From an uncultured Acidobacteriaceae bacterium (GTDB lineage: Bacteria; Acidobacteriota; Terriglobia; Terriglobales; Acidobacteriaceae): a DNA stretch of 64,000 nucleotides. The DNA lies in the NCBI GenBank assembly GCA_963828115.1, contig CAWHDN010000022.1:5592-69591 (forward strand), written 5' to 3'. Under the pieces are notes generated by a model. It had not been told where the DNA came from. It saw only the letters and a list, made by a program, of their open reading frames with translations, and did not search any database. Shown here piece by piece: positions 1 through 64,000 of this stretch (positions within the stretch are counted from its first letter, which is position 1; the number at the start of each line of letters is the position of its first letter). Position numbers and translations under genes: made by a program.

Positions 1-218
1 GTGTGGCCCGCAATCTCATCCAGCGCCTCGCGCGCGCGTTCCAGAAATGACCGTTTCTCCAGTAGGTCGGCCGGAGGGTATCCGCAGACGCAGAGTTCGG
101 GAAATACCGCCAGCTCCGCGCCAGCCTCCCCGGCGCGCGCCGCGAAGTCGAGAACCAGCCGCGCGTTTCCGGCAAAGTCCCCGACGGTCGGGTTGATCTG
201 TGCAAGAGCAATCTTCAT
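1..218 (-). CDS. nadE: Glutamine-dependent NAD+ synthetase, N-terminal nitrilase/glutaminase domain (runs off window start)
   Basis: Manual minus-strand translation from ATG at 218: MKIALAQINPTVGDFAGNARLVLDFAARAGEAGAELAVFPELCVCGYPPADLLEK. The QINPTVGD and FPELxxxGYPPxDL motifs are typical. Not in the ORF track because it is truncated. Confidence 0.85.
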   Translation of the reverse strand, partial: MKIALAQINPTVGDFAGNARLVLDFAARAGEAGAELAVFPELCVCGYPPADLLEKRSFLERAREALDEIAGH

Positions 219-230
219 AAGGCAGTTGTG

Positions 231-325
231 AGTGGTCAGTTGTAAGTGGGATGCAATACATGCGACTGCCAGCAGTTATTAGTTTACTCATAACTGACCA
301 CTGACCACTGTTAGCTGTCCACTGA
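231..325. repeat. Heptamer short tandem repeats arranged as an inverted pair
   Basis: agtggtcagtt near 231 is the reverse complement of aactgaccact near 292; tandem ctgacca/ctgacca/ctgttag/ctgtcca units follow. Confidence 0.6.
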
Positions 326-327
326 CT

Positions 328-1839
328 TTATGTGCCGGTGCCGCTCAGGACGACGCCGACGGTGCGCACCAGGATCTTCAGGTCGAGAAACAGGCTCCAG
401 TTCTCGACGTACGCGGTGTCCAGTGAGATGTAGCTGTCGAACGAGGGGTCCTGCCGCGCCTCAACCTGCCACAGGCCGGTCATTCCGGGCAACACCTCAA
501 GCCGCCGCAGGTGTGACAGGTCGTACTGCTCCACCTCGGAGCCCACCGGCGGCCGCGGGCCCACCAGGCTCATCTCGCTGCGCAGCACGTTGTAGAACTG
601 CGGCAGTTCGTCCAGCGAATACTTGCGCAGAAAGCGCCCGACACGCGTGATGCGGGGATCGTCGGCGATCTTGAAGAGGATGCCGTCGCGCTCGTTCTTG
701 TGGACCAGCTCTCCCTGTAGCTTGTCCGCTCCGACGCACATGGTACGGAACTTGTAGCAGGTGAAGGTTCGCCCCTTGCGTCCAATCCGTTGCGCGCGGT
801 AGAAGATGGGCCCCTTGGAATCGAGCCTGATGGCGCCCATCAAAAGTAGCATAAACGGCCAGCCCAGCAGCATGGCGAAGGCGGCGCCCATCACGTCGAA
901 CGCGCGCTTAAGCAGGTAGGCTCCCACGGGAAGGGCGCGCCGATGCAGCGGAATGGTGGGAAACTGTCCAATGTACTCCACCGGCGCGGCCCATGCCAGG
1001 CCGTCGTAGAGGTCGGGCACAACGCGCACGTCGATGCCGTACCCGCGCGCCTCTTCCACAATGCCGATCACCAGTTGTTTCTCCGCGGGCTCAGAGAAGA
1101 ATATCTCGTCGACAAATAGCGAGCGGGCCAGCGAAAGGCAGTTGCGCACGTCGCCGATCACGTCCGCATCGCCGGATTCAGCCTCCTGCCCGCTGAGCGA
1201 AACAAAACCCTTAAAGCGGAACCCGAGGTGGCGCAGGCTCTCCAGATGGTTGCGTAGCGCGTGGGCGACGCGGCCCGAGCCGACGATCAGTACATTGCGT
1301 GTCTCCAGACCCTCGCGATAGCGCCGGTATACCATCGAGCGCCATATGGCGCGCCGTATACAAAGAAGAACCGTAGTGAAGATCACCGTCAGCACGACAA
1401 CGATCCGCGAGACCACCACGGCGCGCGCCAAATACAGCGAGCCGCACAGCAGAAGCCCGGAGGTCAGCGACGCCTGCACCGCCAGACGCTGCTCGTGCAG
1501 GCCGCTGCGTTCCAAAATGGGTTCGTACAGTCCGTAGGATCGCGCGATCACAATAAGCAGCACACCATACCATCCGATAAAACCAAGCATGTACCCCGAC
1601 GCAACATGCAGCAGGTATGCAGGCTGCCAGATGATATGCATCCCGCCGGGCACTGTGTCGCGAACACGCAGTGCAACCAGCATGGCGATCGCCACGGTCG
1701 CAAAGTCGAGCACAGCCCAGATCAGGCTGTTGACCGAGGGACGATGAAACGCCCCTGCGCGCACTGATGAACTTCCATCAGTCTCTGTCCAACTCCGTCC
1801 TGGAAGAACTGCCTGGTTCAAATAATCAGGTGTTGCCAT
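328..1839 (-). CDS. Exopolysaccharide polyprenyl glycosylphosphotransferase (WcaJ/WbaP-like priming sugar transferase)
   Basis: N-terminal TM helices, CoA-binding-like middle (VLIVGSG), C-terminal Bac_transf motifs KFRTM, DPRITRVGRFLRKYSLDELPQ, MSLVGPRP. Start set at the ATG of MATPDY. Confidence 0.9.
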   Translation of the reverse strand: MATPDYLNQAVLPGRSWTETDGSSSVRAGAFHRPSVNSLIWAVLDFATVAIAMLVALRVRDTVPGGMHIIWQPAYLLHVASGYMLGFIGWYGVLLIVIARSYGLYEPILERSGLHEQRLAVQASLTSGLLLCGSLYLARAVVVSRIVVVLTVIFTTVLLCIRRAIWRSMVYRRYREGLETRNVLIVGSGRVAHALRNHLESLRHLGFRFKGFVSLSGQEAESGDADVIGDVRNCLSLARSLFVDEIFFSEPAEKQLVIGIVEEARGYGIDVRVVPDLYDGLAWAAPVEYIGQFPTIPLHRRALPVGAYLLKRAFDVMGAAFAMLLGWPFMLLLMGAIRLDSKGPIFYRAQRIGRKGRTFTCYKFRTMCVGADKLQGELVHKNERDGILFKIADDPRITRVGRFLRKYSLDELPQFYNVLRSEMSLVGPRPPVGSEVEQYDLSHLRRLEVLPGMTGLWQVEARQDPSFDSYISLDTAYVENWSLFLDLKILVRTVGVVLSGTGT

Positions 1840-2114
1840 AGCCAATTGCCTCTCACCCCAACGACGCTCAACTTCGCGCGTCAGAAGCATCCCATGCCAA
1901 TAGGCCCAACTCAGCTTACAAAATGCTAATGTTCACCCTACTCTCTGGGTAGGACATTTTTAAACACAAATCTATGTCCTATCTTGCTACATCGGAGTAA
2001 TACGCCAAGGCCCCCGCGCATCATCCTTATTCTTCTCATCATACTGAAAACAAAAAGAGAAATCAACCGCAATTGCATCAATTTCCGGTAAACCATGGCT
2101 CGGAAGTTGTATCC

Positions 2115-3080
2115 CTATACGGGCAGAACAAGCTCGTCTAGAGTTAGAAATTCCTTAAGTACGGGGTCGTCGCTTCTATCCATCTCTTCCACCGTGCCGA
2201 AGAAGCGCGCCTTCCCTTGATGGAGAAAGACAATCCGGTCGGCCAGCTTGCTCGCAAAGCGCATGTCATGGGTCACCACGATGCTGGTCAAATGCAGTTG
2301 TGTCTTGAGGCGTTCAATCAACTCGCCCAGCAGATGCCCCATCAGCGGGTCCACCATCGTGGTCGGTTCGTCATATAGGATGGCCTCGGGCTGGCTGGCC
2401 AGCGCGCGCGCAATGGCCACCGAGCGCTTCATCCCGGTCGAGAGATCGCTCGGCAGCATCTCCTCCATCCCCGCCACGCCAACCATCTCCAGCATCCCAC
2501 GCACAATCTGCTGAATTTGCTCCTCGGCCATGTCGCCCCGCTCGCGCAGCGGGAACGCCACATTCTCCCCCACACTGATCGAATCGAACAGTGCTCCGTT
2601 CTGAAAGACCATGGTCACCTTGCGCCGTACCGCCTGCAGCTCGCGTTCACTGAAGTGCGAGATGTCCTCGCCAGCCACCAGAACGCGCCCCGTGTCCGGC
2701 TTCAGGAAGCCCATCAGGATCTTCAACGCAACAGACTTCCCCACGCCGGAGCGTCCCAGAATGCACAGCGTCTCGCCGGGCAGAACGGAGAAGCTCACGT
2801 CGTCCAGCACCACCAGCTCATCAAAAGAAATGGAGACATGATCGAACGCAATGTACGGCCCAGGATGGTTGCGCCGCTCCGGCACGGCCTCGCCAGCCGC
2901 CACATTCTGCTGCGCGGCCACGGCCATGAACTCCTGCACCGTCTCCTGCGCCTCGGCAGCTTCCTCGGCGTTCAGCCCTTCCTGCTCGCTCGGCTCCGCC
3001 TCCGCGGGCGCGCCTTCCCGCGGTTGATTGCCTCCGCCCGCTGCGCCGCGTTCGTCCAGCTTTGATTCCGGCTCTTCCAT
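2115..3080 (-). CDS. ABC transporter ATP-binding protein, MlaF/Mkl family
   Basis: Walker A GRSGVGKS, FQNGALFDS, LSTGMKRSVAIARAL, LYDEPT, VTHD; acidic N-terminal extension. Confidence 0.85.
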   Translation of the reverse strand: MEEPESKLDERGAAGGGNQPREGAPAEAEPSEQEGLNAEEAAEAQETVQEFMAVAAQQNVAAGEAVPERRNHPGPYIAFDHVSISFDELVVLDDVSFSVLPGETLCILGRSGVGKSVALKILMGFLKPDTGRVLVAGEDISHFSERELQAVRRKVTMVFQNGALFDSISVGENVAFPLRERGDMAEEQIQQIVRGMLEMVGVAGMEEMLPSDLSTGMKRSVAIARALASQPEAILYDEPTTMVDPLMGHLLGELIERLKTQLHLTSIVVTHDMRFASKLADRIVFLHQGKARFFGTVEEMDRSDDPVLKEFLTLDELVLPV

Positions 3081-3439
3081 AAGCCTCTCTATGATGCACC
3101 ATTCGGGGAAGCAATCCTGCACAATCGTCCTTGCCACAATACTAACTAAGTGCGCAGTAACGACTCCATTACCCCAGCATGAGTCCCTGCTGTAAATGGT
3201 ATGACTTTAAAAAGCTCTCTCAGAATTCGTGTAGAGATAAATGAATTGCCATCCCGCCCCTGAGATTGCCGAAGGGGAGTAATCCCCGTATTTCGCTCAA
3301 TGTGTTAAGAAATATGGGTCACGGGCAGAAAGTGGGGTAAGGCTTCGGCCCCGCCTCTTTTCTTTGCATCGGCAACTCCTTGCATCTGACTCATCCATTG
3401 ATGCATCTCATCGCGGCTTGATAGTACGCTTAGGTACGG

Positions 3440-4693
3440 ATGCGATTTGAACTCTTCATTGCGACGCGGTATCTGCGGGCCAAGCGGCGACAGGCCGTGG
3501 TCGGCGTCATCACCGCGATCTCCGTCATCGGAGTCGCCGCGGGCGTGGCATCGCTCATCATTGCGCTGGCCATCACCAACGGAATGCGCCGCGACCTGCA
3601 GCATCGCCTCGTCGGTTCCACTGCGCACGTCCTGCTGATGCGCGTCTCCGGCGACGGCATCCGCGACTGGCGTCCTCTGCTCTCGCGCCTGCGCGCTCTG
3701 CCTCACGTCACCGCCGCCGCTCCCGGCCTCTACGAAGAAGTCCTCATCTCGCGCAACGCCAAGAGCGCCGGCGCGCTCATCGACGGCATCGTCCCAGCCG
3801 ACCAGCGCACCGTCTCCGACCTCCTGCAATCCATCCAGCAAGGCAGCGCGGAGCCGCTAAATCCGCAGCCCGCCGCCAGCGACGCAGCGGCCGCGCAATC
3901 CGTCCCTCCCATCGTCATCGGCCAGGACCTCGCCCAGACCATCGGTGCCGAAGTCGGCGACACCATCCTCGTCACCAGTCCGCAGGGAGAGCTTACCCCG
4001 CTCGGCCTCGTCCCCAAGTACCAGCGCTACACGGTCGCCGGTGTCTTCAACTCCGGCTTCTACCAGTACGATTCCAGCTACGCCTTCATCCGACTCGCCG
4101 ACGCGCAGCGTCTCTTCTCCGAGCCCGACCTCATCTCCGCCATCAGCTTCAAGGTGGACGACATGTACCGCGCCGGCTCCATCGCCCGCCAGATCGAGTC
4201 CGCCGCCGGTCCCGGCTACGAATCCACCAACTGGATGGAGCAGAACCGAGAACTCTTCCGCGCCCTCCGCCTCGAGCAGATCGTCACCTTCATCATCCTC
4301 GCGCTCATCGTCTGCGTCGCCGCGCTCAACATCCTCATCGCCCTCACCATGATGGTGATGGAGAAAACCCGCGACATCGCCGTCCTGATGAGCTTCGGCG
4401 TCCGCGTCGATCAGGTCCGCCGCATCTTCCTCCTGCAGGGCCTTCTCATCTCGCTGATCGGCACCGCGCTCGGCCTCGTCCTCGGCTTCGGCCTCAGTTG
4501 GCTGGGCGGCCACTATCGCTTCATCCACCTCGACGCCTCGGTCTACTCCATCGACTACCTGCCCTTTGCCCCGCGCCTCATCGACGCGCTCATCGTCGCC
4601 GCCGTCTCCCTCGGCGTCAGCCTCCTCGCCACCCTCTACCCCAGCAGCAGCGCCGCCAAAGTCCTCCCCGCCGAGGCCCTGCGCTATGAGTGA
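3440..4693 (+). CDS. Lipoprotein-releasing ABC transporter permease (LolC/LolE family)
   Basis: MRFELFIATRYLRAKR N-terminus, MacB/FtsX layout, C-terminal [16 protein letters not shown]. Confidence 0.9.
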   Translation: MRFELFIATRYLRAKRRQAVVGVITAISVIGVAAGVASLIIALAITNGMRRDLQHRLVGSTAHVLLMRVSGDGIRDWRPLLSRLRALPHVTAAAPGLYEEVLISRNAKSAGALIDGIVPADQRTVSDLLQSIQQGSAEPLNPQPAASDAAAAQSVPPIVIGQDLAQTIGAEVGDTILVTSPQGELTPLGLVPKYQRYTVAGVFNSGFYQYDSSYAFIRLADAQRLFSEPDLISAISFKVDDMYRAGSIARQIESAAGPGYESTNWMEQNRELFRALRLEQIVTFIILALIVCVAALNILIALTMMVMEKTRDIAVLMSFGVRVDQVRRIFLLQGLLISLIGTALGLVLGFGLSWLGGHYRFIHLDASVYSIDYLPFAPRLIDALIVAAVSLGVSLLATLYPSSSAAKVLPAEALRYE

Positions 4694-5508
4694 CCTCTCC
4701 GTTCAAAAGGTCGATCCGCTCGCCACGCACAGTGCGCCAGCCCTTCTACGCGCAGTCGGCCTGACCAAAATCTATCCGGCAATAGCCTCTGCCAGCGAGA
4801 ACACTAGCTCGTCCGGCGAAGTCGTTCTCTTCCGCAACCTCGACTTCTCCATCGCATCCGGCGAGATGGTCGCCATCGTCGGCGAGAGCGGCACCGGCAA
4901 GAGTTCCTTGCTCCATCTCCTCGCCGCGCTCGACCGCCCCACGGCGGGCGAGGTCTGGCTCGCCGACACTAATCTCAGCCAGCTCAACCCGCGCCAATCC
5001 GCCGAGTTCCGCAACCGCGACGTGGGCTACGTCTGGCAGTTTCACTATCTCCTGCCGGAGTTCACCGCGCTGGAGAACGTCGCTATGCCTCTTCTTGCTC
5101 GCGGCCTCCGTCGCCCCGAAGCTCTTCAGCAAGCCAGCCTCTGGCTCAACGAGGTCGGCCTCGCCGCTCGCGCCGAGCCATCGCTCCGGCGAACTCAGCG
5201 GCGGAGAGCAGCAGCGCGTCAGCCTCGCCCGCGCCCTCGTCACCGGCCCCCGGCTTCTCCTCGCCGACGAACCAACCGGCGACCTCGACGGCAAAACCGC
5301 CGAGGCCGTCTTCTCCCTGATCCAAAAGCTGCACCGCGAGCATCGACTCACCAGCGTCCTCGTCACCCACAATCTCGACTTCGCCGCGCGTTGCGGCCGC
5401 GTCCTCCGCCTGCGCGATGGCCATCTGCAACAGCTTCCCCCTGCTAGCTGCGCCCGCCCATCTTCGCTTCACGGAGTTTGGTGCCAACGCTACATCTCGT
5501 GCATCTAA
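4686..5508 (+). CDS. lolD: Lipoprotein-releasing ABC ATP-binding protein; apparent +1 frameshift near 5177
   Basis: GESGTGKS and [15 protein letters not shown] lie in one frame, [21 protein letters not shown] in the next. Removing one C in gagCCatcgc rejoins them as [11 protein letters not shown]. Confidence 0.8.
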
Positions 5509-5734
5509 ACGGCAGGCAGCAAAAGGTGGTACGTTAATCAGAACTTTCGAGTGATTACGCATCTTTTGCGTAACGGCTACACTGGTAGGTATGGGATGGG
5601 AGTTCCTTATCTGGATTCGTCCAGTCGGGGGCGTCCTGTAAGGTCTTCGCAAGCACGAGGCGCGGAGGCAGGTTCGATCAATGGCGCTGCATCTGGCCTG
5701 CGGGCGGGTGCGGAGGTCGGCTTGAAGGGGAAAT

Positions 5735-8221
<2,487 letters not shown>

Positions 8222-8243
8222 CGTTGGTAATTAGCTTTTTGTT

Positions 8244-8325
8244 TGTCATTCTGAGCGCAGCGAAGAATCCCCGTATTTGCCGAATGCCCCATCCCTCGCG
8301 AACCATGCGACAAATGGGGCATTCC
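8244..8325 (+). repeat. REP-like palindrome family A (TGTCATTCTGAGCGCAGCGAAGAATCCCCG[CT]ATTT) followed by a degenerate family B copy
   Basis: Near-identical family A copies at 9954, 31378, 43389, 47730 and 52769. Confidence 0.85.
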
Positions 8326-8382
8326 CGCGTAGCGCCTCCAATGCCAACCCCGCTACAAATCTGCTATCGTTTCTGCGACCTC

Positions 8383-9879
8383 ATGCGCGCCCAATCCCTC
8401 ACTCTCTCGCTCGCCCTCCTGCTCTCGCCGGCACTCGCCCAATCCCCCGCGCCTCAGCCCGCACAGCCCGCTACGCCGCAACCCGCCGCACTCCCCGCCG
8501 GCCCCCCTTCTGCCGCGCAAGACCACCAGCACATGATGGACCTACTCCACATCACCGCGCTGCGTCCCGGCGTCGCGCAGAACGGCGCTGGCCCCAATCC
8601 CGTCAACTGGGACGAATCCAAGTCCAATCCCTGGCCCAACCTGCCCAACCCGCTCCTGCTGAACAACGGCAAGCCCGTTACCTCCGCCAAAGTCTGGACC
8701 ACCAAGCGCCGCCCCGAGCTGGTCGAACTCTTCGACCGTGAGGTCCTTGGCCGCGTTCCCGCCAACGTCCCCGCCGTCCGCTGGGAGGTCATCTCCACCA
8801 CACCCGGCTCCGAGAATGGAATCCCCACCGTCACCAAGCGCCTCGTCGGCCACGTCGACAACTCCGCCTACCCGGCCCTCACCGTCGACATCATGGCCGA
8901 CCTCATCCTTCCCGCCGCCGCGCGCGGCCCCGTCCCCGTCGTCGTCGAAATCTCCTTCGACCGTCCGCTCGGCTCTCCGCCCCTGCCGCCGCGCCCCGCT
9001 CGCCCCACTCCGCCCGCCGCAGCCTCCGCGTCTGCACCTGCACGAAGCGGCAGCAGCGCCGCCCCCGCCGGCCCCTCACCCAAGCAGCAGACCCTCGCCA
9101 AGGGCTGGGGCTTCGCGCTCTTCTACCCCACCAGCTTCCAGGCAGACAACGGCGGCGGCCTCACCCAGGGAATCATCGGCCTCTGCAATCACGGCCAGTT
9201 CCGCAAGCCCGACGACTGGGGCGCTCTCCGCGCCTGGGCCTGGGGCTCCTCGCGCCTGATGGACTACCTTCAGACCGACCCCGCAGTCGACGCGCACCAC
9301 ATCGCCGTCGAGGGCCACTCGCGCTTCGGCAAGACCGCCCTGGTCGCCATGGCCTACGAACCGCGCTTCACCGTCGCCTACATCAACTCATCCGGCGCGG
9401 GCGGCGCATCCCTCGCCCGCCGCCGCTTCGGCGAGCAGCTTGAAAACATCGCCGCCGGTGGCGAGGCCCACTGGATGGCCGGCAACTACATCCGCTACGC
9501 CGAGCTCTCGCCCACCCTCGTCACCCCCGCAGACATGCCCGTCGACATGCACGAGCTCATCGCCCTCTGCGCCCCCCGCCCCGTCTTCATCGGCGGTGGC
9601 ACCCTCGATGGCGGAGACGGCTGGGCCGACGTCCGAGGCACCTACATCGCCGAGTTCGCCGCAGGCCCCATCTACAAGCTCCTCGGCAAAAAGCCCCTCT
9701 CCGACGACTCCGGCCCCATCGGAAGTTCCCCCGTCGCAGGCGCTTCCTTCCCCGCGGTCGGCACCGCGCTCGTCGCCGGCGACCTCGCCTTCCGCCAGCA
9801 CCCCTACGGCCACAACCCCCAGCCCAACTTCGCCACCTTCCTCACCTTCGCCACCCGCTACATGACCCCCACCAAATAA
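8383..9879 (+). CDS. Secreted CE15-family (glucuronoyl esterase / acetylxylan esterase-like) alpha/beta hydrolase
   Basis: Signal peptide MRAQSLTLSLALLLSPALA; DWGALRAWAWG, nucleophile motif GHSRFGK, SSGAGG, HELIALCAPRP. The upstream part of the 6667..9879 ORF is a clpC shadow. Confidence 0.85.
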   Translation: MRAQSLTLSLALLLSPALAQSPAPQPAQPATPQPAALPAGPPSAAQDHQHMMDLLHITALRPGVAQNGAGPNPVNWDESKSNPWPNLPNPLLLNNGKPVTSAKVWTTKRRPELVELFDREVLGRVPANVPAVRWEVISTTPGSENGIPTVTKRLVGHVDNSAYPALTVDIMADLILPAAARGPVPVVVEISFDRPLGSPPLPPRPARPTPPAAASASAPARSGSSAAPAGPSPKQQTLAKGWGFALFYPTSFQADNGGGLTQGIIGLCNHGQFRKPDDWGALRAWAWGSSRLMDYLQTDPAVDAHHIAVEGHSRFGKTALVAMAYEPRFTVAYINSSGAGGASLARRRFGEQLENIAAGGEAHWMAGNYIRYAELSPTLVTPADMPVDMHELIALCAPRPVFIGGGTLDGGDGWADVRGTYIAEFAAGPIYKLLGKKPLSDDSGPIGSSPVAGASFPAVGTALVAGDLAFRQHPYGHNPQPNFATFLTFATRYMTPTK

Positions 9880-9925
9880 CTGCACCCCGGTTACTGAAGC
9901 ATCTTCAGAAGTGTTGTAGTCAAAA

Positions 9926-10034
9926 ATGAATTGTCATTCTTGGATGAATGAATTGTCATTCTGAGCGCAGCGAAGAATCCCCGCATTTCTTCGGCTGCCC
10001 CATCCATTCAACGTCCTTTGTGGAATGGATGGGA
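9926..10034 (+). repeat. REP cluster: partial A, full A and a B-type hairpin between convergent genes
   Basis: atgaattgtcattct twice, family A at 9954-9988, then gctgcccccatccattc...gaatggatggga. Confidence 0.8.
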
Positions 10035-10056
10035 CTCAACTTCAACCTTCCGCCGC

Positions 10057-12063
10057 CTACTGCACCCCAATCTCGTACACCTCAATCGAGTACCCCGGCA
10101 CCGTCCGCGTAAACGTCTTCGCCACACCCGTCACCGTACTCTCCACCGGCACAACCCGCTTCGGATCGTTGATCGTGTTCGTCGCCGCGGTCGATCCCGC
10201 GCTCAGCCGCACCAGCTTCGCCGTCGCCTTCACCGACTTCGCGCCGTCCAGTGTAATCTTCAGCTTCTGCGCCGCCGACGAGGCATTCACCAGCTTCAGA
10301 TAAACAATCCCCTTCGCCGCGTCCTTCGTCACGGAATAGAACAGCCGGTCGCCCGCGCCCTCCAGCTCCGCCGCCACAATCTCCGTCCCAATGTGGCTCG
10401 CAAACATCGCCTGCGCGTAGTAGCTCGGGCTGCCGTAGCTCGTCAGCGCGTCGTACCCAATCAAATTCGACTGCCACTGCATCCCGTTCGGGTTCACATT
10501 CACCAGCAGTGGCGCATAGCTTGCAATCGCGATCAGGTCGCTGTTCCGCTCCATTCCTGTCATCCACGCCGCGTCGCCCAGCGCCGCGCCAAAGTTCGTC
10601 GTCGGCATTCCCTCGCGCGTCGCCCACTCCCCGACAAAGATCTTCGGCCCCGTGCGCGGCGCATTGTCATAGTGATGCACGTCCTTGAAGAACTCCTCCG
10701 CCCGCTTGTAATAGTGGTCGTCCTGCACGTCCGGCGTCATCCCTGTCACCTTCGTCGTGGCAATGATCTGCAGCGAGGGATACTGCTTCTTGATCGCGTT
10801 ATAGAACTGCGCGTAGCGCGTGTTATAGCTTCCCGAACGGTCGCCAAAGTCCTCATTCCCAATCTCCACATACGTCAGCGGAAACGCCGCCGCGTGTCCA
10901 TCCTTCGCCCGCTCCGCGCCCCAATTGGTTGTAACGTCCCCCGTTACATACTCAATCTCATCCAGCGCATCCTGCACATACGGCTCCAGGTCTGACCCCG
11001 GTGTCACATGCTCTCCGCCCAGCGAGTAGCCCGCATACACCGCCAGCACCGGCTGCATCTTCAGGTCCTCGCACCACTCCAGAAACTCCAGCAGCCCCAT
11101 CCCGTCGGTCGAGTGGTATCGCCACGGGCTCGCATGTCCCGGCCTGTCTACCAGCGGCCCAATCGTCTTCTTCCAGTTGAAGCGGTCGGCAATCGTCTGC
11201 CCCTCCAGATAATTTCCGCCAGGAAAGCGCAGGAACGCCGGATGCATTCCAGCCAGCAGCTCCATCAGGTCCACGCGATTCCCGTTCGCGCGCCCCTTGT
11301 ACGTCGGCGGAAACACCGAGACCTGCTGTAGCCACACCGTTCCCGGATGCTCCACGCTCACCACAATCGAGTTGTCCGCCGAGGCCTTCACCCCGGCGCC
11401 CGTCCTCATACTGAAGCTCAACTGCTTCCAATCGCCCGAGACCGCCGACAGCACAGTGCTCGCCAGCACAGTGCGCGTCTCGTTCGCAACCAGGCTCACC
11501 CGCAGGCCCGCTGCCGCGTCGCCCTTCGCCCACACCGATCCTGTATACGTCGTATTCGCCCGCACCGGAACGCCCCACCACCCGCCATTACGCAGCCCAT
11601 AGGCGTTCGCCGCATTGGCCTCTTCCACCGTCACCTTCAAGCTCGTAGGCAACGCCACGCTCGGCCCCGTCGTTTTGTCCATCGCCACGGAACCGCGAGC
11701 CGAACCGTAAGGCGTGACGATCCACTCATTGATCCCGGACCAGTCCGAACGGAACGTCCGATTCTGCACCAGCTCCCCATACAGCCCGCCCTCGTACGAG
11801 TAGTTGATCTCCTCCGTCATCAACCCATACAGCGTCGGGCTCACCTTCGCCACCGCATTCCCCGTATCGATCGTCAACACCGCCGCCTGCGCTTTCGCAA
11901 CCGCAGCGTCCTTCACACCCACCTGCGCAACAGCTTTCGCCGCAGTCGTCTTCGTCTGTAGACCCGCAGCCTTCGCCTGACTTCCCGCCGCCTGCGCGAC
12001 CGCCATCGCGCTCATCCCCACCACCGCACCCATCACCGCCGCAAACTTCACCGTTCGATTCAT
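10057..12063 (-). CDS. Secreted alpha-L-arabinofuranosidase, GH51
   Basis: Signal peptide; EEINYSYEGGLYGELVQNR, FLRFPGGNY, VEIGNE (acid/base), IFVGEW (nucleophile), ASYAPL. Confidence 0.92.
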   Translation of the reverse strand: MNRTVKFAAVMGAVVGMSAMAVAQAAGSQAKAAGLQTKTTAAKAVAQVGVKDAAVAKAQAAVLTIDTGNAVAKVSPTLYGLMTEEINYSYEGGLYGELVQNRTFRSDWSGINEWIVTPYGSARGSVAMDKTTGPSVALPTSLKVTVEEANAANAYGLRNGGWWGVPVRANTTYTGSVWAKGDAAAGLRVSLVANETRTVLASTVLSAVSGDWKQLSFSMRTGAGVKASADNSIVVSVEHPGTVWLQQVSVFPPTYKGRANGNRVDLMELLAGMHPAFLRFPGGNYLEGQTIADRFNWKKTIGPLVDRPGHASPWRYHSTDGMGLLEFLEWCEDLKMQPVLAVYAGYSLGGEHVTPGSDLEPYVQDALDEIEYVTGDVTTNWGAERAKDGHAAAFPLTYVEIGNEDFGDRSGSYNTRYAQFYNAIKKQYPSLQIIATTKVTGMTPDVQDDHYYKRAEEFFKDVHHYDNAPRTGPKIFVGEWATREGMPTTNFGAALGDAAWMTGMERNSDLIAIASYAPLLVNVNPNGMQWQSNLIGYDALTSYGSPSYYAQAMFASHIGTEIVAAELEGAGDRLFYSVTKDAAKGIVYLKLVNASSAAQKLKITLDGAKSVKATAKLVRLSAGSTAATNTINDPKRVVPVESTVTGVAKTFTRTVPGYSIEVYEIGVQ

Positions 12064-12158
12064 GCTCGTTTCCCCTCGTCGAAAACGATACATCAACCCG
12101 CCATAATCCGTCGCTGCCAAACCACACCATGCCCCGTTTCAAAGGCCGCAGAATCCTG

Positions 12159-12187
12159 TTGCAAAGTGTATCGTTACGCATTACGAT
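12159..12187 (+). promoter_or_regulatory. Sigma70-type promoter of higBA with overlapping palindromic operator
   Basis: TTGCAA-17 nt-TACGAT; inverted repeat ATCGT(12170-74)/ACGAT(12183-87); GTG start 6 nt after the -10 box (leaderless). Confidence 0.65.
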
Positions 12188-12193
12188 CAGAAA

Positions 12194-12472
12194 GTGATCC
12201 GTACCTTCAAGCACGCCGGATTGGAGAAGTTCTTCCAAACAGGGTCGAAAGCTGGCATTCAACCGATCCACGCTCACAAGCTGAAAGAACAACTTCTGCT
12301 GCTCAATATCGTCACTAAGCCGGATGATATGAACACACCAGGCTGGAACCTTCACCCGCTTCATGGGGAACTCGCAGGCCACTGGTCGGTAAAGGTGAAT
12401 GGCAACTGGCGGATGACCTTCCGATTCGAGGGAAAGGACGCAATCCTCGTGGACTACAGGGACTATCACTAA
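12194..12472 (+). CDS. higB: Type II toxin, HigB (RelE/ParE superfamily, plasmid-killer type)
   Basis: MIRTFKHAGLEKFF...LHPLHGELAGHWSVKVNGNWRMTFRF...VDYRDYH; toxin-first gene order. Confidence 0.9.
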   Translation: MIRTFKHAGLEKFFQTGSKAGIQPIHAHKLKEQLLLLNIVTKPDDMNTPGWNLHPLHGELAGHWSVKVNGNWRMTFRFEGKDAILVDYRDYH

Positions 12473-12518
12473 TACGAGATCAATGTACGCAAGTTCATTG
12501 CGCACAAGGAGACAAATC

Positions 12519-12803
12519 ATGGAGATGTACGACCCACCACATCCCGGAGGAATTCTCAAGGAAGCGCTTGAGAACGTCCCCACCACCATAACCGCGTTCG
12601 CGGCGTATCTTGGCGTTTCGCGCGTCAACCTTTCGCGTGTGCTCAACTGTCGAGCCGGAATCACCCCCGAGATGTCCATTCGTATCGGTCAAGCCTTCGG
12701 CCAGTCCTCCGACATCTGGTTCAAGATGCAGAACGCCTACGACTTCTGGCAGGCCTCCCAACTCAAGCGCAAAAAAATCAAACCCCTCAAGATCGCCGCC
12801 TAG
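12519..12803 (+). CDS. higA: Antitoxin HigA (Xre HTH)
   Basis: PPHPGGIL, ITPEMSIRI, WFKMQNAYD; RBS aaggag. Confidence 0.9.
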   Translation: MEMYDPPHPGGILKEALENVPTTITAFAAYLGVSRVNLSRVLNCRAGITPEMSIRIGQAFGQSSDIWFKMQNAYDFWQASQLKRKKIKPLKIAA

Positions 12804-12851
12804 CCGGGTTCCGGGCCCCATCCATCGCTGCCTCATCGCGATGGATGGGAT
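12804..12851 (+). repeat. REP-like palindrome family B (GGGTGCCCCATCC...GGRTGGG variant)
   Basis: ccgggccccatccatcgc tgcctcat cgcgatggatgggat directly after the higA stop. Confidence 0.75.
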
Positions 12852-12911
12852 GTGCAACCGTCGCGAACCGCCTTTCTCAGCGATCCACTATGCGAAACTA
12901 ATCCCACCGGC

Positions 12912-15830
12912 ATGACCGATCTCACCACTCTCCTCCACTCCACCTTCGGCTTCTCCGCCTTCCGCGCCAATCAGGAGGCCGTCTGCCGCGCCGTCATCGA
13001 CGGCCGCGACGCTCTGCTCGTCATGCCCACCGGCGCTGGCAAATCCCTCTGCTACCAGCTTCCCGCCATCGCCCGCACCGGCACCGCGCTGGTCGTCTCG
13101 CCCCTCATCGCGCTCATGGACGACCAGGCTGCCAAGCTCTCCGCCGCCGGCCTGCGCGTCGCCCGCATCCACTCCAACCTCTCACGCGACGACGCCCGCA
13201 CCGCCTGCCGCGACTACCTCTCCGGCGCGCTCGACTTCCTCTTCATCGCCCCCGAGCGCATGCGCGTCCCCGGTTTCCCCGAGATGCTTGCCCGCCGCAA
13301 GCCCACCCTCGTCGCCATCGACGAGGCCCACTGCATCAGCGTCTGGGGCCACGATTTTCGCCCCGACTACCGCACCCTCGGCGACCACCTCCCCGCCCTT
13401 CGCCCCGCGCCCATCCTCGCCCTCACCGCCACCGCCACGCCCACCGTACAAAGTGACATCGTCGCCCAGCTCCACCTCGCCAACCCCGCGCTCTTCATCC
13501 ACGGCTTCCGCCGCTCCAACCTCGCTATCGAAGTGGTGGAGATGTCAAAGCCCCGCCGCCACGAGTTCACCGTCAAACTCCTCAGCTCGCCCGCCACTCG
13601 CCCCGCCATCGTCTACACCCCCTCGCGCCGCGACGCGGAAGCTCTCGCCGCCGATCTGGCCCACCACTTCCCCGCCGCCGCCTACCACGCCGGCCTTGAC
13701 GCCAGCGTCCGCGAGCGTGTGCAGCGCGCCTTCCAGTCAGGCTCGCTCGAAGTCGTCGTCGCCACCATCGCCTTCGGAATGGGAATCGACAAGGCCGACG
13801 TTCGCACCATCGTCCACACCGCGCTCCCCGCATCCGTCGAAGCCTTCTACCAGGAGATCGGTCGCGCCGGTCGCGACGGTCTCCCCAGCCGCTCCGTCCT
13901 CCTCCACAGCTACGCCGATCGCAAGATTCACGAGTCCTTCCTTGAGCGCGACTATCCACCCGCCTCCGATCTCGCCCGAGTCGCCGCCGTCCTCACCTCC
14001 GACTTCCTCATGCCCGAACCGCTCGCCCAGCGCCTCAAGATAGACCTCGATAGTTTCAACAAGTCCGTCGAAAAACTCATCGCCCACGGCGCAGCCTCCA
14101 TCGACTTCGCCGGCAACGTGCGTCTTGCGGATGCAGCACTCGCCGCCGCGCCCGACTCCGCATCGCCCGCATCCTGGCGCGCCGCCTACGAGGCCCAGAT
14201 CGCCTTCCGCCGCTCCCAGATCGACCGCATGGTCGCATTCGCCGAAACCCAGCAGTGCCGCATGACCGCCATCATCCGCCACTTCGGAGACACCGCCGAC
14301 GCGCACCGTCCCTGTGGCCTCTGCGACTTCTGCTCCCCCACCACCGCCACCGCGCACGCCTACCGTCCGCCCACGCCGGAAGACCTCCGCCAGCTCATGT
14401 ACATCCTGCAAGAGCTGGATGACCGCTCCCGCTCCACCGGCAAGCTCTACTCAGCTCTCGCCGAGGGCGCTCTTCGCGGCACTCCTGCGGGCAATGACCG
14501 CAAGACCTTCGACACACTCCTCGACGCTCTTGACCGTGCCGCGCTCATCACCCTCGCCGCCGACACCTTCACCAACGCCGAAGGCAACGTCATCACCTAC
14601 AAGAAGGCTGCCCTCACCTACGAAGGCCGCGAGGCCGTCTCTACCGGCAATATCCACGCCCCCGACATCCTGCTCCCAGACACCAACGCCCCCGGCGCGC
14701 CTTCCGCGAAGTCTAAAAAGTCGAAGTCCAGCAAAGTCGCACGCAAGACCGAGCGCGATCAGACGACCGCAGCCTTTACTCCCACGCAGCAGCAGCTCGA
14801 CGACAAGCTCCGCGCATGGCGCAAATCCGAGGCCACCAAGACCGGCAAGCCAGCCTTCATCGTCTTCGGCGACGCTGTCCTCCGCAACCTCGTCCTAGCC
14901 AATCCGCAGACAATCTCCGACCTCCTCACCGTCTCCGGCATAGGCCCAGAAAAATCCGACCGTTACGGCGCAGCAATCATCGCCATCTGCCGCGCGCAAC
15001 TCTCCCCAGAACCACCCGCCCCGACGCTCCCGGCAATGAAGCCGTCATCCCGACCGGAGCGCAGCGCAGTGGAGGGACCCCCGCATTTTTCCCGCCCGAT
15101 TGTCTCAATCGATGAATCGCCTACAAAATTAAATAAACGGCTAAAGCAAATTGCAAAAGATTTCACGCCAATCAAAGAATTTTCCAAAAAATCTCGCCTG
15201 CGTTCGCGCGAATACAACGACGCCACAAACCGCAGGATCGATTTCGAAGACGACCTTCGTCTCTTCGCGAAGAATCAGGCAGCGAAACTCAATATCAGTG
15301 AATCCGAACTCCTAACGGAAGCTGCTATTGATGACATCCTCAACTTTCGTCCGCGTACTCGAGAGGAACTGGATCAACTGCCGAATCTACGCGGCGATTT
15401 GCCTGCATCGTTCTATAAAGCTCTCCTCATCACATGCACGGCGGATTACAATCCACCGCAAACCCTAGTCAAACAGCCTCGGCCACAAGCATCGCTAGCA
15501 TCAGCAGCCGTCAAACAGCCAACAAGACCAATTGAGCACTACGGCGAAAACACAATCAGCTTCCACCGCACCCGCACCAGTCCACCCCCCGACCCCACCG
15601 TCTCCCTCACTCCCGCCCAACAGCTCCTCGACGCAAACCTCCGCGCATGGCGCAAGTCTGAAGCCGAGCGCATCGGCCTTCCCCAGTTCTTCGTCCTCGG
15701 CTCCTCTGCCCTGCGCAGCATCGTCCTGCTTCGCCCCAAATCTCTCGTTCAGCTTCAATCCATCTCCGGCATCGGCCCCGAAAAAGCCGCGAAGTTCGGC
15801 GCCGCAATCCTCGCCCTCTGCAACGCATAG
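12912..15830 (+). CDS. recQ: RecQ-family ATP-dependent DNA helicase with multiple HRDC domains
   Basis: FRANQE, MPTGAGKSLCYQLP, DEAHC, QEIGRAGRDG, Zn-binding C..CGLCDFC, two clear HRDC domains (LRAWRK..A...GIGPEK) plus a divergent middle one. Confidence 0.92.
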   Translation: MTDLTTLLHSTFGFSAFRANQEAVCRAVIDGRDALLVMPTGAGKSLCYQLPAIARTGTALVVSPLIALMDDQAAKLSAAGLRVARIHSNLSRDDARTACRDYLSGALDFLFIAPERMRVPGFPEMLARRKPTLVAIDEAHCISVWGHDFRPDYRTLGDHLPALRPAPILALTATATPTVQSDIVAQLHLANPALFIHGFRRSNLAIEVVEMSKPRRHEFTVKLLSSPATRPAIVYTPSRRDAEALAADLAHHFPAAAYHAGLDASVRERVQRAFQSGSLEVVVATIAFGMGIDKADVRTIVHTALPASVEAFYQEIGRAGRDGLPSRSVLLHSYADRKIHESFLERDYPPASDLARVAAVLTSDFLMPEPLAQRLKIDLDSFNKSVEKLIAHGAASIDFAGNVRLADAALAAAPDSASPASWRAAYEAQIAFRRSQIDRMVAFAETQQCRMTAIIRHFGDTADAHRPCGLCDFCSPTTATAHAYRPPTPEDLRQLMYILQELDDRSRSTGKLYSALAEGALRGTPAGNDRKTFDTLLDALDRAALITLAADTFTNAEGNVITYKKAALTYEGREAVSTGNIHAPDILLPDTNAPGAPSAKSKKSKSSKVARKTERDQTTAAFTPTQQQLDDKLRAWRKSEATKTGKPAFIVFGDAVLRNLVLANPQTISDLLTVSGIGPEKSDRYGAAIIAICRAQLSPEPPAPTLPAMKPSSRPERSAVEGPPHFSRPIVSIDESPTKLNKRLKQIAKDFTPIKEFSKKSRLRSREYNDATNRRIDFEDDLRLFAKNQAAKLNISESELLTEAAIDDILNFRPRTREELDQLPNLRGDLPASFYKALLITCTADYNPPQTLVKQPRPQASLASAAVKQPTRPIEHYGENTISFHRTRTSPPPDPTVSLTPAQQLLDANLRAWRKSEAERIGLPQFFVLGSSALRSIVLLRPKSLVQLQSISGIGPEKAAKFGAAILALCNA
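15043..15089 (+). repeat. Family A variant REP inserted in frame in recQ
   Basis: cgtcatcccgaccggagcgcagcgcagtggagggacccccgcatttt matches intergenic copies near 48681 and 63616; encodes PSSRPERSAVEGPPHF. Confidence 0.88.
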
Positions 15831-15933
15831 CTCTCGCCTGCCCCGTCAAGCTGCTAAACTGAAGATTCGCAGCACTCCGCGCGTGCCCAGTCCCCGCGCA
15901 TCTAAATATCTGCGACACATCAAGGAGAACGAC

Positions 15934-16973
15934 ATGGCAGACACCACCCCAAACAGCACACCCAGCGGCAGCATCGCTCCTCGTCCTTCAGCGAGCCCGC
16001 CCTCCGCCTCAAGCTCGGCCTCGCCGAGATGCTCAAGGGCGGCGTCATCATGGACGTGATGAACGTCGAGCAGGCCCGCATCGCCGAGGAGGCCGGGGCC
16101 ATCTCAGTCATGGCGCTGGAGCGCGTTCCCGCCATGATCCGCGCCGAAGGCGGCGTCGCCCGCATGGCCAATCCCAAGCTCATCCGCGAAATCATGGCCG
16201 CCGTCACCATCCCCGTCATGGCCAAGGCGCGCATCGGCCACTTCGCCGAAGCGCAAATCCTCCAGCATCTCGGCGTCGACTTCATCGACGAGTCCGAGGT
16301 CCTCACCCCCGCCGACGAGACCTACCACATCGACAAGCACGCCTTCACCACGCCCTTCGTCTGCGGCGCGCGCAATCTGGGCGAAGCCCTCCGCCGCATC
16401 GCCGAGGGCGCAGCCATGATCCGCACCAAGGGCGAACCCGGCACCGGCGACGTCGTCCACGCCGTCCAGCACATGCGTCAGATCGTGCGCGAGATCAAGG
16501 CCCTCACCGTCCTCGACGACCAGGAGTTGTACAACGCCGCCAAGGTTCACGGCGCGCCCTACGAACTCGTCCGCATGGTCGCAAAATCCGGCTCGCTCCC
16601 CGTACCCAACTTCTCCGCCGGCGGCATCGCCACGCCCGCCGACGCCGCTCTCATGATGCAGCTCGGTGCCGAATCCATCTTCGTCGGCTCCGGCATCTTC
16701 ATGAAGGAGCGCGCCACCCCGCTCGATGTCGCCCTCTGGAGCAAGGATGACGCAGCCGTCGGCCTCTGCACCGCAAAAGATGTCGGCACTCCGCGCAATC
16801 CCGAAGAGCGCGCCGAAGCCGTCTCCCGCGCCAAGTCCATCGTCATCGCCACCACGCATTTTGCCGACGCCAAGATCGTCGCCGACGCCGCCGAAACCGT
16901 CACCGGCAGCATGAAGGGCCTCGCCGCCGCCGCAATCCCCGAGCAAGACCTAATGCAGACCCGCGGCTGGTAA
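15934..16973 (+). CDS. pdxS: Pyridoxal 5'-phosphate synthase lyase subunit; apparent -1 frameshift near 15977
   Basis: [42 protein letters not shown]-terminal MQTRGW. RBS aaggag precedes ATG 15934; one extra C restores the frame. Confidence 0.9.
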
Positions 16974-17087
16974 GCACTGCCTGTAGCAGCCGCGCTACGC
17001 GCAGGTACTCAGCACTGCGTTCATTCGCAGCGGTAGCTCTCCATGTCCGCTCCACAACCATATTTCAAACCAAGTAAAATGATCGTC

Positions 17088-17630
17088 ATGCCCACTGCTC
17101 TTCGTATGAATCGTCTCGCTCTGCTTCTCACCCTCTTCCTCTGCCTTCCCCTCGCCGCCCATGCCGATCAGGCATCCCGTCGCGCCAAGGCGGCTCAGTT
17201 GGTCGCGCTGCTGCGCACCGAGCGCATGGTGCAGCAAAACTCCGCCACCATCATGAAGCAGATCTCCGACGCAGCGGACAAGGTGGCCGGCCCCAATCCC
17301 ACGCCGGAGAGCAAAGCGCGCCTTACCAGCCTTGAGAAAAATATCTCCCAGTTGATCGACGCCCAGTTGGGATGGAAGGTGATGCAGCCCGGCATCATCG
17401 ACCTCTACGCCAACACCTTCACCGAGCAGGAGCTGGACGCCATCGTCGCCTTCTACAAGACCCCCGCGGGTGCCGCCCTCATCGATAAAATCCCGCAGAT
17501 CGACAACCAGATCCAGCAGCTTGCCCAATCCAGGCTGAACATCCTTCAACCTCAGATCACTCAAGCGTTCAGCGACTTCCGCAAGAGTCAGGCCGCCGCG
17601 CCCACGCCAACCGCGAGCACCACAAAGTGA
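17088..17630 (+). CDS. Exported DUF2059-family protein
   Basis: Signal peptide ending AHA; motif LYANTFTEQELDAIVAFYKTPAG. Confidence 0.75.
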   Translation: MPTALRMNRLALLLTLFLCLPLAAHADQASRRAKAAQLVALLRTERMVQQNSATIMKQISDAADKVAGPNPTPESKARLTSLEKNISQLIDAQLGWKVMQPGIIDLYANTFTEQELDAIVAFYKTPAGAALIDKIPQIDNQIQQLAQSRLNILQPQITQAFSDFRKSQAAAPTPTASTTK

Positions 17631-18242
17631 CCGCGGCCGCGCCCACCTCTCCGCTCATCGGCGTCCTCGCCCTGCAAGGCGCATACGACGCGCACTCCCG
17701 CACGCTCACAGCCCTCGGCGCAACCCCGCGTCTCATCCGCGTCCCGGCCGATCTCGACGCCCTCGACGGCCTCATCCTGCCTGGCGGCGAATCCACCACC
17801 ATGCTGAAGTTTCTCGACCGCAACGGCTTCTTCGAGACTCCTGCAAACCTACGTCAAATCCACGCCCACCTTCGGCACCTGCGCCGGGGCCATCCTTCTC
17901 GCCACTCGCGTCGAATCCCCCGCCCAGCGTTCGCTCGCCGCCCTCGACATCACCGTCCAGCGCAACGCCTACGGCCGCCAGATCGACTCCTCCATCCTCA
18001 CCGCGCCCACCTCGCTCCCCGGCGGCCCGCTCGAGATGGTCTTCATCCGCGCTCCGCGCATCACCCGCACCGGCCCCTCGGTCGAAGCCCTCGCCACCCG
18101 CGACGGCTTCCCCACCCTTGTCCGCTCCGGCCACATCCTCGCCGCCACATTCCACCCCGAGCTATCCGCCGACCCCCGCGTCCACCAGCTCTTCCTCACC
18201 CTCATCCGCACCCACCACGCCGCCGCGACCGAACCCCGCTGA
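17627..18242 (+). CDS. pdxT: PLP synthase glutaminase subunit; apparent +1 frameshift near 17840
   Basis: IGVLALQG and LILPGGEST in the first frame; FGTCAG, VQRNAYGRQIDS, VFIRAP and FHPEL in the next. Confidence 0.88.
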
Positions 18243-18257
18243 ACAGTTCGCCGCCCC

Positions 18258-18591
18258 TTACACCTCGTGCACGAAAAAATACCTCACCCCGCCCAGCCAT
18301 AGCGCGAGTGCAACCAGCTCGGCGCACAGCACCCACTCCAGAGCGACCCCGTATATACTTCGCTCTGTTGTGAGCATCGCCACCACCACCAGCGCCAGCA
18401 CCAGCACCGCCATGCTGATCCGCATTGTCATCAGCCCATAGCGGGCAGGCCTCACCGCAAACGCCCTGCGCTCCGGCAACCGGCCAGCCACGCGCGCCGC
18501 GAATCCCACGGGAATCCTCACCTCAGGCACACGCTCCAGCGCCTGCACCATGCGCTCTTCCAATACATCACTTCATCCGTTGCTCGTGCAT
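18258..18591 (-). CDS. Small membrane protein downstream of ECF sigma, putative anti-sigma factor; apparent +1 frameshift near 18572
   Basis: GGAGG RBS then ATG 18591 (MHEQRM); removing one A joins it to SDVLEERMVQ...IPVGFAARV (anti-sigma-like PxxFxxRV) and two TM helices. Confidence 0.55.
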
Positions 18592-19148
18592 CGCGCCTCC
18601 TTTACCGGCGTTCGGTCTCCCTCGCTTTGCCGAGCCGCAATCCCTTCGCGCAGCTTCTTCCGTCCGCGATGCAGATGCGTCCGCACGGTCCCGATGGGCA
18701 GCCCCAGAGCCAACGCAATCTGCTCATACGTCCGTTCCTCCTGATGATAGAGCACCAGCACGGCGCGTTCCACCTGACTCAGCCGTTGCATCTGCTCCTC
18801 CACCGCCAACTGGAACTCGTGCTCTTCCATCAACTCTTCCGCGTTCGGTCCGGGATGCGGCAGCCGTTCCTCCCATCCGCTCGTCTCGTCCGAAATCGAC
18901 ACCAGCGACTGCGCGTCCCTCCGCCGCCTCTTCCACTCATCCTGCGCCACATTCACCGCGATGCGGTACAGATACGTCGTCACCAGCGCCTCTCCGCGAA
19001 AGCTGGGCAGCGCGCGATACAGCCGCAGAAACACCTCCTGCGCCAGATCGTCCACATGCTCACGGCTTCCCGTCAACCGCAGCAGCGTGCGGAAGACCAT
19101 CGCCTGATGTTCGCGCACAATCTCTTCGAAGCTGAAGTCGGTTGCCAA
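18573..19148 (-). CDS. ECF RNA polymerase sigma factor
   Basis: DDLAQEVFLRLY and TYLYRIAVN (sigma2); TYEQIALALGLPIGTVRTHLHRGR (sigma4); TTG start. Confidence 0.92.
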   Translation of the reverse strand: MATDFSFEEIVREHQAMVFRTLLRLTGSREHVDDLAQEVFLRLYRALPSFRGEALVTTYLYRIAVNVAQDEWKRRRRDAQSLVSISDETSGWEERLPHPGPNAEELMEEHEFQLAVEEQMQRLSQVERAVLVLYHQEERTYEQIALALGLPIGTVRTHLHRGRKKLREGIAARQSEGDRTPVKEARCTSNG

Positions 19149-19153
19149 GCAGG

Positions 19154-19183
19154 GTTAGACCTCGCGCCGCATTGAAAGTTTCA
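19154..19183 (-). promoter_or_regulatory. ECF-type promoter for the sigma gene (TGAAAC-N17-GTCTAAC)
   Basis: Minus strand TGAAAC 19183-19178, 17-nt spacer, GTCTAAC 19160-19154; an identical motif faces the other way. Confidence 0.75.
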
Positions 19184-19193
19184 TCCGCCATAG

Positions 19194-19223
19194 TGAAACT
19201 CTGCGCCGCCCCGTCAGTCTAAC
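19194..19223 (+). promoter_or_regulatory. ECF-type promoter for the divergent membrane-protein gene (TGAAAC-N17-GTCTAAC)
   Basis: TGAAAC 19194-19199, 17-nt spacer, GTCTAAC 19217-19223. Confidence 0.75.
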
Positions 19224-19249
19224 GCGTGCAGGTAAGGGAGGAAATCCTC

Positions 19250-19729
19250 ATGGGAGCAATTTCGGGAATATCGGACGTATTCGTGCCACTCGGAGCATTT
19301 GTAGTTGCCATCGTCGCAATCATCTCCGGCACATTGTCCGCGGCACACGCACGCCGCATGAAGGCCGAGGAGCGCATGGCCATGTTGCAGCGCGGCATGA
19401 CCGTGGAGCAGATCGATCAGTTGTTGAAGACCACCAAAGAGTATGACGTCGAGGAAGGCGCAAGGACAAAGGACCCCCTGCGCAGCCTCGCCAACGCCCG
19501 TCGCGTCGGAATCATTCTGGTCTCGGTCGGCGTCGGCATAGTTCTCTTCGGCTCTCTGCTCGCCGCGATCGAGCGCGACCGGGAAACCCTCGTCGTCGCG
19601 GCTACAGGCCTCATCCCTCTGGCCATCGGCATCGGCTTCTTCGTCGACTACCACCTGCAGAAGCGCGAACTCGCCCGCTTCGGCCTCGAAGTCGCCGCCG
19701 ACCAACCCCCAAACAACCGCACCACCTAG
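19250..19729 (+). CDS. Membrane protein, DUF6249-like
   Basis: TM, then ERMAMLQRGM, then two TMs (G.IP..IG.G); RBS ggagg. Family assignment from recalled pattern. Confidence 0.6.
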   Translation: MGAISGISDVFVPLGAFVVAIVAIISGTLSAAHARRMKAEERMAMLQRGMTVEQIDQLLKTTKEYDVEEGARTKDPLRSLANARRVGIILVSVGVGIVLFGSLLAAIERDRETLVVAATGLIPLAIGIGFFVDYHLQKRELARFGLEVAADQPPNNRTT

Positions 19730-19848
19730 GAAATCTCTGCACAAGTCCACGTTTTGAAAGGGACGGGCTTCAGCCCGTCCGTAAGTGCCGCAAAATCACG
19801 GGGGGCTTTAGCCCCCGAGGGAATGTTGAAGGCTTGTGCAGACCTTCC
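19730..19848. mobile_element. Non-autonomous MITE with IS5-like ends, flanked by CTAG duplication
   Basis: Left end GAAATCTCTGCACAAG; right end read inward GGAAGGTCTGCACAAG; CTAG at 19726-29 and 19849-52; second copy at 53593-53709. Confidence 0.75.
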
Positions 19849-20157
19849 CTAGCGCTCCGTCCCCACCTTCTCCAGCGCCACAAAGCTCTTCACCACCACC
19901 CCCGATGTCTCGAAGTGCGTCACGCTGTGCCCTGCCGCATGTCCCATCTGGATCGCCCTCTTCAGCATCCGCACCATCCCGCGCGACTCCTCCTCGAACC
20001 ATCGCGTGCTGGCCCACTCCCACCCCACCACCAGGTTGTAGCTCGCATCGCACTTCGGACAGCACAGCGCCGTCTCCAGCGTGCGATGGAACGCCCCCTC
20101 CGGCAGCCTTCCCACCGGCTCCGTCCCACTCCGAATCGCCGCTATCGTCTGCTTCAA
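19849..20157 (-). CDS. Hypothetical protein with CxxC (CCPKC)
   Basis: TTG start after ggag, adjacent to the upstream gene stop; MKQTIAAIRSG... Confidence 0.6.
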   Translation of the reverse strand: MKQTIAAIRSGTEPVGRLPEGAFHRTLETALCCPKCDASYNLVVGWEWASTRWFEEESRGMVRMLKRAIQMGHAAGHSVTHFETSGVVVKSFVALEKVGTER

Positions 20158-20158
20158 C

Positions 20159-20518
20159 TCAGTACTCCACCCTGCGCCGCTTCGGTGTAAAAAATCCGAA
20201 CGCCAGATGCAGCACCGCCAGCGCCAGCGCTCCCAGAAACGCCGCCTTGAACGTCTCCACGCGGAATCCGGGCACAAACTCGCTGGCAAACTTCAGCACC
20301 ACCGCATTAATCACCAGAAAGAACAATCCGAGGCTCAGGATTCCCAGCGGCAGCGTAATGATCTTCAACAGCAGACCAAACGTCGCGTTGAACAGCCCAA
20401 TCACCACCACCGCAATCATCGCCGAGCCCCACCCGCTCACCACGAATCCGCTCACCGTCCGCGACACAATCCACAGCGCCACCGCATTCAGCACCCACTG
20501 CACCACCATCCGTCCCAT
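20159..20518 (-). CDS. 4-TM phage holin superfamily IV / YvlD-like membrane protein
   Basis: WVLNAVALW, NATFGLLLKIITLPLGILSLGLF.LVINA, VPGFRV. Confidence 0.85.
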   Translation of the reverse strand: MGRMVVQWVLNAVALWIVSRTVSGFVVSGWGSAMIAVVVIGLFNATFGLLLKIITLPLGILSLGLFFLVINAVVLKFASEFVPGFRVETFKAAFLGALALAVLHLAFGFFTPKRRRVEY

Positions 20519-20650
20519 CCGCCACCTCTCCCCCCAGCATATCCGACCCGCCCGCATTTGCAGTCAACCGTGTCGTAACTTGCCCGATCCGTGCGTGCTC
20601 AATCTTCAAGTATTATTGTGAACAACTAGTTTCCGCCTGACGGAGCCGCC

Positions 20651-21725
20651 ATGCCGCCGCGCGCGTTGCCCTGCTGATCTCGCTGCTTGCCATCGCCACC
20701 CGCCCGCTCCCAGCGCAGACGCCTCTCAACCCCATACCCGAAGCCGTACAAAAAGCATGTGACCCAAACTACAAACCCTCCTCAGAAGGTGCTCTCTCAG
20801 GAGGGCCGAGACCGTTCTCAGTACTGCTGTGCGAGCGAGGCATCGACACCTCGGAGCCGTCGCTCATCGCTGCATTGAGCAATAGCGATCCCGAGGTGAG
20901 GACTCTCGCAGCCTATCAGCTTGCAGAGAACTGCGACTTCTCCGACTTTCCAGCAATCGAAAGCGCGCTCTCCACAGAGAAGACACCCATGCGAGGATAG
21001 GCATGGCATCAGCGTTGGCTAGTTCCGGTGATCGAGTCGGAGCAAGGGATCTGGAGGCAATGTGCACGCATGCGTCTGTGTCCGTGGATGACACGGTACG
21101 CGTCGTACAGCAACTAGCGATGGCACAACGCTCGCATCCGAATATAGCTTCAGCCGGAAAATGTGCCGATGTTGTTCTTGCTGCGCTCGACAGTGTTAGC
21201 GAAAGTTATCAGCGGCGGGAGCTTGTATCGGTGCTGCCATCGATGGTTCATGACGTGCCGAAGGACAAGGCTGACCGTATGGTGATGGCCGCACAGAATC
21301 TACTGGGGAGCAAAGAAGCTGCAACCCGCATGAGCGCAAGTCGTGCGCTCGCCGAGATGGGTTCTAGTGCTTCCATCGAACTCATCCGCGACGCAATCCA
21401 AAATGAGCCCAATGCTAGCATCCGCGAATGGCACAAGGTCAGCTTCTTGACGCTATTGCCCTCGTGCTTCCAGACTGCGCCAAAGGATCAGGCCAACCAG
21501 ATGATTGCCGATGCGCAGAACCTGTTGACATCGGACTCCCTGACGATGCGCCAGGCCGCATCTCATGCGCTGGCCCAAATGGGTTCCACCGCTTCCATCG
21601 AACTCATTCGGAACGCAATCCAACGAGATAAATTTGTGCCATCAAGCATGCAAAAAGACCTAACAACCCTCGAAAATCTTCAGCAACCGGGTGCCCCAAC
21701 CGCCTCAGCGAATCCGCCGCATTAA
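20651..21725 (+). CDS. Exported HEAT-repeat protein (paralog 1); two apparent -1 frameshifts (near 20655 and 20988)
   Basis: Joined frames give MPAARVALLISLLAIATRPLPAQ...GIDTSEPSLIAALSNSDPEVR...RMSASRALAEMGS. Colinear with 22675..23745; both end ASANPPH. Confidence 0.7.
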
Positions 21726-21912
21726 TCCCTTCCACTCTTCCCCAGTGGTGACAGCGGCCCAATCCGAGTAATCTCTATTCATCGCGCGCGCGTGGAGTGA
21801 TCCGGATGCCAACAACCATCACGCCTCCAAATCTCGAACGCCGTCCCCGCCGCTCCGAAGAGGACGATGGAGGCAACAGCCGTCGTCCGCCCAATGGCCA
21901 CGACCTCAAGCG
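21701..21912 (+). repeat. Direct repeat copy 1: HEAT gene end, intergenic region and the first ~35 codons of the oxidase subunit III-like gene (dead-end fragment)
   Basis: Near-identical to 23721..23932 (offset 2020 bp), differing at only a few bases near 21751-21757. Confidence 0.95.
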
Positions 21913-22646
21913 TACAGGCTGGCAGCGCCTACAACTCCGATCCAAACGGCACATACACCTCTGTCGATGTGACAATCTCGGCATCCTGCGCAGCCAACGA
22001 TACCGCCACCGTCACCCTCACCGCCAACGGCAGTGGCGCATGCACCGGCAGTTGCTTCTCAGGCACTAACCAAGGCTCCTCCCCCTCCGGCACAGCTTCG
22101 TTCCAAGCCTCGATCTTTAATGGCAATGCGTGCCCAGACGCCATCATATATAACGATTCAGGTTCGATAAAGGTCCCTAATGTGGATCAATGGGTTCCTG
22201 CACACTTAACCGGGGTCGGCCTGTTCGCCGCAATGCAGGTAGTATCAACCAGCGGAGCACCCCTTAATGGTTCGCAGATAACTGAGACGGTCACACCAGT
22301 GCAGGGAAGCTCTACCTGTACAAGTCCAAACCTTGCACCTGCAAACATATGCCAGTCAAATGGAACGTTAATGGTTAATAGCAGAGGCGACCCATCTTGG
22401 GCTGCCTTTGCTCCACAGACACAGTACGCGGTGACGAATCAATTTTGGGACGCTCACATTACCATTGATGCGTCGTCACCGCAGAGCTTTCTTGCAGCAG
22501 GAAGCCCACAGTGCTTTGTCGTATGCAAACAGTCGTACTCCTGCAATAACGGAGCGCCGATTGCGACATTCACCATCACAAGGACATTTTCAACGAGTAT
22601 AGTGAACGGCACCCCGGTAACAGAAGTTAAAGTAACCAAGAAATAG
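21867..22646 (+). CDS. Cys/Ser/Thr-rich extracellular-type protein, probably a 5'-truncated fragment fused to the duplicated segment
   Basis: 259-aa ORF; the first ~15 codons come from the repeat out of frame; multiple Cys, no signal peptide, atypical composition. Confidence 0.55.
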   Translation: MEATAVVRPMATTSSVQAGSAYNSDPNGTYTSVDVTISASCAANDTATVTLTANGSGACTGSCFSGTNQGSSPSGTASFQASIFNGNACPDAIIYNDSGSIKVPNVDQWVPAHLTGVGLFAAMQVVSTSGAPLNGSQITETVTPVQGSSTCTSPNLAPANICQSNGTLMVNSRGDPSWAAFAPQTQYAVTNQFWDAHITIDASSPQSFLAAGSPQCFVVCKQSYSCNNGAPIATFTITRTFSTSIVNGTPVTEVKVTKK

Positions 22647-22674
22647 CATCGTTCTTTGATGAAAGTGAGAGATC

Positions 22675-23745
22675 ATGACAACACGCCTGTTCAAATTGCT
22701 TCTTGCGGTTCTTCTCTGCGCGCAGACGCCGCTGATACTGTCCGCGCAAACCACTGAAGGAGCCGACGACTATAGCGCTTCCATCGCGGGATGCAACGCC
22801 TTTAAAGCTAAGTCACTTGATAGGGGAAAGTCATCTACGGACTTCCTGCGCGCACATGGCATCGAAATTTCGGAGCCGTCGCTCATCGCTGCGCTACAGA
22901 GCGATATCCCCGAAGTAAGGTTTATTGCAGTCACACAGCTATTGGCTGATTGCGATCTGCAATCCATCCCTGTGATTGAGAAAACCTTATACACAGAGAG
23001 GGACGAGCAAATTAGGGCAGGTACCGCTGGAGGCTTGGCCAGTTTCGGTGATCCAGTTGGAGCGAAGTATCTGGCTGCGGCATGTACCGATAACTCCCTG
23101 TCGACTCTCGCCATGAGCGCGGCGGTAGAAGGTCTCCAGCAGGGGCACTACTTGCATCCTCAGTTTCCATCGCCCTCGGTCTGTGCGGACACGGTTCTCA
23201 ATCTGTTCGACAGCAGACCCGACAGCAAGGTTGACATGGTCGAGCTGTTTCTAGCGATGAGTCCTGATGTCTCGCCGACTCAAGCCGACCGCATGGTCGC
23301 CGATGCGCAAAGCCTGCTACAAAGCGATGATGCATCGCATCGCATGGCTGGAAGCGAAGTCTTGGCCGAATTAAACTCCACCGCTTCAATTGAACTCATC
23401 CACAAAGCAATGGAGCGCGCAACAGACTCAAGCGAACGCTCATTTCACTACTCGGAATATTGTTCATTATTGCCGGCGGCCATCAAGGCCATGCCACAGG
23501 ATCAAGCTGCCTCTAGAATTGCGGAGGTAGAAGGGCTGTTGCAGGACAAAGACCCCAGCGTCCGTTGGGATTCCGCTCGAGCACTGGCAAAGATCGGCTC
23601 CCTCTCCTCAATCGAGGCTCTTCGTGCGGCAATTCAGCGCGAAACAGATCCCTCGACGATCGAAGAACTACAGAGCTATCTCGACAAACTGACAAATCCT
23701 CAGCAGCAATCCGCCCCAGCCGCCTCAGCGAATCCGCCGCATTAA
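22675..23745 (+). CDS. Exported HEAT-repeat protein (paralog 2)
   Basis: Signal peptide ending LSA-Q; repeats LQSDIPEVRFIAV, LLQDKDPSVRWDSARALAKIG. Confidence 0.8.
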   Translation: MTTRLFKLLLAVLLCAQTPLILSAQTTEGADDYSASIAGCNAFKAKSLDRGKSSTDFLRAHGIEISEPSLIAALQSDIPEVRFIAVTQLLADCDLQSIPVIEKTLYTERDEQIRAGTAGGLASFGDPVGAKYLAAACTDNSLSTLAMSAAVEGLQQGHYLHPQFPSPSVCADTVLNLFDSRPDSKVDMVELFLAMSPDVSPTQADRMVADAQSLLQSDDASHRMAGSEVLAELNSTASIELIHKAMERATDSSERSFHYSEYCSLLPAAIKAMPQDQAASRIAEVEGLLQDKDPSVRWDSARALAKIGSLSSIEALRAAIQRETDPSTIEELQSYLDKLTNPQQQSAPAASANPPH

Positions 23746-23932
23746 TCCCTTCCACTCTTCCCCAGTGGTGCCCGCGACCCAATCCGAGTAATCTCTATTC
23801 ATCGCGCGCGCGTGGAGTGATCCGGATGCCAACAACCATCACGCCTCCAAATCTCGAACGCCGTCCCCGCCGCTCCGAAGAGGACGATGGAGGCAACAGC
23901 CGTCGTCCGCCCAATGGCCACGACCTCAAGCG
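23721..23932 (+). repeat. Direct repeat copy 2
   Basis: Matches 21701..21912 and continues into the intact gene. Confidence 0.95.
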
Positions 23933-24605
23933 CACCGGCGGCGGGGGCGACAACGACAACTGGGACAACCGGCCCAACCGCCCGCACCGTCCCGGCGAGC
24001 GGCTCATCTCCTATCGCCTCGGTCTCTTCTTCGCCCTCGGGGCCGTCTTCCTCTTCTTCACCGGACTGGTCAGCGTCTTCTCCGTCACTCAGCCCGCCGG
24101 CCGGCTGGACGCCTACAACCACGCCATCAACGCATGGCTGCCCGCCGCCGTCCCGCCCATTCTCTGGCTCACTACCGCCGTTCTGCTGCTCAGCTCCGTC
24201 ACCGTCGAGATCGCCCGCCGCCACATGTTCCAATCCATCGACGCCATGGAGGAGTGGTTTGGCCTGGGACATCCCGTCAGCCGCCGCGCACTGCCCTGGC
24301 TGCTCGCAACCCTCGTCCTCGGCTCGCTCTTCCTCGCCGGCCAGTGGCTCGCCTGGCGTCAACTCGCACTCCAGGGACTCACCTTCCACGCAAGCGGCGC
24401 CGGCGGACACTCCTTCTACATCCTCACCTGCGCCCACGCCATCCATCTCGCCGCCGGCATCATCGCCCTCGTCGCCGCCATCGTAGGACTCTTCGCCTTC
24501 CGCAGCGTCGAAGACCGTCAGATCCTGGTCGATTGCGCAGCCTGGTACTGGCACGCCATCGCCGCCCTCTGGCTCTGCCTCTTCACCCTGCTCGCCCTCC
24601 GCTGA
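23826..24605 (+). CDS. Heme-copper oxidase subunit III-like membrane protein (orphan)
   Basis: TAVLLLSSVT, LGSLFLAGQ, FYILTCAHAIHL, WYWH motifs of the COX3 family; no other oxidase genes adjacent. Confidence 0.8.
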   Translation: MPTTITPPNLERRPRRSEEDDGGNSRRPPNGHDLKRTGGGGDNDNWDNRPNRPHRPGERLISYRLGLFFALGAVFLFFTGLVSVFSVTQPAGRLDAYNHAINAWLPAAVPPILWLTTAVLLLSSVTVEIARRHMFQSIDAMEEWFGLGHPVSRRALPWLLATLVLGSLFLAGQWLAWRQLALQGLTFHASGAGGHSFYILTCAHAIHLAAGIIALVAAIVGLFAFRSVEDRQILVDCAAWYWHAIAALWLCLFTLLALR

Positions 24606-24678
24606 TCGAAACGCGCGCCGCCCGATCTTTTACGGAGCTGGCCCACTCACCGTTTTTCCTTGAACCTACGAATACTCC

Positions 24679-24720
24679 GTGCCCCATTCATCGCGCTCTT
24701 GTCTCATGCGATGAGTGGGT
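24679..24720 (+). repeat. Family B REP
   Basis: gtgccccattcatcgc...gcgatgagtggg just upstream of the Rhs fragment. Confidence 0.75.
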
Positions 24721-24739
24721 CTACCTCTAATCCTGATTT

Positions 24740-26029
24740 ATGATGGTTCATCTGAATAACGCGGAGGGGCAGCGGGTGGCGAAGGGGACGTTGACGGCAT
24801 TCAGTTGCAACATGACGCCCGACCCGGCGACGGGCCTTCCCGCGAACTGCTTTGCGCTCAGCCGCGAGTCGGTGCTGGGCCCCTCGGGCGAGCAGCTCAC
24901 CGAGACCGACGGCAACGGCAACTGGCTGCACACCAACGTCTACGCTGCGGGCAAACTGCTGGCCACCTACAGCTACACAGACTCCACGCACACCGCAACG
25001 GACACCTACTTTGCGCTCAGCGACTGGCTGGGGACCAAGCGTGCCGTCGTCAGCGCAGGCGGCTGCGGGACCGGCTACGTCAGCCTGCCCTACGGCGATA
25101 GCCTGACTCCTTCCAACCTGCCTGGCTTCACGCAATGCCCGGATGCCACCGAGAACCACTTCACCGGCAAAGAACGGGACGCCGAATCTGGAAACGACTA
25201 CTTCGGGGCCAGGTACTACGCAAGCAGCATGGCACGCTTCACGAGCCCTGACCATCCCTTGATCGACCAACATCCTGAGAATCCGCAGAGTTGGAATCTC
25301 TATGCCTATTCTCGCAACAACCCGCTGATTAACATCGATCCGACAGGGCTTGGTTGTGTGACTGATCGGGGTCGGGGGTCAGACGCAAACCATGAGAGCG
25401 TTGAACTTAATAACAGTATCAGCTCAGATGATTGTGCAGGCCAGCATGGAACATGGGTGCCTGGCGACGTCAACCAAGATAACATCGGAGCCTACCGCGG
25501 TTCCGACGGAAATATCAATTTCCAAGCCACGACCAACACTGGAGGGAATGTTTATTACTCCAGTTTTGTTTCAGGTGCGCAAACCGATGCGAATGGAGTT
25601 GGTCCTGGTGCGAGCATCGCACATACTTCTGCGGACTGGCTTTCGAGTCAGCTAGTGGGAGGAAGCCTGGACCAATTGATGTCCTTCGCGGCCAGAAGAA
25701 TGGAACCGCGCGGTGGCGGAGGCATGATGGCTCTATTGGCCGGTCCTGGCTTTTCACCTGATGCTCCAGATAACTGGGCTGGACCGGGCGGGATGGGCAC
25801 ACCGCAGGGACAAGGAGACTGGGCGGCGATGGCACATGACTACAACTTCTTGTCGAACGGAATCACGATAGGTTCTTACTTCAATCCCTTCATCTCGCGG
25901 GCTACCGCAAAGGCGCTTATACAGAGCGACAACAATTTGATCGGACATGCGGGGGGAGCTCAGGCCGCCAAAATGGGAATGTTCTTCGGGGTAGTGAACG
26001 CATTTCAATGGCTCACTCATCCCTTTTAG
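24740..26029 (+). CDS. Orphan Rhs core fragment with C-terminal toxin domain (PLA2-like)
   Basis: NAEGQRVAK YD-type repeat, DWLGT, FTGKERDAESGNDYFGARYY, NLYAYSRNNPLINIDPTG cleavage motif; C-terminus has WAGPG..D.AAMAHD...D. Confidence 0.88.
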   Translation: MMVHLNNAEGQRVAKGTLTAFSCNMTPDPATGLPANCFALSRESVLGPSGEQLTETDGNGNWLHTNVYAAGKLLATYSYTDSTHTATDTYFALSDWLGTKRAVVSAGGCGTGYVSLPYGDSLTPSNLPGFTQCPDATENHFTGKERDAESGNDYFGARYYASSMARFTSPDHPLIDQHPENPQSWNLYAYSRNNPLINIDPTGLGCVTDRGRGSDANHESVELNNSISSDDCAGQHGTWVPGDVNQDNIGAYRGSDGNINFQATTNTGGNVYYSSFVSGAQTDANGVGPGASIAHTSADWLSSQLVGGSLDQLMSFAARRMEPRGGGGMMALLAGPGFSPDAPDNWAGPGGMGTPQGQGDWAAMAHDYNFLSNGITIGSYFNPFISRATAKALIQSDNNLIGHAGGAQAAKMGMFFGVVNAFQWLTHPF

Positions 26030-26072
26030 GTACAGACCTCTCGAAATATCCGTTACCGTTTTGGAGTGCATC

Positions 26073-26573
26073 ATGAAACGAATTGTTCTTATTCTGTTCT
26101 TTGTCATTACTGTCGTCGCTAAAGCTCAGTCTTCGATGCAGGGGCAAAACTCAGCACAGGAGACGTTGGCACGCGGGTATTGGGTTGATCCTTCTACCGG
26201 ACTCATGTGGACCGCAAAGGACAACGGCAACGACATTTCGTGGGGCAATGCAGTGAAATACTGCCAGAACCTGAGATTGGCCGGATACTCCGACTGGAGG
26301 CTACCGTCGATCGATGAATTGCAGAACATTTACGATGACAGCGGCTTTACCGCACCGCACTCAAAGGGCTCAACGCTGGCACTTGCGGGGAGAGCAAAGG
26401 GAGGGCTGCTTCTGACAGGCGCTCGGGAGTGGAGCAGCAGCTGGGTGCTCGATGATCGCGGCCATCGTACTGGGATCGCTTGGCAGTATGACTTTCCCCA
26501 CGGGGAGCGATGGCGTTACGATCCCATCGGTTACACAGGTAGCCTGCGCGCACTATGTGTCCGTCATCCCTGA
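26073..26573 (+). CDS. Exported DUF1566 (Lcl C-terminal) domain protein, candidate immunity protein
   Basis: Signal peptide ending AKA; VDPSTGLMW, W.NA..YC..L.LAGYSDWRLPSIDEL, ALCVR. Confidence 0.85.
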   Translation: MKRIVLILFFVITVVAKAQSSMQGQNSAQETLARGYWVDPSTGLMWTAKDNGNDISWGNAVKYCQNLRLAGYSDWRLPSIDELQNIYDDSGFTAPHSKGSTLALAGRAKGGLLLTGAREWSSSWVLDDRGHRTGIAWQYDFPHGERWRYDPIGYTGSLRALCVRHP

Positions 26574-26862
26574 ACGCGTTGAGTCAGCCTACGATCTCGG
26601 TTCATTCATTTATGATTGTGCCTCGCCAAAATTCAATCCGGGCGCAAAACGGGTGTGGCTCGCCAAAATCCCATCCGGCGCTAAAACGGGTCTGATGAAT
26701 GAACTCAGATTCAGGCTTTGCAGTGACTGTCGATTGGAAAAGGGTTGAACGACGACGCAAGAGAACCATGGAAACGATGACGGGGCCGATGCCACGAGTC
26801 AGCGGACACACTTCTCCCGTGGTTTATCTTCGACTTTGTTGAAAGATGTCCGCAGCGAAAGC

Positions 26863-27126
26863 TCAGGCGGCCAGATCGTAACGATGATGCAGGCCGCCGA
26901 GCCTTGGCATTGATACGACCTTGCAACCTGCATCGTGATGGTTCTCGGCTTCACGACTCGTCAGGAGTTCTGCTTGTTCAAGCCAAGATGCGTACGGTCG
27001 TCGTGGTAGTAGCGGACGTACTCGCTCATCAATCGTCTCAAATGCCGTTCATTGAGCACAATGACGTGATCGAGCAAGTCACGTCTACAGTTGCCAACCC
27101 AACGCTCTGCAACCCCGTTCTGCCGG
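26863..27126 (-). pseudogene. C-terminal remnant of an integrase-core (rve-type DDE) transposase
   Basis: QNGVAERWVGNCRRDLLDHVIVLNERHLRRLMSEYVRYYHDDRTHLGL, then frameshifted PRLGGLHHRYDLAA*; N-terminus absent. Confidence 0.85.
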
Positions 27127-29058
27127 CTACCGCTTCTTCGCCGATGCGCCCTTCGCAGCCGTCTTTCCCTTCGACTTCCCTGCAGTCTTCGCGGCGCTCT
27201 TCGCAACAGGCTTGCTCTTCGCCTTCGTCGCCGCAGCCTTTGCTGGGGCCTTCTTCGCTACAGCCCTTGCAGGAGCCTTCGCCCCAGCCTTTGTCTTCGC
27301 CTTCACCACCGCCTTCGCCACAGGCTTCTTCACAACCTTCTTCACCGGAACCTTCTTCGCCACAACCTTCTTCACCGGAGCAGTTTTCTTCACCGCAATC
27401 TTCTTTGCCGGTGCAGCCTTCTTCGACGCAGCCTTGCCCACGACCGCTTTCTTCGCAACAGCCTTCGCAGCAACCGGCTTCTTGACCGCAGCCTTCGTCT
27501 CACCCGTCTTAGCCACGGCAGCCTTTGCAGGCGTAACATTCTTCGCTGTCGCCACCGGCTTCACTGGCACTACAGCCTTCGCCGCAGTCGCGGCCTTTTT
27601 CTCGACCGGCTTCGCTGTCGCCACCATCGACTCCGCCGCTGCACCCTCAGCCACCAAAGCAGCCTCGTCCGGTCCCTCCGCGTCTTCGACCAGCCCCTCT
27701 TCCGCCTCTGCCTTCTTGCGCGACTTCGCCTTCGCGTCCTTCTTCGCCGCCCGTGCGCGACGCAGATGTACCGCCGGAGGAGGCGCGGGCGGCGAGTACG
27801 GCTCCAGAAACGCCTTCATCTCCTCCACCGTCCCCAGCTTGCCGTCCATTAGCTCAAAGAAGACCTTCTCCACCAGCTCATCGAACCCGGCCAGATCCGC
27901 AACAATCCGCATCTCCTGCATCTGCAAATACGGAACCCTCTGCCGCGCCTGTGGCCACTCCGTATAGAAGCTCTGGAACTTCGCCTGCAGCGCCGCGTTC
28001 TTGGTCGAGTACGCAACCCACAACACCACCTCTGGCCGGGCCGCCATCAGCAGCTTCCAGGTCGCCGACGGGCTGGCCGTCTGCTTCCCGCTCATCTCCG
28101 CCGCAAACCGCTTCGCCTCGCCCTCCAGAGCATCGATCTCCGCAACAAACCCCTGCCGCGGGAAGCTCTTCTTCAGGGCCTTCACTTCCTTGGCAGGCAT
28201 CTTCGCCGTCAGCAGCGGAAACTGCGCCGCCGACGCGTCCGCTACGATGCCCTGCATCTGCAACTGCATCTGGGCCTCGCGCAGCTTCTCCAACTCCGCC
28301 ACATTAGCCTTGGCAGAGCTCCATCCCGGAACCAGCCGCTTCAGCCAGCCCTCTTGCTCCAGCCCGCGCATCACCCGCAGCGGGTCTTCCTCATGCACAA
28401 TCTCTTCCGCCTCGTACCCGCGGTGGAAGCTCTGCAGCGCGGAGATATACCCCTCCGCCTTGCCCGCCACATACCGCGCATGCGTCTTCTCTTCCATCTG
28501 CCAGCCCAGCCGCGCCATAAATCGCGCCGCACGGATCATCCGCACCGGGTCCTCGATGAACCCGTAGTTGCTCACCAGCCGCAACTCCCGGTTTTCGATG
28601 TCCGCCACGCCGTTCAGCGGGTCCATCAGCAGCCCATACGACCCCTCGTTCAGCGACAGCGCCATCGCATTCGCCGTAAAGTCGCGCCGCCGCAGGTCGT
28701 CCAGAATCGTCGCCGCCTTCATCACCGGCTTGCCCGGCTTCGGATAGTGGACCGTGAGTGTGCTCCCCACCTCCATCCGCACGTTGCCCGGAAAACGCAC
28801 AAACAACGCCTGCCCCGCCTCCATCTCGCCGGTGACAACTGCCCCGGCTTTCTGCAAATCTTTCTTCAGCTTGAGAGCGTTGCCTTGAACCGCAACATCC
28901 AGGTCGCGCACCGGCGAGCCGCTCGTCAGGTCGCGCACTGCTCCGCCCACCAGGAACACCGTAAGCCCCTTGCCGCGGGCAATCTCTCGTACCTTGGATA
29001 GTGCCAGTTGTTGGGCCCGGGAAAGCCGGTTTTCAAGCAGATAGATGTAATCGGCCAT
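27127..29058 (-). CDS. Class II tRNA nucleotidyltransferase/poly(A) polymerase family protein with Ala/Lys/Pro-rich C-terminal tail
   Basis: GGAVRD..DLD, DLRRRDFTANAMA, EDPVRMIRAARF; the tail is made of KKA/AKK/PVK repeats. Confidence 0.88.
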   Translation of the reverse strand: MADYIYLLENRLSRAQQLALSKVREIARGKGLTVFLVGGAVRDLTSGSPVRDLDVAVQGNALKLKKDLQKAGAVVTGEMEAGQALFVRFPGNVRMEVGSTLTVHYPKPGKPVMKAATILDDLRRRDFTANAMALSLNEGSYGLLMDPLNGVADIENRELRLVSNYGFIEDPVRMIRAARFMARLGWQMEEKTHARYVAGKAEGYISALQSFHRGYEAEEIVHEEDPLRVMRGLEQEGWLKRLVPGWSSAKANVAELEKLREAQMQLQMQGIVADASAAQFPLLTAKMPAKEVKALKKSFPRQGFVAEIDALEGEAKRFAAEMSGKQTASPSATWKLLMAARPEVVLWVAYSTKNAALQAKFQSFYTEWPQARQRVPYLQMQEMRIVADLAGFDELVEKVFFELMDGKLGTVEEMKAFLEPYSPPAPPPAVHLRRARAAKKDAKAKSRKKAEAEEGLVEDAEGPDEAALVAEGAAAESMVATAKPVEKKAATAAKAVVPVKPVATAKNVTPAKAAVAKTGETKAAVKKPVAAKAVAKKAVVGKAASKKAAPAKKIAVKKTAPVKKVVAKKVPVKKVVKKPVAKAVVKAKTKAGAKAPARAVAKKAPAKAAATKAKSKPVAKSAAKTAGKSKGKTAAKGASAKKR

Positions 29059-29365
29059 ACGGTTGCTCTCTCCACCCGGCCGCTGCCGGGGCACTTCATC
29101 TGATCGCAACGCTCGGCGCTCCAGCCTCGGTTTTCCACCCGGACTCGGCCCTGAACTCGGCTCGGAACGGGGAGGGAACCCGGGTCGGAATTCCGCCCGA
29201 AACTTCGACCTAAACTACTGCGAATCAGTCGTTTACATTGGCCGAAAAAGCACGGCACAAGTCCCTATTTTAGCACGGCTTCGCTGCTTTGGCCAGCCCA
29301 TTTGCACCTTTTTCGTGGCGCACCCGCCCCAGCCGTGCGACAATCCACCCAGACGGTCGCATCGC

Positions 29366-29902
29366 ATGGCAAATTCCCCAAAAAAGGTCCTCGTCCGGCG
29401 ATTCTCCGGTGACACCCTCCCCGGCTACCTGCCCCAGGCCGCCTTCGTGCGAAACCACACATTCGACCTCCTCGACCTCTCCGGACGACTTATATCTTTG
29501 TCGCTCAACGACATCAAGACAGTCTGCTACGTCCGTGACTTCAACCTCTCTGACGCAGTCAACCCAGAGCGCCTCACCCGCCGAACCTTTCTCGCCCGCC
29601 CACGCACCGAGGGCCTCTGGCTCCGCCTCACCTTCAAGACGGGAGACCTCCTCGAGGGCCTCGCTCCCACAAACCGCTCCCTCCTAGACGCGCTCGCCGA
29701 CGACGACGGCCTCTTCCTCACCCCGCCAGACACACGCTCCAACACCCAACGCATATACGTCCCCCGCGCCGCCCTCACCGATCTCCAGCTCCTCGCCGTC
29801 ATCACCACCCCCTCCCGCCGCCAGCCCCTCCCCGCCCCCGCTGAAGACCTCCAGGACGATCTCTTCCACCTCCCCATAGACCCCACCTCCCGCCCAAACT
29901 AA
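29366..29902 (+). CDS. Conserved hypothetical protein (DUF6982-like)
   Basis: MANSPKKVLVRRF...IKTVCYVRDF...LRLTFKTGDLLEGL...SNTQRIYVPR; family name from recall. Confidence 0.65.
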   Translation: MANSPKKVLVRRFSGDTLPGYLPQAAFVRNHTFDLLDLSGRLISLSLNDIKTVCYVRDFNLSDAVNPERLTRRTFLARPRTEGLWLRLTFKTGDLLEGLAPTNRSLLDALADDDGLFLTPPDTRSNTQRIYVPRAALTDLQLLAVITTPSRRQPLPAPAEDLQDDLFHLPIDPTSRPN

Positions 29903-29979
29903 ATGTGGCCAGTGATCCGCTATTAGCAGTAAACGGCAGAAAGATAGTCGTTCTCTCGACCGGAGCGTCACACTCACTC

Positions 29980-30036
29980 CGTCATCCGGCCAGACCCTGA
30001 GCTTGTCGAAGGGGCAGTGGAGGGCCCCCCGCATTT
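29980..30036 (+). repeat. Family A variant REP
   Basis: cgtcatcc...ctgagcttgtcgaagg..gcagtggagggccccccgcattt. Confidence 0.75.
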
Positions 30037-30072
30037 CGCCGTTGTCTGTTGCTCTCCATCCCAAGCCCCGGC

Positions 30073-30110
30073 AAAAAAATCCCCGCCCCCTCGCGCGGCG
30101 AAAGGGCGGG
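30073..30110 (-). terminator. Intrinsic terminator for 30142..31017
   Basis: cccgccc/gggcggg stem; A7 on plus strand gives a U-tract on minus. Confidence 0.7.
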
Positions 30111-30141
30111 AACTCAAACGGTCTTCATCCTTCCATGAGCC

Positions 30142-31017
30142 CTATGGATTCGCGGGAGCAGCCGGTTTCTTCGCTGCCGCGGCCGCTGCCGGCTTCGGCT
30201 TCCAGAACGGATCGGCTTTGATCCAGTCGTCCCCGGGATAGCTCATCTTCGAATTGAACTCATACAGGTTGGTCTGCTCCGACTCAATGCACGCAGCCGA
30301 CAGCTCCCTCACCCGCTTCATTCCATCCGGCCCTATGGCGTCCGCAACTTTCTTGTCGTCGCCCATGCTCGCATCGGCTTCGGCCAGCGATGTCATCTTC
30401 GAGATGGCCAGATAAAGCCCTCCATTGTCCGTTCCGTAGTAGCTCTCATACAACGCCCAGTTCGCAGTCGGCGAAGCCTTCCCAACACCGGCCTGGTACA
30501 GCTTCACCAGCTCCTTCCACTCCGCCCTGTGTCCCGGTTTGATCTTGTACGCCGATACCTCGAAGTAGCGAGAGTGCACCACGTCGCCGAAGCGCAGGCT
30601 GTTCTCCGCATCGAAGACGAAGACGCCCTGGTCGATCTCCGTCAGCAAATCGCCATCCGTAACGCTCAGCCGGTCGAGCGTCGCGGTCAACGCCGAATTC
30701 TTCGCAATCGCATGGTTGTCCTTCTCCCATGCCTCGAACGACGGATACCCCACCATGAACAGGACCCGCGGCCGTCCCGACAGCGATTCAGCCGCCAGAT
30801 AGTGCGTCGGCCACTTCGCCGCGGCAAACGCATTCACAAACGCGCTCTCGCTCTTCTCATGCAGCGCGCCAGACCTGCCCGGCTTCACAAACTCGCGTTC
30901 AATCACCAGGACCTTGGGCGGAGGCATCACCGCGCCAGTCATATCCTGTGCCACCATGGCACCGCCGCCTGTGAAAAATAGACACAACCCTGCACACAAT
31001 CCTGTTAGTTTTCTCAT
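30142..31017 (-). CDS. Exported hypothetical protein, tandem NIPSNAP-like (dimeric alpha+beta barrel) domains
   Basis: Signal peptide; two halves beginning E.VKPG / YKIKPG. Fold is inference. Confidence 0.6.
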   Translation of the reverse strand: MRKLTGLCAGLCLFFTGGGAMVAQDMTGAVMPPPKVLVIEREFVKPGRSGALHEKSESAFVNAFAAAKWPTHYLAAESLSGRPRVLFMVGYPSFEAWEKDNHAIAKNSALTATLDRLSVTDGDLLTEIDQGVFVFDAENSLRFGDVVHSRYFEVSAYKIKPGHRAEWKELVKLYQAGVGKASPTANWALYESYYGTDNGGLYLAISKMTSLAEADASMGDDKKVADAIGPDGMKRVRELSAACIESEQTNLYEFNSKMSYPGDDWIKADPFWKPKPAAAAAAKKPAAPANP

Positions 31018-31318
31018 CGCTACCTTTGGCTTTCAGAGTTATTTTGCTCATCGAATTCGCCGCAGCAAAAAATCGCTGCGGCTCCGCAGTTGCAACTCTT
31101 CAGTTGCAGCTCCACATGGTTTTGTCTGCGATTCGGGCCCAAAACAAGGAAGGAAATCTGTTGTGCCCCAGAGTTCAACTCAGTTAGACTCACCTGTCGT
31201 CATCTCCGACTTATTTTTTTACTCCGTTGCCCTCGCCGCCGGCTCCATCGCTACGCCGCGTCCCAATCGCAACCCCAGCCGCAACCCGACTTACTTCCCG
31301 AAACGCAACCCCTCTGTT

Positions 31319-31478
31319 TGTCATTCTGAGCGCAGCGCCTCTTGAGATTGTCATTCTGAGCGCAGCCCTCTTGAGATTGTCATTCTGAGCGCAGCGAAGA
31401 ATCCCCGCATTTCGCCGTTGCCGTTGTTTGTTCTCCTACGGGTGCCCCATTCATCGCGCACTTTGCGATGGGTGGGAT
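31319..31478 (+). repeat. REP cluster: three tandem family A starts plus a family B copy
   Basis: tgtcattctgagcgcagc at 31319, 31349 and 31378; gggtgccccattcatcgc..gcgatgggtggga at 31440. Confidence 0.88.
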
Positions 31479-31635
31479 TCGACTCCTAAAAACCCAGCAA
31501 ATCGCCGTGTCAATACCCTCGAACCCCCAAAATCCCCCCCCTAACCCGCACCAACCAAACGATTAATTCTTTTTAAAAGCTGGCATAGTAGTTTCCCTCC
31601 ATCCCGTATAATTAAATCAGTAAGCAAAACCAAAC

Positions 31636-31666
31636 AGACCCGGCCAACCGCCGGGTCTTCGCTTTA
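31636..31666. terminator. Perfect 9-bp hairpin, probable terminator
   Basis: agacccggc-caacc-gccgggtct, A-rich before and T-rich after. Confidence 0.6.
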
Positions 31667-31778
31667 ATGCGTCTCGCGCGCTTAGAGCGTGCTTAACTTG
31701 CATTTTTTGAATACTTTACGCTATTAGCACGGGGGGAGGGTACACATCCACGCACGAGCCCAATCAGGCCGTCGCCGC

Positions 31779-32507
31779 CTACGCCCAGGCGTCCACCGTA
31801 ACAAACCGCGTCGCCGTCCCTCGCCGCGCCGTCAGCAGCCGATCCACCGCGCGCACCGTGTCCATCCGCGCCGCGCCCATCGCGCGATGTCCGCCATCGT
31901 GCAGCAGCAGATTAGCCCCACGTCCGCGCCTCTGCCAGCGTGCAATCCCGTTCTCCAGATTGCTCAGAATCCCCTCCGCCCCGATCGGATTCCAGTCGTA
32001 CCCCGTCACATTCCACATCACCGGCGTCAGCCCCAGCTCCCGCGCCGCGCGCAGCACCGCAGGCCGCCGCGCTCCGTACGGCGGGCGAAAGAACTTCACC
32101 GCCGCGCCCGTAATCTCCTCCAACGCGGCATTGCAATCCGCGATCTCCTGCCGCACCCGCGCCGCGCTCGCAGTCGACAGCCTCGGATGGCTCATCGTGT
32201 GGTTGCCCACAAGGTGACCTGCCGCCGCCACCTGCCGCACGATCTCCGGCCTCTCGCGCGCAAAGTTCCCCATGTTGAAGAATGTCGCGCGAACCACATG
32301 CCGCGCCAGCACCTCCAGCAGTTGCAATGTCGCCGCATCGTTCGGCCCATCGTCGAACGTCAGCGCAACCTCGTTCCCGTCGTCGCCCGCAATCAGCGTC
32401 CGCCCGAAGATCTGCGACGTGGGCCACAGCGACGCATACGCGAAGCCGCCAGCCGCCAGCCCCAGCGCCGCCGCCGCAATCGCACCGTCCACAATCGCCG
32501 AAGGCAT
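31779..32507 (-). CDS. Polysaccharide deacetylase (CE4/NodB)
   Basis: TFDDGP, NHTMSH, FRPPYG, LLHD. Confidence 0.9.
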   Translation of the reverse strand: MPSAIVDGAIAAAALGLAAGGFAYASLWPTSQIFGRTLIAGDDGNEVALTFDDGPNDAATLQLLEVLARHVVRATFFNMGNFARERPEIVRQVAAAGHLVGNHTMSHPRLSTASAARVRQEIADCNAALEEITGAAVKFFRPPYGARRPAVLRAARELGLTPVMWNVTGYDWNPIGAEGILSNLENGIARWQRRGRGANLLLHDGGHRAMGAARMDTVRAVDRLLTARRGTATRFVTVDAWA

Positions 32508-32509
32508 AG

Positions 32510-32998
32510 CTACTTCTTCCCCGCTGTCACGCTTTGCTTCAACAATTCAAAGACCTCCTCCGCATGTCCCGCCGGAGTCACCTTCTCAAAGACATGCAGC
32601 AGCCGCTGTCCCTTTCCCGTATCCGCCGAGATGAGATACGTCGTCCGCTCCACGCCCGTCACCGGCTTGCCATACATCGTCTTCTTCTTCAGCAGGTCGA
32701 ATCGCTTGATAAGCACCATCTCCGGATCGGCCAGCAGGTCATACGGCAGCTCGTACTTGTCTTTGAATTTTTTCTGCTTCGCCACCGTGTCGCGCGAGAC
32801 TCCCAGCACCGTAATCCCCGCCTTCTTGAACTTCGCAAACGCGTCGCGGAACCCGCAAGACTCCAGCGTGCAGCCCGGCGTATCGGCCCGCGGATAGAAG
32901 AACAGCACCACCGGCTTCGCCGCCAGACTCCGCAGCGAGACGCTAACCCCGTCCTGATTCAGCAGCGTAAAATCCGCAACCACATCGCCAATCTGCAT
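32510..32998 (-). CDS. bcp: Peroxiredoxin BCP/PrxQ
   Basis: FFYPRADTPGCTLESC, ERTTYLI, GHAEEV; RBS ggagg. Confidence 0.9.
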   Translation of the reverse strand: MQIGDVVADFTLLNQDGVSVSLRSLAAKPVVLFFYPRADTPGCTLESCGFRDAFAKFKKAGITVLGVSRDTVAKQKKFKDKYELPYDLLADPEMVLIKRFDLLKKKTMYGKPVTGVERTTYLISADTGKGQRLLHVFEKVTPAGHAEEVFELLKQSVTAGKK

Positions 32999-33040
32999 CT
33001 GCATCCTCCTCATGGAATTCTGTCGCTACTTCGCGCCCAA

Positions 33041-34045
33041 CTACTTCGCCGACAACGCCGCCAGCGTCTTCTCCAGCGTAGCCGAATCCTCCACATTCAT
33101 CGCCGCCACCGCGTCCTTGCCCTGGATCTGCTTCAGCAGCCCGCTCAGCACGCGCCCCGGCCCCACCTCGATGAACTGCGTCGCCCCCTCGGCTGCCAGC
33201 AGTTCGATGCACTCCACCCAGCGCACGGCTCCGGTCACCTGCGCAATCAGCGCCTCGCGCGCTGCATCGCCCGTCGCAATCAACGTCGCGTTCACATTCG
33301 CCGCCACCGGAAACTTCGGCGCGCGGAACTCCAACTCCGCCAGGTCCCGCGCCAGCGACTCCTGCGCCGGCTGCATCAGCACACAGTGGAAGGGCGCGCT
33401 CACCGGCAGCATCACCGCGCGCTTTGCCCCGGCCTGCTTGCACAGCTCCGCCGCCCGCTCCACCGCCGCCTTCGCTCCCGAGATCACCGTCTGCCCCGGC
33501 GAGTTCAGGTTTGCCGCCGACACCACCGCGCTTCCCGGCACAAAGTTCAGAACTTCAGGATCGCCCGGCAGCGGCGTCAACTTGTCCTCCACCTGCTCGC
33601 AGATCACCCGAATCAACTCCGCATCGAGTCCCAGGATCGCAGCCATCGCTCCCTCGCCCGCCGGAACCGCCTGCTGCATATACCGTCCGCGCAGCCGCAC
33701 CGCGCGCACCGCATCGGCAAAGCTCAGCGTTCCCGCCGACACGTATGCAGAGTACTCGCCCAGCGAGTGTCCCGCAGCCATCGCCGCCGTCACACCCGCC
33801 TCCATCAGCACGCGCGCCGCCGCGGTAGACACGGTCAGGATCGCCGGCTGCGTATGCTCGGTCAGCCGCAGCGTCTCCTCCGGCCCATCGAAGATCACCT
33901 GCGACAGCGCAAACCCCAGCGCCTCGTCGGCCTCCTCGAAGACCGCGCGCGCGGCGGCAAAGTTGTCGTAGAGATCGCGCCCCATGCCCACCGACTGTGA
34001 GCCCTGGCCGGGAAAGAGAAGTGCAATTGCGCTCTGTTGACTCAT
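33041..34045 (-). CDS. fabD: Malonyl-CoA:ACP transacylase
   Basis: FPGQGSQ, TQPAI, GHSLGEY, VSAPFH, EVGPG. Confidence 0.95.
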   Translation of the reverse strand: MSQQSAIALLFPGQGSQSVGMGRDLYDNFAAARAVFEEADEALGFALSQVIFDGPEETLRLTEHTQPAILTVSTAAARVLMEAGVTAAMAAGHSLGEYSAYVSAGTLSFADAVRAVRLRGRYMQQAVPAGEGAMAAILGLDAELIRVICEQVEDKLTPLPGDPEVLNFVPGSAVVSAANLNSPGQTVISGAKAAVERAAELCKQAGAKRAVMLPVSAPFHCVLMQPAQESLARDLAELEFRAPKFPVAANVNATLIATGDAAREALIAQVTGAVRWVECIELLAAEGATQFIEVGPGRVLSGLLKQIQGKDAVAAMNVEDSATLEKTLAALSAK

Positions 34046-34140
34046 CCCAACCATCTTAACCCATGCGTGCCTCTCAGCCCGCACCCCGCCTCGCGGTGAT
34101 ACACTCGTACTTGCATCTCCAAGGACTCGAAAATACCCCC

Positions 34141-34431
34141 ATGCTCATCTTCCTGGTAGTGGTTCACGTCATCATCTGTCTGTTTCTGATCGGAGTTGTG
34201 CTGCTGCAGCAGGGCAAGTCCGCCGACCTCGCCGGTGCCTTCGGCGGCCAGGGTTCGCAGACGGCCTTTGGCCCGCGCGGCGCGGCCAACCTGCTCACCA
34301 AGCTCACCACATGGGGCGCGGTACTCTTCATGGTCGTCTCCATCTCGCTCACCGTCATGCTCTCCCGCTCGCGCTCAGACAAATCCGTCCTCGCCGGCAC
34401 ACCAACCCAGCAGTCCGCACCAAAGAAATAG
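34141..34431 (+). CDS. secG: Preprotein translocase subunit SecG
   Basis: [22 protein letters not shown], two TMs. Confidence 0.93.
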
Positions 34432-34440
34432 CCTCGCCAC

Positions 34441-34578
34441 AGAACCGGGTGCCCCATCCTCTCCACAGAACCGGGTGCCCCATCTTCGCGACGGCCTTAT
34501 CGTCGCTAAGGTGGGGTTCTTACCGCTAAGGTGGGGTTTTCACCACGAATGTGGGGTTCTCACCACGAATCCAGGTTC
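34441..34578 (+). repeat. Family B REP cluster with iterated head and tail segments
   Basis: cacagaaccgggtgccccatc twice; cgctaaggtggggtt twice; caccacgaat twice. Confidence 0.8.
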
Positions 34579-34581
34579 CCC

Positions 34582-35208
34582 ATGATCCACGAGATCCTTC
34601 CCGTCGGCGCGCTGCAATGCAACTGCTCCATCCTCGGCGACGAGGCCTCCGGCGAGGCTATCGTCGTCGATCCCGGAGACGAGGTTCTGCGCATCCTCGC
34701 CCTCCTCCAGCGACACAATCTCACCGTCAAGCAGATCCTCGTCACCCACGCGCACATCGACCACATCGCCGGAGCCGCGCGTCTCCAGGCCCTCACCGGT
34801 GCGCCCATCCTCTACAACAAGAACGACCTCCCGCTGGTCAGGATGATGGACGTCCAGGCCGGATGGCTCGGCAGCACCACCCCCGAAGTCCGCCCGCCCG
34901 ACGACACCCTCGACGACGGCAAGCTCATATCCATCACCAATCTCTCCGGCAGCATCCTCTACACCCCAGGCCACACCCAGGGCAGCGTCTGCCTCTACCT
35001 CCCCGACCAGAACCTCCTCCTCGCCGGCGACACCCTCTTCGCCGGCTCCGTCGGCCGCACAGACCTGCCCGGCGGAGACGGCCCAACCCTTCTCCGCTCC
35101 ATCCACAGCAAGCTGCTCCCACTGCCCGACTCCACCGTCGTCATCCCCGGCCACGGCCCGAAAACCACCATTGGCAACGAACGAGCGACCAATCCATTCC
35201 TTGCATAA
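34582..35208 (+). CDS. MBL-fold metallo-hydrolase (YcbL/glyoxalase II-like)
   Basis: THAHIDH, TPGHT, GDTLF.GSVGRTDLPGG, PGHGP. Confidence 0.9.
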   Translation: MIHEILPVGALQCNCSILGDEASGEAIVVDPGDEVLRILALLQRHNLTVKQILVTHAHIDHIAGAARLQALTGAPILYNKNDLPLVRMMDVQAGWLGSTTPEVRPPDDTLDDGKLISITNLSGSILYTPGHTQGSVCLYLPDQNLLLAGDTLFAGSVGRTDLPGGDGPTLLRSIHSKLLPLPDSTVVIPGHGPKTTIGNERATNPFLA

Positions 35209-35323
35209 TTCCCTTATAAACAATTATTTGCATGACTTATTGAAATTGCTAAACGAACTATTTCCCGACTCCGTTTATTACTTATGTTCATGCGAAACTT
35301 GAGCGTTTCCACAGGTGGAAAAC

Positions 35324-36495
35324 TCAGGCCGTGGCACGCTGAATGCTTACCGCAAACTCCTCGGCAGGCCCAATCAAACTCACCACAACGCGCCCCGCTT
35401 CACCCATTCCATAGAACGACCCTGGGTGCACGATCACGCCCCGCTCACGCGCCAGACGCTCCGCACACTCCGCCTCCCCGACGCAGCCCGGCAGCCCCAG
35501 CACCGCGCTCCAGCCCGCATCCACCTCCAGCACCTGTAGCCGTCCCGGTGACTCCCCCGCAACCCCCCGCAGCGTCGTCAGATTCCCCCGCGCCCGTTCC
35601 ACAATCTGCCCCTGAATCCCCGCCCGCCCCGCCAGCCACGACGCCATCGCCAACTGCACCGGCGCATTCATCGACAGAAATGTGTCCGCCACAATCTCCA
35701 GCCGCGCCAGCGCCTCGCCCCGTTCCCTCTCCGGCCCAAAGGCCGCGATCCACGCCGCCTTCATCTGCGGCAGCCCGGCGATCTTGCTCAACCCGCTCAG
35801 CACAAACGTCAGCGCCGGATGCGCCCCGCAGGCAAAACTTCGCGCTGCAGGCGTCAACTCGCGCAGCGGATAATCCAAAAAAACCTCGTCCACAATCAGC
35901 GCCAGCCCATGCCGCACACAGAGAGACTCCAGCCGCTTCCCGCTCGCCCGCGCCGGTCCAGTGTCCCGTCGGGTTGTTGGGATGCACCACCAGGATCGCT
36001 CGTGTCCGCGGCGTAATCGTCCGCTCCAACTCACTGAAATCGATCCACCAGCCGTGATCGTAAAACAGCGGGTAGGGTCGCAGCCGCACATCATCCAGAT
36101 CGGCCAGAAAGTCGAAGAGCGGGTAGCTCGGCTGTGCCACCAGGACCTCGTCGCCGGCGTCGCACAGCAGCCGGAACAGAAAGCTATAGCTCTCGCTTGT
36201 GCTTGTCGTCAGAACTAAATCGTCAACCGCAACCTCGGCCCCATGCCCCGCGTAGTAGCGCGCCACGGCCTCCCGCGCCGTCCGCATCCCGCGCGGATCG
36301 GGATCGTACACCAGCGCCCGCGGGTTCCGCAGCGGCCCAAGCAGCGCCTCCGCATCGTAGTCGGAATCCGCACCGCGTAGGGTTGGACACCGTCAGGTCG
36401 TACACGCGCCGCCCCGACGCGCGCGCCACTCTCACCGCGGCAGCGTAGCTGCTCTCGGAGGAGTCCCACGAGGTTCGTGTAGAGAATCGGCTCAC
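35324..36495 (-). CDS. PLP-dependent aminotransferase class I/II; two apparent +1 frameshifts (near 36363 and 35940)
   Basis: DLTVSNPT, PSYPLF, HPNNPTG, IVDEVF, LSGLSKIAGLPQ spread over three frames. Confidence 0.8.
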
Positions 36496-36700
36496 AGCTT
36501 CATGGTAGAGCATCAAACGTGCGCGGCCTCTCATTCACGCGGGTTGTCGGATCATCTCGGATCAGCTCGTCAACCTAAGGCACTTTCACTATTGGTGTAG
36601 AGGTAAATGAATTGTCATTCTGGCGACAGGCGGACTTGAATCCCCGAGGGATTGCTCGCGTAGCAAATGACCCACTTGCTATATCTTCGGTAAAACCAAC

Positions 36701-38564
36701 TTACTCCGCGTGCCCCAGCCCGTTCTCCTTGTAAGCCTTCTGTAGCACGAAGAACGCCGCCTTCTTCTTCCCCTGGTCCGACACCAGCCCCTTGCGGTTG
36801 AAGCCGTCCTGAATCCCCGGCAGTTCGCGCACCGGCGAGCGGAAGTCCATCAGTATCCACGGCGTCGTCCCGCGCAACTGCGGGATCTTGTTCAGCATCC
36901 CGATCTGGTGGCGATAGATCTCCGCCTGATACTCCTCGCTCCAGCGCTGGTCTGCGGCCCCATGCAGTCCAGCCTTTCGCTCCTCCGCCGAACTCGCTGG
37001 TAATCAGCGGCTTGTCGTATGCCACCTTCCACTCCATTGTGTCTGCCGTCTCGGGCGTTCCCTCATACCAACCCACGTACTCGTTGAATCCGATCACGTC
37101 CAGCGCCTTGCCCAGCGGATCGTCGATGTACTTGGTCTTCGCGTCCCCGCGCACCAGCAGCGCCGCCGTCACAAGCCGCGTCGGGTCCTCCTGGTGCACG
37201 AACTCCGCCGACCGCGTCAGGAACGCCGTGCGCGCAGCGTTGTTCGGTGTCTCGTTGGCAATCGACCACAGGATCACCGAAGCCTTGTCGCGGTCGCGCC
37301 GGATCTCCTCATGCAACTGCTGCTGCGACTTCGCGAATACATCTTCCTTCTCGAACTGGACCGCCCAATATACAGGCACCTCCGACCACACCAGAATCCC
37401 CAGCTTGTCCGCGGCCCGCGTCATCCTCTGGTCGTGCGGATAGTGCGCCAGCCGCACAAAGTTCCCGCCCAGATCCTTCACCCAGCCCAGCAGAGTGGCC
37501 ACGTCCCGGTCGTTGTTCACGCGCCCGGAGCGGAACGGCGCCTCGGCGTGGATGCATACGCCGTGCAGCACAATCGGTTTGCCGTTCAGCAGAATCTTCG
37601 TCCCCGTTGTCTCAATCGTTCGGAAGCCCATCTCGTCCGTCAGCGTGTCTGCTCCCGCCTTCAGCACCACGTGGTAGAGCTTCGGAGTCTCCGGAGACCA
37701 CAGGGTCAGCCCCGCCGCCGCCATGCTGATGGCGACCCGCCCGTCTGCATCCGTCACGCCCTCCGCATGCAGCTTCGCCGCCGGCAGATCGACCGTAACC
37801 TGGGTCCCCGCCTGCGCGCCCTCCACATGCACATACCCCTCGATCACGCTCCGCGTCGCCCGGTCCAGATGCAGCTCGAAGTCGTCGATAAAGCTCTCCG
37901 GCACCGTCACCAGCGAGACGTCGCGCGTCAGTCCGCCGTAGTTGTACCAATCCGTCTTCAATGTAGGAACGCCGTCGGCGATCCGTGTGCTGTCTACAAA
38001 AATGACCACGCTGTTGCTGCCCGCCTTCACCGCCTTTGTCGCCTCGCAGTCGAACGGCGTATACCCGCCCTCGTGCGCGCACAGCAGTTGCCCGTTCACC
38101 CACACGCGCGAGCGGTAGTTCGCCGCGCCGATGTGCAGGAACGTCCGGTGCCCCGCCTGCGGCTGATACTGGAAGTGCCGCTCGTACCAGAAGCCGCCCT
38201 CGTAGTTCAGCAGCGACACCCGCTGCGTGTTCCAGTCGCCCGGCACCTTGATCGTCGGGCTTTTGGCAAAGCTGTACTCCAGCAGCTTGTTGCTTCCCGC
38301 AGGCAGTTCCTCATCCATTGGGTAGCCGCTGCGTCCGCTCCCGCCGCCATTCAGGTATGGATCGAGGATGTAGTGCCACTCTCCGTTCAAACTCAGCGTC
38401 AGCCGCTGGTCGACAGCCACCAGCTCTGTCGAGGCCGGGGTCGAAGGCGCACTGGCGGGCCGCTGCGCGTGCAGCGCAGACGGACCAATGCAGACCAGGC
38501 ATACAAGTGACATCAACACCGCGCAAACGGCGGCCTTTGGCAGAACAATTCTCGTGTATGGCAT
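36701..38564 (-). CDS. Secreted GH2 beta-glucuronidase-like glycoside hydrolase; apparent +1 frameshift near 36976
   Basis: VRLAHYPH, WSIANE, SEFG, C-terminal NRKGL (N-K motif); RBS gaggag. Confidence 0.88.
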
Positions 38565-38715
38565 GGAACTCCTCGATGGGGCCGCAATCGGCCGCGCAGC
38601 CATCCTTTCACAACCGTACAGCAATGGGGAAGCGGCGGCGAAACCGGCGTAGAGGCACTCCCCAATCCGTCTTCCTCTCCGCATTCCTCCACCGAGCACC
38701 CGTCACACGCTCGGT

Positions 38716-39405
38716 TCAATCTCGACGCGCAGCCGGCATCTTCAGAAACTCCTGCACCCCAAGTGCCCGCGGCGTAAACCGGGCCTCCAGCATCGCGCCC
38801 TTGAAGTAGTCCCGCAGGTCGATACGTACTCCCGCCGACGAGTGTCCCGCAGACTGCGGTAGCAGCTTCACCGCCGCCTCGCCCTGCAACTCGTCGCCAA
38901 CGTAGTTGCGTAGAATCGTCCCGTCATACACCGCCGTCACGCGATACCACTGGCCCAGCGGATGCAGCTTCTCGCAGTTCAGCAACGCGGTGTGCTCGCC
39001 AGCCGACGCAGCGAAGCTGTCCAAACACCACTGTCCCTTCACTATGCGGATCTCAAACAGCATCCGATCTGCAATGTCAGCGCCCATCGCCGGGTCTCTC
39101 GCCTGTAGATGAAAGACACGCTGCGCCGCCGCGCCATCCGCGTCCGGGCGAAAGATCATCTCCCAGGTCCACGTCGATGCTCCCGCCAACGGATGCACAT
39201 CGACCAGCAGAGCATCGTCCACGCCGTTGAACGCGACCGCCTTGCCGTATTCCGTCGCAATCACCTGTGGATGGCCGAGTATCTTCGTCGCATGGCCGCC
39301 CAGCGCCGCCGTCTGGTCGAACCGCCAGACTTCCTGCGACCTCGCCGGCATAACGCACACGGCTCCCATCACCAGCACCAGGCGCCACTTCTCGAAGATT
39401 CGCAT
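38716..39405 (-). CDS. Exported LamG/concanavalin A-like domain protein
   Basis: Signal peptide; AVAFNGVDD, W..VTAVYDG..LRNYV, FKGAM. Confidence 0.75.
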   Translation of the reverse strand: MRIFEKWRLVLVMGAVCVMPARSQEVWRFDQTAALGGHATKILGHPQVIATEYGKAVAFNGVDDALLVDVHPLAGASTWTWEMIFRPDADGAAAQRVFHLQARDPAMGADIADRMLFEIRIVKGQWCLDSFAASAGEHTALLNCEKLHPLGQWYRVTAVYDGTILRNYVGDELQGEAAVKLLPQSAGHSSAGVRIDLRDYFKGAMLEARFTPRALGVQEFLKMPAARRD

Positions 39406-39558
39406 CCGTCCTCCCTCCCTCGCCTCAAGCTGCGGCAGCCATCCGTCTCCGCGCGCGCAGATGTACCCCATTCATTCCGCTTTCTCTGCGGAATGGGTAC
39501 TATCCAGGTCGCAACCCGGCGACCCCCTTCACTCTCGCTCCCGCATCGCCCCCACGCC

Positions 39559-41775
39559 TTACCTATGCGAAGCGCCCCCGCTGCCGCCCGACGCGCCGCC
39601 GCCGTTATTCGACGACGGAGGAGGAGAGTAAGTCTGCGCTGGCGGAGAGTAAGTCTGCGCCGGTGGAGAATATGTCTGCGCCGGTGGTGAATATGTCTGC
39701 GCCGGGGGTGAGTAAGATCGCGCAGGCTCGGAGTACGAAGGAGCAGGCGAGGAAGGCCGCGATGTGCTCCCCGCGCCGCTGTTATACGAGGGCGCAGGCG
39801 CGTTCGACCGCGCGCCGCCTCCGCCATTCGAGTAGGACGCCCCGCTCTGCGCGCCGCCATAGCTCACCGTGCCACGCGCCGCAGGATAGCCATTTCCGCC
39901 CCCGCCCAGCGGCACCGCCACCGTGCTCTGCCTGCCGTTCTCCGTCACCGGCCGCGACACAGAGAAGCTCTGCGTCTTGCGATCGAACGTGATGGGCATC
40001 CCCGGTTGCCTCATCGCCACTCCTGATTCCACCGCGGACCCGGCCTTCACCGTACCCCTGGCGATCAGGGAGTTGCCCGCCGATGCGCCCCTGTTCTGCT
40101 GCCCCGCATTGAACGCCGTATGCGCCTCCGCGTGCGGCGCCTCCGCGATCTTCAGCGGTTCCAGCACCGGCTTGCGAAATTCTTTGGGCGCTTCAGCCAT
40201 CGCCTCCACCGGCTTGCCCTCCTTGAAGTTGACCCGCTGCACGGTGATGGAATCCCCCTTCTTTGTTGGTTTGAAGAGGCCATCCCTCATGTTGACCGGG
40301 ATCTTGCCCGCCACGTCCCTGGGATGCAGTGGCACAAAGCCAACCTCGCGCCCGCTCTTCACCCAGCGGAAGGGCGGATGATGGTGCCGCTTGGTTCCCG
40401 CCACCCACACATAGTGGTGCTGCCAGCGGATCCAGCTCCCCGAATGGCACACCGCCCAATCCCAGCCGTCATTGAACATTCCGCCATACCCCAAATTAAA
40501 TAGCGGAACTCCCCCATGGAATTGTGGCCCGAATCGCGGATATCCCGCAAACAGTGGATAAAAGCTGTTCGTGTCAAAGTAGCTATCGACCACGACTTCC
40601 TTCCCGGTCACAGGGTCTATGGCCATCAGATCGGAGATCGCATAATCAACGCATGGAATCGTGTAGTCCTCGGTCCACATCGTTGCTCCGGGATGGCTCG
40701 CCAGATACGCATCCGCCTTGGACAATTTCCCGGAGCCCTTCGGCGCGCCAGTCATGCTGGGCGCAGCAACGGCAGAGTCCTGGTCGCCGCTCACTGCCAC
40801 GCGTTCCACCGGTGCAGCCGGCTGTGTGGCGTCCTGAGCGGCGGGCTGTGTCTCAGCCTGCGCGCGTCCTGTGCCGGAGGCCGTCGCGGACGGCGCTTCT
40901 ACCTGCGGTCCCTCAGCCTTGTGCCCAGTCCATCCCTCGGTCGGCTCCCAGCACATTCCATACGGCTCGCACGCAAAGAACTTCCCCTTCCCGCTCATCT
41001 CCGCCAGTCCCGGAATCGGTTCCGTCAGCCCTGCCTCCTTCATCGTGACCGCCAGCTCTACATCGCGCGCCGACACCCGCCGCGCCACCCAACTGTCCCA
41101 TTCAACCATCGCAGCCGCATCCAGCTCCGGCGTCGGCACCGGCCGCCCATTGTGTACGGTAACCGTCCTTCCAACGGCATTCTCGATAGGTGAGTACCAG
41201 GCCGCATCCTGCTGCGGTGTCACCGCAATGGCATCCAGGTAGCTGTTGATGCGCAGGTACGCCTTCTTCGGATACACCACCGAGAAGCTGTCGCCGGGAG
41301 TGAAGATCCGGAAGCTCTCGCCCGGCAGCAGGCTCTGCACATTCATGGTCGCCGTGCCGGTCAGCAGCACAAGCTCGGTGTATGGGACCCCGCTTGTCGT
41401 GCTCAGTTGGTTGAACCGCAACACCGAGTTCTCGCCCAGGTAGACGACCGATGCGTCCTCGAACTCGATCTCCGCCCGCCCCGTGCCGGTCGCCAGGCTG
41501 TAGCCCGTCTCCAGCGGCAGGTTGGCCGCGGCCTGCTCCCATCCGGTGGCAGCGTCCGGCTCTTGTTCCTGCAGCTTCTCGGCCTCTTTGCCGCGCGCCA
41601 CGCGCACGTCCCCCTGCACATAGCTCAGCCGCACGATCTGCGGATAGGTTGTAACGACAGGGGCTTTTGCGGCAGGCTCCGCGGCCCTGCCCGTTGCAAC
41701 AGACGCAGTTTGAACGGCGGTAAATGCTCCGAACAGCGCCAGAATCGGTAGAGAACGACGGCAGGCAACGCGCAT
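39559..41775 (-). CDS. Exported FecR-domain / DUF6600-like protein with Ser/Pro-rich tail
   Basis: VRLSYVQGDV, NLPLETGYSLATGTGRAEIEFED, WDSWV..R, YGMCWEP, WDWAVCHSGSW, VGFVPLHP. Confidence 0.75.
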   Translation of the reverse strand: MRVACRRSLPILALFGAFTAVQTASVATGRAAEPAAKAPVVTTYPQIVRLSYVQGDVRVARGKEAEKLQEQEPDAATGWEQAAANLPLETGYSLATGTGRAEIEFEDASVVYLGENSVLRFNQLSTTSGVPYTELVLLTGTATMNVQSLLPGESFRIFTPGDSFSVVYPKKAYLRINSYLDAIAVTPQQDAAWYSPIENAVGRTVTVHNGRPVPTPELDAAAMVEWDSWVARRVSARDVELAVTMKEAGLTEPIPGLAEMSGKGKFFACEPYGMCWEPTEGWTGHKAEGPQVEAPSATASGTGRAQAETQPAAQDATQPAAPVERVAVSGDQDSAVAAPSMTGAPKGSGKLSKADAYLASHPGATMWTEDYTIPCVDYAISDLMAIDPVTGKEVVVDSYFDTNSFYPLFAGYPRFGPQFHGGVPLFNLGYGGMFNDGWDWAVCHSGSWIRWQHHYVWVAGTKRHHHPPFRWVKSGREVGFVPLHPRDVAGKIPVNMRDGLFKPTKKGDSITVQRVNFKEGKPVEAMAEAPKEFRKPVLEPLKIAEAPHAEAHTAFNAGQQNRGASAGNSLIARGTVKAGSAVESGVAMRQPGMPITFDRKTQSFSVSRPVTENGRQSTVAVPLGGGGNGYPAARGTVSYGGAQSGASYSNGGGGARSNAPAPSYNSGAGSTSRPSSPAPSYSEPARSYSPPAQTYSPPAQTYSPPAQTYSPPAQTYSPPPSSNNGGGASGGSGGASHR
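39620..39715 (-). repeat. 21-bp coding tandem repeat (YSPPAQT x4.5)
   Basis: Units start at 39620, 39641, 39662, 39683 and 39704 on the plus strand. Confidence 0.9.
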
Positions 41776-41805
41776 GGCGGCCCTCCATGTTACTTGCAGC
41801 AAATT

Positions 41806-43316
41806 CTACTCCGCCTCGCTCCCCCGCGCGGCATTCGACCTCCGCGCTCCTCTCCCATAGACCGCCGCCCCCACCAGGTTCAGCGCCAGCGAAACCCCAG
41901 CCACCTTCCCTGCGAAGGCCCACTTGCTGGCCACGTCCACAATCGGCAGCAGGTTGAATCCCATCGCCACCGCCGTCACCGCCAGCCCGCTCACCGCGCC
42001 CAGCTTCAGCCAACCCCCTGCCCGCACCGCGAACCGCCCGCCCACCACCAGCGGGATCGCGAACATCATCAGGTAGTAGACCCCGTAAAAAATATTCCCC
42101 GCCGAATTGATCAGCTGGAACGCCTCCTGCGCGCCTGTCCCATAGGTCGCCAGTACGCCCACCCCAATCGCCACCAGCACGATCGCCGCAATCGACCGGG
42201 TCGGCGTCTTCCATCGCGGGTCGAGCCGCGTGAACCACGCCGGAACCATCCCGTCCCATCCCGTCACCATCGGCAACCGGCTGGTCTCGGCCACCATCAC
42301 CACATACTGCGCCACCAGCGACACTGCCAGCGCCAGGATCGTCGCCCGCCCCAGCACCAGCCCCCAATCGACACCACCGCTGAAGGCTCCACCGCCGCCC
42401 GCCGCCGCCGCCCCGCCGAACGCCGCCGCCAGCACCTGCGGAATCGGTCCCGTCAGGTCCACCTTCGCCGCCGGAATATACGCCAGCATCGCGCCCGACA
42501 TCAGGATGTAGATCACCGCAATCACCGGGGCCGCAATCCACGCCGACAGCATGATCGTCCGCCCCGCGTCCCGCGTCTCGCCCGCAAACACCGCCACCTG
42601 CTCCAGCCCGGTCAGCGCGTTGAACGCGATCTTGGTCAGGATGTTCACGCTGAACAGTGTCAGCACCGGCATCGCCAGGCTGAACGGCCTCTGCGGGTTC
42701 ACATGCGGATGCAGCGCGCTGGCATGGGGATGGAAGAACAGCAGCCCCATCAGCAGCACCGTCACCATCACCGTCACCAGGGTGCCAAAGTGCGAAACCC
42801 ACCGCCCGATCCCGAACCCCGGCAGGTTCACCAGAAGGATCAACAGGAACAACCCCACCGTCAGTTCCAGAATCAGCGTGTGATTGTCCTCCATCCACGC
42901 CGCCCGCGTCCCCAGCCCATAACTCAGGCTGGTCGCCGTCATAATTCCCACGTTCGACACCGCCAGCAGCGCCCACAACCCGAAGTTCCACGCGCTCATG
43001 AACCCCGCGAACGGCCCCAGCGCGAACTTCGTCCACTGGTAGACTCCGCCCTCCAGCGGCCACACCCGGGCGCACCATCCCACCACCGCGGCCAGCGGCA
43101 CAAACATCGTCAGAATCCCAGCCAGCCAGAACCAGATGTGCGTCCCGCCCTGTTTGGCCGCGGTCCCCGCCCAGGTGATCCCCACCACCAGCAGGATCTG
43201 CATCGGCACCAGGTCCCGCAGCCCCAGCTTCCGCCGCAGCGCATGGCTCTGTCCTGCCCATCGCCCGTAGCCTGCCCAACGCCCTCCGCCGCCATCTCTT
43301 CCGCGCTATCGTTCAA
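41806..43316 (-). CDS. APC-family amino acid permease; apparent -1 frameshift near 43257, start uncertain
   Basis: LRRKLGLRDLV, PLEGGVYQW, GLEQ..VFAGE, many TMs; no start in frame before an upstream TAG unless one G is added. Confidence 0.8.
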
Positions 43317-43388
43317 TCCACAACCCCATCATCATTGTCGCTCCAGCGAGAGAGCAATCTCCGAATTTTAATGGAGCAAAAAATGAGT

Positions 43389-43423
43389 TGTCATTCTGAG
43401 CGAAGCGAAGAATCCCCGCATTT
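43389..43423 (+). repeat. Family A REP
   Basis: tgtcattctgagcgaagcgaagaatccccgcattt. Confidence 0.85.
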
Positions 43424-43563
43424 TGTTGGCAGCGCAATCGTCTACTCCTTGGCAAAGATGCTCTGGAACTCCTATTGATGGTTCCTTCGCCCGCTCCATC
43501 CCACCGCAATCTTATTCGCTGCATCGCCCCCACTCAAAACAGTACACTGAACCCCAGCCCTCT

Positions 43564-45066
43564 ATGAACCTCTACGCCGTCACGCTCGCTGTCATCGTCC
43601 TCACCCTGCTCACCGTCTCGCTCACCCGCCTGGGCAAGGTCCACACCCGCGCCGACTATCTCGTCGCCGGCCGCTCGCTGCCAGCCTTCGTCCTCGTCTT
43701 CACCCTCCTCAGCTCCTGGATCGGCTCCGGCTCGCTGCTGGGCGGCGCGGAGAACGCCTATCGCCACGGCTTCGCGGCCCTCTGGCAGCCTGCCGGTGGA
43801 TGGGCCGGTCTGGCCCTCATCTACTTCATCGCGCCTCGAGCGAGGCGCTTCGCCCAGTACACCATCCCAGACCTGCTCGAAACCCGCTACAACCAGACCG
43901 CCCGCGTCCTCGGCGTTATCGCCATCCTCTTCACCTACACCGCCATCACCAGCTACCAGTTCATTGGCGGCGGAGACATCCTCCACCTCATCTTCCCCGC
44001 CTCCATCACCGCCATCCACGGCCGCTATCTCATCGCCGCCTTCGTCATCCTCTTCACCGCCATCGCCGGAATGTCTTCGGTCGCCTACATGGATGTCGCC
44101 ATCGGCCTGCTCGCCACCTTCACCCTCTGCGCCGCGCTGCCCGTCCTGCTGCACAACTTCGGCGGCTGGCCCGCCGTCCGCGCCGCCCTTCCCGCCACCC
44201 ACTTCCAAATCTTCGGAGACCTGCATCCCTTCAACAGCTATCCCGGCGCCAACCTTCTTCCCGACGGCACACACGAGCGCATCTCCTCCGCGCTGGAGAT
44301 ATTTCTCCCAACCTGCCTGCTCATGCTGGGCAACCAGTCCATGTACCAGAAGTTCTTTTCCGCGAAGTCGGAGAAGGATGCCAGCCGCGCCGTCGCCGGA
44401 TGGATCGTCGGCACCGTCATTCTCGAAACCGTGATCGTCGCCCTCGCCGTCGCCGGCTCCGCCATCTTCCCCACCGGCGATGTCCACGACCACCCCCGCG
44501 AGATCCTCGCCTACACCGGCCTCCACGCCTTCAGCGGCTCAAAAGTCCTGATGGTTCTCGGCGCGCTCCTGGTCGGAGCCATCTTCGCCAAGATCGTCTC
44601 CACCGCCAACAACTATCTCTTCTCCCCCGCCGCCAACCTGGTCAACGACCTCTTCGTCCGCTACATCCGCCCCAAGGCCGGAAACAATCAAATCCTCCTC
44701 GTCTCGCGCCTCATGGTCGTCCTGCTCGGTCTCTGGGCGCTCTACCAGGGACTGCACACCGAGTCCGTCCTCAAGAAGTCCCTCTACGCCTACACCATCT
44801 ACTCCGCCGCACTCACGCCCGTCATCCTCGCTGCGTTTTATTGGAAGCGCGCCACAGCCTCCGCCGCAGTCGCATCCATCTTCACGGGAACATTCGTCAC
44901 CGTCTTCTGGGACAGCGCCTTCATCCACGCCCACTTGCCGGCTATTATTAGCGAACGCGACGCCATCTTCCCCGCTCTCATCGCCAGCCTGCTCTGCCTG
45001 GTCACCGTCAGCCTGCTCACTCCGCCCCCCTCGGAATCCCACCTCCGCGCCTTCGCCGAAAACTAG
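43564..45066 (+). CDS. Sodium:solute symporter family protein
   Basis: DYLVAGRSL, SWIGSGSLLG, TIPDLLETRY, QKFFSAKS, many TMs. Confidence 0.9.
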   Translation: MNLYAVTLAVIVLTLLTVSLTRLGKVHTRADYLVAGRSLPAFVLVFTLLSSWIGSGSLLGGAENAYRHGFAALWQPAGGWAGLALIYFIAPRARRFAQYTIPDLLETRYNQTARVLGVIAILFTYTAITSYQFIGGGDILHLIFPASITAIHGRYLIAAFVILFTAIAGMSSVAYMDVAIGLLATFTLCAALPVLLHNFGGWPAVRAALPATHFQIFGDLHPFNSYPGANLLPDGTHERISSALEIFLPTCLLMLGNQSMYQKFFSAKSEKDASRAVAGWIVGTVILETVIVALAVAGSAIFPTGDVHDHPREILAYTGLHAFSGSKVLMVLGALLVGAIFAKIVSTANNYLFSPAANLVNDLFVRYIRPKAGNNQILLVSRLMVVLLGLWALYQGLHTESVLKKSLYAYTIYSAALTPVILAAFYWKRATASAAVASIFTGTFVTVFWDSAFIHAHLPAIISERDAIFPALIASLLCLVTVSLLTPPPSESHLRAFAEN

Positions 45067-45100
45067 TCGCGGTTTCGCTCTTGAGCTAGAGAAATTGAAT

Positions 45101-45160
45101 TGTCATCCTGAGCGGAGTTTGGCGCGCTTTTGCGCCAAACGCAGTCGAAGGACCTGCGGT
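45101..45160 (+). repeat. Family A variant REP with long internal hairpin
   Basis: tgtcatcctgagcgga gtttggcgc..gcgccaaac gcagtcgaaggacctgcgg. Confidence 0.8.
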
Positions 45161-45238
45161 GATGCTCGTACAACGACAGTCGTCGACGCTTTCTTCCAAC
45201 AGACTCGACCGTCTGTCAACTCATAAAAAGCGCACCCG

Positions 45239-46114
45239 CTAATTCTCCACTGGCCGCTCGATGTGGTCGATGACGATGACGGTCGTGTCGGCTTTGCCTG
45301 GTTCCAGCCTAAGGCCAAGGTTTTTGACTCCCTCGATGATCCCGCCGAAGTCCGTGTTCTCTACGGTGGATGTCTTGGGGTCGTAGTGTGCACTTGGCAG
45401 GGGCTTCACATGGAAATCATATTTTCCGGTTAGTCCGGTCTTGTTGATAACATCGCGGTCGAGCCGTGCGGCAAGCGCATCCACGAGGTCTGCCATGGAG
45501 CAGTTCGTGTACGCGGCCTCGTCCATGCTGACCCATTCGACACTCCCTCTGACAGGCGTCTTAGCATCGCTTGGGGCGTTCGGGTCAGGCTTCGTCGGGG
45601 TTAATTTGGGGCCGCCCTTGGCGACCACAAGATTGTAAACAGCGCGAGTCTGAATCTGGATGTGCACTTTGAGGTGGAGGGCGTCGGGGAGCGCGGCGCG
45701 GACCATCAGCCTCTTTGTGGAGTCGTCCATCTTCTGCCAAACCGCGACATCCTCAGGCGCGACCTTGGCCACAAAGTCATACCGGTCGGTGTCGACCCAT
45801 TCGGGCTCTCCCTTCACCAGGTAAGCGGAGCCGCCGCCGTACGCCAGGTCGAGCAGGCCCTTGACTGGCAGACAATGTCTCTGCCAGGAGTCGCCCGTCG
45901 CGATCGTTCTGCCGGTGCCGTAGTTGTCCGCAGCGCAGAGCTTCAGGTAGACCACATCGAATTTGATGGTGGGCCCAGTGGGCTCGGTCGGTGTGGCGCT
46001 GTGCTGTGCAGAACCTGCTGGTGCGACACTGAGGGCACGGGTGGTCTGGGCGGTAAGGTTCGGAGCGAACAGAATCGATGTGAGAAGTAGCGCGGTCGCG
46101 ACAAGATGCTTCAT
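45239..46114 (-). CDS. TIGR03435-family exported protein (acidobacterial soil-associated family)
   Basis: FDVV, W.DTDRYDFVAK, YNLVVAKGGPKL, VINKTGLTGKYDF, LGLRLEP, IVIDHIERPVEN. Confidence 0.88.
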   Translation of the reverse strand: MKHLVATALLLTSILFAPNLTAQTTRALSVAPAGSAQHSATPTEPTGPTIKFDVVYLKLCAADNYGTGRTIATGDSWQRHCLPVKGLLDLAYGGGSAYLVKGEPEWVDTDRYDFVAKVAPEDVAVWQKMDDSTKRLMVRAALPDALHLKVHIQIQTRAVYNLVVAKGGPKLTPTKPDPNAPSDAKTPVRGSVEWVSMDEAAYTNCSMADLVDALAARLDRDVINKTGLTGKYDFHVKPLPSAHYDPKTSTVENTDFGGIIEGVKNLGLRLEPGKADTTVIVIDHIERPVEN

Positions 46115-46187
46115 AGGATTTCCATACCGGACGTCGAATGTCCTCAAGTGTTTGACCCGCGCAACAAGCTCAAGTTAAGGTACCACG

Positions 46188-46287
46188 ATCTTCCGAGCTC
46201 CTCGCCAGCCTCGTCTGCCTCATCACGGTCAGCCTGCTCACCCCGCCCCCCACGGAATCACACCTCCGCGCCTTCGCCGAAAACTAG
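46188..46287 (+). pseudogene. Stranded duplicate of the 3' ~100 bp of the sodium:solute symporter gene
   Basis: Aligns to 44965..45066; last 27 nt identical (cacctccgcgccttcgccgaaaactag). Confidence 0.9.
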
Positions 46288-46330
46288 ACGTAAAGCCTCC
46301 TAAGACATTCTGGAGTAGCACCCCTGAAAT

Positions 46331-46481
46331 CGTCATTCTGGCGAGGCCAGAATCCCTGTATTTCGTCGTTGCTTGTTCCACGTCGTTGCTTGTTTTTGCT
46401 GTCACCTGAGCGGAGTGACTCACGGACTTATCGTGAGTCACGCAGTCGAAGAGCCTGTCCTGAGCTTGTCGAAGGAACCCC
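46331..46481 (+). repeat. Family A variant REP cluster
   Basis: cgtcattctggcgaggccagaatccctgtattt; tgtcacctgagcgga..hairpin..cgcagtcgaag..ctgagcttgtcgaagg. Confidence 0.75.
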
Positions 46482-46672
46482 GATGCAATCGCGGACGCCA
46501 CAACCGCCCGCGCCTTTCTCCCGATACACCGCATTTTTCCCTGCGTACCCTCCACGCACAACCCTCCCCCACTCCTTCGCATCCAACTCCCCAAGTAGTT
46601 AATCCCCGGCAGATGCGCTAGGCTGAATTAGGCGAGAGTCTGGGCGTTCCCCGAACCCCGGAGCCGACACCA

Positions 46673-47350
46673 ATGAGTTCTCAAGGCCAGCTGATGTCGC
46701 AAGCCCCACCCGCAAGATCCAATCCCGGCCTCTTCAAGCGCAACCCGCCCATCGCCGGTGAGGCTGAAGCCATCGAAGCCGCCAAGCGCGGAGATGCCGA
46801 TGCCTTCGCCAGGCTCTATAACCTGCACAAGCGCCGCGTATACACCCTCTGCCTGCGCATGTTGGGCAACGTCAGTGCCGCCGAGGATATGACCCAGAAC
46901 GCCTTCCTCCATCTCTTCCGCAAGATCGAGAGCTTCCGCGGCGAATCCGCCTTCTCCACCTGGCTGCACCGCCTCACCGTCAACCTCGTCCTCATGCAGT
47001 TGCGCAAGAAGGGCCTCAACCTCGTCTCCCTCGAAGAGACCATCAACCCAGAAGACGATGCCCCGCGCCGCGACTTCGGCAGCCGCGACCCCGTCCTCGC
47101 CGGTTCGGTCGACCGCGTCGCCTTGGAGCGCGCCGTCGCAGCCCTGCCCCCCGGATACCGCATGGTCTTCGTCCTGCACGACGTCGAGGGATACGAACAC
47201 AACGAGATCGCTACCATGCTCGACTGCTCCACAGGTAACAGCAAATCCCAACTGCACAAGGCCCGGCTCAAGCTCCGCGAACTGCTCCGCAACCCCAACC
47301 AGTTGCCCCAGTCGCCCCTGCCGTCCGGGCCCGAGGAGTCCGCCAAATGA
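46673..47350 (+). CDS. ECF RNA polymerase sigma factor
   Basis: GDADAFARLY, AEDMTQNAF, FRGESAFSTWLHRL, LHDVEGYEHNEIA...SKSQLHKAR. Confidence 0.92.
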   Translation: MSSQGQLMSQAPPARSNPGLFKRNPPIAGEAEAIEAAKRGDADAFARLYNLHKRRVYTLCLRMLGNVSAAEDMTQNAFLHLFRKIESFRGESAFSTWLHRLTVNLVLMQLRKKGLNLVSLEETINPEDDAPRRDFGSRDPVLAGSVDRVALERAVAALPPGYRMVFVLHDVEGYEHNEIATMLDCSTGNSKSQLHKARLKLRELLRNPNQLPQSPLPSGPEESAK

Positions 47351-47664
47351 CCCTCCCCCGCAACATCGACTTCGACTCCCTCAAGCCCGAGGAGTTTGAA
47401 CACATCCTCCCCGACCTCTTCGCCTCCGGCGACGGCAAGGTCAGCCAGGACCCGCGCCTCAAAAAGTTCCTCGCCGCCAACCCAGACTGCGCAGCCCTCG
47501 TTAGCGACCTCGAAGTCATCGCCGAAACAGCCCGCAGCCTCTTCGAGCCCGTCGCCGAACCAAGCGACCGCGTCTGGCAGAACATCCAGGCCAAGCTCCA
47601 GGAAGAATCCGCCCTCGCATCCATCGACGACGACTACATCGACCCATCCAAGCCACTCGACTAA
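47347..47664 (+). CDS. Small soluble acidic protein coupled to sigma gene, putative anti-sigma
   Basis: ATGA overlap; EFEHILPDL, FLAANPDCAALV (degenerate zinc-anti-sigma pattern), EPSDRVWQNI. Confidence 0.65.
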   Translation: MTLPRNIDFDSLKPEEFEHILPDLFASGDGKVSQDPRLKKFLAANPDCAALVSDLEVIAETARSLFEPVAEPSDRVWQNIQAKLQEESALASIDDDYIDPSKPLD

Positions 47665-47676
47665 TCTCCCGCGCGC

Positions 47677-47764
47677 CGTCATTCTGGCGAAGCCAGAATC
47701 TCCGTATTTCGTCGTTGTCTGTTCTCGCCTGTCATTCTGAGCGCAGCGAAGAATCCCCGCATTT
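47677..47764 (+). repeat. Two family A REPs
   Basis: cgtcattctggcgaagccagaatctccgtattt and tgtcattctgagcgcagcgaagaatccccgcattt. Confidence 0.85.
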
Positions 47765-47816
47765 GCTTTTGTCCCGGTTACAGCAAATCTACCCGTACAA
47801 CTTTCGATCAATCTTC

Positions 47817-47845
47817 TTGCAACCAATCCAGCTCAGGTGTACTCT
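47817..47845 (+). promoter_or_regulatory. Sigma70-type promoter of the aroK leader
   Basis: TTGCAA-17 nt-TACTCT, 10 nt before the leader ATG. Confidence 0.6.
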
Positions 47846-47855
47846 CACATTCAGG

Positions 47856-47954
47856 ATGAATACACGCTCGCTTCAGTACGGCTACTTTACCTATCCCTGC
47901 CCTTGGTGGCAGGGAGCGGGTCAGCCGGGCTTGCGTGCAGCTCTGTACCGATAA
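47856..47954 (+). CDS. Aromatic-residue-rich leader peptide (MNTRSLQYGYFTYPCPWWQGAGQPGLRAALYR)
   Basis: Six Tyr/Phe/Trp codons in an 11-codon stretch including tandem TGG TGG; lies between a promoter and a terminator upstream of shikimate kinase. Confidence 0.72.
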   Translation: MNTRSLQYGYFTYPCPWWQGAGQPGLRAALYR

Positions 47955-47992
47955 AACAAGATCGCCTTACAGAGCATCCACCAAATCCACTG

Positions 47993-48029
47993 AGCCGCGA
48001 CCCCCACAAAAGGTCGCGGCTTTCGTTTG
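47993..48029 (+). terminator. Attenuator terminator upstream of aroK
   Basis: Perfect 10-bp stem agccgcgacc/ggtcgcggct followed by ttcgttt, about 40 nt before the aroK ATG. Confidence 0.78.
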
Positions 48030-48059
48030 TCGCAAACACTGTTGCAACAAGGAGCCGTA

Positions 48060-48644
48060 ATGAACGCCCAACCCACCGCCGAGTCCGCCGCCGAACCTCA
48101 TACCATCGCGACCCAGCCCGCGCATCTACGCCGCCTTGTCCTCACCGGGTTCATGGGTGCCGGCAAGACCACCGTCGGCCGCCTGCTCGCCGCCCGACTC
48201 AACTGGGACTTCCTCGACCTCGACGCCTACATCGAGTCGCGATCTGGCCTCTCCGTCCCCGCCATCTTCTCCATCCACGGCGAAGCCCATTTCCGCCAGC
48301 TTGAGTCCATGGCCCTGGCCTCAGCCCTCGGCCGCAACCGCCTGGTCCTCGCACTCGGCGGTGGAGCACCCGAGGTCCTCACCAACCGCCTCCTCCTTGA
48401 GCAGACCCCTGCCACCTCCACCATCTTCCTCGACGCGCCCTTCTCCGCACTCTTCGACCGCTGTATGATGCAGGCCCTCAATCCTGGTACTACCGACCGG
48501 CCGATACTAGCCGACCCCGCCACCGCCGAGGCCCGCTTCCTCGTCCGTCAGCCTATCTACCGTCTCCTGGCCCGCCTCACACTCGATACCGCCAGCCTCA
48601 CCCCCGAACAGACCGTCGCCGCCATTCTCGCCCGCCTCACCTAA
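48060..48644 (+). CDS. aroK: Shikimate kinase
   Basis: LTGFMGAGKTTVG, DLDAYIE, GEAHFRQLE, ALGGG, RPIL, RQPIY; RBS aaggag. Confidence 0.93.
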   Translation: MNAQPTAESAAEPHTIATQPAHLRRLVLTGFMGAGKTTVGRLLAARLNWDFLDLDAYIESRSGLSVPAIFSIHGEAHFRQLESMALASALGRNRLVLALGGGAPEVLTNRLLLEQTPATSTIFLDAPFSALFDRCMMQALNPGTTDRPILADPATAEARFLVRQPIYRLLARLTLDTASLTPEQTVAAILARLT

Positions 48645-48654
48645 CCACACACCC

Positions 48655-48846
48655 CGTCATCCCGACCGGCCGCCAAACTCCGTCATCCCGACCGGAGCAA
48701 CGGACGGTCTCATCGTCCGTTGCGCAGCGGAGGGACCCCCGCATTTCGCTCTTGTCTGTTCTTAACCCATATTTGCCTTTTCCTTTGTTTGTTCTTAATC
48801 GGTTTCATCGGTGTCAATCGGTGTTAGGCTTTTGCCCTTGCCGTTG
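48655..48846 (+). repeat. Composite repeat: family A variant REP, TTGYYT hexamer tract and ATCGGTG repeats
   Basis: Same order of parts as 63616..63762. Confidence 0.75.
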
Positions 48847-48884
48847 TTTGTTCTATCCTCCAGATCGCGCATAATGCACACTGG

Positions 48885-49961
48885 ATGCATCTCATCAAAA
48901 GGAGGAGCCCCCTGCCGACCTCAACACCCAACCCGACCGAGCAGAACCGCCTCGCCATCCGCGGACACATCCTCTTTGCCTTCGCTCTGTTGATTGCCCT
49001 CGCCCTGGCCTGGCGTCTGCGCGAGGTCCTCGTGCTCATCTATGTCAGCGCGCTCTTCGCTGTCGTGCTCATGCCCGCCGTCAACCACATCATGAGCTTC
49101 CGCTTTCGAGGCACTCGCCACGTCTCGCGTCCCATCGCCATCCTGGTTCTGCTCGGTTGCGTCTTCTTCGCATTCGCTCTGTTCTTCCTCGTTGCTCTGC
49201 CCCCCGTCATCCGCGACCTCCACCAGTTCGCCGAGGACCTGCCCGCCCGCATTCCTCCCATCGTCGCCCACCTCAAGAGCCTTCCGCTCGCCGACAAGCT
49301 TGGCGTCGACAACATCGCCCAACGCTCAGAGGACGCCCTCTCCGCCACTGCCGCCTACCTCTTCGCCTCCTTCCCAGACTGGATGGGCCGCATATTCGAT
49401 CTGCTCGCCGCCCTCGTCCTCTGCGTCTACTTCATGCTCGAAGGAGAGTACGCCTACCGCTGGCTCATGTCGCTCTTGTCCGTGGAACACCGCCTCCGCC
49501 TCGCCGTCACCCTGCAAAAAGCTGAACGGCGCGCCAGCAAGTGGCTCTTCGGCCAAGCCACGCTGATGCTCATCCTCGGCCTCGCCAGCACCCTCGTCTT
49601 CGGCCTGCTGCACGTCCGCTACTTCATCCTCCTCGGCATCCTCATGGGGCTGATGAACTGCATCCCCATCGCCGGCGGAGTCATCACCATCCTGCTCGTC
49701 GGCCTGGTCGCGGCCCTCGACTCCTGGACCAAGATGGCCGCCGTCTTCCTCTTCTACCTCATCTACGTCAACATCGAGAACGCATACCTCACTCCGCGCA
49801 TCATGCGTCAGAGCGTCAATCTCATGGGCCTCACCGTCCTCATCGCCCTCATCGCCGGCACAGAACTGGCCGGCATCGTCGGCGCTCTGGTCGCCGTCCC
49901 AACCGCGGCCCTCATCGCCGTCCTCATGGACGAGTACCTCGTCCAGAAAGACCTCACCTAG
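48885..49961 (+). CDS. AI-2E family transporter (start may be CTG at 48912)
   Basis: YFMLEG, NCIPIAG, ENAYLTPRIM, GIVGALVAVP; AGGAGG sits upstream of the in-frame CTG. Confidence 0.87.
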   Translation: MHLIKRRSPLPTSTPNPTEQNRLAIRGHILFAFALLIALALAWRLREVLVLIYVSALFAVVLMPAVNHIMSFRFRGTRHVSRPIAILVLLGCVFFAFALFFLVALPPVIRDLHQFAEDLPARIPPIVAHLKSLPLADKLGVDNIAQRSEDALSATAAYLFASFPDWMGRIFDLLAALVLCVYFMLEGEYAYRWLMSLLSVEHRLRLAVTLQKAERRASKWLFGQATLMLILGLASTLVFGLLHVRYFILLGILMGLMNCIPIAGGVITILLVGLVAALDSWTKMAAVFLFYLIYVNIENAYLTPRIMRQSVNLMGLTVLIALIAGTELAGIVGALVAVPTAALIAVLMDEYLVQKDLT

Positions 49962-50028
49962 CCCTTCCAGTCAACCAATAACCAACAACCAGTGACCAAC
50001 CATTCTTTTTCGCTGTATCCTTTCCTCC

Positions 50029-50592
50029 ATGTCCGATCTCACCTTTGCCCAAGACGAACGCCGCAACTTCCTGGCACCCGCCCTCATCGCCATCGTCGTC
50101 CTTGCCATCATCATTGGCGGCATCTATCTCTACGTCCCGCACAGCGTCGCTGACATCCGTGTCACCCATGTCAACGTCCTGCCCGAGCACACCGTCTTCA
50201 AGACCGACTCCAAGGTCGTCGGCCAGCAGGCCCCCTTCGAGGACGACTATTACATCCTCGCAACCGTGAGCCTTGACGACCGCCTCCGCGTCCCGCTCAC
50301 CATCGACGACATCACCGGAACCATCACCGCGCCCGATGGCACCGAGACCACCACCAGCGCCATTCAGAAGCGAGACCTCCCCAACCTATACATCACCTTC
50401 CCCGCGCTCGTGCCGCTCTCCTCCGCGCCCCTGCTGCGCGAGTCCACCATTCAGCCCGGAGGCCACGCCGAAGGAATGGTCCTGCTCCACTACCCCATCG
50501 CACAGTCCGTATGGGACCAGCGCAAGTCCGCCTCCATCACCCTCAAGTTCTACAACCAGGACCCCATCACCGTCCCCCTCCCAAAACCCTGA
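50029..50592 (+). CDS. Hypothetical single-TM membrane-anchored protein
   Basis: One N-terminal TM then a beta-rich domain; host-like codon usage. Confidence 0.7.
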   Translation: MSDLTFAQDERRNFLAPALIAIVVLAIIIGGIYLYVPHSVADIRVTHVNVLPEHTVFKTDSKVVGQQAPFEDDYYILATVSLDDRLRVPLTIDDITGTITAPDGTETTTSAIQKRDLPNLYITFPALVPLSSAPLLRESTIQPGGHAEGMVLLHYPIAQSVWDQRKSASITLKFYNQDPITVPLPKP

Positions 50593-50681
50593 CCTCGCCT
50601 TTGCTGTTGTTTTTGTTCTTGATCTTGTTTTTGATTTTGCTTTTACCAACAACCAGCAACCAACAACCAACAACCGTTCTT

Positions 50682-51434
50682 ATGACTCGTCGCCGCTGGA
50701 TCGCCGACACCTGGTCGCCTCAATCCGGCCATCCCACCCACGCCGCCCTCACCGGCGAGCAGGCGCTGCATCTCGCCCGCGTCCTGCGCGCCCAGCCCGG
50801 CCAGCTCTTCGATGTCGTAGCCAACGGCTTCCTCCTCCGCGCCGAAGTCACTGCGGTCTCAGACCACGAAGTCCTCTTCACCCTCCACGAAGAGTTGGAA
50901 GCCGACGCAGCCCTCCCCATCCACCTTCTGCTCGCCGTCTTCAAGTTCGACCGCTTCGAGTGGGCCATAGAGAAGGCCACCGAACTCGGCGTCGCCCGCA
51001 TCACGCCCATCCTCGCCCGCCGCACGGAAAAGCACCTCGCCCTCGCCTCCGCCAAACGTGCCGAACGCTGGCGTCGCATCGCACTCGAGTCCGCCAAGCA
51101 GTCCCGCCGCACCGATGTCCCCGAAATCTCCGATCCCACCCCACTCCCCGCCGCTCTCACCCGCGAGTCCGCCCCCCTGCGCATCCTCCTCAGCGAGACC
51201 GAACAATCTCTCACCCTCGTCTCAGCATTGTCCTCCGCGTCTTTCAACCAACAACCAGCAACCAACAACCAACAACTGTCCCTCGCCATCGGCCCCGAAG
51301 GCGGCTGGACCCCCGAAGAAATGGCTCTCTTCACTCAGCACGCATGGACGCACGTCACCCTCGGCCCCCGAATCCTCCGCGCCGAAACCGCCGCCATCGC
51401 CGCCATCGCTATCGCCAGCGCACACCTCTCCTGA
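50682..51434 (+). CDS. rsmE: 16S rRNA m3U1498 methyltransferase
   Basis: HLARVLR, EKATELGV, AKQSRR, IGPEGGW, LGPRILRAETA. Confidence 0.93.
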   Translation: MTRRRWIADTWSPQSGHPTHAALTGEQALHLARVLRAQPGQLFDVVANGFLLRAEVTAVSDHEVLFTLHEELEADAALPIHLLLAVFKFDRFEWAIEKATELGVARITPILARRTEKHLALASAKRAERWRRIALESAKQSRRTDVPEISDPTPLPAALTRESAPLRILLSETEQSLTLVSALSSASFNQQPATNNQQLSLAIGPEGGWTPEEMALFTQHAWTHVTLGPRILRAETAAIAAIAIASAHLS

Positions 51435-51580
51435 CTCCGCATTTAGCTTGTCATTCCGCAGCGCAGCGGAGGAATCTGCTTTTCTCCTCACCACCACAAA
51501 AAGCAAAAGGACGACTGAGCATTTCGCCCAGCCGCTCTACGCTAACTTGCTAACTCGCTGACTCGCTAACTCGCACGACC

Positions 51581-52729
51581 CTAGCTGAACATCTCCTTCA
51601 TCTTCTCGAACAGCCCCCGATTGGTCGGCGTATTCTCCACCGTCATCGTCTCGCTAAGCTGTTTCAACAAATCCCTCTGCGTCTTCGACAGCTTCGACGG
51701 CGTCGCCACCCTCACCTCCACAATCAAATCTCCCTTGCCGTGCGAGTTCAGGTGTGGCACGCCCTTCCCTTTCAGCTTGATCTCGCGCCCGCTCTGTGTT
51801 CCCTCGGGAATCCGGATCGTCGCCATTCCTTCCAGTGTCTCGATCTGCAACTCCGTCCCCAGCGCCGCCTGCGGAAACGAGACTGGCAGTACGCAGTGCA
51901 GGTCGTCGCCATCGCGCTCGAAGAACTTGTGCGCCTTCACGCTCAGAACCACATACAGATCGCCCGCCGGCCCGCCGAACCTCCCTGCCTCGCCCTCGCC
52001 CTGGTAGCGGATCCGTGTGTCCTGCTCTACTCCCGCCGGGACCTTCACCAGGATCTCGTGCTTCTTCGCCTGCAATCCCCCGCCCCGGCACGCCGTGCAT
52101 GGATCGGCAATTGTAGTCCCCGTCCCATTGCACCGCCCGCAGGTCTTCGCCACCGAAAAGAACCCCTGCTGGAACCGCACCTGTCCGCGTCCGCCGCATC
52201 CAGTACATGTCGCCGGAGCCTTGCCCTTCGCGCTGCCCGTCCCGCGGCACTCATCGCAGGCCTCCAGCCGCTGAATGCTGATCTCCTTCTCCACTCCGAA
52301 GGCCGCTTCCTCGAACTCCATTGTCAGGTCGTAGCGCAGATCGCGCCCACGCTGCGCCCGCGAAGTCCGCCGGCCGCCGCCACCGCCCATGTTGAACATC
52401 TCGCCAAACAGATCGCCGAAGATGTCTCCCAGATCGCCCTGAAATCCCTGCGCGCCGGCAAATGGGTTCCCGGCAGCCCCGCCGCCCTGAAACGCCGCAT
52501 GGCCGTACCGGTCGTACGCCGCGCGTTTCTCAGGATCGCTCAGCACCTGGTACGCCTCGCTGCACGCCTTGAACTTCTCCTCGGCCTCAGGATTGTTCGG
52601 GTTCCGGTCCGGATGGTACTGCATCGCCATCTTGCGATAGCTGGTCTTCAGCTCCTGGTCGCTCGCGTCCCGCGATACCTGCAGCACTTCATAAAAATCT
52701 TCCCTGGTCACGTTTGCCGTCGCACTCAT
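51581..52729 (-). CDS. dnaJ: Molecular chaperone DnaJ
   Basis: J domain with HPD, G/F region, four CxxCxGxG repeats. Confidence 0.96.
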   Translation of the reverse strand: MSATANVTREDFYEVLQVSRDASDQELKTSYRKMAMQYHPDRNPNNPEAEEKFKACSEAYQVLSDPEKRAAYDRYGHAAFQGGGAAGNPFAGAQGFQGDLGDIFGDLFGEMFNMGGGGGRRTSRAQRGRDLRYDLTMEFEEAAFGVEKEISIQRLEACDECRGTGSAKGKAPATCTGCGGRGQVRFQQGFFSVAKTCGRCNGTGTTIADPCTACRGGGLQAKKHEILVKVPAGVEQDTRIRYQGEGEAGRFGGPAGDLYVVLSVKAHKFFERDGDDLHCVLPVSFPQAALGTELQIETLEGMATIRIPEGTQSGREIKLKGKGVPHLNSHGKGDLIVEVRVATPSKLSKTQRDLLKQLSETMTVENTPTNRGLFEKMKEMFS

Positions 52730-52768
52730 CTCTTAAATTTTCCCATAAAAAGTGTTCCCATTAAAGCT

Positions 52769-52846
52769 TGTCATTCTGAGCGCAGCGAAGAATCCCCGCA
52801 TTTCGCCTTTGCCCTTGTCTTTACCAACAACCAGCAACCAACAACC
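52769..52846 (+). repeat. Family A REP plus ACCAACA heptamer tract between grpE and dnaJ
   Basis: tgtcattctgagcgcagcgaagaatccccgcattt...accaacaaccagcaaccaacaacc. Confidence 0.85.
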
Positions 52847-52849
52847 GCT

Positions 52850-53467
52850 TTACTCATCCACCACTGCCGTATTGCTTGCAATCCGCACCAGCGCAGGCCG
52901 CAGCAGCTTCTCGCGGATGCGGTAACCTTTCCGTATCTCCTCCATCACCTGATGATCGGGAAACTCCTTGGTTTCGATGCTCCCCAGCGCCTCGTGGACT
53001 CGCGGGTCGAACTGCGTCCCCACCGTCTCGACCGCCTTCACATGCAGTCCCTTCAGCGCCTCCTCCATCTGCTTCAGAATCAGCTCCACTCCGGCGCGCA
53101 ACTGCTCCAGCGTGCTGTCAGCCTTCAGCGCCAGTTGGAAGTTGTCCATCACCGCAAGGAACGGCTCAACCGCCCGCTGCACAGCGTAGTCCCGCAGGTC
53201 CGCGCGCTCCTTCACATCTCGCCGCCGCGTGTTCTCGAACTCCGCCTGCAACCGCGCCAACCGGTCCATCAACTGGTCGCGCTCTCCGCGCATCTGCTCC
53301 AGCTCGGTCTTCAACGCCGCCTCATCCAATGGCTCAACCTGCCCTCCACCGGCCTCCGCCGTCTGCGGCGCGCCCGTCGCCGGTCCGTCCCCGCTCTCTG
53401 GCTGCAACTCTTTTTCCTTCAACTCCGCGCCCTTCACGTCGTGGTCCTTCATCCCTCTCACTCTCAT
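52850..53467 (-). CDS. grpE: Nucleotide exchange factor GrpE
   Basis: RLQAEFENTRRR, FDPRVHEA, KGYRIREKLLRPALV. Confidence 0.94.
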   Translation of the reverse strand: MRVRGMKDHDVKGAELKEKELQPESGDGPATGAPQTAEAGGGQVEPLDEAALKTELEQMRGERDQLMDRLARLQAEFENTRRRDVKERADLRDYAVQRAVEPFLAVMDNFQLALKADSTLEQLRAGVELILKQMEEALKGLHVKAVETVGTQFDPRVHEALGSIETKEFPDHQVMEEIRKGYRIREKLLRPALVRIASNTAVVDE

Positions 53468-53592
53468 CTCTTCTTCCTCGATTCCCTGCGCCGTCGCCGC
53501 CTCAACCGTCCCGTCCCCACTCCCCGGCAATCGGCTCTCTCTCCTATTGTTGCCGATTCCGGCCCATCGTGCGACCCCACGCTACTGCTTAG

Positions 53593-53709
53593 GCAATCTC
53601 TGACTAAGTCTTCGTTTTGAAAGGGCGCGGCTTTAGCCGCGCCGCGAGCGGCTATTTTCAATGCGGCTTTAGCCGCCGAGGGAATCTCAAACACATGTGC
53701 AGACCTTCC
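53593..53709. mobile_element. Second copy of the IS5-like MITE
   Basis: TTAG|GCAATCTCTGACTAAG...tgtgcagaccttcc|CTAG; same internal cgttttgaaaggg..ggctttagcc..gagggaat. Confidence 0.72.
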
Positions 53710-55489
53710 CTAGGGGTTCCGCAGCCACGCATCGCGCAGAAAATCGAAGTTCCCGTCGCCCCGCGACACCACCCCCTGCAACCGCCGCGTGTGTACCACT
53801 TCATTCTCCGGGTCCCACAGAGGAATTGCCGGCAGCTCGTCGGCCAGAATCTGCTGCACCTCCACATACTCCGCCCGCCGCCGCGCCTCCACCTCCGCCG
53901 CCGGCCCGGTCTCCGCCGCCGCCTTTGCCAGCAGCGCGTCCACCCGCGCATTCACATAGTGTCCGCGGTTCGCCCCCTTCGGAGGAAAGCTCCCCGACGA
54001 GACCATATAGCGATAGATGTCCGGGTCCTCGTTCGACCCAATCCACTTCAGGATGTACATCTGGAACGCCCCATGCGTCACATCCGCATAAAACGTCCCA
54101 AACTCCGCCGACCGGATCCGCAACTCAATCCCCGCCGCCCTCAGTTGCTGTTGCAACACCGCCGCCAGCAGCCGCGTCGTCTCGTCCTGGCTGATCTTCA
54201 GCGACAGCCGCAGCCGCACTCCATCTCTTCCCGCCGGATGCCCCGCCGCCTGAAGCAATGCCGCCGCCCGCGCCGGATCGTGCGGATAATGCGCCAGCTC
54301 TGCGTCCGTCGCCGCCGCCCACTGACCCTCCGGCAACAGCGTATCCGCCAGCCGCGCGTGTCCCCGCCACAGCGCCGCCACAATCGCCGCCCGGTCCATC
54401 GCCAGCGCCACAGCCTGCCGCACCCGCTTGTCGCGCAACGCCGCGTCCGTCACGTTGAAGTTCAGGTACCACACATTCGACCCCGGCCCGCTCGCCGTCT
54501 CCAGCCCCGGCGCATCTCTCAGCGCATACACCATGTCCGGCGTCAGCACATTGCTCGCCGCGTCCGCCGACCCCTTCTCCAACTCCAGCGCGCCGGTAAT
54601 CGTGTCCGGCACTACCTCAAACCGCACCCGCTCAATCTCCGACGCACCGGGTGCCCCAGAACTGGGTGCCCCATCCATCGCAGTCTCACCGCGATGGGTG
54701 GGAAGTAGAGAACTGGGTGCCCCATCCTTTCGCGTACTTTGCGAAAGGGTGGGATTCCCACTCTTCCCCTGCGACCAACAATCTTCGAACCGCTCCAGCA
54801 CCACATCCTTGTCCTGCACTTGGCTCACAAACCGGAACGGCCCCGACCCCACCGGGTGCATCCCGAAGTCGCCTCCCGCGCCCTCGCGGCACCACGCCAA
54901 ACAGCCCATCGCTCATATTGAACAGCAGCCCCGCGTCGGGCCGCTTCATCCGCACCACCACGGTCAGCCGGTCGCGCGCCTCCGCCCGCTCCACCGCCGC
55001 AAACGCCCCGCTCTTCGCCGTAATCAGCCCCGCCAGCTTCGGCTCGATCAAACTCTCGATCGTCCACACCACGTCCTCCGCCTCCAGCGGCCGCCCATCC
55101 TGAAACCGCACCCCATCCCTCAGATGGAAGACCCACGTCAGCGCGTCCGGCTGCTCCCAACTGGTCGCCAGCCACGGCCTCAGGTTGTAATTCTCATCCT
55201 TCTTCACCAGCGCGTCGAAGATCAGCCCCCCCACCCGCTCCGACTGCGCGTCCGTCCCCTGCCGGGGATCCAGGTTGTTCGGGCTGCTCTCCAGAATCAC
55301 CACCACCGTCCCCGCCTCCCGCCCCGCCCCTCCGTGGCATCCCACCATCGCCATCGCCACCGCGAGTATCAACCAGCCACAAATCCGGGTACAAATCCGG
55401 GTGCCCCATCTTCGCGCCCGCTTCTGGGCACTAAGGTGGGGTCCACCGAATGCGCGAACTGCTCTCCTGCACACAGCCAAAACCTTCAT
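53710..55489 (-). CDS. ABC transporter substrate-binding lipoprotein, family 5 (peptide/nickel); apparent +1 frameshift near 54882; two in-frame REP insertions
   Basis: Lipobox MVGC, NLDP, LIFDALV, FHLRDGVRFQDG, PVGSGPFRF, DKRVRQAV; ATG overlaps the anmK stop. Confidence 0.85.
54647..54756 (+). repeat. Family B REP array inside the substrate-binding gene
   Basis: Three gggtgcccca heads, two with full hairpins. Confidence 0.9.
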
Positions 55490-56664
55490 CCCGGCCAGCT
55501 CACCTTCCCCAGCACCACCGCCCTACCCGCTCCCGTCGCCGCCGGAACATTCCCCGCCCGCCCATTCCACGTCAGCCAAGCCAGCAGCGCGAACGCCACT
55601 CCCTCCTTGGCCTGTGCCGGAACCCCCAACTCCTCCATCGCCCGCACCCTGACGCCCAACTCCGCAAACCCCTCCCGCAGCATCCCCATCAGCGTCGCAT
55701 TCCGCGCCCCACCCCCCGCCACAAAAATCTCCGTCTTCGCCGCCTCCAAATGCCCCCCCACAAATCCCCTGTAAGCCGACACCACCGACTCCGCCGTCAG
55801 CGCCGTCACCGTCGCCACCACATCCGCATCGGTCCCGCCAGCCTCCCGGCACATCCCAATCAGCCGCTCCGCAAACCCAGCCCCAAACTCCTCCCGCCCG
55901 CAAGACTTCGGCGGAATCGTCGCAAAGTACCCCTCCTGTATCGCCCGCTCCACCACCTCCCGCAGCACCCGCCCCCGCCGCGCCACTGCCCCACCTCTGT
56001 CGAACTTCTTCCCAAACAAACTGGCCATGCAATGGTCCACCACCATATTCCCCGGCCCCGTATCAAACGCCATCACCCCATCCAGCCCCGCCCCCGCCGG
56101 AATCGCCGTCACGTTCGCAATCCCGCCCAGGTTCAGCAGCACCCGATTCACCTTCGCCGACCGGAACATACAGTAATCCAGCATTGGCACCAGTGGCGCG
56201 CCCTCCCCGCCCGCAGCCAGGTCCGCCGGCCTGAAGTCGCTCACCACCGGGCATCGCATCCTCTCGGCCACCACTGCCGCCTCGCCCATCTGCCATGTCG
56301 AACGCACTCGTCCGCCTAGTGTCCGCCGCGCCCGCGTCTCATGATGCACCGTCTGCCCGTGGCAACCCACCAGCCCCACCCTCACCCCAAACTTTTCCGC
56401 CGCCTTTTCCACACAATCGGCATAGATATCCCCAAGCCGCCAGTTCAGCCGGCTCATCTGGGCCGCCGTCACCGCCTCGCCCTCCATCGCCCGCAGCACC
56501 ACCGCCCGAACTGCCTTCGGATACCCCGTCTCCAGCAGCCCGATCAGCCTCACTCGCGGCGAATCCCCCTCCCGCGCGCCTGGTCGAATCCGGCACAGAG
56601 CCACATCGACTCCATCCGCCGACGTCCCGCTCATCACCCCCGCCACCACCATCGCCTTCGCCAT
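55486..56664 (-). CDS. anmK: Anhydro-N-acetylmuramic acid kinase
   Basis: GVMSGTSADGVD, GCHGQT, DFRPADLAAGGEGAPLVP, NLGGIAN, FDTGPGN, PKSCGRE. Confidence 0.95.
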   Translation of the reverse strand: MAKAMVVAGVMSGTSADGVDVALCRIRPGAREGDSPRVRLIGLLETGYPKAVRAVVLRAMEGEAVTAAQMSRLNWRLGDIYADCVEKAAEKFGVRVGLVGCHGQTVHHETRARRTLGGRVRSTWQMGEAAVVAERMRCPVVSDFRPADLAAGGEGAPLVPMLDYCMFRSAKVNRVLLNLGGIANVTAIPAGAGLDGVMAFDTGPGNMVVDHCMASLFGKKFDRGGAVARRGRVLREVVERAIQEGYFATIPPKSCGREEFGAGFAERLIGMCREAGGTDADVVATVTALTAESVVSAYRGFVGGHLEAAKTEIFVAGGGARNATLMGMLREGFAELGVRVRAMEELGVPAQAKEGVAFALLAWLTWNGRAGNVPAATGAGRAVVLGKVSWPG

Positions 56665-56710
56665 CCCGCCCCAATCCGTTTCTCAACTAACAACCTGCAA
56701 CCTGCAACCT

Positions 56711-59614
56711 TCAACTGTCCTTCAACTCCCTTTGCAGTTCCGCCAGCAGATTCAGCGCCTCTCGCGGCGTCAACCCATCCAGGTCCACCTCCGCCAGCCG
56801 GTCCACAATCTTCTGCGACAGCGGCGTAAACATCGTCATCTGCAACGCCGGGGCCGCAGTCTCTCCCATTCCGCGCGCCAGTGCCGCCCCCACCTGCTGT
56901 GTCTCCGCCCGCTCGTGCAGCTTCAGCACCTCCCGCGCCCGCGCAATCACCGCCCCCGGCAGACCCGCCAGCCGGGCTACCTCGATCCCATAGCTCTTGC
57001 TCGCCGCCCCCGCCTCCACCGTGTGCAGGAACACGATCCCTCCCGCCGTCTCCTTCGCCGTCACCCGCAGGTTCTTCAGCCGCGCCAGCCGCTCCTCCAG
57101 CAGTGTCAGCTCGTGATAGTGCGTCGCAAACAGCGTCCTCGCGCCAATCTTCTCATGAAGATGTTCCACCGTAGCCCACGCCAGCGAAAGCCCATCATAA
57201 GTAGCAGTTCCACGCCCCATCTCATCCAACAGTACAAGGCTCTTCGCCGTCGCCGTGTTCAGGATCGCAGCCGTCTCCGTCATCTCCACCATGAACGTCG
57301 ACCGCCCCCGCGCCACATTGTCGCTCGCCCCGATCCGCGTATAGATCCGGTCCACCAGCCCCAGCCGCATCCGCTCCGCCGGCACAAAACATCCCGACTG
57401 CGCCATCACCACCAGCAGCGCAGCCTGCCGCAGATACGTGCTCTTACCACCCATATTCGGCCCCGTAATCAGCGCAATCGACGCGGGTGCCCCAGGTCTC
57501 AATTCTGAGACCTGGGAGGTAGAGCCTCCCATCCACCCCTCCAGCGAAATCGAATTCGGCACAAACCGTCCCCCACCCGACTCCTCCATCCGCCGCTCCA
57601 CCACCGGATGCCGCCCCGCCACAAACTCCAGCACGCCCGACTCCTCGACCTCAGGTCTTACCCATCCCCGCAGCGCCGCCAGATGTGCAAAACACGCCAG
57701 CATGTCGATCTCCGCCACCCGCCGAGCCGTCTCCCGCATCCGCCCCGCCGCGTCAAGCAACTGCCTCCGAAGCTCCGCGAAGATCCTCCGCTCAATCTCC
57801 CCCGACCGCTCCTGCGCGGTCAGAATCTTCGTCTCATACTCCTTCAGCTCCGGCGTCGTGAACCGCTCCGCATTCACCAGAGTCTGCTTCCGCTCGTAAT
57901 CTTCAGGAACCGATCTACTATTTGCCTTAGTCACTTCCAGGTAATACCCAAAGACAGAGTTGAATCTTACCTTCAGGCTCCCAATCCCCGTCCGCTGCCG
58001 CTCCCGCTCCTCAATCGCCGCCAGCGCCTGCCGCCCGCTCCGTCCCAGTTCGCGCAGCTCATCCAGCTCCGCATCCACCCCCGCCCGGATCACTCCGCCC
58101 TCTGCAAAGCTCACCGGAGGCTCCTCCACAATCGTCCGCACGATCCGCTCATGCAGGTCCTCCATCGCATCAAATCCTGTGCAAATCCCTGTGGATTTTT
58201 CTGTGGAAATCCCTGAGGATAACTTGCCGGGTGCCCCATGTCTCGATTCTGAGACATGGGATGGATCGCCTCCACCCCCCAGCTCCCGCCATCGCTTCGC
58301 CTTGAACTTCCCAACCGCCTCCCTCAACCCCGGCAGGCAGCCCAGCGTCCCCGCCAGCGCCATCACCTCCCGCGGCCCAGCCGAATCCAGAGCCACCCGT
58401 CCCAGCAGCCGTTCCATGTCGAGCAGCCCATTCATCGCCCGCCGCACTCCCTCGCGCCCGCGCAGGTCGCCCACCGCTTCGCCCACCGCATCCAGCCGCT
58501 CCTCAATCTCCCCCAGCTCCGCCGCCGGACGCAGCAGCGTCGCTCGCAGCAGCCGCTTTCCCATCGGCGTCGCGCAGGCGTCCAGCGTATGAAACAGTGT
58601 CGTCTGCACCGACTCGCCGCTGAACAGCGGTTCCACCAGCTCCAGATTCCGCACGCTCACCGCATCCAGAGTCAGCCCTTCATCGTGCGCGTAGAACCGT
58701 ATTGCATCAATATGTTCCAGCCCACCCTGCATCGTCTTCTGCAAGTAATGCACCAGCGCTCCAGCCGCCAACGCCGCCGTCTCATGCCCGCCCAGTCCCA
58801 TCCCTTCCAGCGACAGCACCCCAAGCTGTTTCCTCAGCAGCGGCACGGCGTACTCCGCCGTATAAACCCAATCCTCCAGCTCCGTCCTCGTCCGCACCCC
58901 CTCAAACGCCGTATCCAGCAACGAATCGGGTACAGAATCGGGTGCCCCATCCTTCACAGTCTCACCACCAGAACCGGGTGCCCCATCCTTCGCGGTCTCA
59001 TCGCGAAGGGTGGGAAGTAGTCCGCTCGAAGCCCCGCCCACTCGCTCCCCCTCCGCCGCCAGCAGCTCCGCAGGCCTTGCCTGCCCCAGCTCGTCGCTCA
59101 ACTGTGCCCACGCCGTCGCTCCCGCAAACTCCGTCGCGCGGAACTCCCCGGTCGACAGGTCCAGCAGCGCCAGCCCCACGCGCGCCTGTGCCCCCGCGCC
59201 GCTCGCCGCCACGCTGGCCAGCCAGTTGCTCTGCTCGGCCCCCAGCGACGCATCCACCGCCGTCCCCGGCGTCAGCACCCGCGTCACCTCGCGCCGCACA
59301 ATCTTCTTGGTCAGCTTGGGGTCTTCCATCTGATCGCACAGCGCTACCCGGTACCCCTTCCGCAGCAGCCTCTGGATGTACTGTTCGGCCGCATGGTAAG
59401 GCACGCCGCACATCGGCTGCTTTTTCTCGCGATCGCGCGCCGTCAGGGTCAACTGCAGCTCGCGCGACGCCACAATCGCGTCCTCGTAGAACAGCTCGTA
59501 AAAGTCCCCGATCCGGCACATCATCAGGCAGTCGGGGTGCGCCTCCTTGGCGGCAAAGTACTGCCGCATCACTGGGGTCTGCATCGCTGCGTCGTCACTC
59601 ATCTCTTTCGCCAT
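56711..59614 (-). CDS. mutS: DNA mismatch repair protein MutS (MutS1) with three REP-derived in-frame insertions
   Basis: TPVMRQY, GDFYELF, CGVP, TGPNMGGKST, STFMVEM, DEMGRGT, FATHYHEL, SYGIEVA, clamp motif QMTMF. Confidence 0.96.
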   Translation of the reverse strand: MAKEMSDDAAMQTPVMRQYFAAKEAHPDCLMMCRIGDFYELFYEDAIVASRELQLTLTARDREKKQPMCGVPYHAAEQYIQRLLRKGYRVALCDQMEDPKLTKKIVRREVTRVLTPGTAVDASLGAEQSNWLASVAASGAGAQARVGLALLDLSTGEFRATEFAGATAWAQLSDELGQARPAELLAAEGERVGGASSGLLPTLRDETAKDGAPGSGGETVKDGAPDSVPDSLLDTAFEGVRTRTELEDWVYTAEYAVPLLRKQLGVLSLEGMGLGGHETAALAAGALVHYLQKTMQGGLEHIDAIRFYAHDEGLTLDAVSVRNLELVEPLFSGESVQTTLFHTLDACATPMGKRLLRATLLRPAAELGEIEERLDAVGEAVGDLRGREGVRRAMNGLLDMERLLGRVALDSAGPREVMALAGTLGCLPGLREAVGKFKAKRWRELGGGGDPSHVSESRHGAPGKLSSGISTEKSTGICTGFDAMEDLHERIVRTIVEEPPVSFAEGGVIRAGVDAELDELRELGRSGRQALAAIEERERQRTGIGSLKVRFNSVFGYYLEVTKANSRSVPEDYERKQTLVNAERFTTPELKEYETKILTAQERSGEIERRIFAELRRQLLDAAGRMRETARRVAEIDMLACFAHLAALRGWVRPEVEESGVLEFVAGRHPVVERRMEESGGGRFVPNSISLEGWMGGSTSQVSELRPGAPASIALITGPNMGGKSTYLRQAALLVVMAQSGCFVPAERMRLGLVDRIYTRIGASDNVARGRSTFMVEMTETAAILNTATAKSLVLLDEMGRGTATYDGLSLAWATVEHLHEKIGARTLFATHYHELTLLEERLARLKNLRVTAKETAGGIVFLHTVEAGAASKSYGIEVARLAGLPGAVIARAREVLKLHERAETQQVGAALARGMGETAAPALQMTMFTPLSQKIVDRLAEVDLDGLTPREALNLLAELQRELKDS
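57484..57517 (+). repeat. Family B REP in mutS (just before Walker A)
   Basis: cgggtgccccaggtctcaattctgagacctggga; compare the intergenic copy at 62694. Confidence 0.85.
58227..58262 (+). repeat. Family B REP in mutS (core/lever region)
   Basis: ccgggtgccccatgtctcgattctgagacatgggat. Confidence 0.88.
58923..59020 (+). repeat. Family B REP array in mutS (connector domain)
   Basis: gaatcgggta, gaatcgggtgccccatccttc, gaaccgggtgccccatccttcgcggtctcatcgcgaagggtggga. Confidence 0.9.
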
Positions 59615-59787
59615 AGCCGAACCGCCAGAATACCGCACTCTCCCTCACACCCGCTGGTTCCTGTGCCGTGTGACTAGCATCACATCATCCTTTTCCCCTT
59701 TGCCTGACTCTAATATCAGCGGTTCGTCGCGCAGGCCCTCGACCCTCGTACCTAGTACCTTGCTCCTCGTATACTGCAATCTGGCTC

Positions 59788-60624
59788 ATGACTCTTCTCT
59801 GGCTACAAGTCGCGGCGGTCCTCTACGCGGCCGGCAGTGTCGCTGTCTTTCCCGCCGTGCTCTATAAAAACGAGCGATGGCGAAGCATCTGCGTGCATCT
59901 GGCCGGCATGGGCTTCTTCTTCCACTTCGTCTCCGTGGTTGAAATGCTCGCCCTGGCCCATCGCTGGACGCCCTCCGGCATGCGCGAAACCGAGTCGCTG
60001 CTGGCTCTTCTCCTGGCTGCCCTCTTCTTCCTCGCCTGGTGGCTCTACGACGCCATCTCCCTTGGAATCTTTGCCTTGCCAGTTACGTTTTTCCTGGTCT
60101 TTGTGCCCTCGCTGGGCCTCACGCGCTACACCTTCCCGTCCCAGGGCGCGCGTTCCGATTGGCTCATCGCCCACATTGCCGCATTGCTGGCCGCCTCTGT
60201 CGCGCTCTGTTTCAGCCTGCTTGCCTCCATCCTCTACCTCGCGCAGGAGCGCCACATCAAGCGAAAGATGAGGGCCGGCGATAACTCCTGGTCTGCGCCG
60301 CTCGATTGGCTGCCCCCGCTGGACACCATCGATCGCATCGCCCACACCATGCTCCTCTTCGGATTTCCCTGCATGACCATCGGCCTCGTCATCGGCGCTG
60401 TGCTCGTCCAGGAGACGCCCCTCGGCGCCGCATACTTTCTCGATCCGAAGGTGATTGCCTCCTTTGCCATGTGGTGCGTCTATGTCCTGCTCCTTTATCT
60501 CAGGCACCGCACGGGGTTGCGCGGGCGCAAGGCAGCCTATCTCTCCGGCGCCGTTCTGGTCGCAATGCTCGTCGTCTGGATTGCAAACCTCGTCAGCCAC
60601 GTACATGGGTTCTCCACGCCATGA
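59788..60624 (+). CDS. Cytochrome c assembly family (CcsA/HemX-like) membrane protein
   Basis: Multiple TMs, AHI, LYLAQERHIK, LPPLDTID, DPKV; overlaps the hemA start. Confidence 0.85.
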   Translation: MTLLWLQVAAVLYAAGSVAVFPAVLYKNERWRSICVHLAGMGFFFHFVSVVEMLALAHRWTPSGMRETESLLALLLAALFFLAWWLYDAISLGIFALPVTFFLVFVPSLGLTRYTFPSQGARSDWLIAHIAALLAASVALCFSLLASILYLAQERHIKRKMRAGDNSWSAPLDWLPPLDTIDRIAHTMLLFGFPCMTIGLVIGAVLVQETPLGAAYFLDPKVIASFAMWCVYVLLLYLRHRTGLRGRKAAYLSGAVLVAMLVVWIANLVSHVHGFSTP

Positions 60625-62005
60625 GCCAGTCGAACCAGCGCCAAACCGCTCCGCGCCTCGCCATCGTGCCCCCGGTCTCCGAATCTGAAGCTGCGGCCTC
60701 GCACGCCTCCGAGGGCGCGCTCATTCTGGTTGGCATCAATCACACCACCGCTCCCATCGAAGTCCGCGAGCGCCTCGCCATCCCCGCCACCCGCCTCGCA
60801 GACGCCACGCGCACCCTCGCCCATCAGCCCGGCGTCCGCGAAGCTCTCATCCTCTCCACATGCAACCGCGTCGAGTTCCTCACCATCCAGGACCACCCCC
60901 GCGACGCAATCCCCCAGACCTCCTCCGCTTCCTGTACGAGTACTTCGCCGTCTCCGCCGCCTCCATCGAGCCGCATCTCTACGAGTTCCGCGAGCGCGAG
61001 GCCGTCCGCCATCTCTTCCGCGTCGCCAGCTCGCTCGATTCCATGGTCGTCGGAGAGCCGCAGATCCTCGGCCAGGTCAAGGAGTCCTACTCCGTCGCGC
61101 GTCAGGTCGGAGCCGTCTCCACCGCGCTCGAACCGCTCCTCCAGCGCGCCTTCTCGGTCGCCAAGCGAGTCCGCACAGAGACGCAGATCGGCAGCTCTTC
61201 CGTCTCCATCGCATCCGTCGCCGTCGATCTCGCCCGCAAGATCTTCGGTAGCCTGCACGGCAAGACCGTCCTCATCGTCGGCGCGGGCAAGATGTCCGAC
61301 CTCGCCGCGCGCCACCTCATCCAGCAGGGCGCAACCTCCATCCTCGTCGCCAACCGCACCCACGAGCGCGCAGCGCAGCTCGCCGGTCAGATCGCCGGCC
61401 AGATCTCCATGCAGCTCGTCAACGGGCCGATTGCCATCCACGGCGGCGGCCTCGCCTGCACCGCCGAGGTTATTCCCTTCGACCAGCTCCACGACCAGGC
61501 CGCCCGAGCAGACATCGTCATCACCTCCACCGGCTCCGAGCAGCCCATCTTCCTCCGCGCCCACGGCCAGAGCTTTATGGAGCGCCGCCGCAACCGCCCC
61601 ATGTTCTTCATCGACATCGCCGTCCCTCGCGACGTCGATCCCCTCATGAACCAGGTCGAAGGCTGCTTCGTCTACGACATCGACGACCTGCAGCAGGTCG
61701 CCGCCGCCCACCTCGCCGACCGCAGCCGCGAGTCCGCCGCCGCCGAAGCCATCGTCACCCGCGAGGTCGAGCTCTACCTCGAGCGCATGAATTCGCGCGA
61801 CGCCGTCCCCGCCATCGTCGCCCTGCAGCAATCCGCCGAATCCGTCCGTCAGTCCGAGCTCGAGCGCACCGCCGGCCGCCTCGCCGCCACCGGCGCAGCC
61901 CTCACTCCAGCCCAACTCTCCGCCGTCGAAGCCCTCACCCGCTCTCTCACCGCCAAGCTCCTCCACCCCCAGCTCACCGCCCTCCGCAAAAAACCCGAAG
62001 ACTAG
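60621..62005 (+). CDS. hemA: Glutamyl-tRNA reductase; apparent -1 frameshift in a C-run near 60895-60915
   Basis: GINHTTAPIEVRE and LSTCNRVE in one frame; HLFRVASSLDSMVVGEPQILGQ, GAGKM, DIAVPRD in the next. Confidence 0.92.
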
Positions 62006-62075
62006 CCGCCGCCTCATTTAGGTTTGACCTCATACACAAAAATATGCAATCCTTACACATCGGGGGATTATTGCC

Positions 62076-62267
62076 ATGCGCACGAATATCGAGATTGACG
62101 ACAAGCTGATCGAGCGCGCCATGCGCAGCAGCGGTACCACAACCAAGAAGGCGACCGTCGACGCAGCCCTCAAACTGCTCGTCAAAGTGCAGGCGCAAGC
62201 GGGAATGCGCAAGTTCTGGGGAAAGGTGAAGTGGGAGGGCGATCTCGATGAGTCACGGAGAGATTGA
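62076..62267 (+). CDS. vapB: VapB-family antitoxin
   Basis: MRTNIEIDDKL..TTKKATVDAAL..WEGDLDESR. Confidence 0.88.
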   Translation: MRTNIEIDDKLIERAMRSSGTTTKKATVDAALKLLVKVQAQAGMRKFWGKVKWEGDLDESRRD

Positions 62268-62288
62268 GATCCATCGAGGATATCGCGG

Positions 62289-62693
62289 ATGATCATCGTC
62301 GATACGTCTGTATGGATTGACTTCTTCGCCGGCAACGAAAATCTGGAAAGCCTCTGGCTCAGGAGCGAGGTGGGTCGCCCGTCGATTGGTCTGACCGACC
62401 TGATTCTATGTGAGGTATTGCAGGGCGTTCGCGGCGAAAAGATGTTTGCCAGCATCTCCCGGCAGTTGGCGAAGTTCCCAATCTTCTCCACCGGCGGACC
62501 GGAGCTGGCAATCGCCTCCGCCCGCAACTTCCGCGCGCTGCGCGCCCGAGGCGTCACAGTGCGCAAGACAATCGACTGCATCATCGCAACCCATTGCATC
62601 CGCCAGGGCCACGCCCTGCTTCACCGCGACCGCGACTTCGACCCATTCGAGCGGCATCTCGGCCTCCGCGTCACCCACCCCAATACTCAATAG
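62289..62693 (+). CDS. vapC: VapC PIN-domain toxin
   Basis: IIVDTSVWIDF, EVLQG, TIDCIIA, LLHRDRDF. Confidence 0.92.
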   Translation: MIIVDTSVWIDFFAGNENLESLWLRSEVGRPSIGLTDLILCEVLQGVRGEKMFASISRQLAKFPIFSTGGPELAIASARNFRALRARGVTVRKTIDCIIATHCIRQGHALLHRDRDFDPFERHLGLRVTHPNTQ

Positions 62694-62730
62694 CCGGGTG
62701 CCCCACATCTCGATTCTGAGATGTGGGGAT
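62694..62730 (+). repeat. Family B REP
   Basis: ccgggtgccccacatctcgattctgagatgtggggat right after the vapC stop. Confidence 0.85.
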
Positions 62731-62769
62731 TCGCGCCGCTTGCGAACCGCCTTCTTCCAATCCCACCCA

Positions 62770-64000: not shown

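What the first reader, a model, noticed from the sequence alone, without database searches (positions are those of the whole stretch)
47817..48062. Candidate attenuator sensing Tyr, Phe and Trp together upstream of shikimate kinase
Seen, in order: promoter TTGCAA-17-TACTCT; a 32-codon ORF MNTRSLQYGYFTYPCPWWQGAGQPGLRAALYR with Y,Y,F,Y,W,W within 11 codons; hairpin tccctgcc/ggcaggga (47894-47915) over the Trp codons; hairpin gctctgta/tacagagc (47940-47975) over the stop; a 10-bp terminator (47993-48021) with U-rich tail; then aroK with its own SD. gcgggtcag (47916-24) can pair with ctgagccgc (47990-98, one mismatch), overlapping the terminator 5' arm, so an antiterminator is available while the ribosome is held upstream. 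Known: trpL and pheL attenuators sense one amino acid, and shikimate kinase acts in the common trunk to chorismate (E. coli controls aroL via TyrR/TrpR). Inference: ribosome-mediated attenuation integrating all three end products at a trunk enzyme. I know of no description of this for aroK in this lineage.
Basis: partly seen in the sequence, partly recalled or inferred. Interest (0 to 1): 0.85.

Follow-up and report, generated by a model that had tools for sequence, protein, structure and literature searches.

The report
Aromatic leader-peptide attenuator upstream of aroK
A tiny 32-codon gene rich in Tyr, Phe and Trp codons, followed by two mutually exclusive RNA hairpins, sits in front of the shikimate kinase gene. 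It is very probably a classic ribosome-sensing switch that turns aromatic amino-acid synthesis up when these amino acids run short, in soil Acidobacteria where I found no published description of such switches.

Summary
73 of 81 aroK loci in Granulicella/Edaphobacter/Tunturiibacter-like genomes carry a 25-39-codon leader ORF. All 73 have a strong terminator, and 70 of 73 carry Phe, Tyr and Trp codons within 11 codons. It is stable only while a ribosome sits on the aromatic codons.

New here:
- The promoter leaves about 3 nt before the ATG and no Shine-Dalgarno, so translation is probably leaderless-like.
- The same genome has a homologous copy before a trpB-trpA-chorismate mutase-DAHP synthase-tyrA operon.
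- A covariance model finds the RNA in 38 of 38 same-genus genomes, usually both copies.
- In other genera and families of the class it precedes DAHP synthase, chorismate mutase or trpBA.

The aroK leader is therefore one member of a lineage-wide aromatic leader family that is not in Rfam. The closest known case is Corynebacterium glutamicum aroR-aroF. Phe/Tyr sensing fits the geometry well, whereas Trp sensing is less certain. No direct expression data settle it. This scan noted the DAHP-synthase version earlier on other DNA (e1-4057426).

The parts
47817..47845 (+). Promoter: -35 TTGCAA (47817-47822), 17-nt spacer, -10 TACTCT (47840-47845)
   Evidence: TTGCAA-like -35, a 17-18 nt spacer and a TAnnnT -10 are present in 66 of 69 orthologous leaders. 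The -10 ends 10-11 nt before the ATG. The transcription start was not mapped.
47856..47954 (+). Leader-peptide ORF, 32 codons plus stop. No Shine-Dalgarno, and the inferred 5' UTR is about 3 nt.
   Evidence: A homologous ORF is found in 73 of 81 aroK loci. In 29 diverse homologues, frames open from an in-frame ATG average 5.2 aromatic codons of 14, against 1.2 in the remaining frames.
47877..47909 (+). Regulatory codon cluster: Tyr8, Tyr10, Phe11, Tyr13, Trp17, Trp18
   Evidence: F, Y and W are all present within 11 codons in 70 of 73 leaders. The rare codons TTT and TAT are enriched: 62% each in leaders against 27% and 32% in the genome.
47894..47915 (+). Region 1:2 hairpin (anti-antiterminator) over codons 13-20. 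Its 3' arm is also part of the antiterminator 5' strand.
   Evidence: Covariation support is limited.
47906..47929 (+). Region 2: 5' strand of the antiterminator (core GCGG-G-UCAG at 47916-47924)
   Evidence: Forms in folds with a ribosome on codons 8-16. Conserved, with compensatory changes.
47940..47975 (+). Central hairpin B, which holds the leader stop codon (47952-47954) and is enclosed by the antiterminator
   Evidence: It is 93% paired, and 5 of 7 pairs show changes on both sides.
47986..48007 (+). Region 3: 3' strand of the antiterminator, overlapping the terminator 5' arm
   Evidence: The CCGC core is invariant in 74 of 74 sequences, as expected for a strand that must pair with two partners.
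47992..48031 (+). Intrinsic terminator: 11-bp stem 47992-48002 with 48012-48022, 9-nt loop, U-rich tail to about 48031
   Evidence: -20.3 kcal/mol. An equivalent stem is present in 73 of 73 leaders. It is 99.6% paired with 4 covarying pairs.
48050..48644 (+). aroK (shikimate kinase) with its own AGGAG (48050-48054). ATG at 48060, stop at 48642-48644.
   Evidence: Pfam SKI E 2.8e-36. It is the only shikimate kinase found in the 89.5%-complete genome.

Best explanation
This is a ribosome-mediated (leader-peptide) transcription attenuator of aroK.

Transcription starts a few bases before the leader ATG (inferred). A ribosome translates the 32-codon leader close behind RNA polymerase (inferred).

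When charged tRNA-Tyr or tRNA-Phe is scarce, and possibly tRNA-Trp, the ribosome stalls on codons 8-17. There it covers region 1 and leaves region 2 (47906-47929) free. Region 2 pairs with region 3 (47986-48007) around hairpin B. This sequesters the terminator's 5' arm, so polymerase reads on into aroK.

When aromatic aminoacyl-tRNAs are plentiful, the ribosome runs on over region 2 to the stop codon inside hairpin B. Behind it, region 1 can re-pair with region 2. The terminator (47992-48022) then forms and most transcripts end near 48025-48031.

Shown here: the anatomy, its conservation and covariation, and how antiterminator stability depends on ribosome position. Inferred: the transcription start, translation of the leader, and the response to starvation.

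The element is one copy of a homologous leader family. In this genome a second copy controls a trpB-trpA-chorismate mutase-DAHP synthase-tyrA operon. In related genera the family controls DAHP synthase and chorismate mutase.
For: Anatomy.

Conservation:
- 73 of 81 aroK loci have the leader ORF.
- All 73 have a terminator of -17 to -24 kcal/mol.
- The promoter is conserved in 66 of 69.

Translation signal:
- ATG-open frames average 5.2 aromatic codons of 14, against 1.2 in the remaining frames.
- Indels between the ATG and the last aromatic codon in alignment A1 look like multiples of three by eye; this was not counted.
- Downstream of the last aromatic codon the reading frame and the stop position differ between clades while the RNA sequence stays conserved.
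- The codon at position 17 exchanges only among Trp, Phe and Tyr in the window's clade, although it lies in a hairpin loop.

Alternative helices:
- Antiterminator plus hairpin B: 92.5% paired, 10 pairs changed on both sides, 0 of 500 shuffles as high; sliding one strand gives 28-41% paired.
- Terminator: 99.6% paired.

Position dependence. With the terminator 3' arm not yet made, pairing of its 5' arm is worth:
- -9 to -16 kcal/mol with the A site on codons 8-16 of this leader;
- about -3.7 once the ribosome is past Trp18 or absent;
- across 73 leaders, a mean of -7.9 on the aromatic cluster against -3.2 after it.

Cognate targets: homologues found with model R1 precede aroK, trpBA, chorismate mutase or DAHP synthase in every verified case.

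A classical His leader before hisI-hisG in the same genome shows the mechanism type is in use here.

Weak hint from RNA libraries: peat metatranscriptome contigs cover 47880-48026. Contigs of two studies stop at 48026 and 48029. One contig bridges 47974-48406.
Against: - There are no 5' or 3' end maps, no proof of leader translation and no starvation data.
- The metatranscriptome material is assembled contigs. These cannot show ends, strand or level.
- At equilibrium the full terminator always wins, so the model depends on co-transcriptional kinetics that were not modelled.
- The folding model assumes a ribosome footprint. Trp17 supports antitermination only if the 3' boundary is at most 11 nt from the A site, and Trp18 hardly at all.
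- With no ribosome, some orthologues still form the antiterminator (for example L102 at -12.7), so basal termination without translation is not uniform.
- Covariation for the 1:2 hairpin is weak.
- Many compared sequences are close relatives. Counts of compensatory cells therefore overstate the number of independent events.
Confidence: 0.82

Rival explanations
1. Same attenuator, but it senses only Phe and Tyr. The Trp codons sit too close to region 2, so a ribosome stalled there blocks the antiterminator, and Trp limitation would give no induction or even more termination.
For: - Window model: Trp17 gives -3.8 and Trp18 gives -3.7 kcal/mol at the standard footprint. That equals the no-ribosome baseline, against -11 to -15 on Tyr and Phe codons.
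- Across leaders the stabilisation is already falling at the last aromatic codon (-5.3).
- Some DAHP-synthase-type homologues lack Trp codons altogether (L123, L124, L131, L132, L135).
- In C. glutamicum, aroR responds to Phe but not Tyr despite having codons for both (PMC11802643), so the presence of a codon does not prove sensing.
Against: - A Trp codon is kept in 71 of 73 aroK-type leaders.
- In the window's clade, position 17 varies only among Trp, Phe and Tyr although it lies in a hairpin loop. That argues for selection on the codon's identity.
- With a footprint boundary of at most 11 nt, Trp17 gives -7.5 kcal/mol.
- The paralogue controls trpBA, for which Trp sensing would make sense.
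Confidence: 0.3
2. The hairpins are simply the terminator of the upstream sigma/anti-sigma operon, or an independent small RNA gene. On this reading the small ORF is a chance frame that is not translated.
For: - The terminator lies 330 nt after the anti-sigma gene, with REP-like repeats in between.
- No Shine-Dalgarno precedes the ORF.
- There are no data on translation.
Against: - The element has its own conserved promoter placed 10-11 nt before the ATG.
- The sigma/anti-sigma pair was detected upstream in only about 42 of 72 aroK loci that carry the leader.
- The homologous RNA also occurs before trpBA, chorismate mutase and DAHP synthase in other genomic contexts.
- The ORF is open and aromatic-rich in one frame only.
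Confidence: 0.04
3. The leader is a ligand-, tRNA- or protein-binding attenuator (T-box, TRAP-like or riboswitch), or an arrest peptide that senses free amino acid as TnaC does, rather than a sensor of charged tRNA through codon reading.
For: The RNA is highly structured and conserved. The peptide after the aromatic cluster also looks conserved within clades.
Against: - No Rfam family, T-box included, matches the window at E up to 10, or the homologues at E up to 0.1.
- Conservation downstream of the last aromatic codon is independent of reading frame, so it is at the RNA level and not the peptide level.
- Stalling induced by a free amino acid would raise a biosynthetic gene when the product is abundant, which is the wrong logic.
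- The aromatic codons are the only peptide feature shared by all clades.
Confidence: 0.04

Closest known systems
Corynebacterium glutamicum aroR leader peptide upstream of aroF (DAHP synthase). Neshat et al. 2014 as summarised in PMC11802643; also PMC4046766 and PMC7356990.
   Same: Both are leader peptides with mixed aromatic codons (Phe-Tyr-Phe in aroR) that attenuate a common-trunk enzyme of aromatic synthesis. In the wider Acidobacteria family, most homologues of the present RNA also precede DAHP synthase.
   Different: - Different phylum, and no sequence relationship was tested.
- Here the target in the window is shikimate kinase.
- Trp codons are included.
- The same RNA is duplicated before two or more aromatic transcription units in one genome.
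E. coli trpL-trpEDCBA and pheL-pheA attenuators (Rfam Trp_leader RF00513, Phe_leader RF01859)
   Same: Both have the four-region design: regulatory codons in region 1, then 1:2, 2:3 and 3:4 alternative helices, and an intrinsic terminator before a biosynthetic gene.
   Different: - Not homologous: no Rfam match.
- The E. coli leaders use a run of one amino acid, whereas this one mixes Tyr, Phe and Trp.
- The stop codon lies 14 codons after the last aromatic codon, inside an extra hairpin enclosed by the antiterminator.
- There is no Shine-Dalgarno.
E. coli aroL (regulated shikimate kinase II), repressed by TyrR and TrpR.
   Same: Shikimate kinase expression is tied to aromatic end-product supply.
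   Different: E. coli uses protein repressors that bind free amino acids, together with a second constitutive kinase. Here an RNA and ribosome device controls the only shikimate kinase found.
C. glutamicum ilvBNC leader, translated without a ribosome-binding site (Morbach et al. 2000, cited in PMC4046766)
   Same: A leader peptide that lacks a Shine-Dalgarno and sits at or near the transcript's 5' end.
   Different: It senses branched-chain amino acids. In the present case the leaderless start is inferred from promoter spacing only.

Membership tests
Leader-peptide (ribosome-mediated) transcription attenuators | Short ORF with a cluster of codons for the end-product amino acid(s) | tested here: met
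   6 aromatic codons in 11. Conserved in 73 of 81 loci and specific to one frame.
Leader-peptide (ribosome-mediated) transcription attenuators | Intrinsic terminator between the leader ORF and the regulated gene | tested here: met
   Stem 47992-48022, -20.3 kcal/mol, U-rich tail. Present in 73 of 73 leaders and 99.6% paired with covariation.
Leader-peptide (ribosome-mediated) transcription attenuators | Antiterminator helix mutually exclusive with the terminator | tested here: met
   47906-47929 pairs with 47986-48007. 92.5% paired, 10 pairs with changes on both sides, 0 of 500 shuffles as high.
Leader-peptide (ribosome-mediated) transcription attenuators | Region 1, holding the regulatory codons, pairs with region 2, so a stalled ribosome frees region 2 | tested here: inconclusive
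   The hairpin 47894-47915 exists, and a second 1:2 register is 84.6% paired across clades. Covariation for the window's own hairpin is weak. The ribosome-masking model behaves as expected.
Leader-peptide (ribosome-mediated) transcription attenuators | Regulated gene belongs to the cognate pathway | tested here: met
   aroK in the window. Homologues precede trpBA, chorismate mutase and DAHP synthase.
Leader-peptide (ribosome-mediated) transcription attenuators | Read-through rises when the cognate charged tRNA is limiting, and the leader is translated | not testable with these tools
   Only assembled metatranscriptome contigs were available.
Rfam Trp_leader / Phe_leader / other curated leader families | Match to the family covariance model | tested here: not met
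   No such match at E up to 10 in the window, or at E up to 0.1 in four homologous loci.
T-box leader | Match to the T-box model (specifier loop and T-box sequence) | tested here: not met
   No Rfam T-box hit.
C. glutamicum aroR-type leader | Sequence homology to aroR | not tested
The likeness is functional only.

The most novel reading that the evidence does not exclude
A single homologous, probably leaderless, mixed-codon leader RNA forms an aromatic attenuation regulon across the class that contains Acidobacteriaceae. It would have stood ancestrally before DAHP synthase and chorismate mutase. It was then duplicated before trpBA and, in at least two genera, before the sole shikimate kinase. 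One codon-reading device would therefore integrate Phe, Tyr and Trp supply at several steps of the pathway. This would be a new RNA family, absent from Rfam, in a phylum where I found no published leader-peptide attenuator.
Probability: 0.65. Interest if true: 0.55.

Novelty: new member of a known kind. Interest (0 to 1): 0.45.

Why it matters
- It gives a concrete, testable regulatory element for aromatic amino-acid synthesis in Acidobacteria. These are abundant soil bacteria whose gene regulation is almost unstudied. A survey of attenuators noted that almost none predicted in this phylum have an assigned function (PMC2965389).
- It shows shikimate kinase as a target of leader-peptide attenuation, for which I found no published case.
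- It provides an alignment and a covariance model that could seed a new RNA family covering aroK, trpBA, chorismate mutase and DAHP synthase leaders.
- It offers a natural case for asking how a mixed-codon leader weighs three amino acids.
- It also suggests leaderless translation of leader peptides outside Actinobacteria.

Tried and rejected
- The consensus promoter/terminator scan found nothing. Probably its rules exclude a 9-nt loop and a -10 with 3 of 6 matches.
- Equilibrium folds that include the whole terminator always gave the terminator, whatever the ribosome position (one search timed out). They were uninformative, so I replaced them with folds that lack the terminator's 3' arm.
- RNAalifold on the full 73-sequence MAFFT alignment recovered only the terminator, because the two clades are misaligned. 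I therefore derived helices per sequence and mapped them to columns.
- Rfam gave no relevant family.
- A look-up of earlier scan notes by sequence found nothing.
- Metatranscriptome contigs: the stretches without cover (47808-47851 in all four runs; 48028-48166 in X1) cannot be read as transcript boundaries. I use only the weak hint of contigs stopping at 48026 and 48029 in two studies.
- Model hits in families f12 and f4 (L200-L203), and the weak second hit in G008 (L165, L205), show no aromatic ORF and no aromatic gene downstream. They are probably terminator look-alikes.
- The genome-wide scan for other codon-run leaders gave mostly noise apart from the His leader.
- One of the 14 loci of the first look (L007, from genome G009, flagged unpublished) appears only.

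Full report
**1. The observation**

- TTGCAA (47817-47822), 17 nt, TACTCT (47840-47845);
- a 32-codon ORF from ATG 47856 to the stop at 47952-47954, with Tyr8, Tyr10, Phe11, Tyr13, Trp17 and Trp18;
- a hairpin at 47894-47915;
- a hairpin at 47940-47975 that contains the stop codon;
- an 11-bp terminator stem at 47992-48022 (-20.3 kcal/mol) with a U-rich tail;
- aroK (ATG 48060, AGGAG at 48050-48054), which is Pfam SKI at E 2.8e-36.

The leader folds much better than shuffles (z = -4.63). Aromatic codons make up 6.7% of long-ORF codons in this genome, against 6 of 11 here. The simple consensus scan reported no promoter or terminator, probably because of its limits on loop length and -10 matches. 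The stretch 47672-47777 just upstream is a REP-like repeat with 53 matches in the genome and is not part of the element.

**2. Conservation upstream of aroK**

The leader DNA is unique in the genome but is found in same-genus genomes. A scan of public genomes with the AroK protein gave 80 loci from Granulicella, Edaphobacter, Tunturiibacter and unnamed Acidobacteriaceae.
- Counting the window, 73 of 81 loci have a 25-39-codon ORF with an aromatic cluster ending in Tyr-Trp or Trp-Trp.
- All 73 have a terminator of -17 to -24 kcal/mol built on the same GCCGCG / CGCGGC core.
- 70 of 73 carry Phe, Tyr and Trp together within 11 codons.
- The sigma/anti-sigma pair that precedes the window's leader was detected upstream in only about 42 of the 72 other leader-bearing loci. 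The element therefore appears to travel with aroK rather than with that upstream pair.

**3. Evidence that the ORF is read**

- In 29 diverse homologues found with the covariance model, frames open from an in-frame ATG average 5.2 aromatic codons of 14. The remaining frames average 1.2.
- Indels between the ATG and the last aromatic codon look like multiples of three by eye in alignment A1; I did not count them.
- After the last aromatic codon the frame is free. One clade carries one extra base and stops at a UGA in the 5' arm of hairpin B, while another reads on to a UAA in its loop. The nucleotides stay conserved in both. The apparent conservation of the peptide tail is therefore at the RNA level, and the aromatic codons are the only shared coding feature.
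- In the window's clade, codon 17 lies in a hairpin loop, yet it varies only among Trp, Phe and Tyr.
- Leaders prefer the rare codons TTT and TAT, at 62% each against 27% and 32% genome-wide. RNA constraints and relatedness may contribute to this.

**4. Promoter and start of translation**

TTGCAA-like -35 and TAnnnT -10 elements with a 17-18 nt spacer are present in 66 of 69 leaders. The -10 ends 10 or 11 nt before the A of the ATG. A start about 7 nt downstream of the -10 would leave roughly 3 nt of 5' UTR, and no Shine-Dalgarno is present. I infer leaderless-like initiation. There is a precedent in the C. glutamicum ilvBNC leader, which is translated without a ribosome-binding site (Morbach 2000, cited in PMC4046766). 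The transcription start was not mapped.

**5. Alternative RNA structures**

With the whole terminator present, the terminator always wins at equilibrium. This is usual for attenuators and says nothing either way. I therefore folded each leader up to the terminator loop, so that the 3' arm was not yet made, with 28 nt masked by a ribosome at each codon. I then measured how much free energy is lost when the terminator's 5' arm is forbidden to pair.

Results for the window:
- Pairing is worth -9 to -16 kcal/mol with the A site on codons 8-16.
- It is about -3.7 once the ribosome is past Trp18, at the stop codon, or absent.

Over 73 leaders the mean is -7.9 on the aromatic cluster and -3.2 in the following codons, and 50 of 73 differ by at least 3 kcal/mol.

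On alignment A2 (74 sequences):
- Antiterminator plus hairpin B is 92.5% paired, has 10 pairs changed on both sides, and is exceeded by 0 of 500 shuffles. Sliding one strand drops pairing to 28-41%.
- The terminator is 99.6% paired with 4 covarying pairs. The CCGC that both helices share is invariant.
- The region 1:2 pairing is less well supported. The window's hairpin shows little covariation. A second register is 84.6% paired across clades.

Many of these sequences are close relatives, so the cell counts overstate the number of independent events.

**6. Which amino acids are sensed**

The Tyr and Phe codons (8-13) sit in the middle of the permissive zone whatever footprint is assumed. Trp17 supports the antiterminator (-7.5) only if the ribosome's 3' boundary is at most 11 nt from the A site. 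Trp18 hardly supports it at all. Conservation of Trp codons argues that they matter, but the geometry leaves Trp sensing open. In C. glutamicum, aroR has Phe and Tyr codons yet responds only to Phe (PMC11802643). This is a warning against reading function from codons alone.

**7. A family, not a one-off**

A genome-wide scan found a second leader at contig 10 (L105:2190-2356). It has a 23-codon ORF with Phe, Tyr and Trp codons and a near-identical terminator core. It stands before trpB, trpA, chorismate mutase, a DAHP synthase with a ferredoxin-like domain, and prephenate dehydrogenase.

A covariance model built from A2 (R1) finds exactly these two full-length sites in the genome. Its distribution elsewhere:
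- 38 of 38 same-genus genomes, 35 of them with two or more copies, and 13 of 13 genomes in a second genus.
- 82 of 132 family genomes, and 0 of 18 in the neighbouring family.
- 39 of 116 genera when the family is sampled evenly.
- Weaker full-length hits in two further families of the class.

Genes downstream of the hits I checked:

| Group | Gene(s) after the leader |
|---|---|
| Genera g1 and g55 | One copy before aroK and one before trpB (trpA follows where the fetched flank reached it) |
| Genera g104, g107 | trpB-trpA |
| Genera g16, g50 | DAHP synthase |
| Genus g85, families f6 and f8 | Chorismate mutase and/or DAHP synthase |

Because the DAHP-synthase and chorismate-mutase copies are the more widely spread, the aroK copy looks like a later duplication; no tree was built to test this. 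No Rfam family matches any version.

**8. Context**

aroK is the only shikimate kinase detected in this 89.5%-complete genome. A textbook His-codon leader with a terminator stands before hisI-hisG, so leader-peptide attenuation is in use in this organism.

Four peat metatranscriptome runs were available only as assembled contigs. These cover 47880-48026. Contigs from two studies stop at 48026 and 48029. One contig from a relative bridges 47974-48406. All this is compatible with both terminated and read-through transcripts but proves neither.

**9. Comparison with what is known**

The design is that of trpL and pheL. The nearest functional relative is C. glutamicum aroR-aroF, a Phe-Tyr-Phe leader before DAHP synthase. 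Full-text searches found no attenuator described for aroK or for Acidobacteria. A survey of attenuators noted that almost none predicted in Acidobacteria have a function assigned (PMC2965389). My census agrees with it and links it to the aroK and trpBA copies.

**10. Verdict**

The mechanism is classic. What is new is the RNA family, the shikimate kinase target, the lineage, the probable leaderless start and the multi-locus regulon. The open points are Trp sensing and all in vivo behaviour. I rate it a new member of a known kind, of moderate interest.

Noticed in passing
G000 contig 10, 55689-55854 (L105:2190-2356), outside the window: A paralogous aromatic leader: a 23-codon ORF with Phe, Tyr and Trp codons and the same terminator core. 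It precedes trpB, trpA, chorismate mutase, DAHP synthase (FXD type) and prephenate dehydrogenase, followed by a PALP/ACT enzyme.
   Followed up: yes
G000 contig 11, 26213-26296 (L020:1693-1776): A classical histidine leader: a 27-codon ORF with a run of five His codons and two more nearby, followed by a -21.6 kcal/mol terminator. It lies upstream of ORFs that look like hisI and hisG.
   Followed up: partly
window 47672-47777 and 48650-48700: REP-like intergenic repeats (GTCATTCTGAGCG... type) flank the aroK unit. The upstream stretch has 53 matches in the genome and very high summed depth in metatranscriptome contigs, because many copies and organisms share it.
   Followed up: partly
window 46673-47664: An ECF sigma factor (Sigma70_r2/r4) and an overlapping 105-aa ORF with no Pfam match, presumably the anti-sigma factor, lie upstream of the leader. 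The pair was detected there in only about 42 of 72 related aroK loci.
   Followed up: partly
G225:C1:731884-731981 (L168) and G226:C1:4291252-4291352 (L171): Third, partial hits of the leader model (positions 28-141 only), with no aromatic ORF and no aromatic gene downstream. They may be decayed copies or unrelated terminators.
   Followed up: partly
window 48041-48046: A second TTGCAA lies 14 nt before the aroK ATG, between the terminator and the Shine-Dalgarno. That is too close to the ATG to be a -35 for aroK, and it is probably chance.
   Followed up: no
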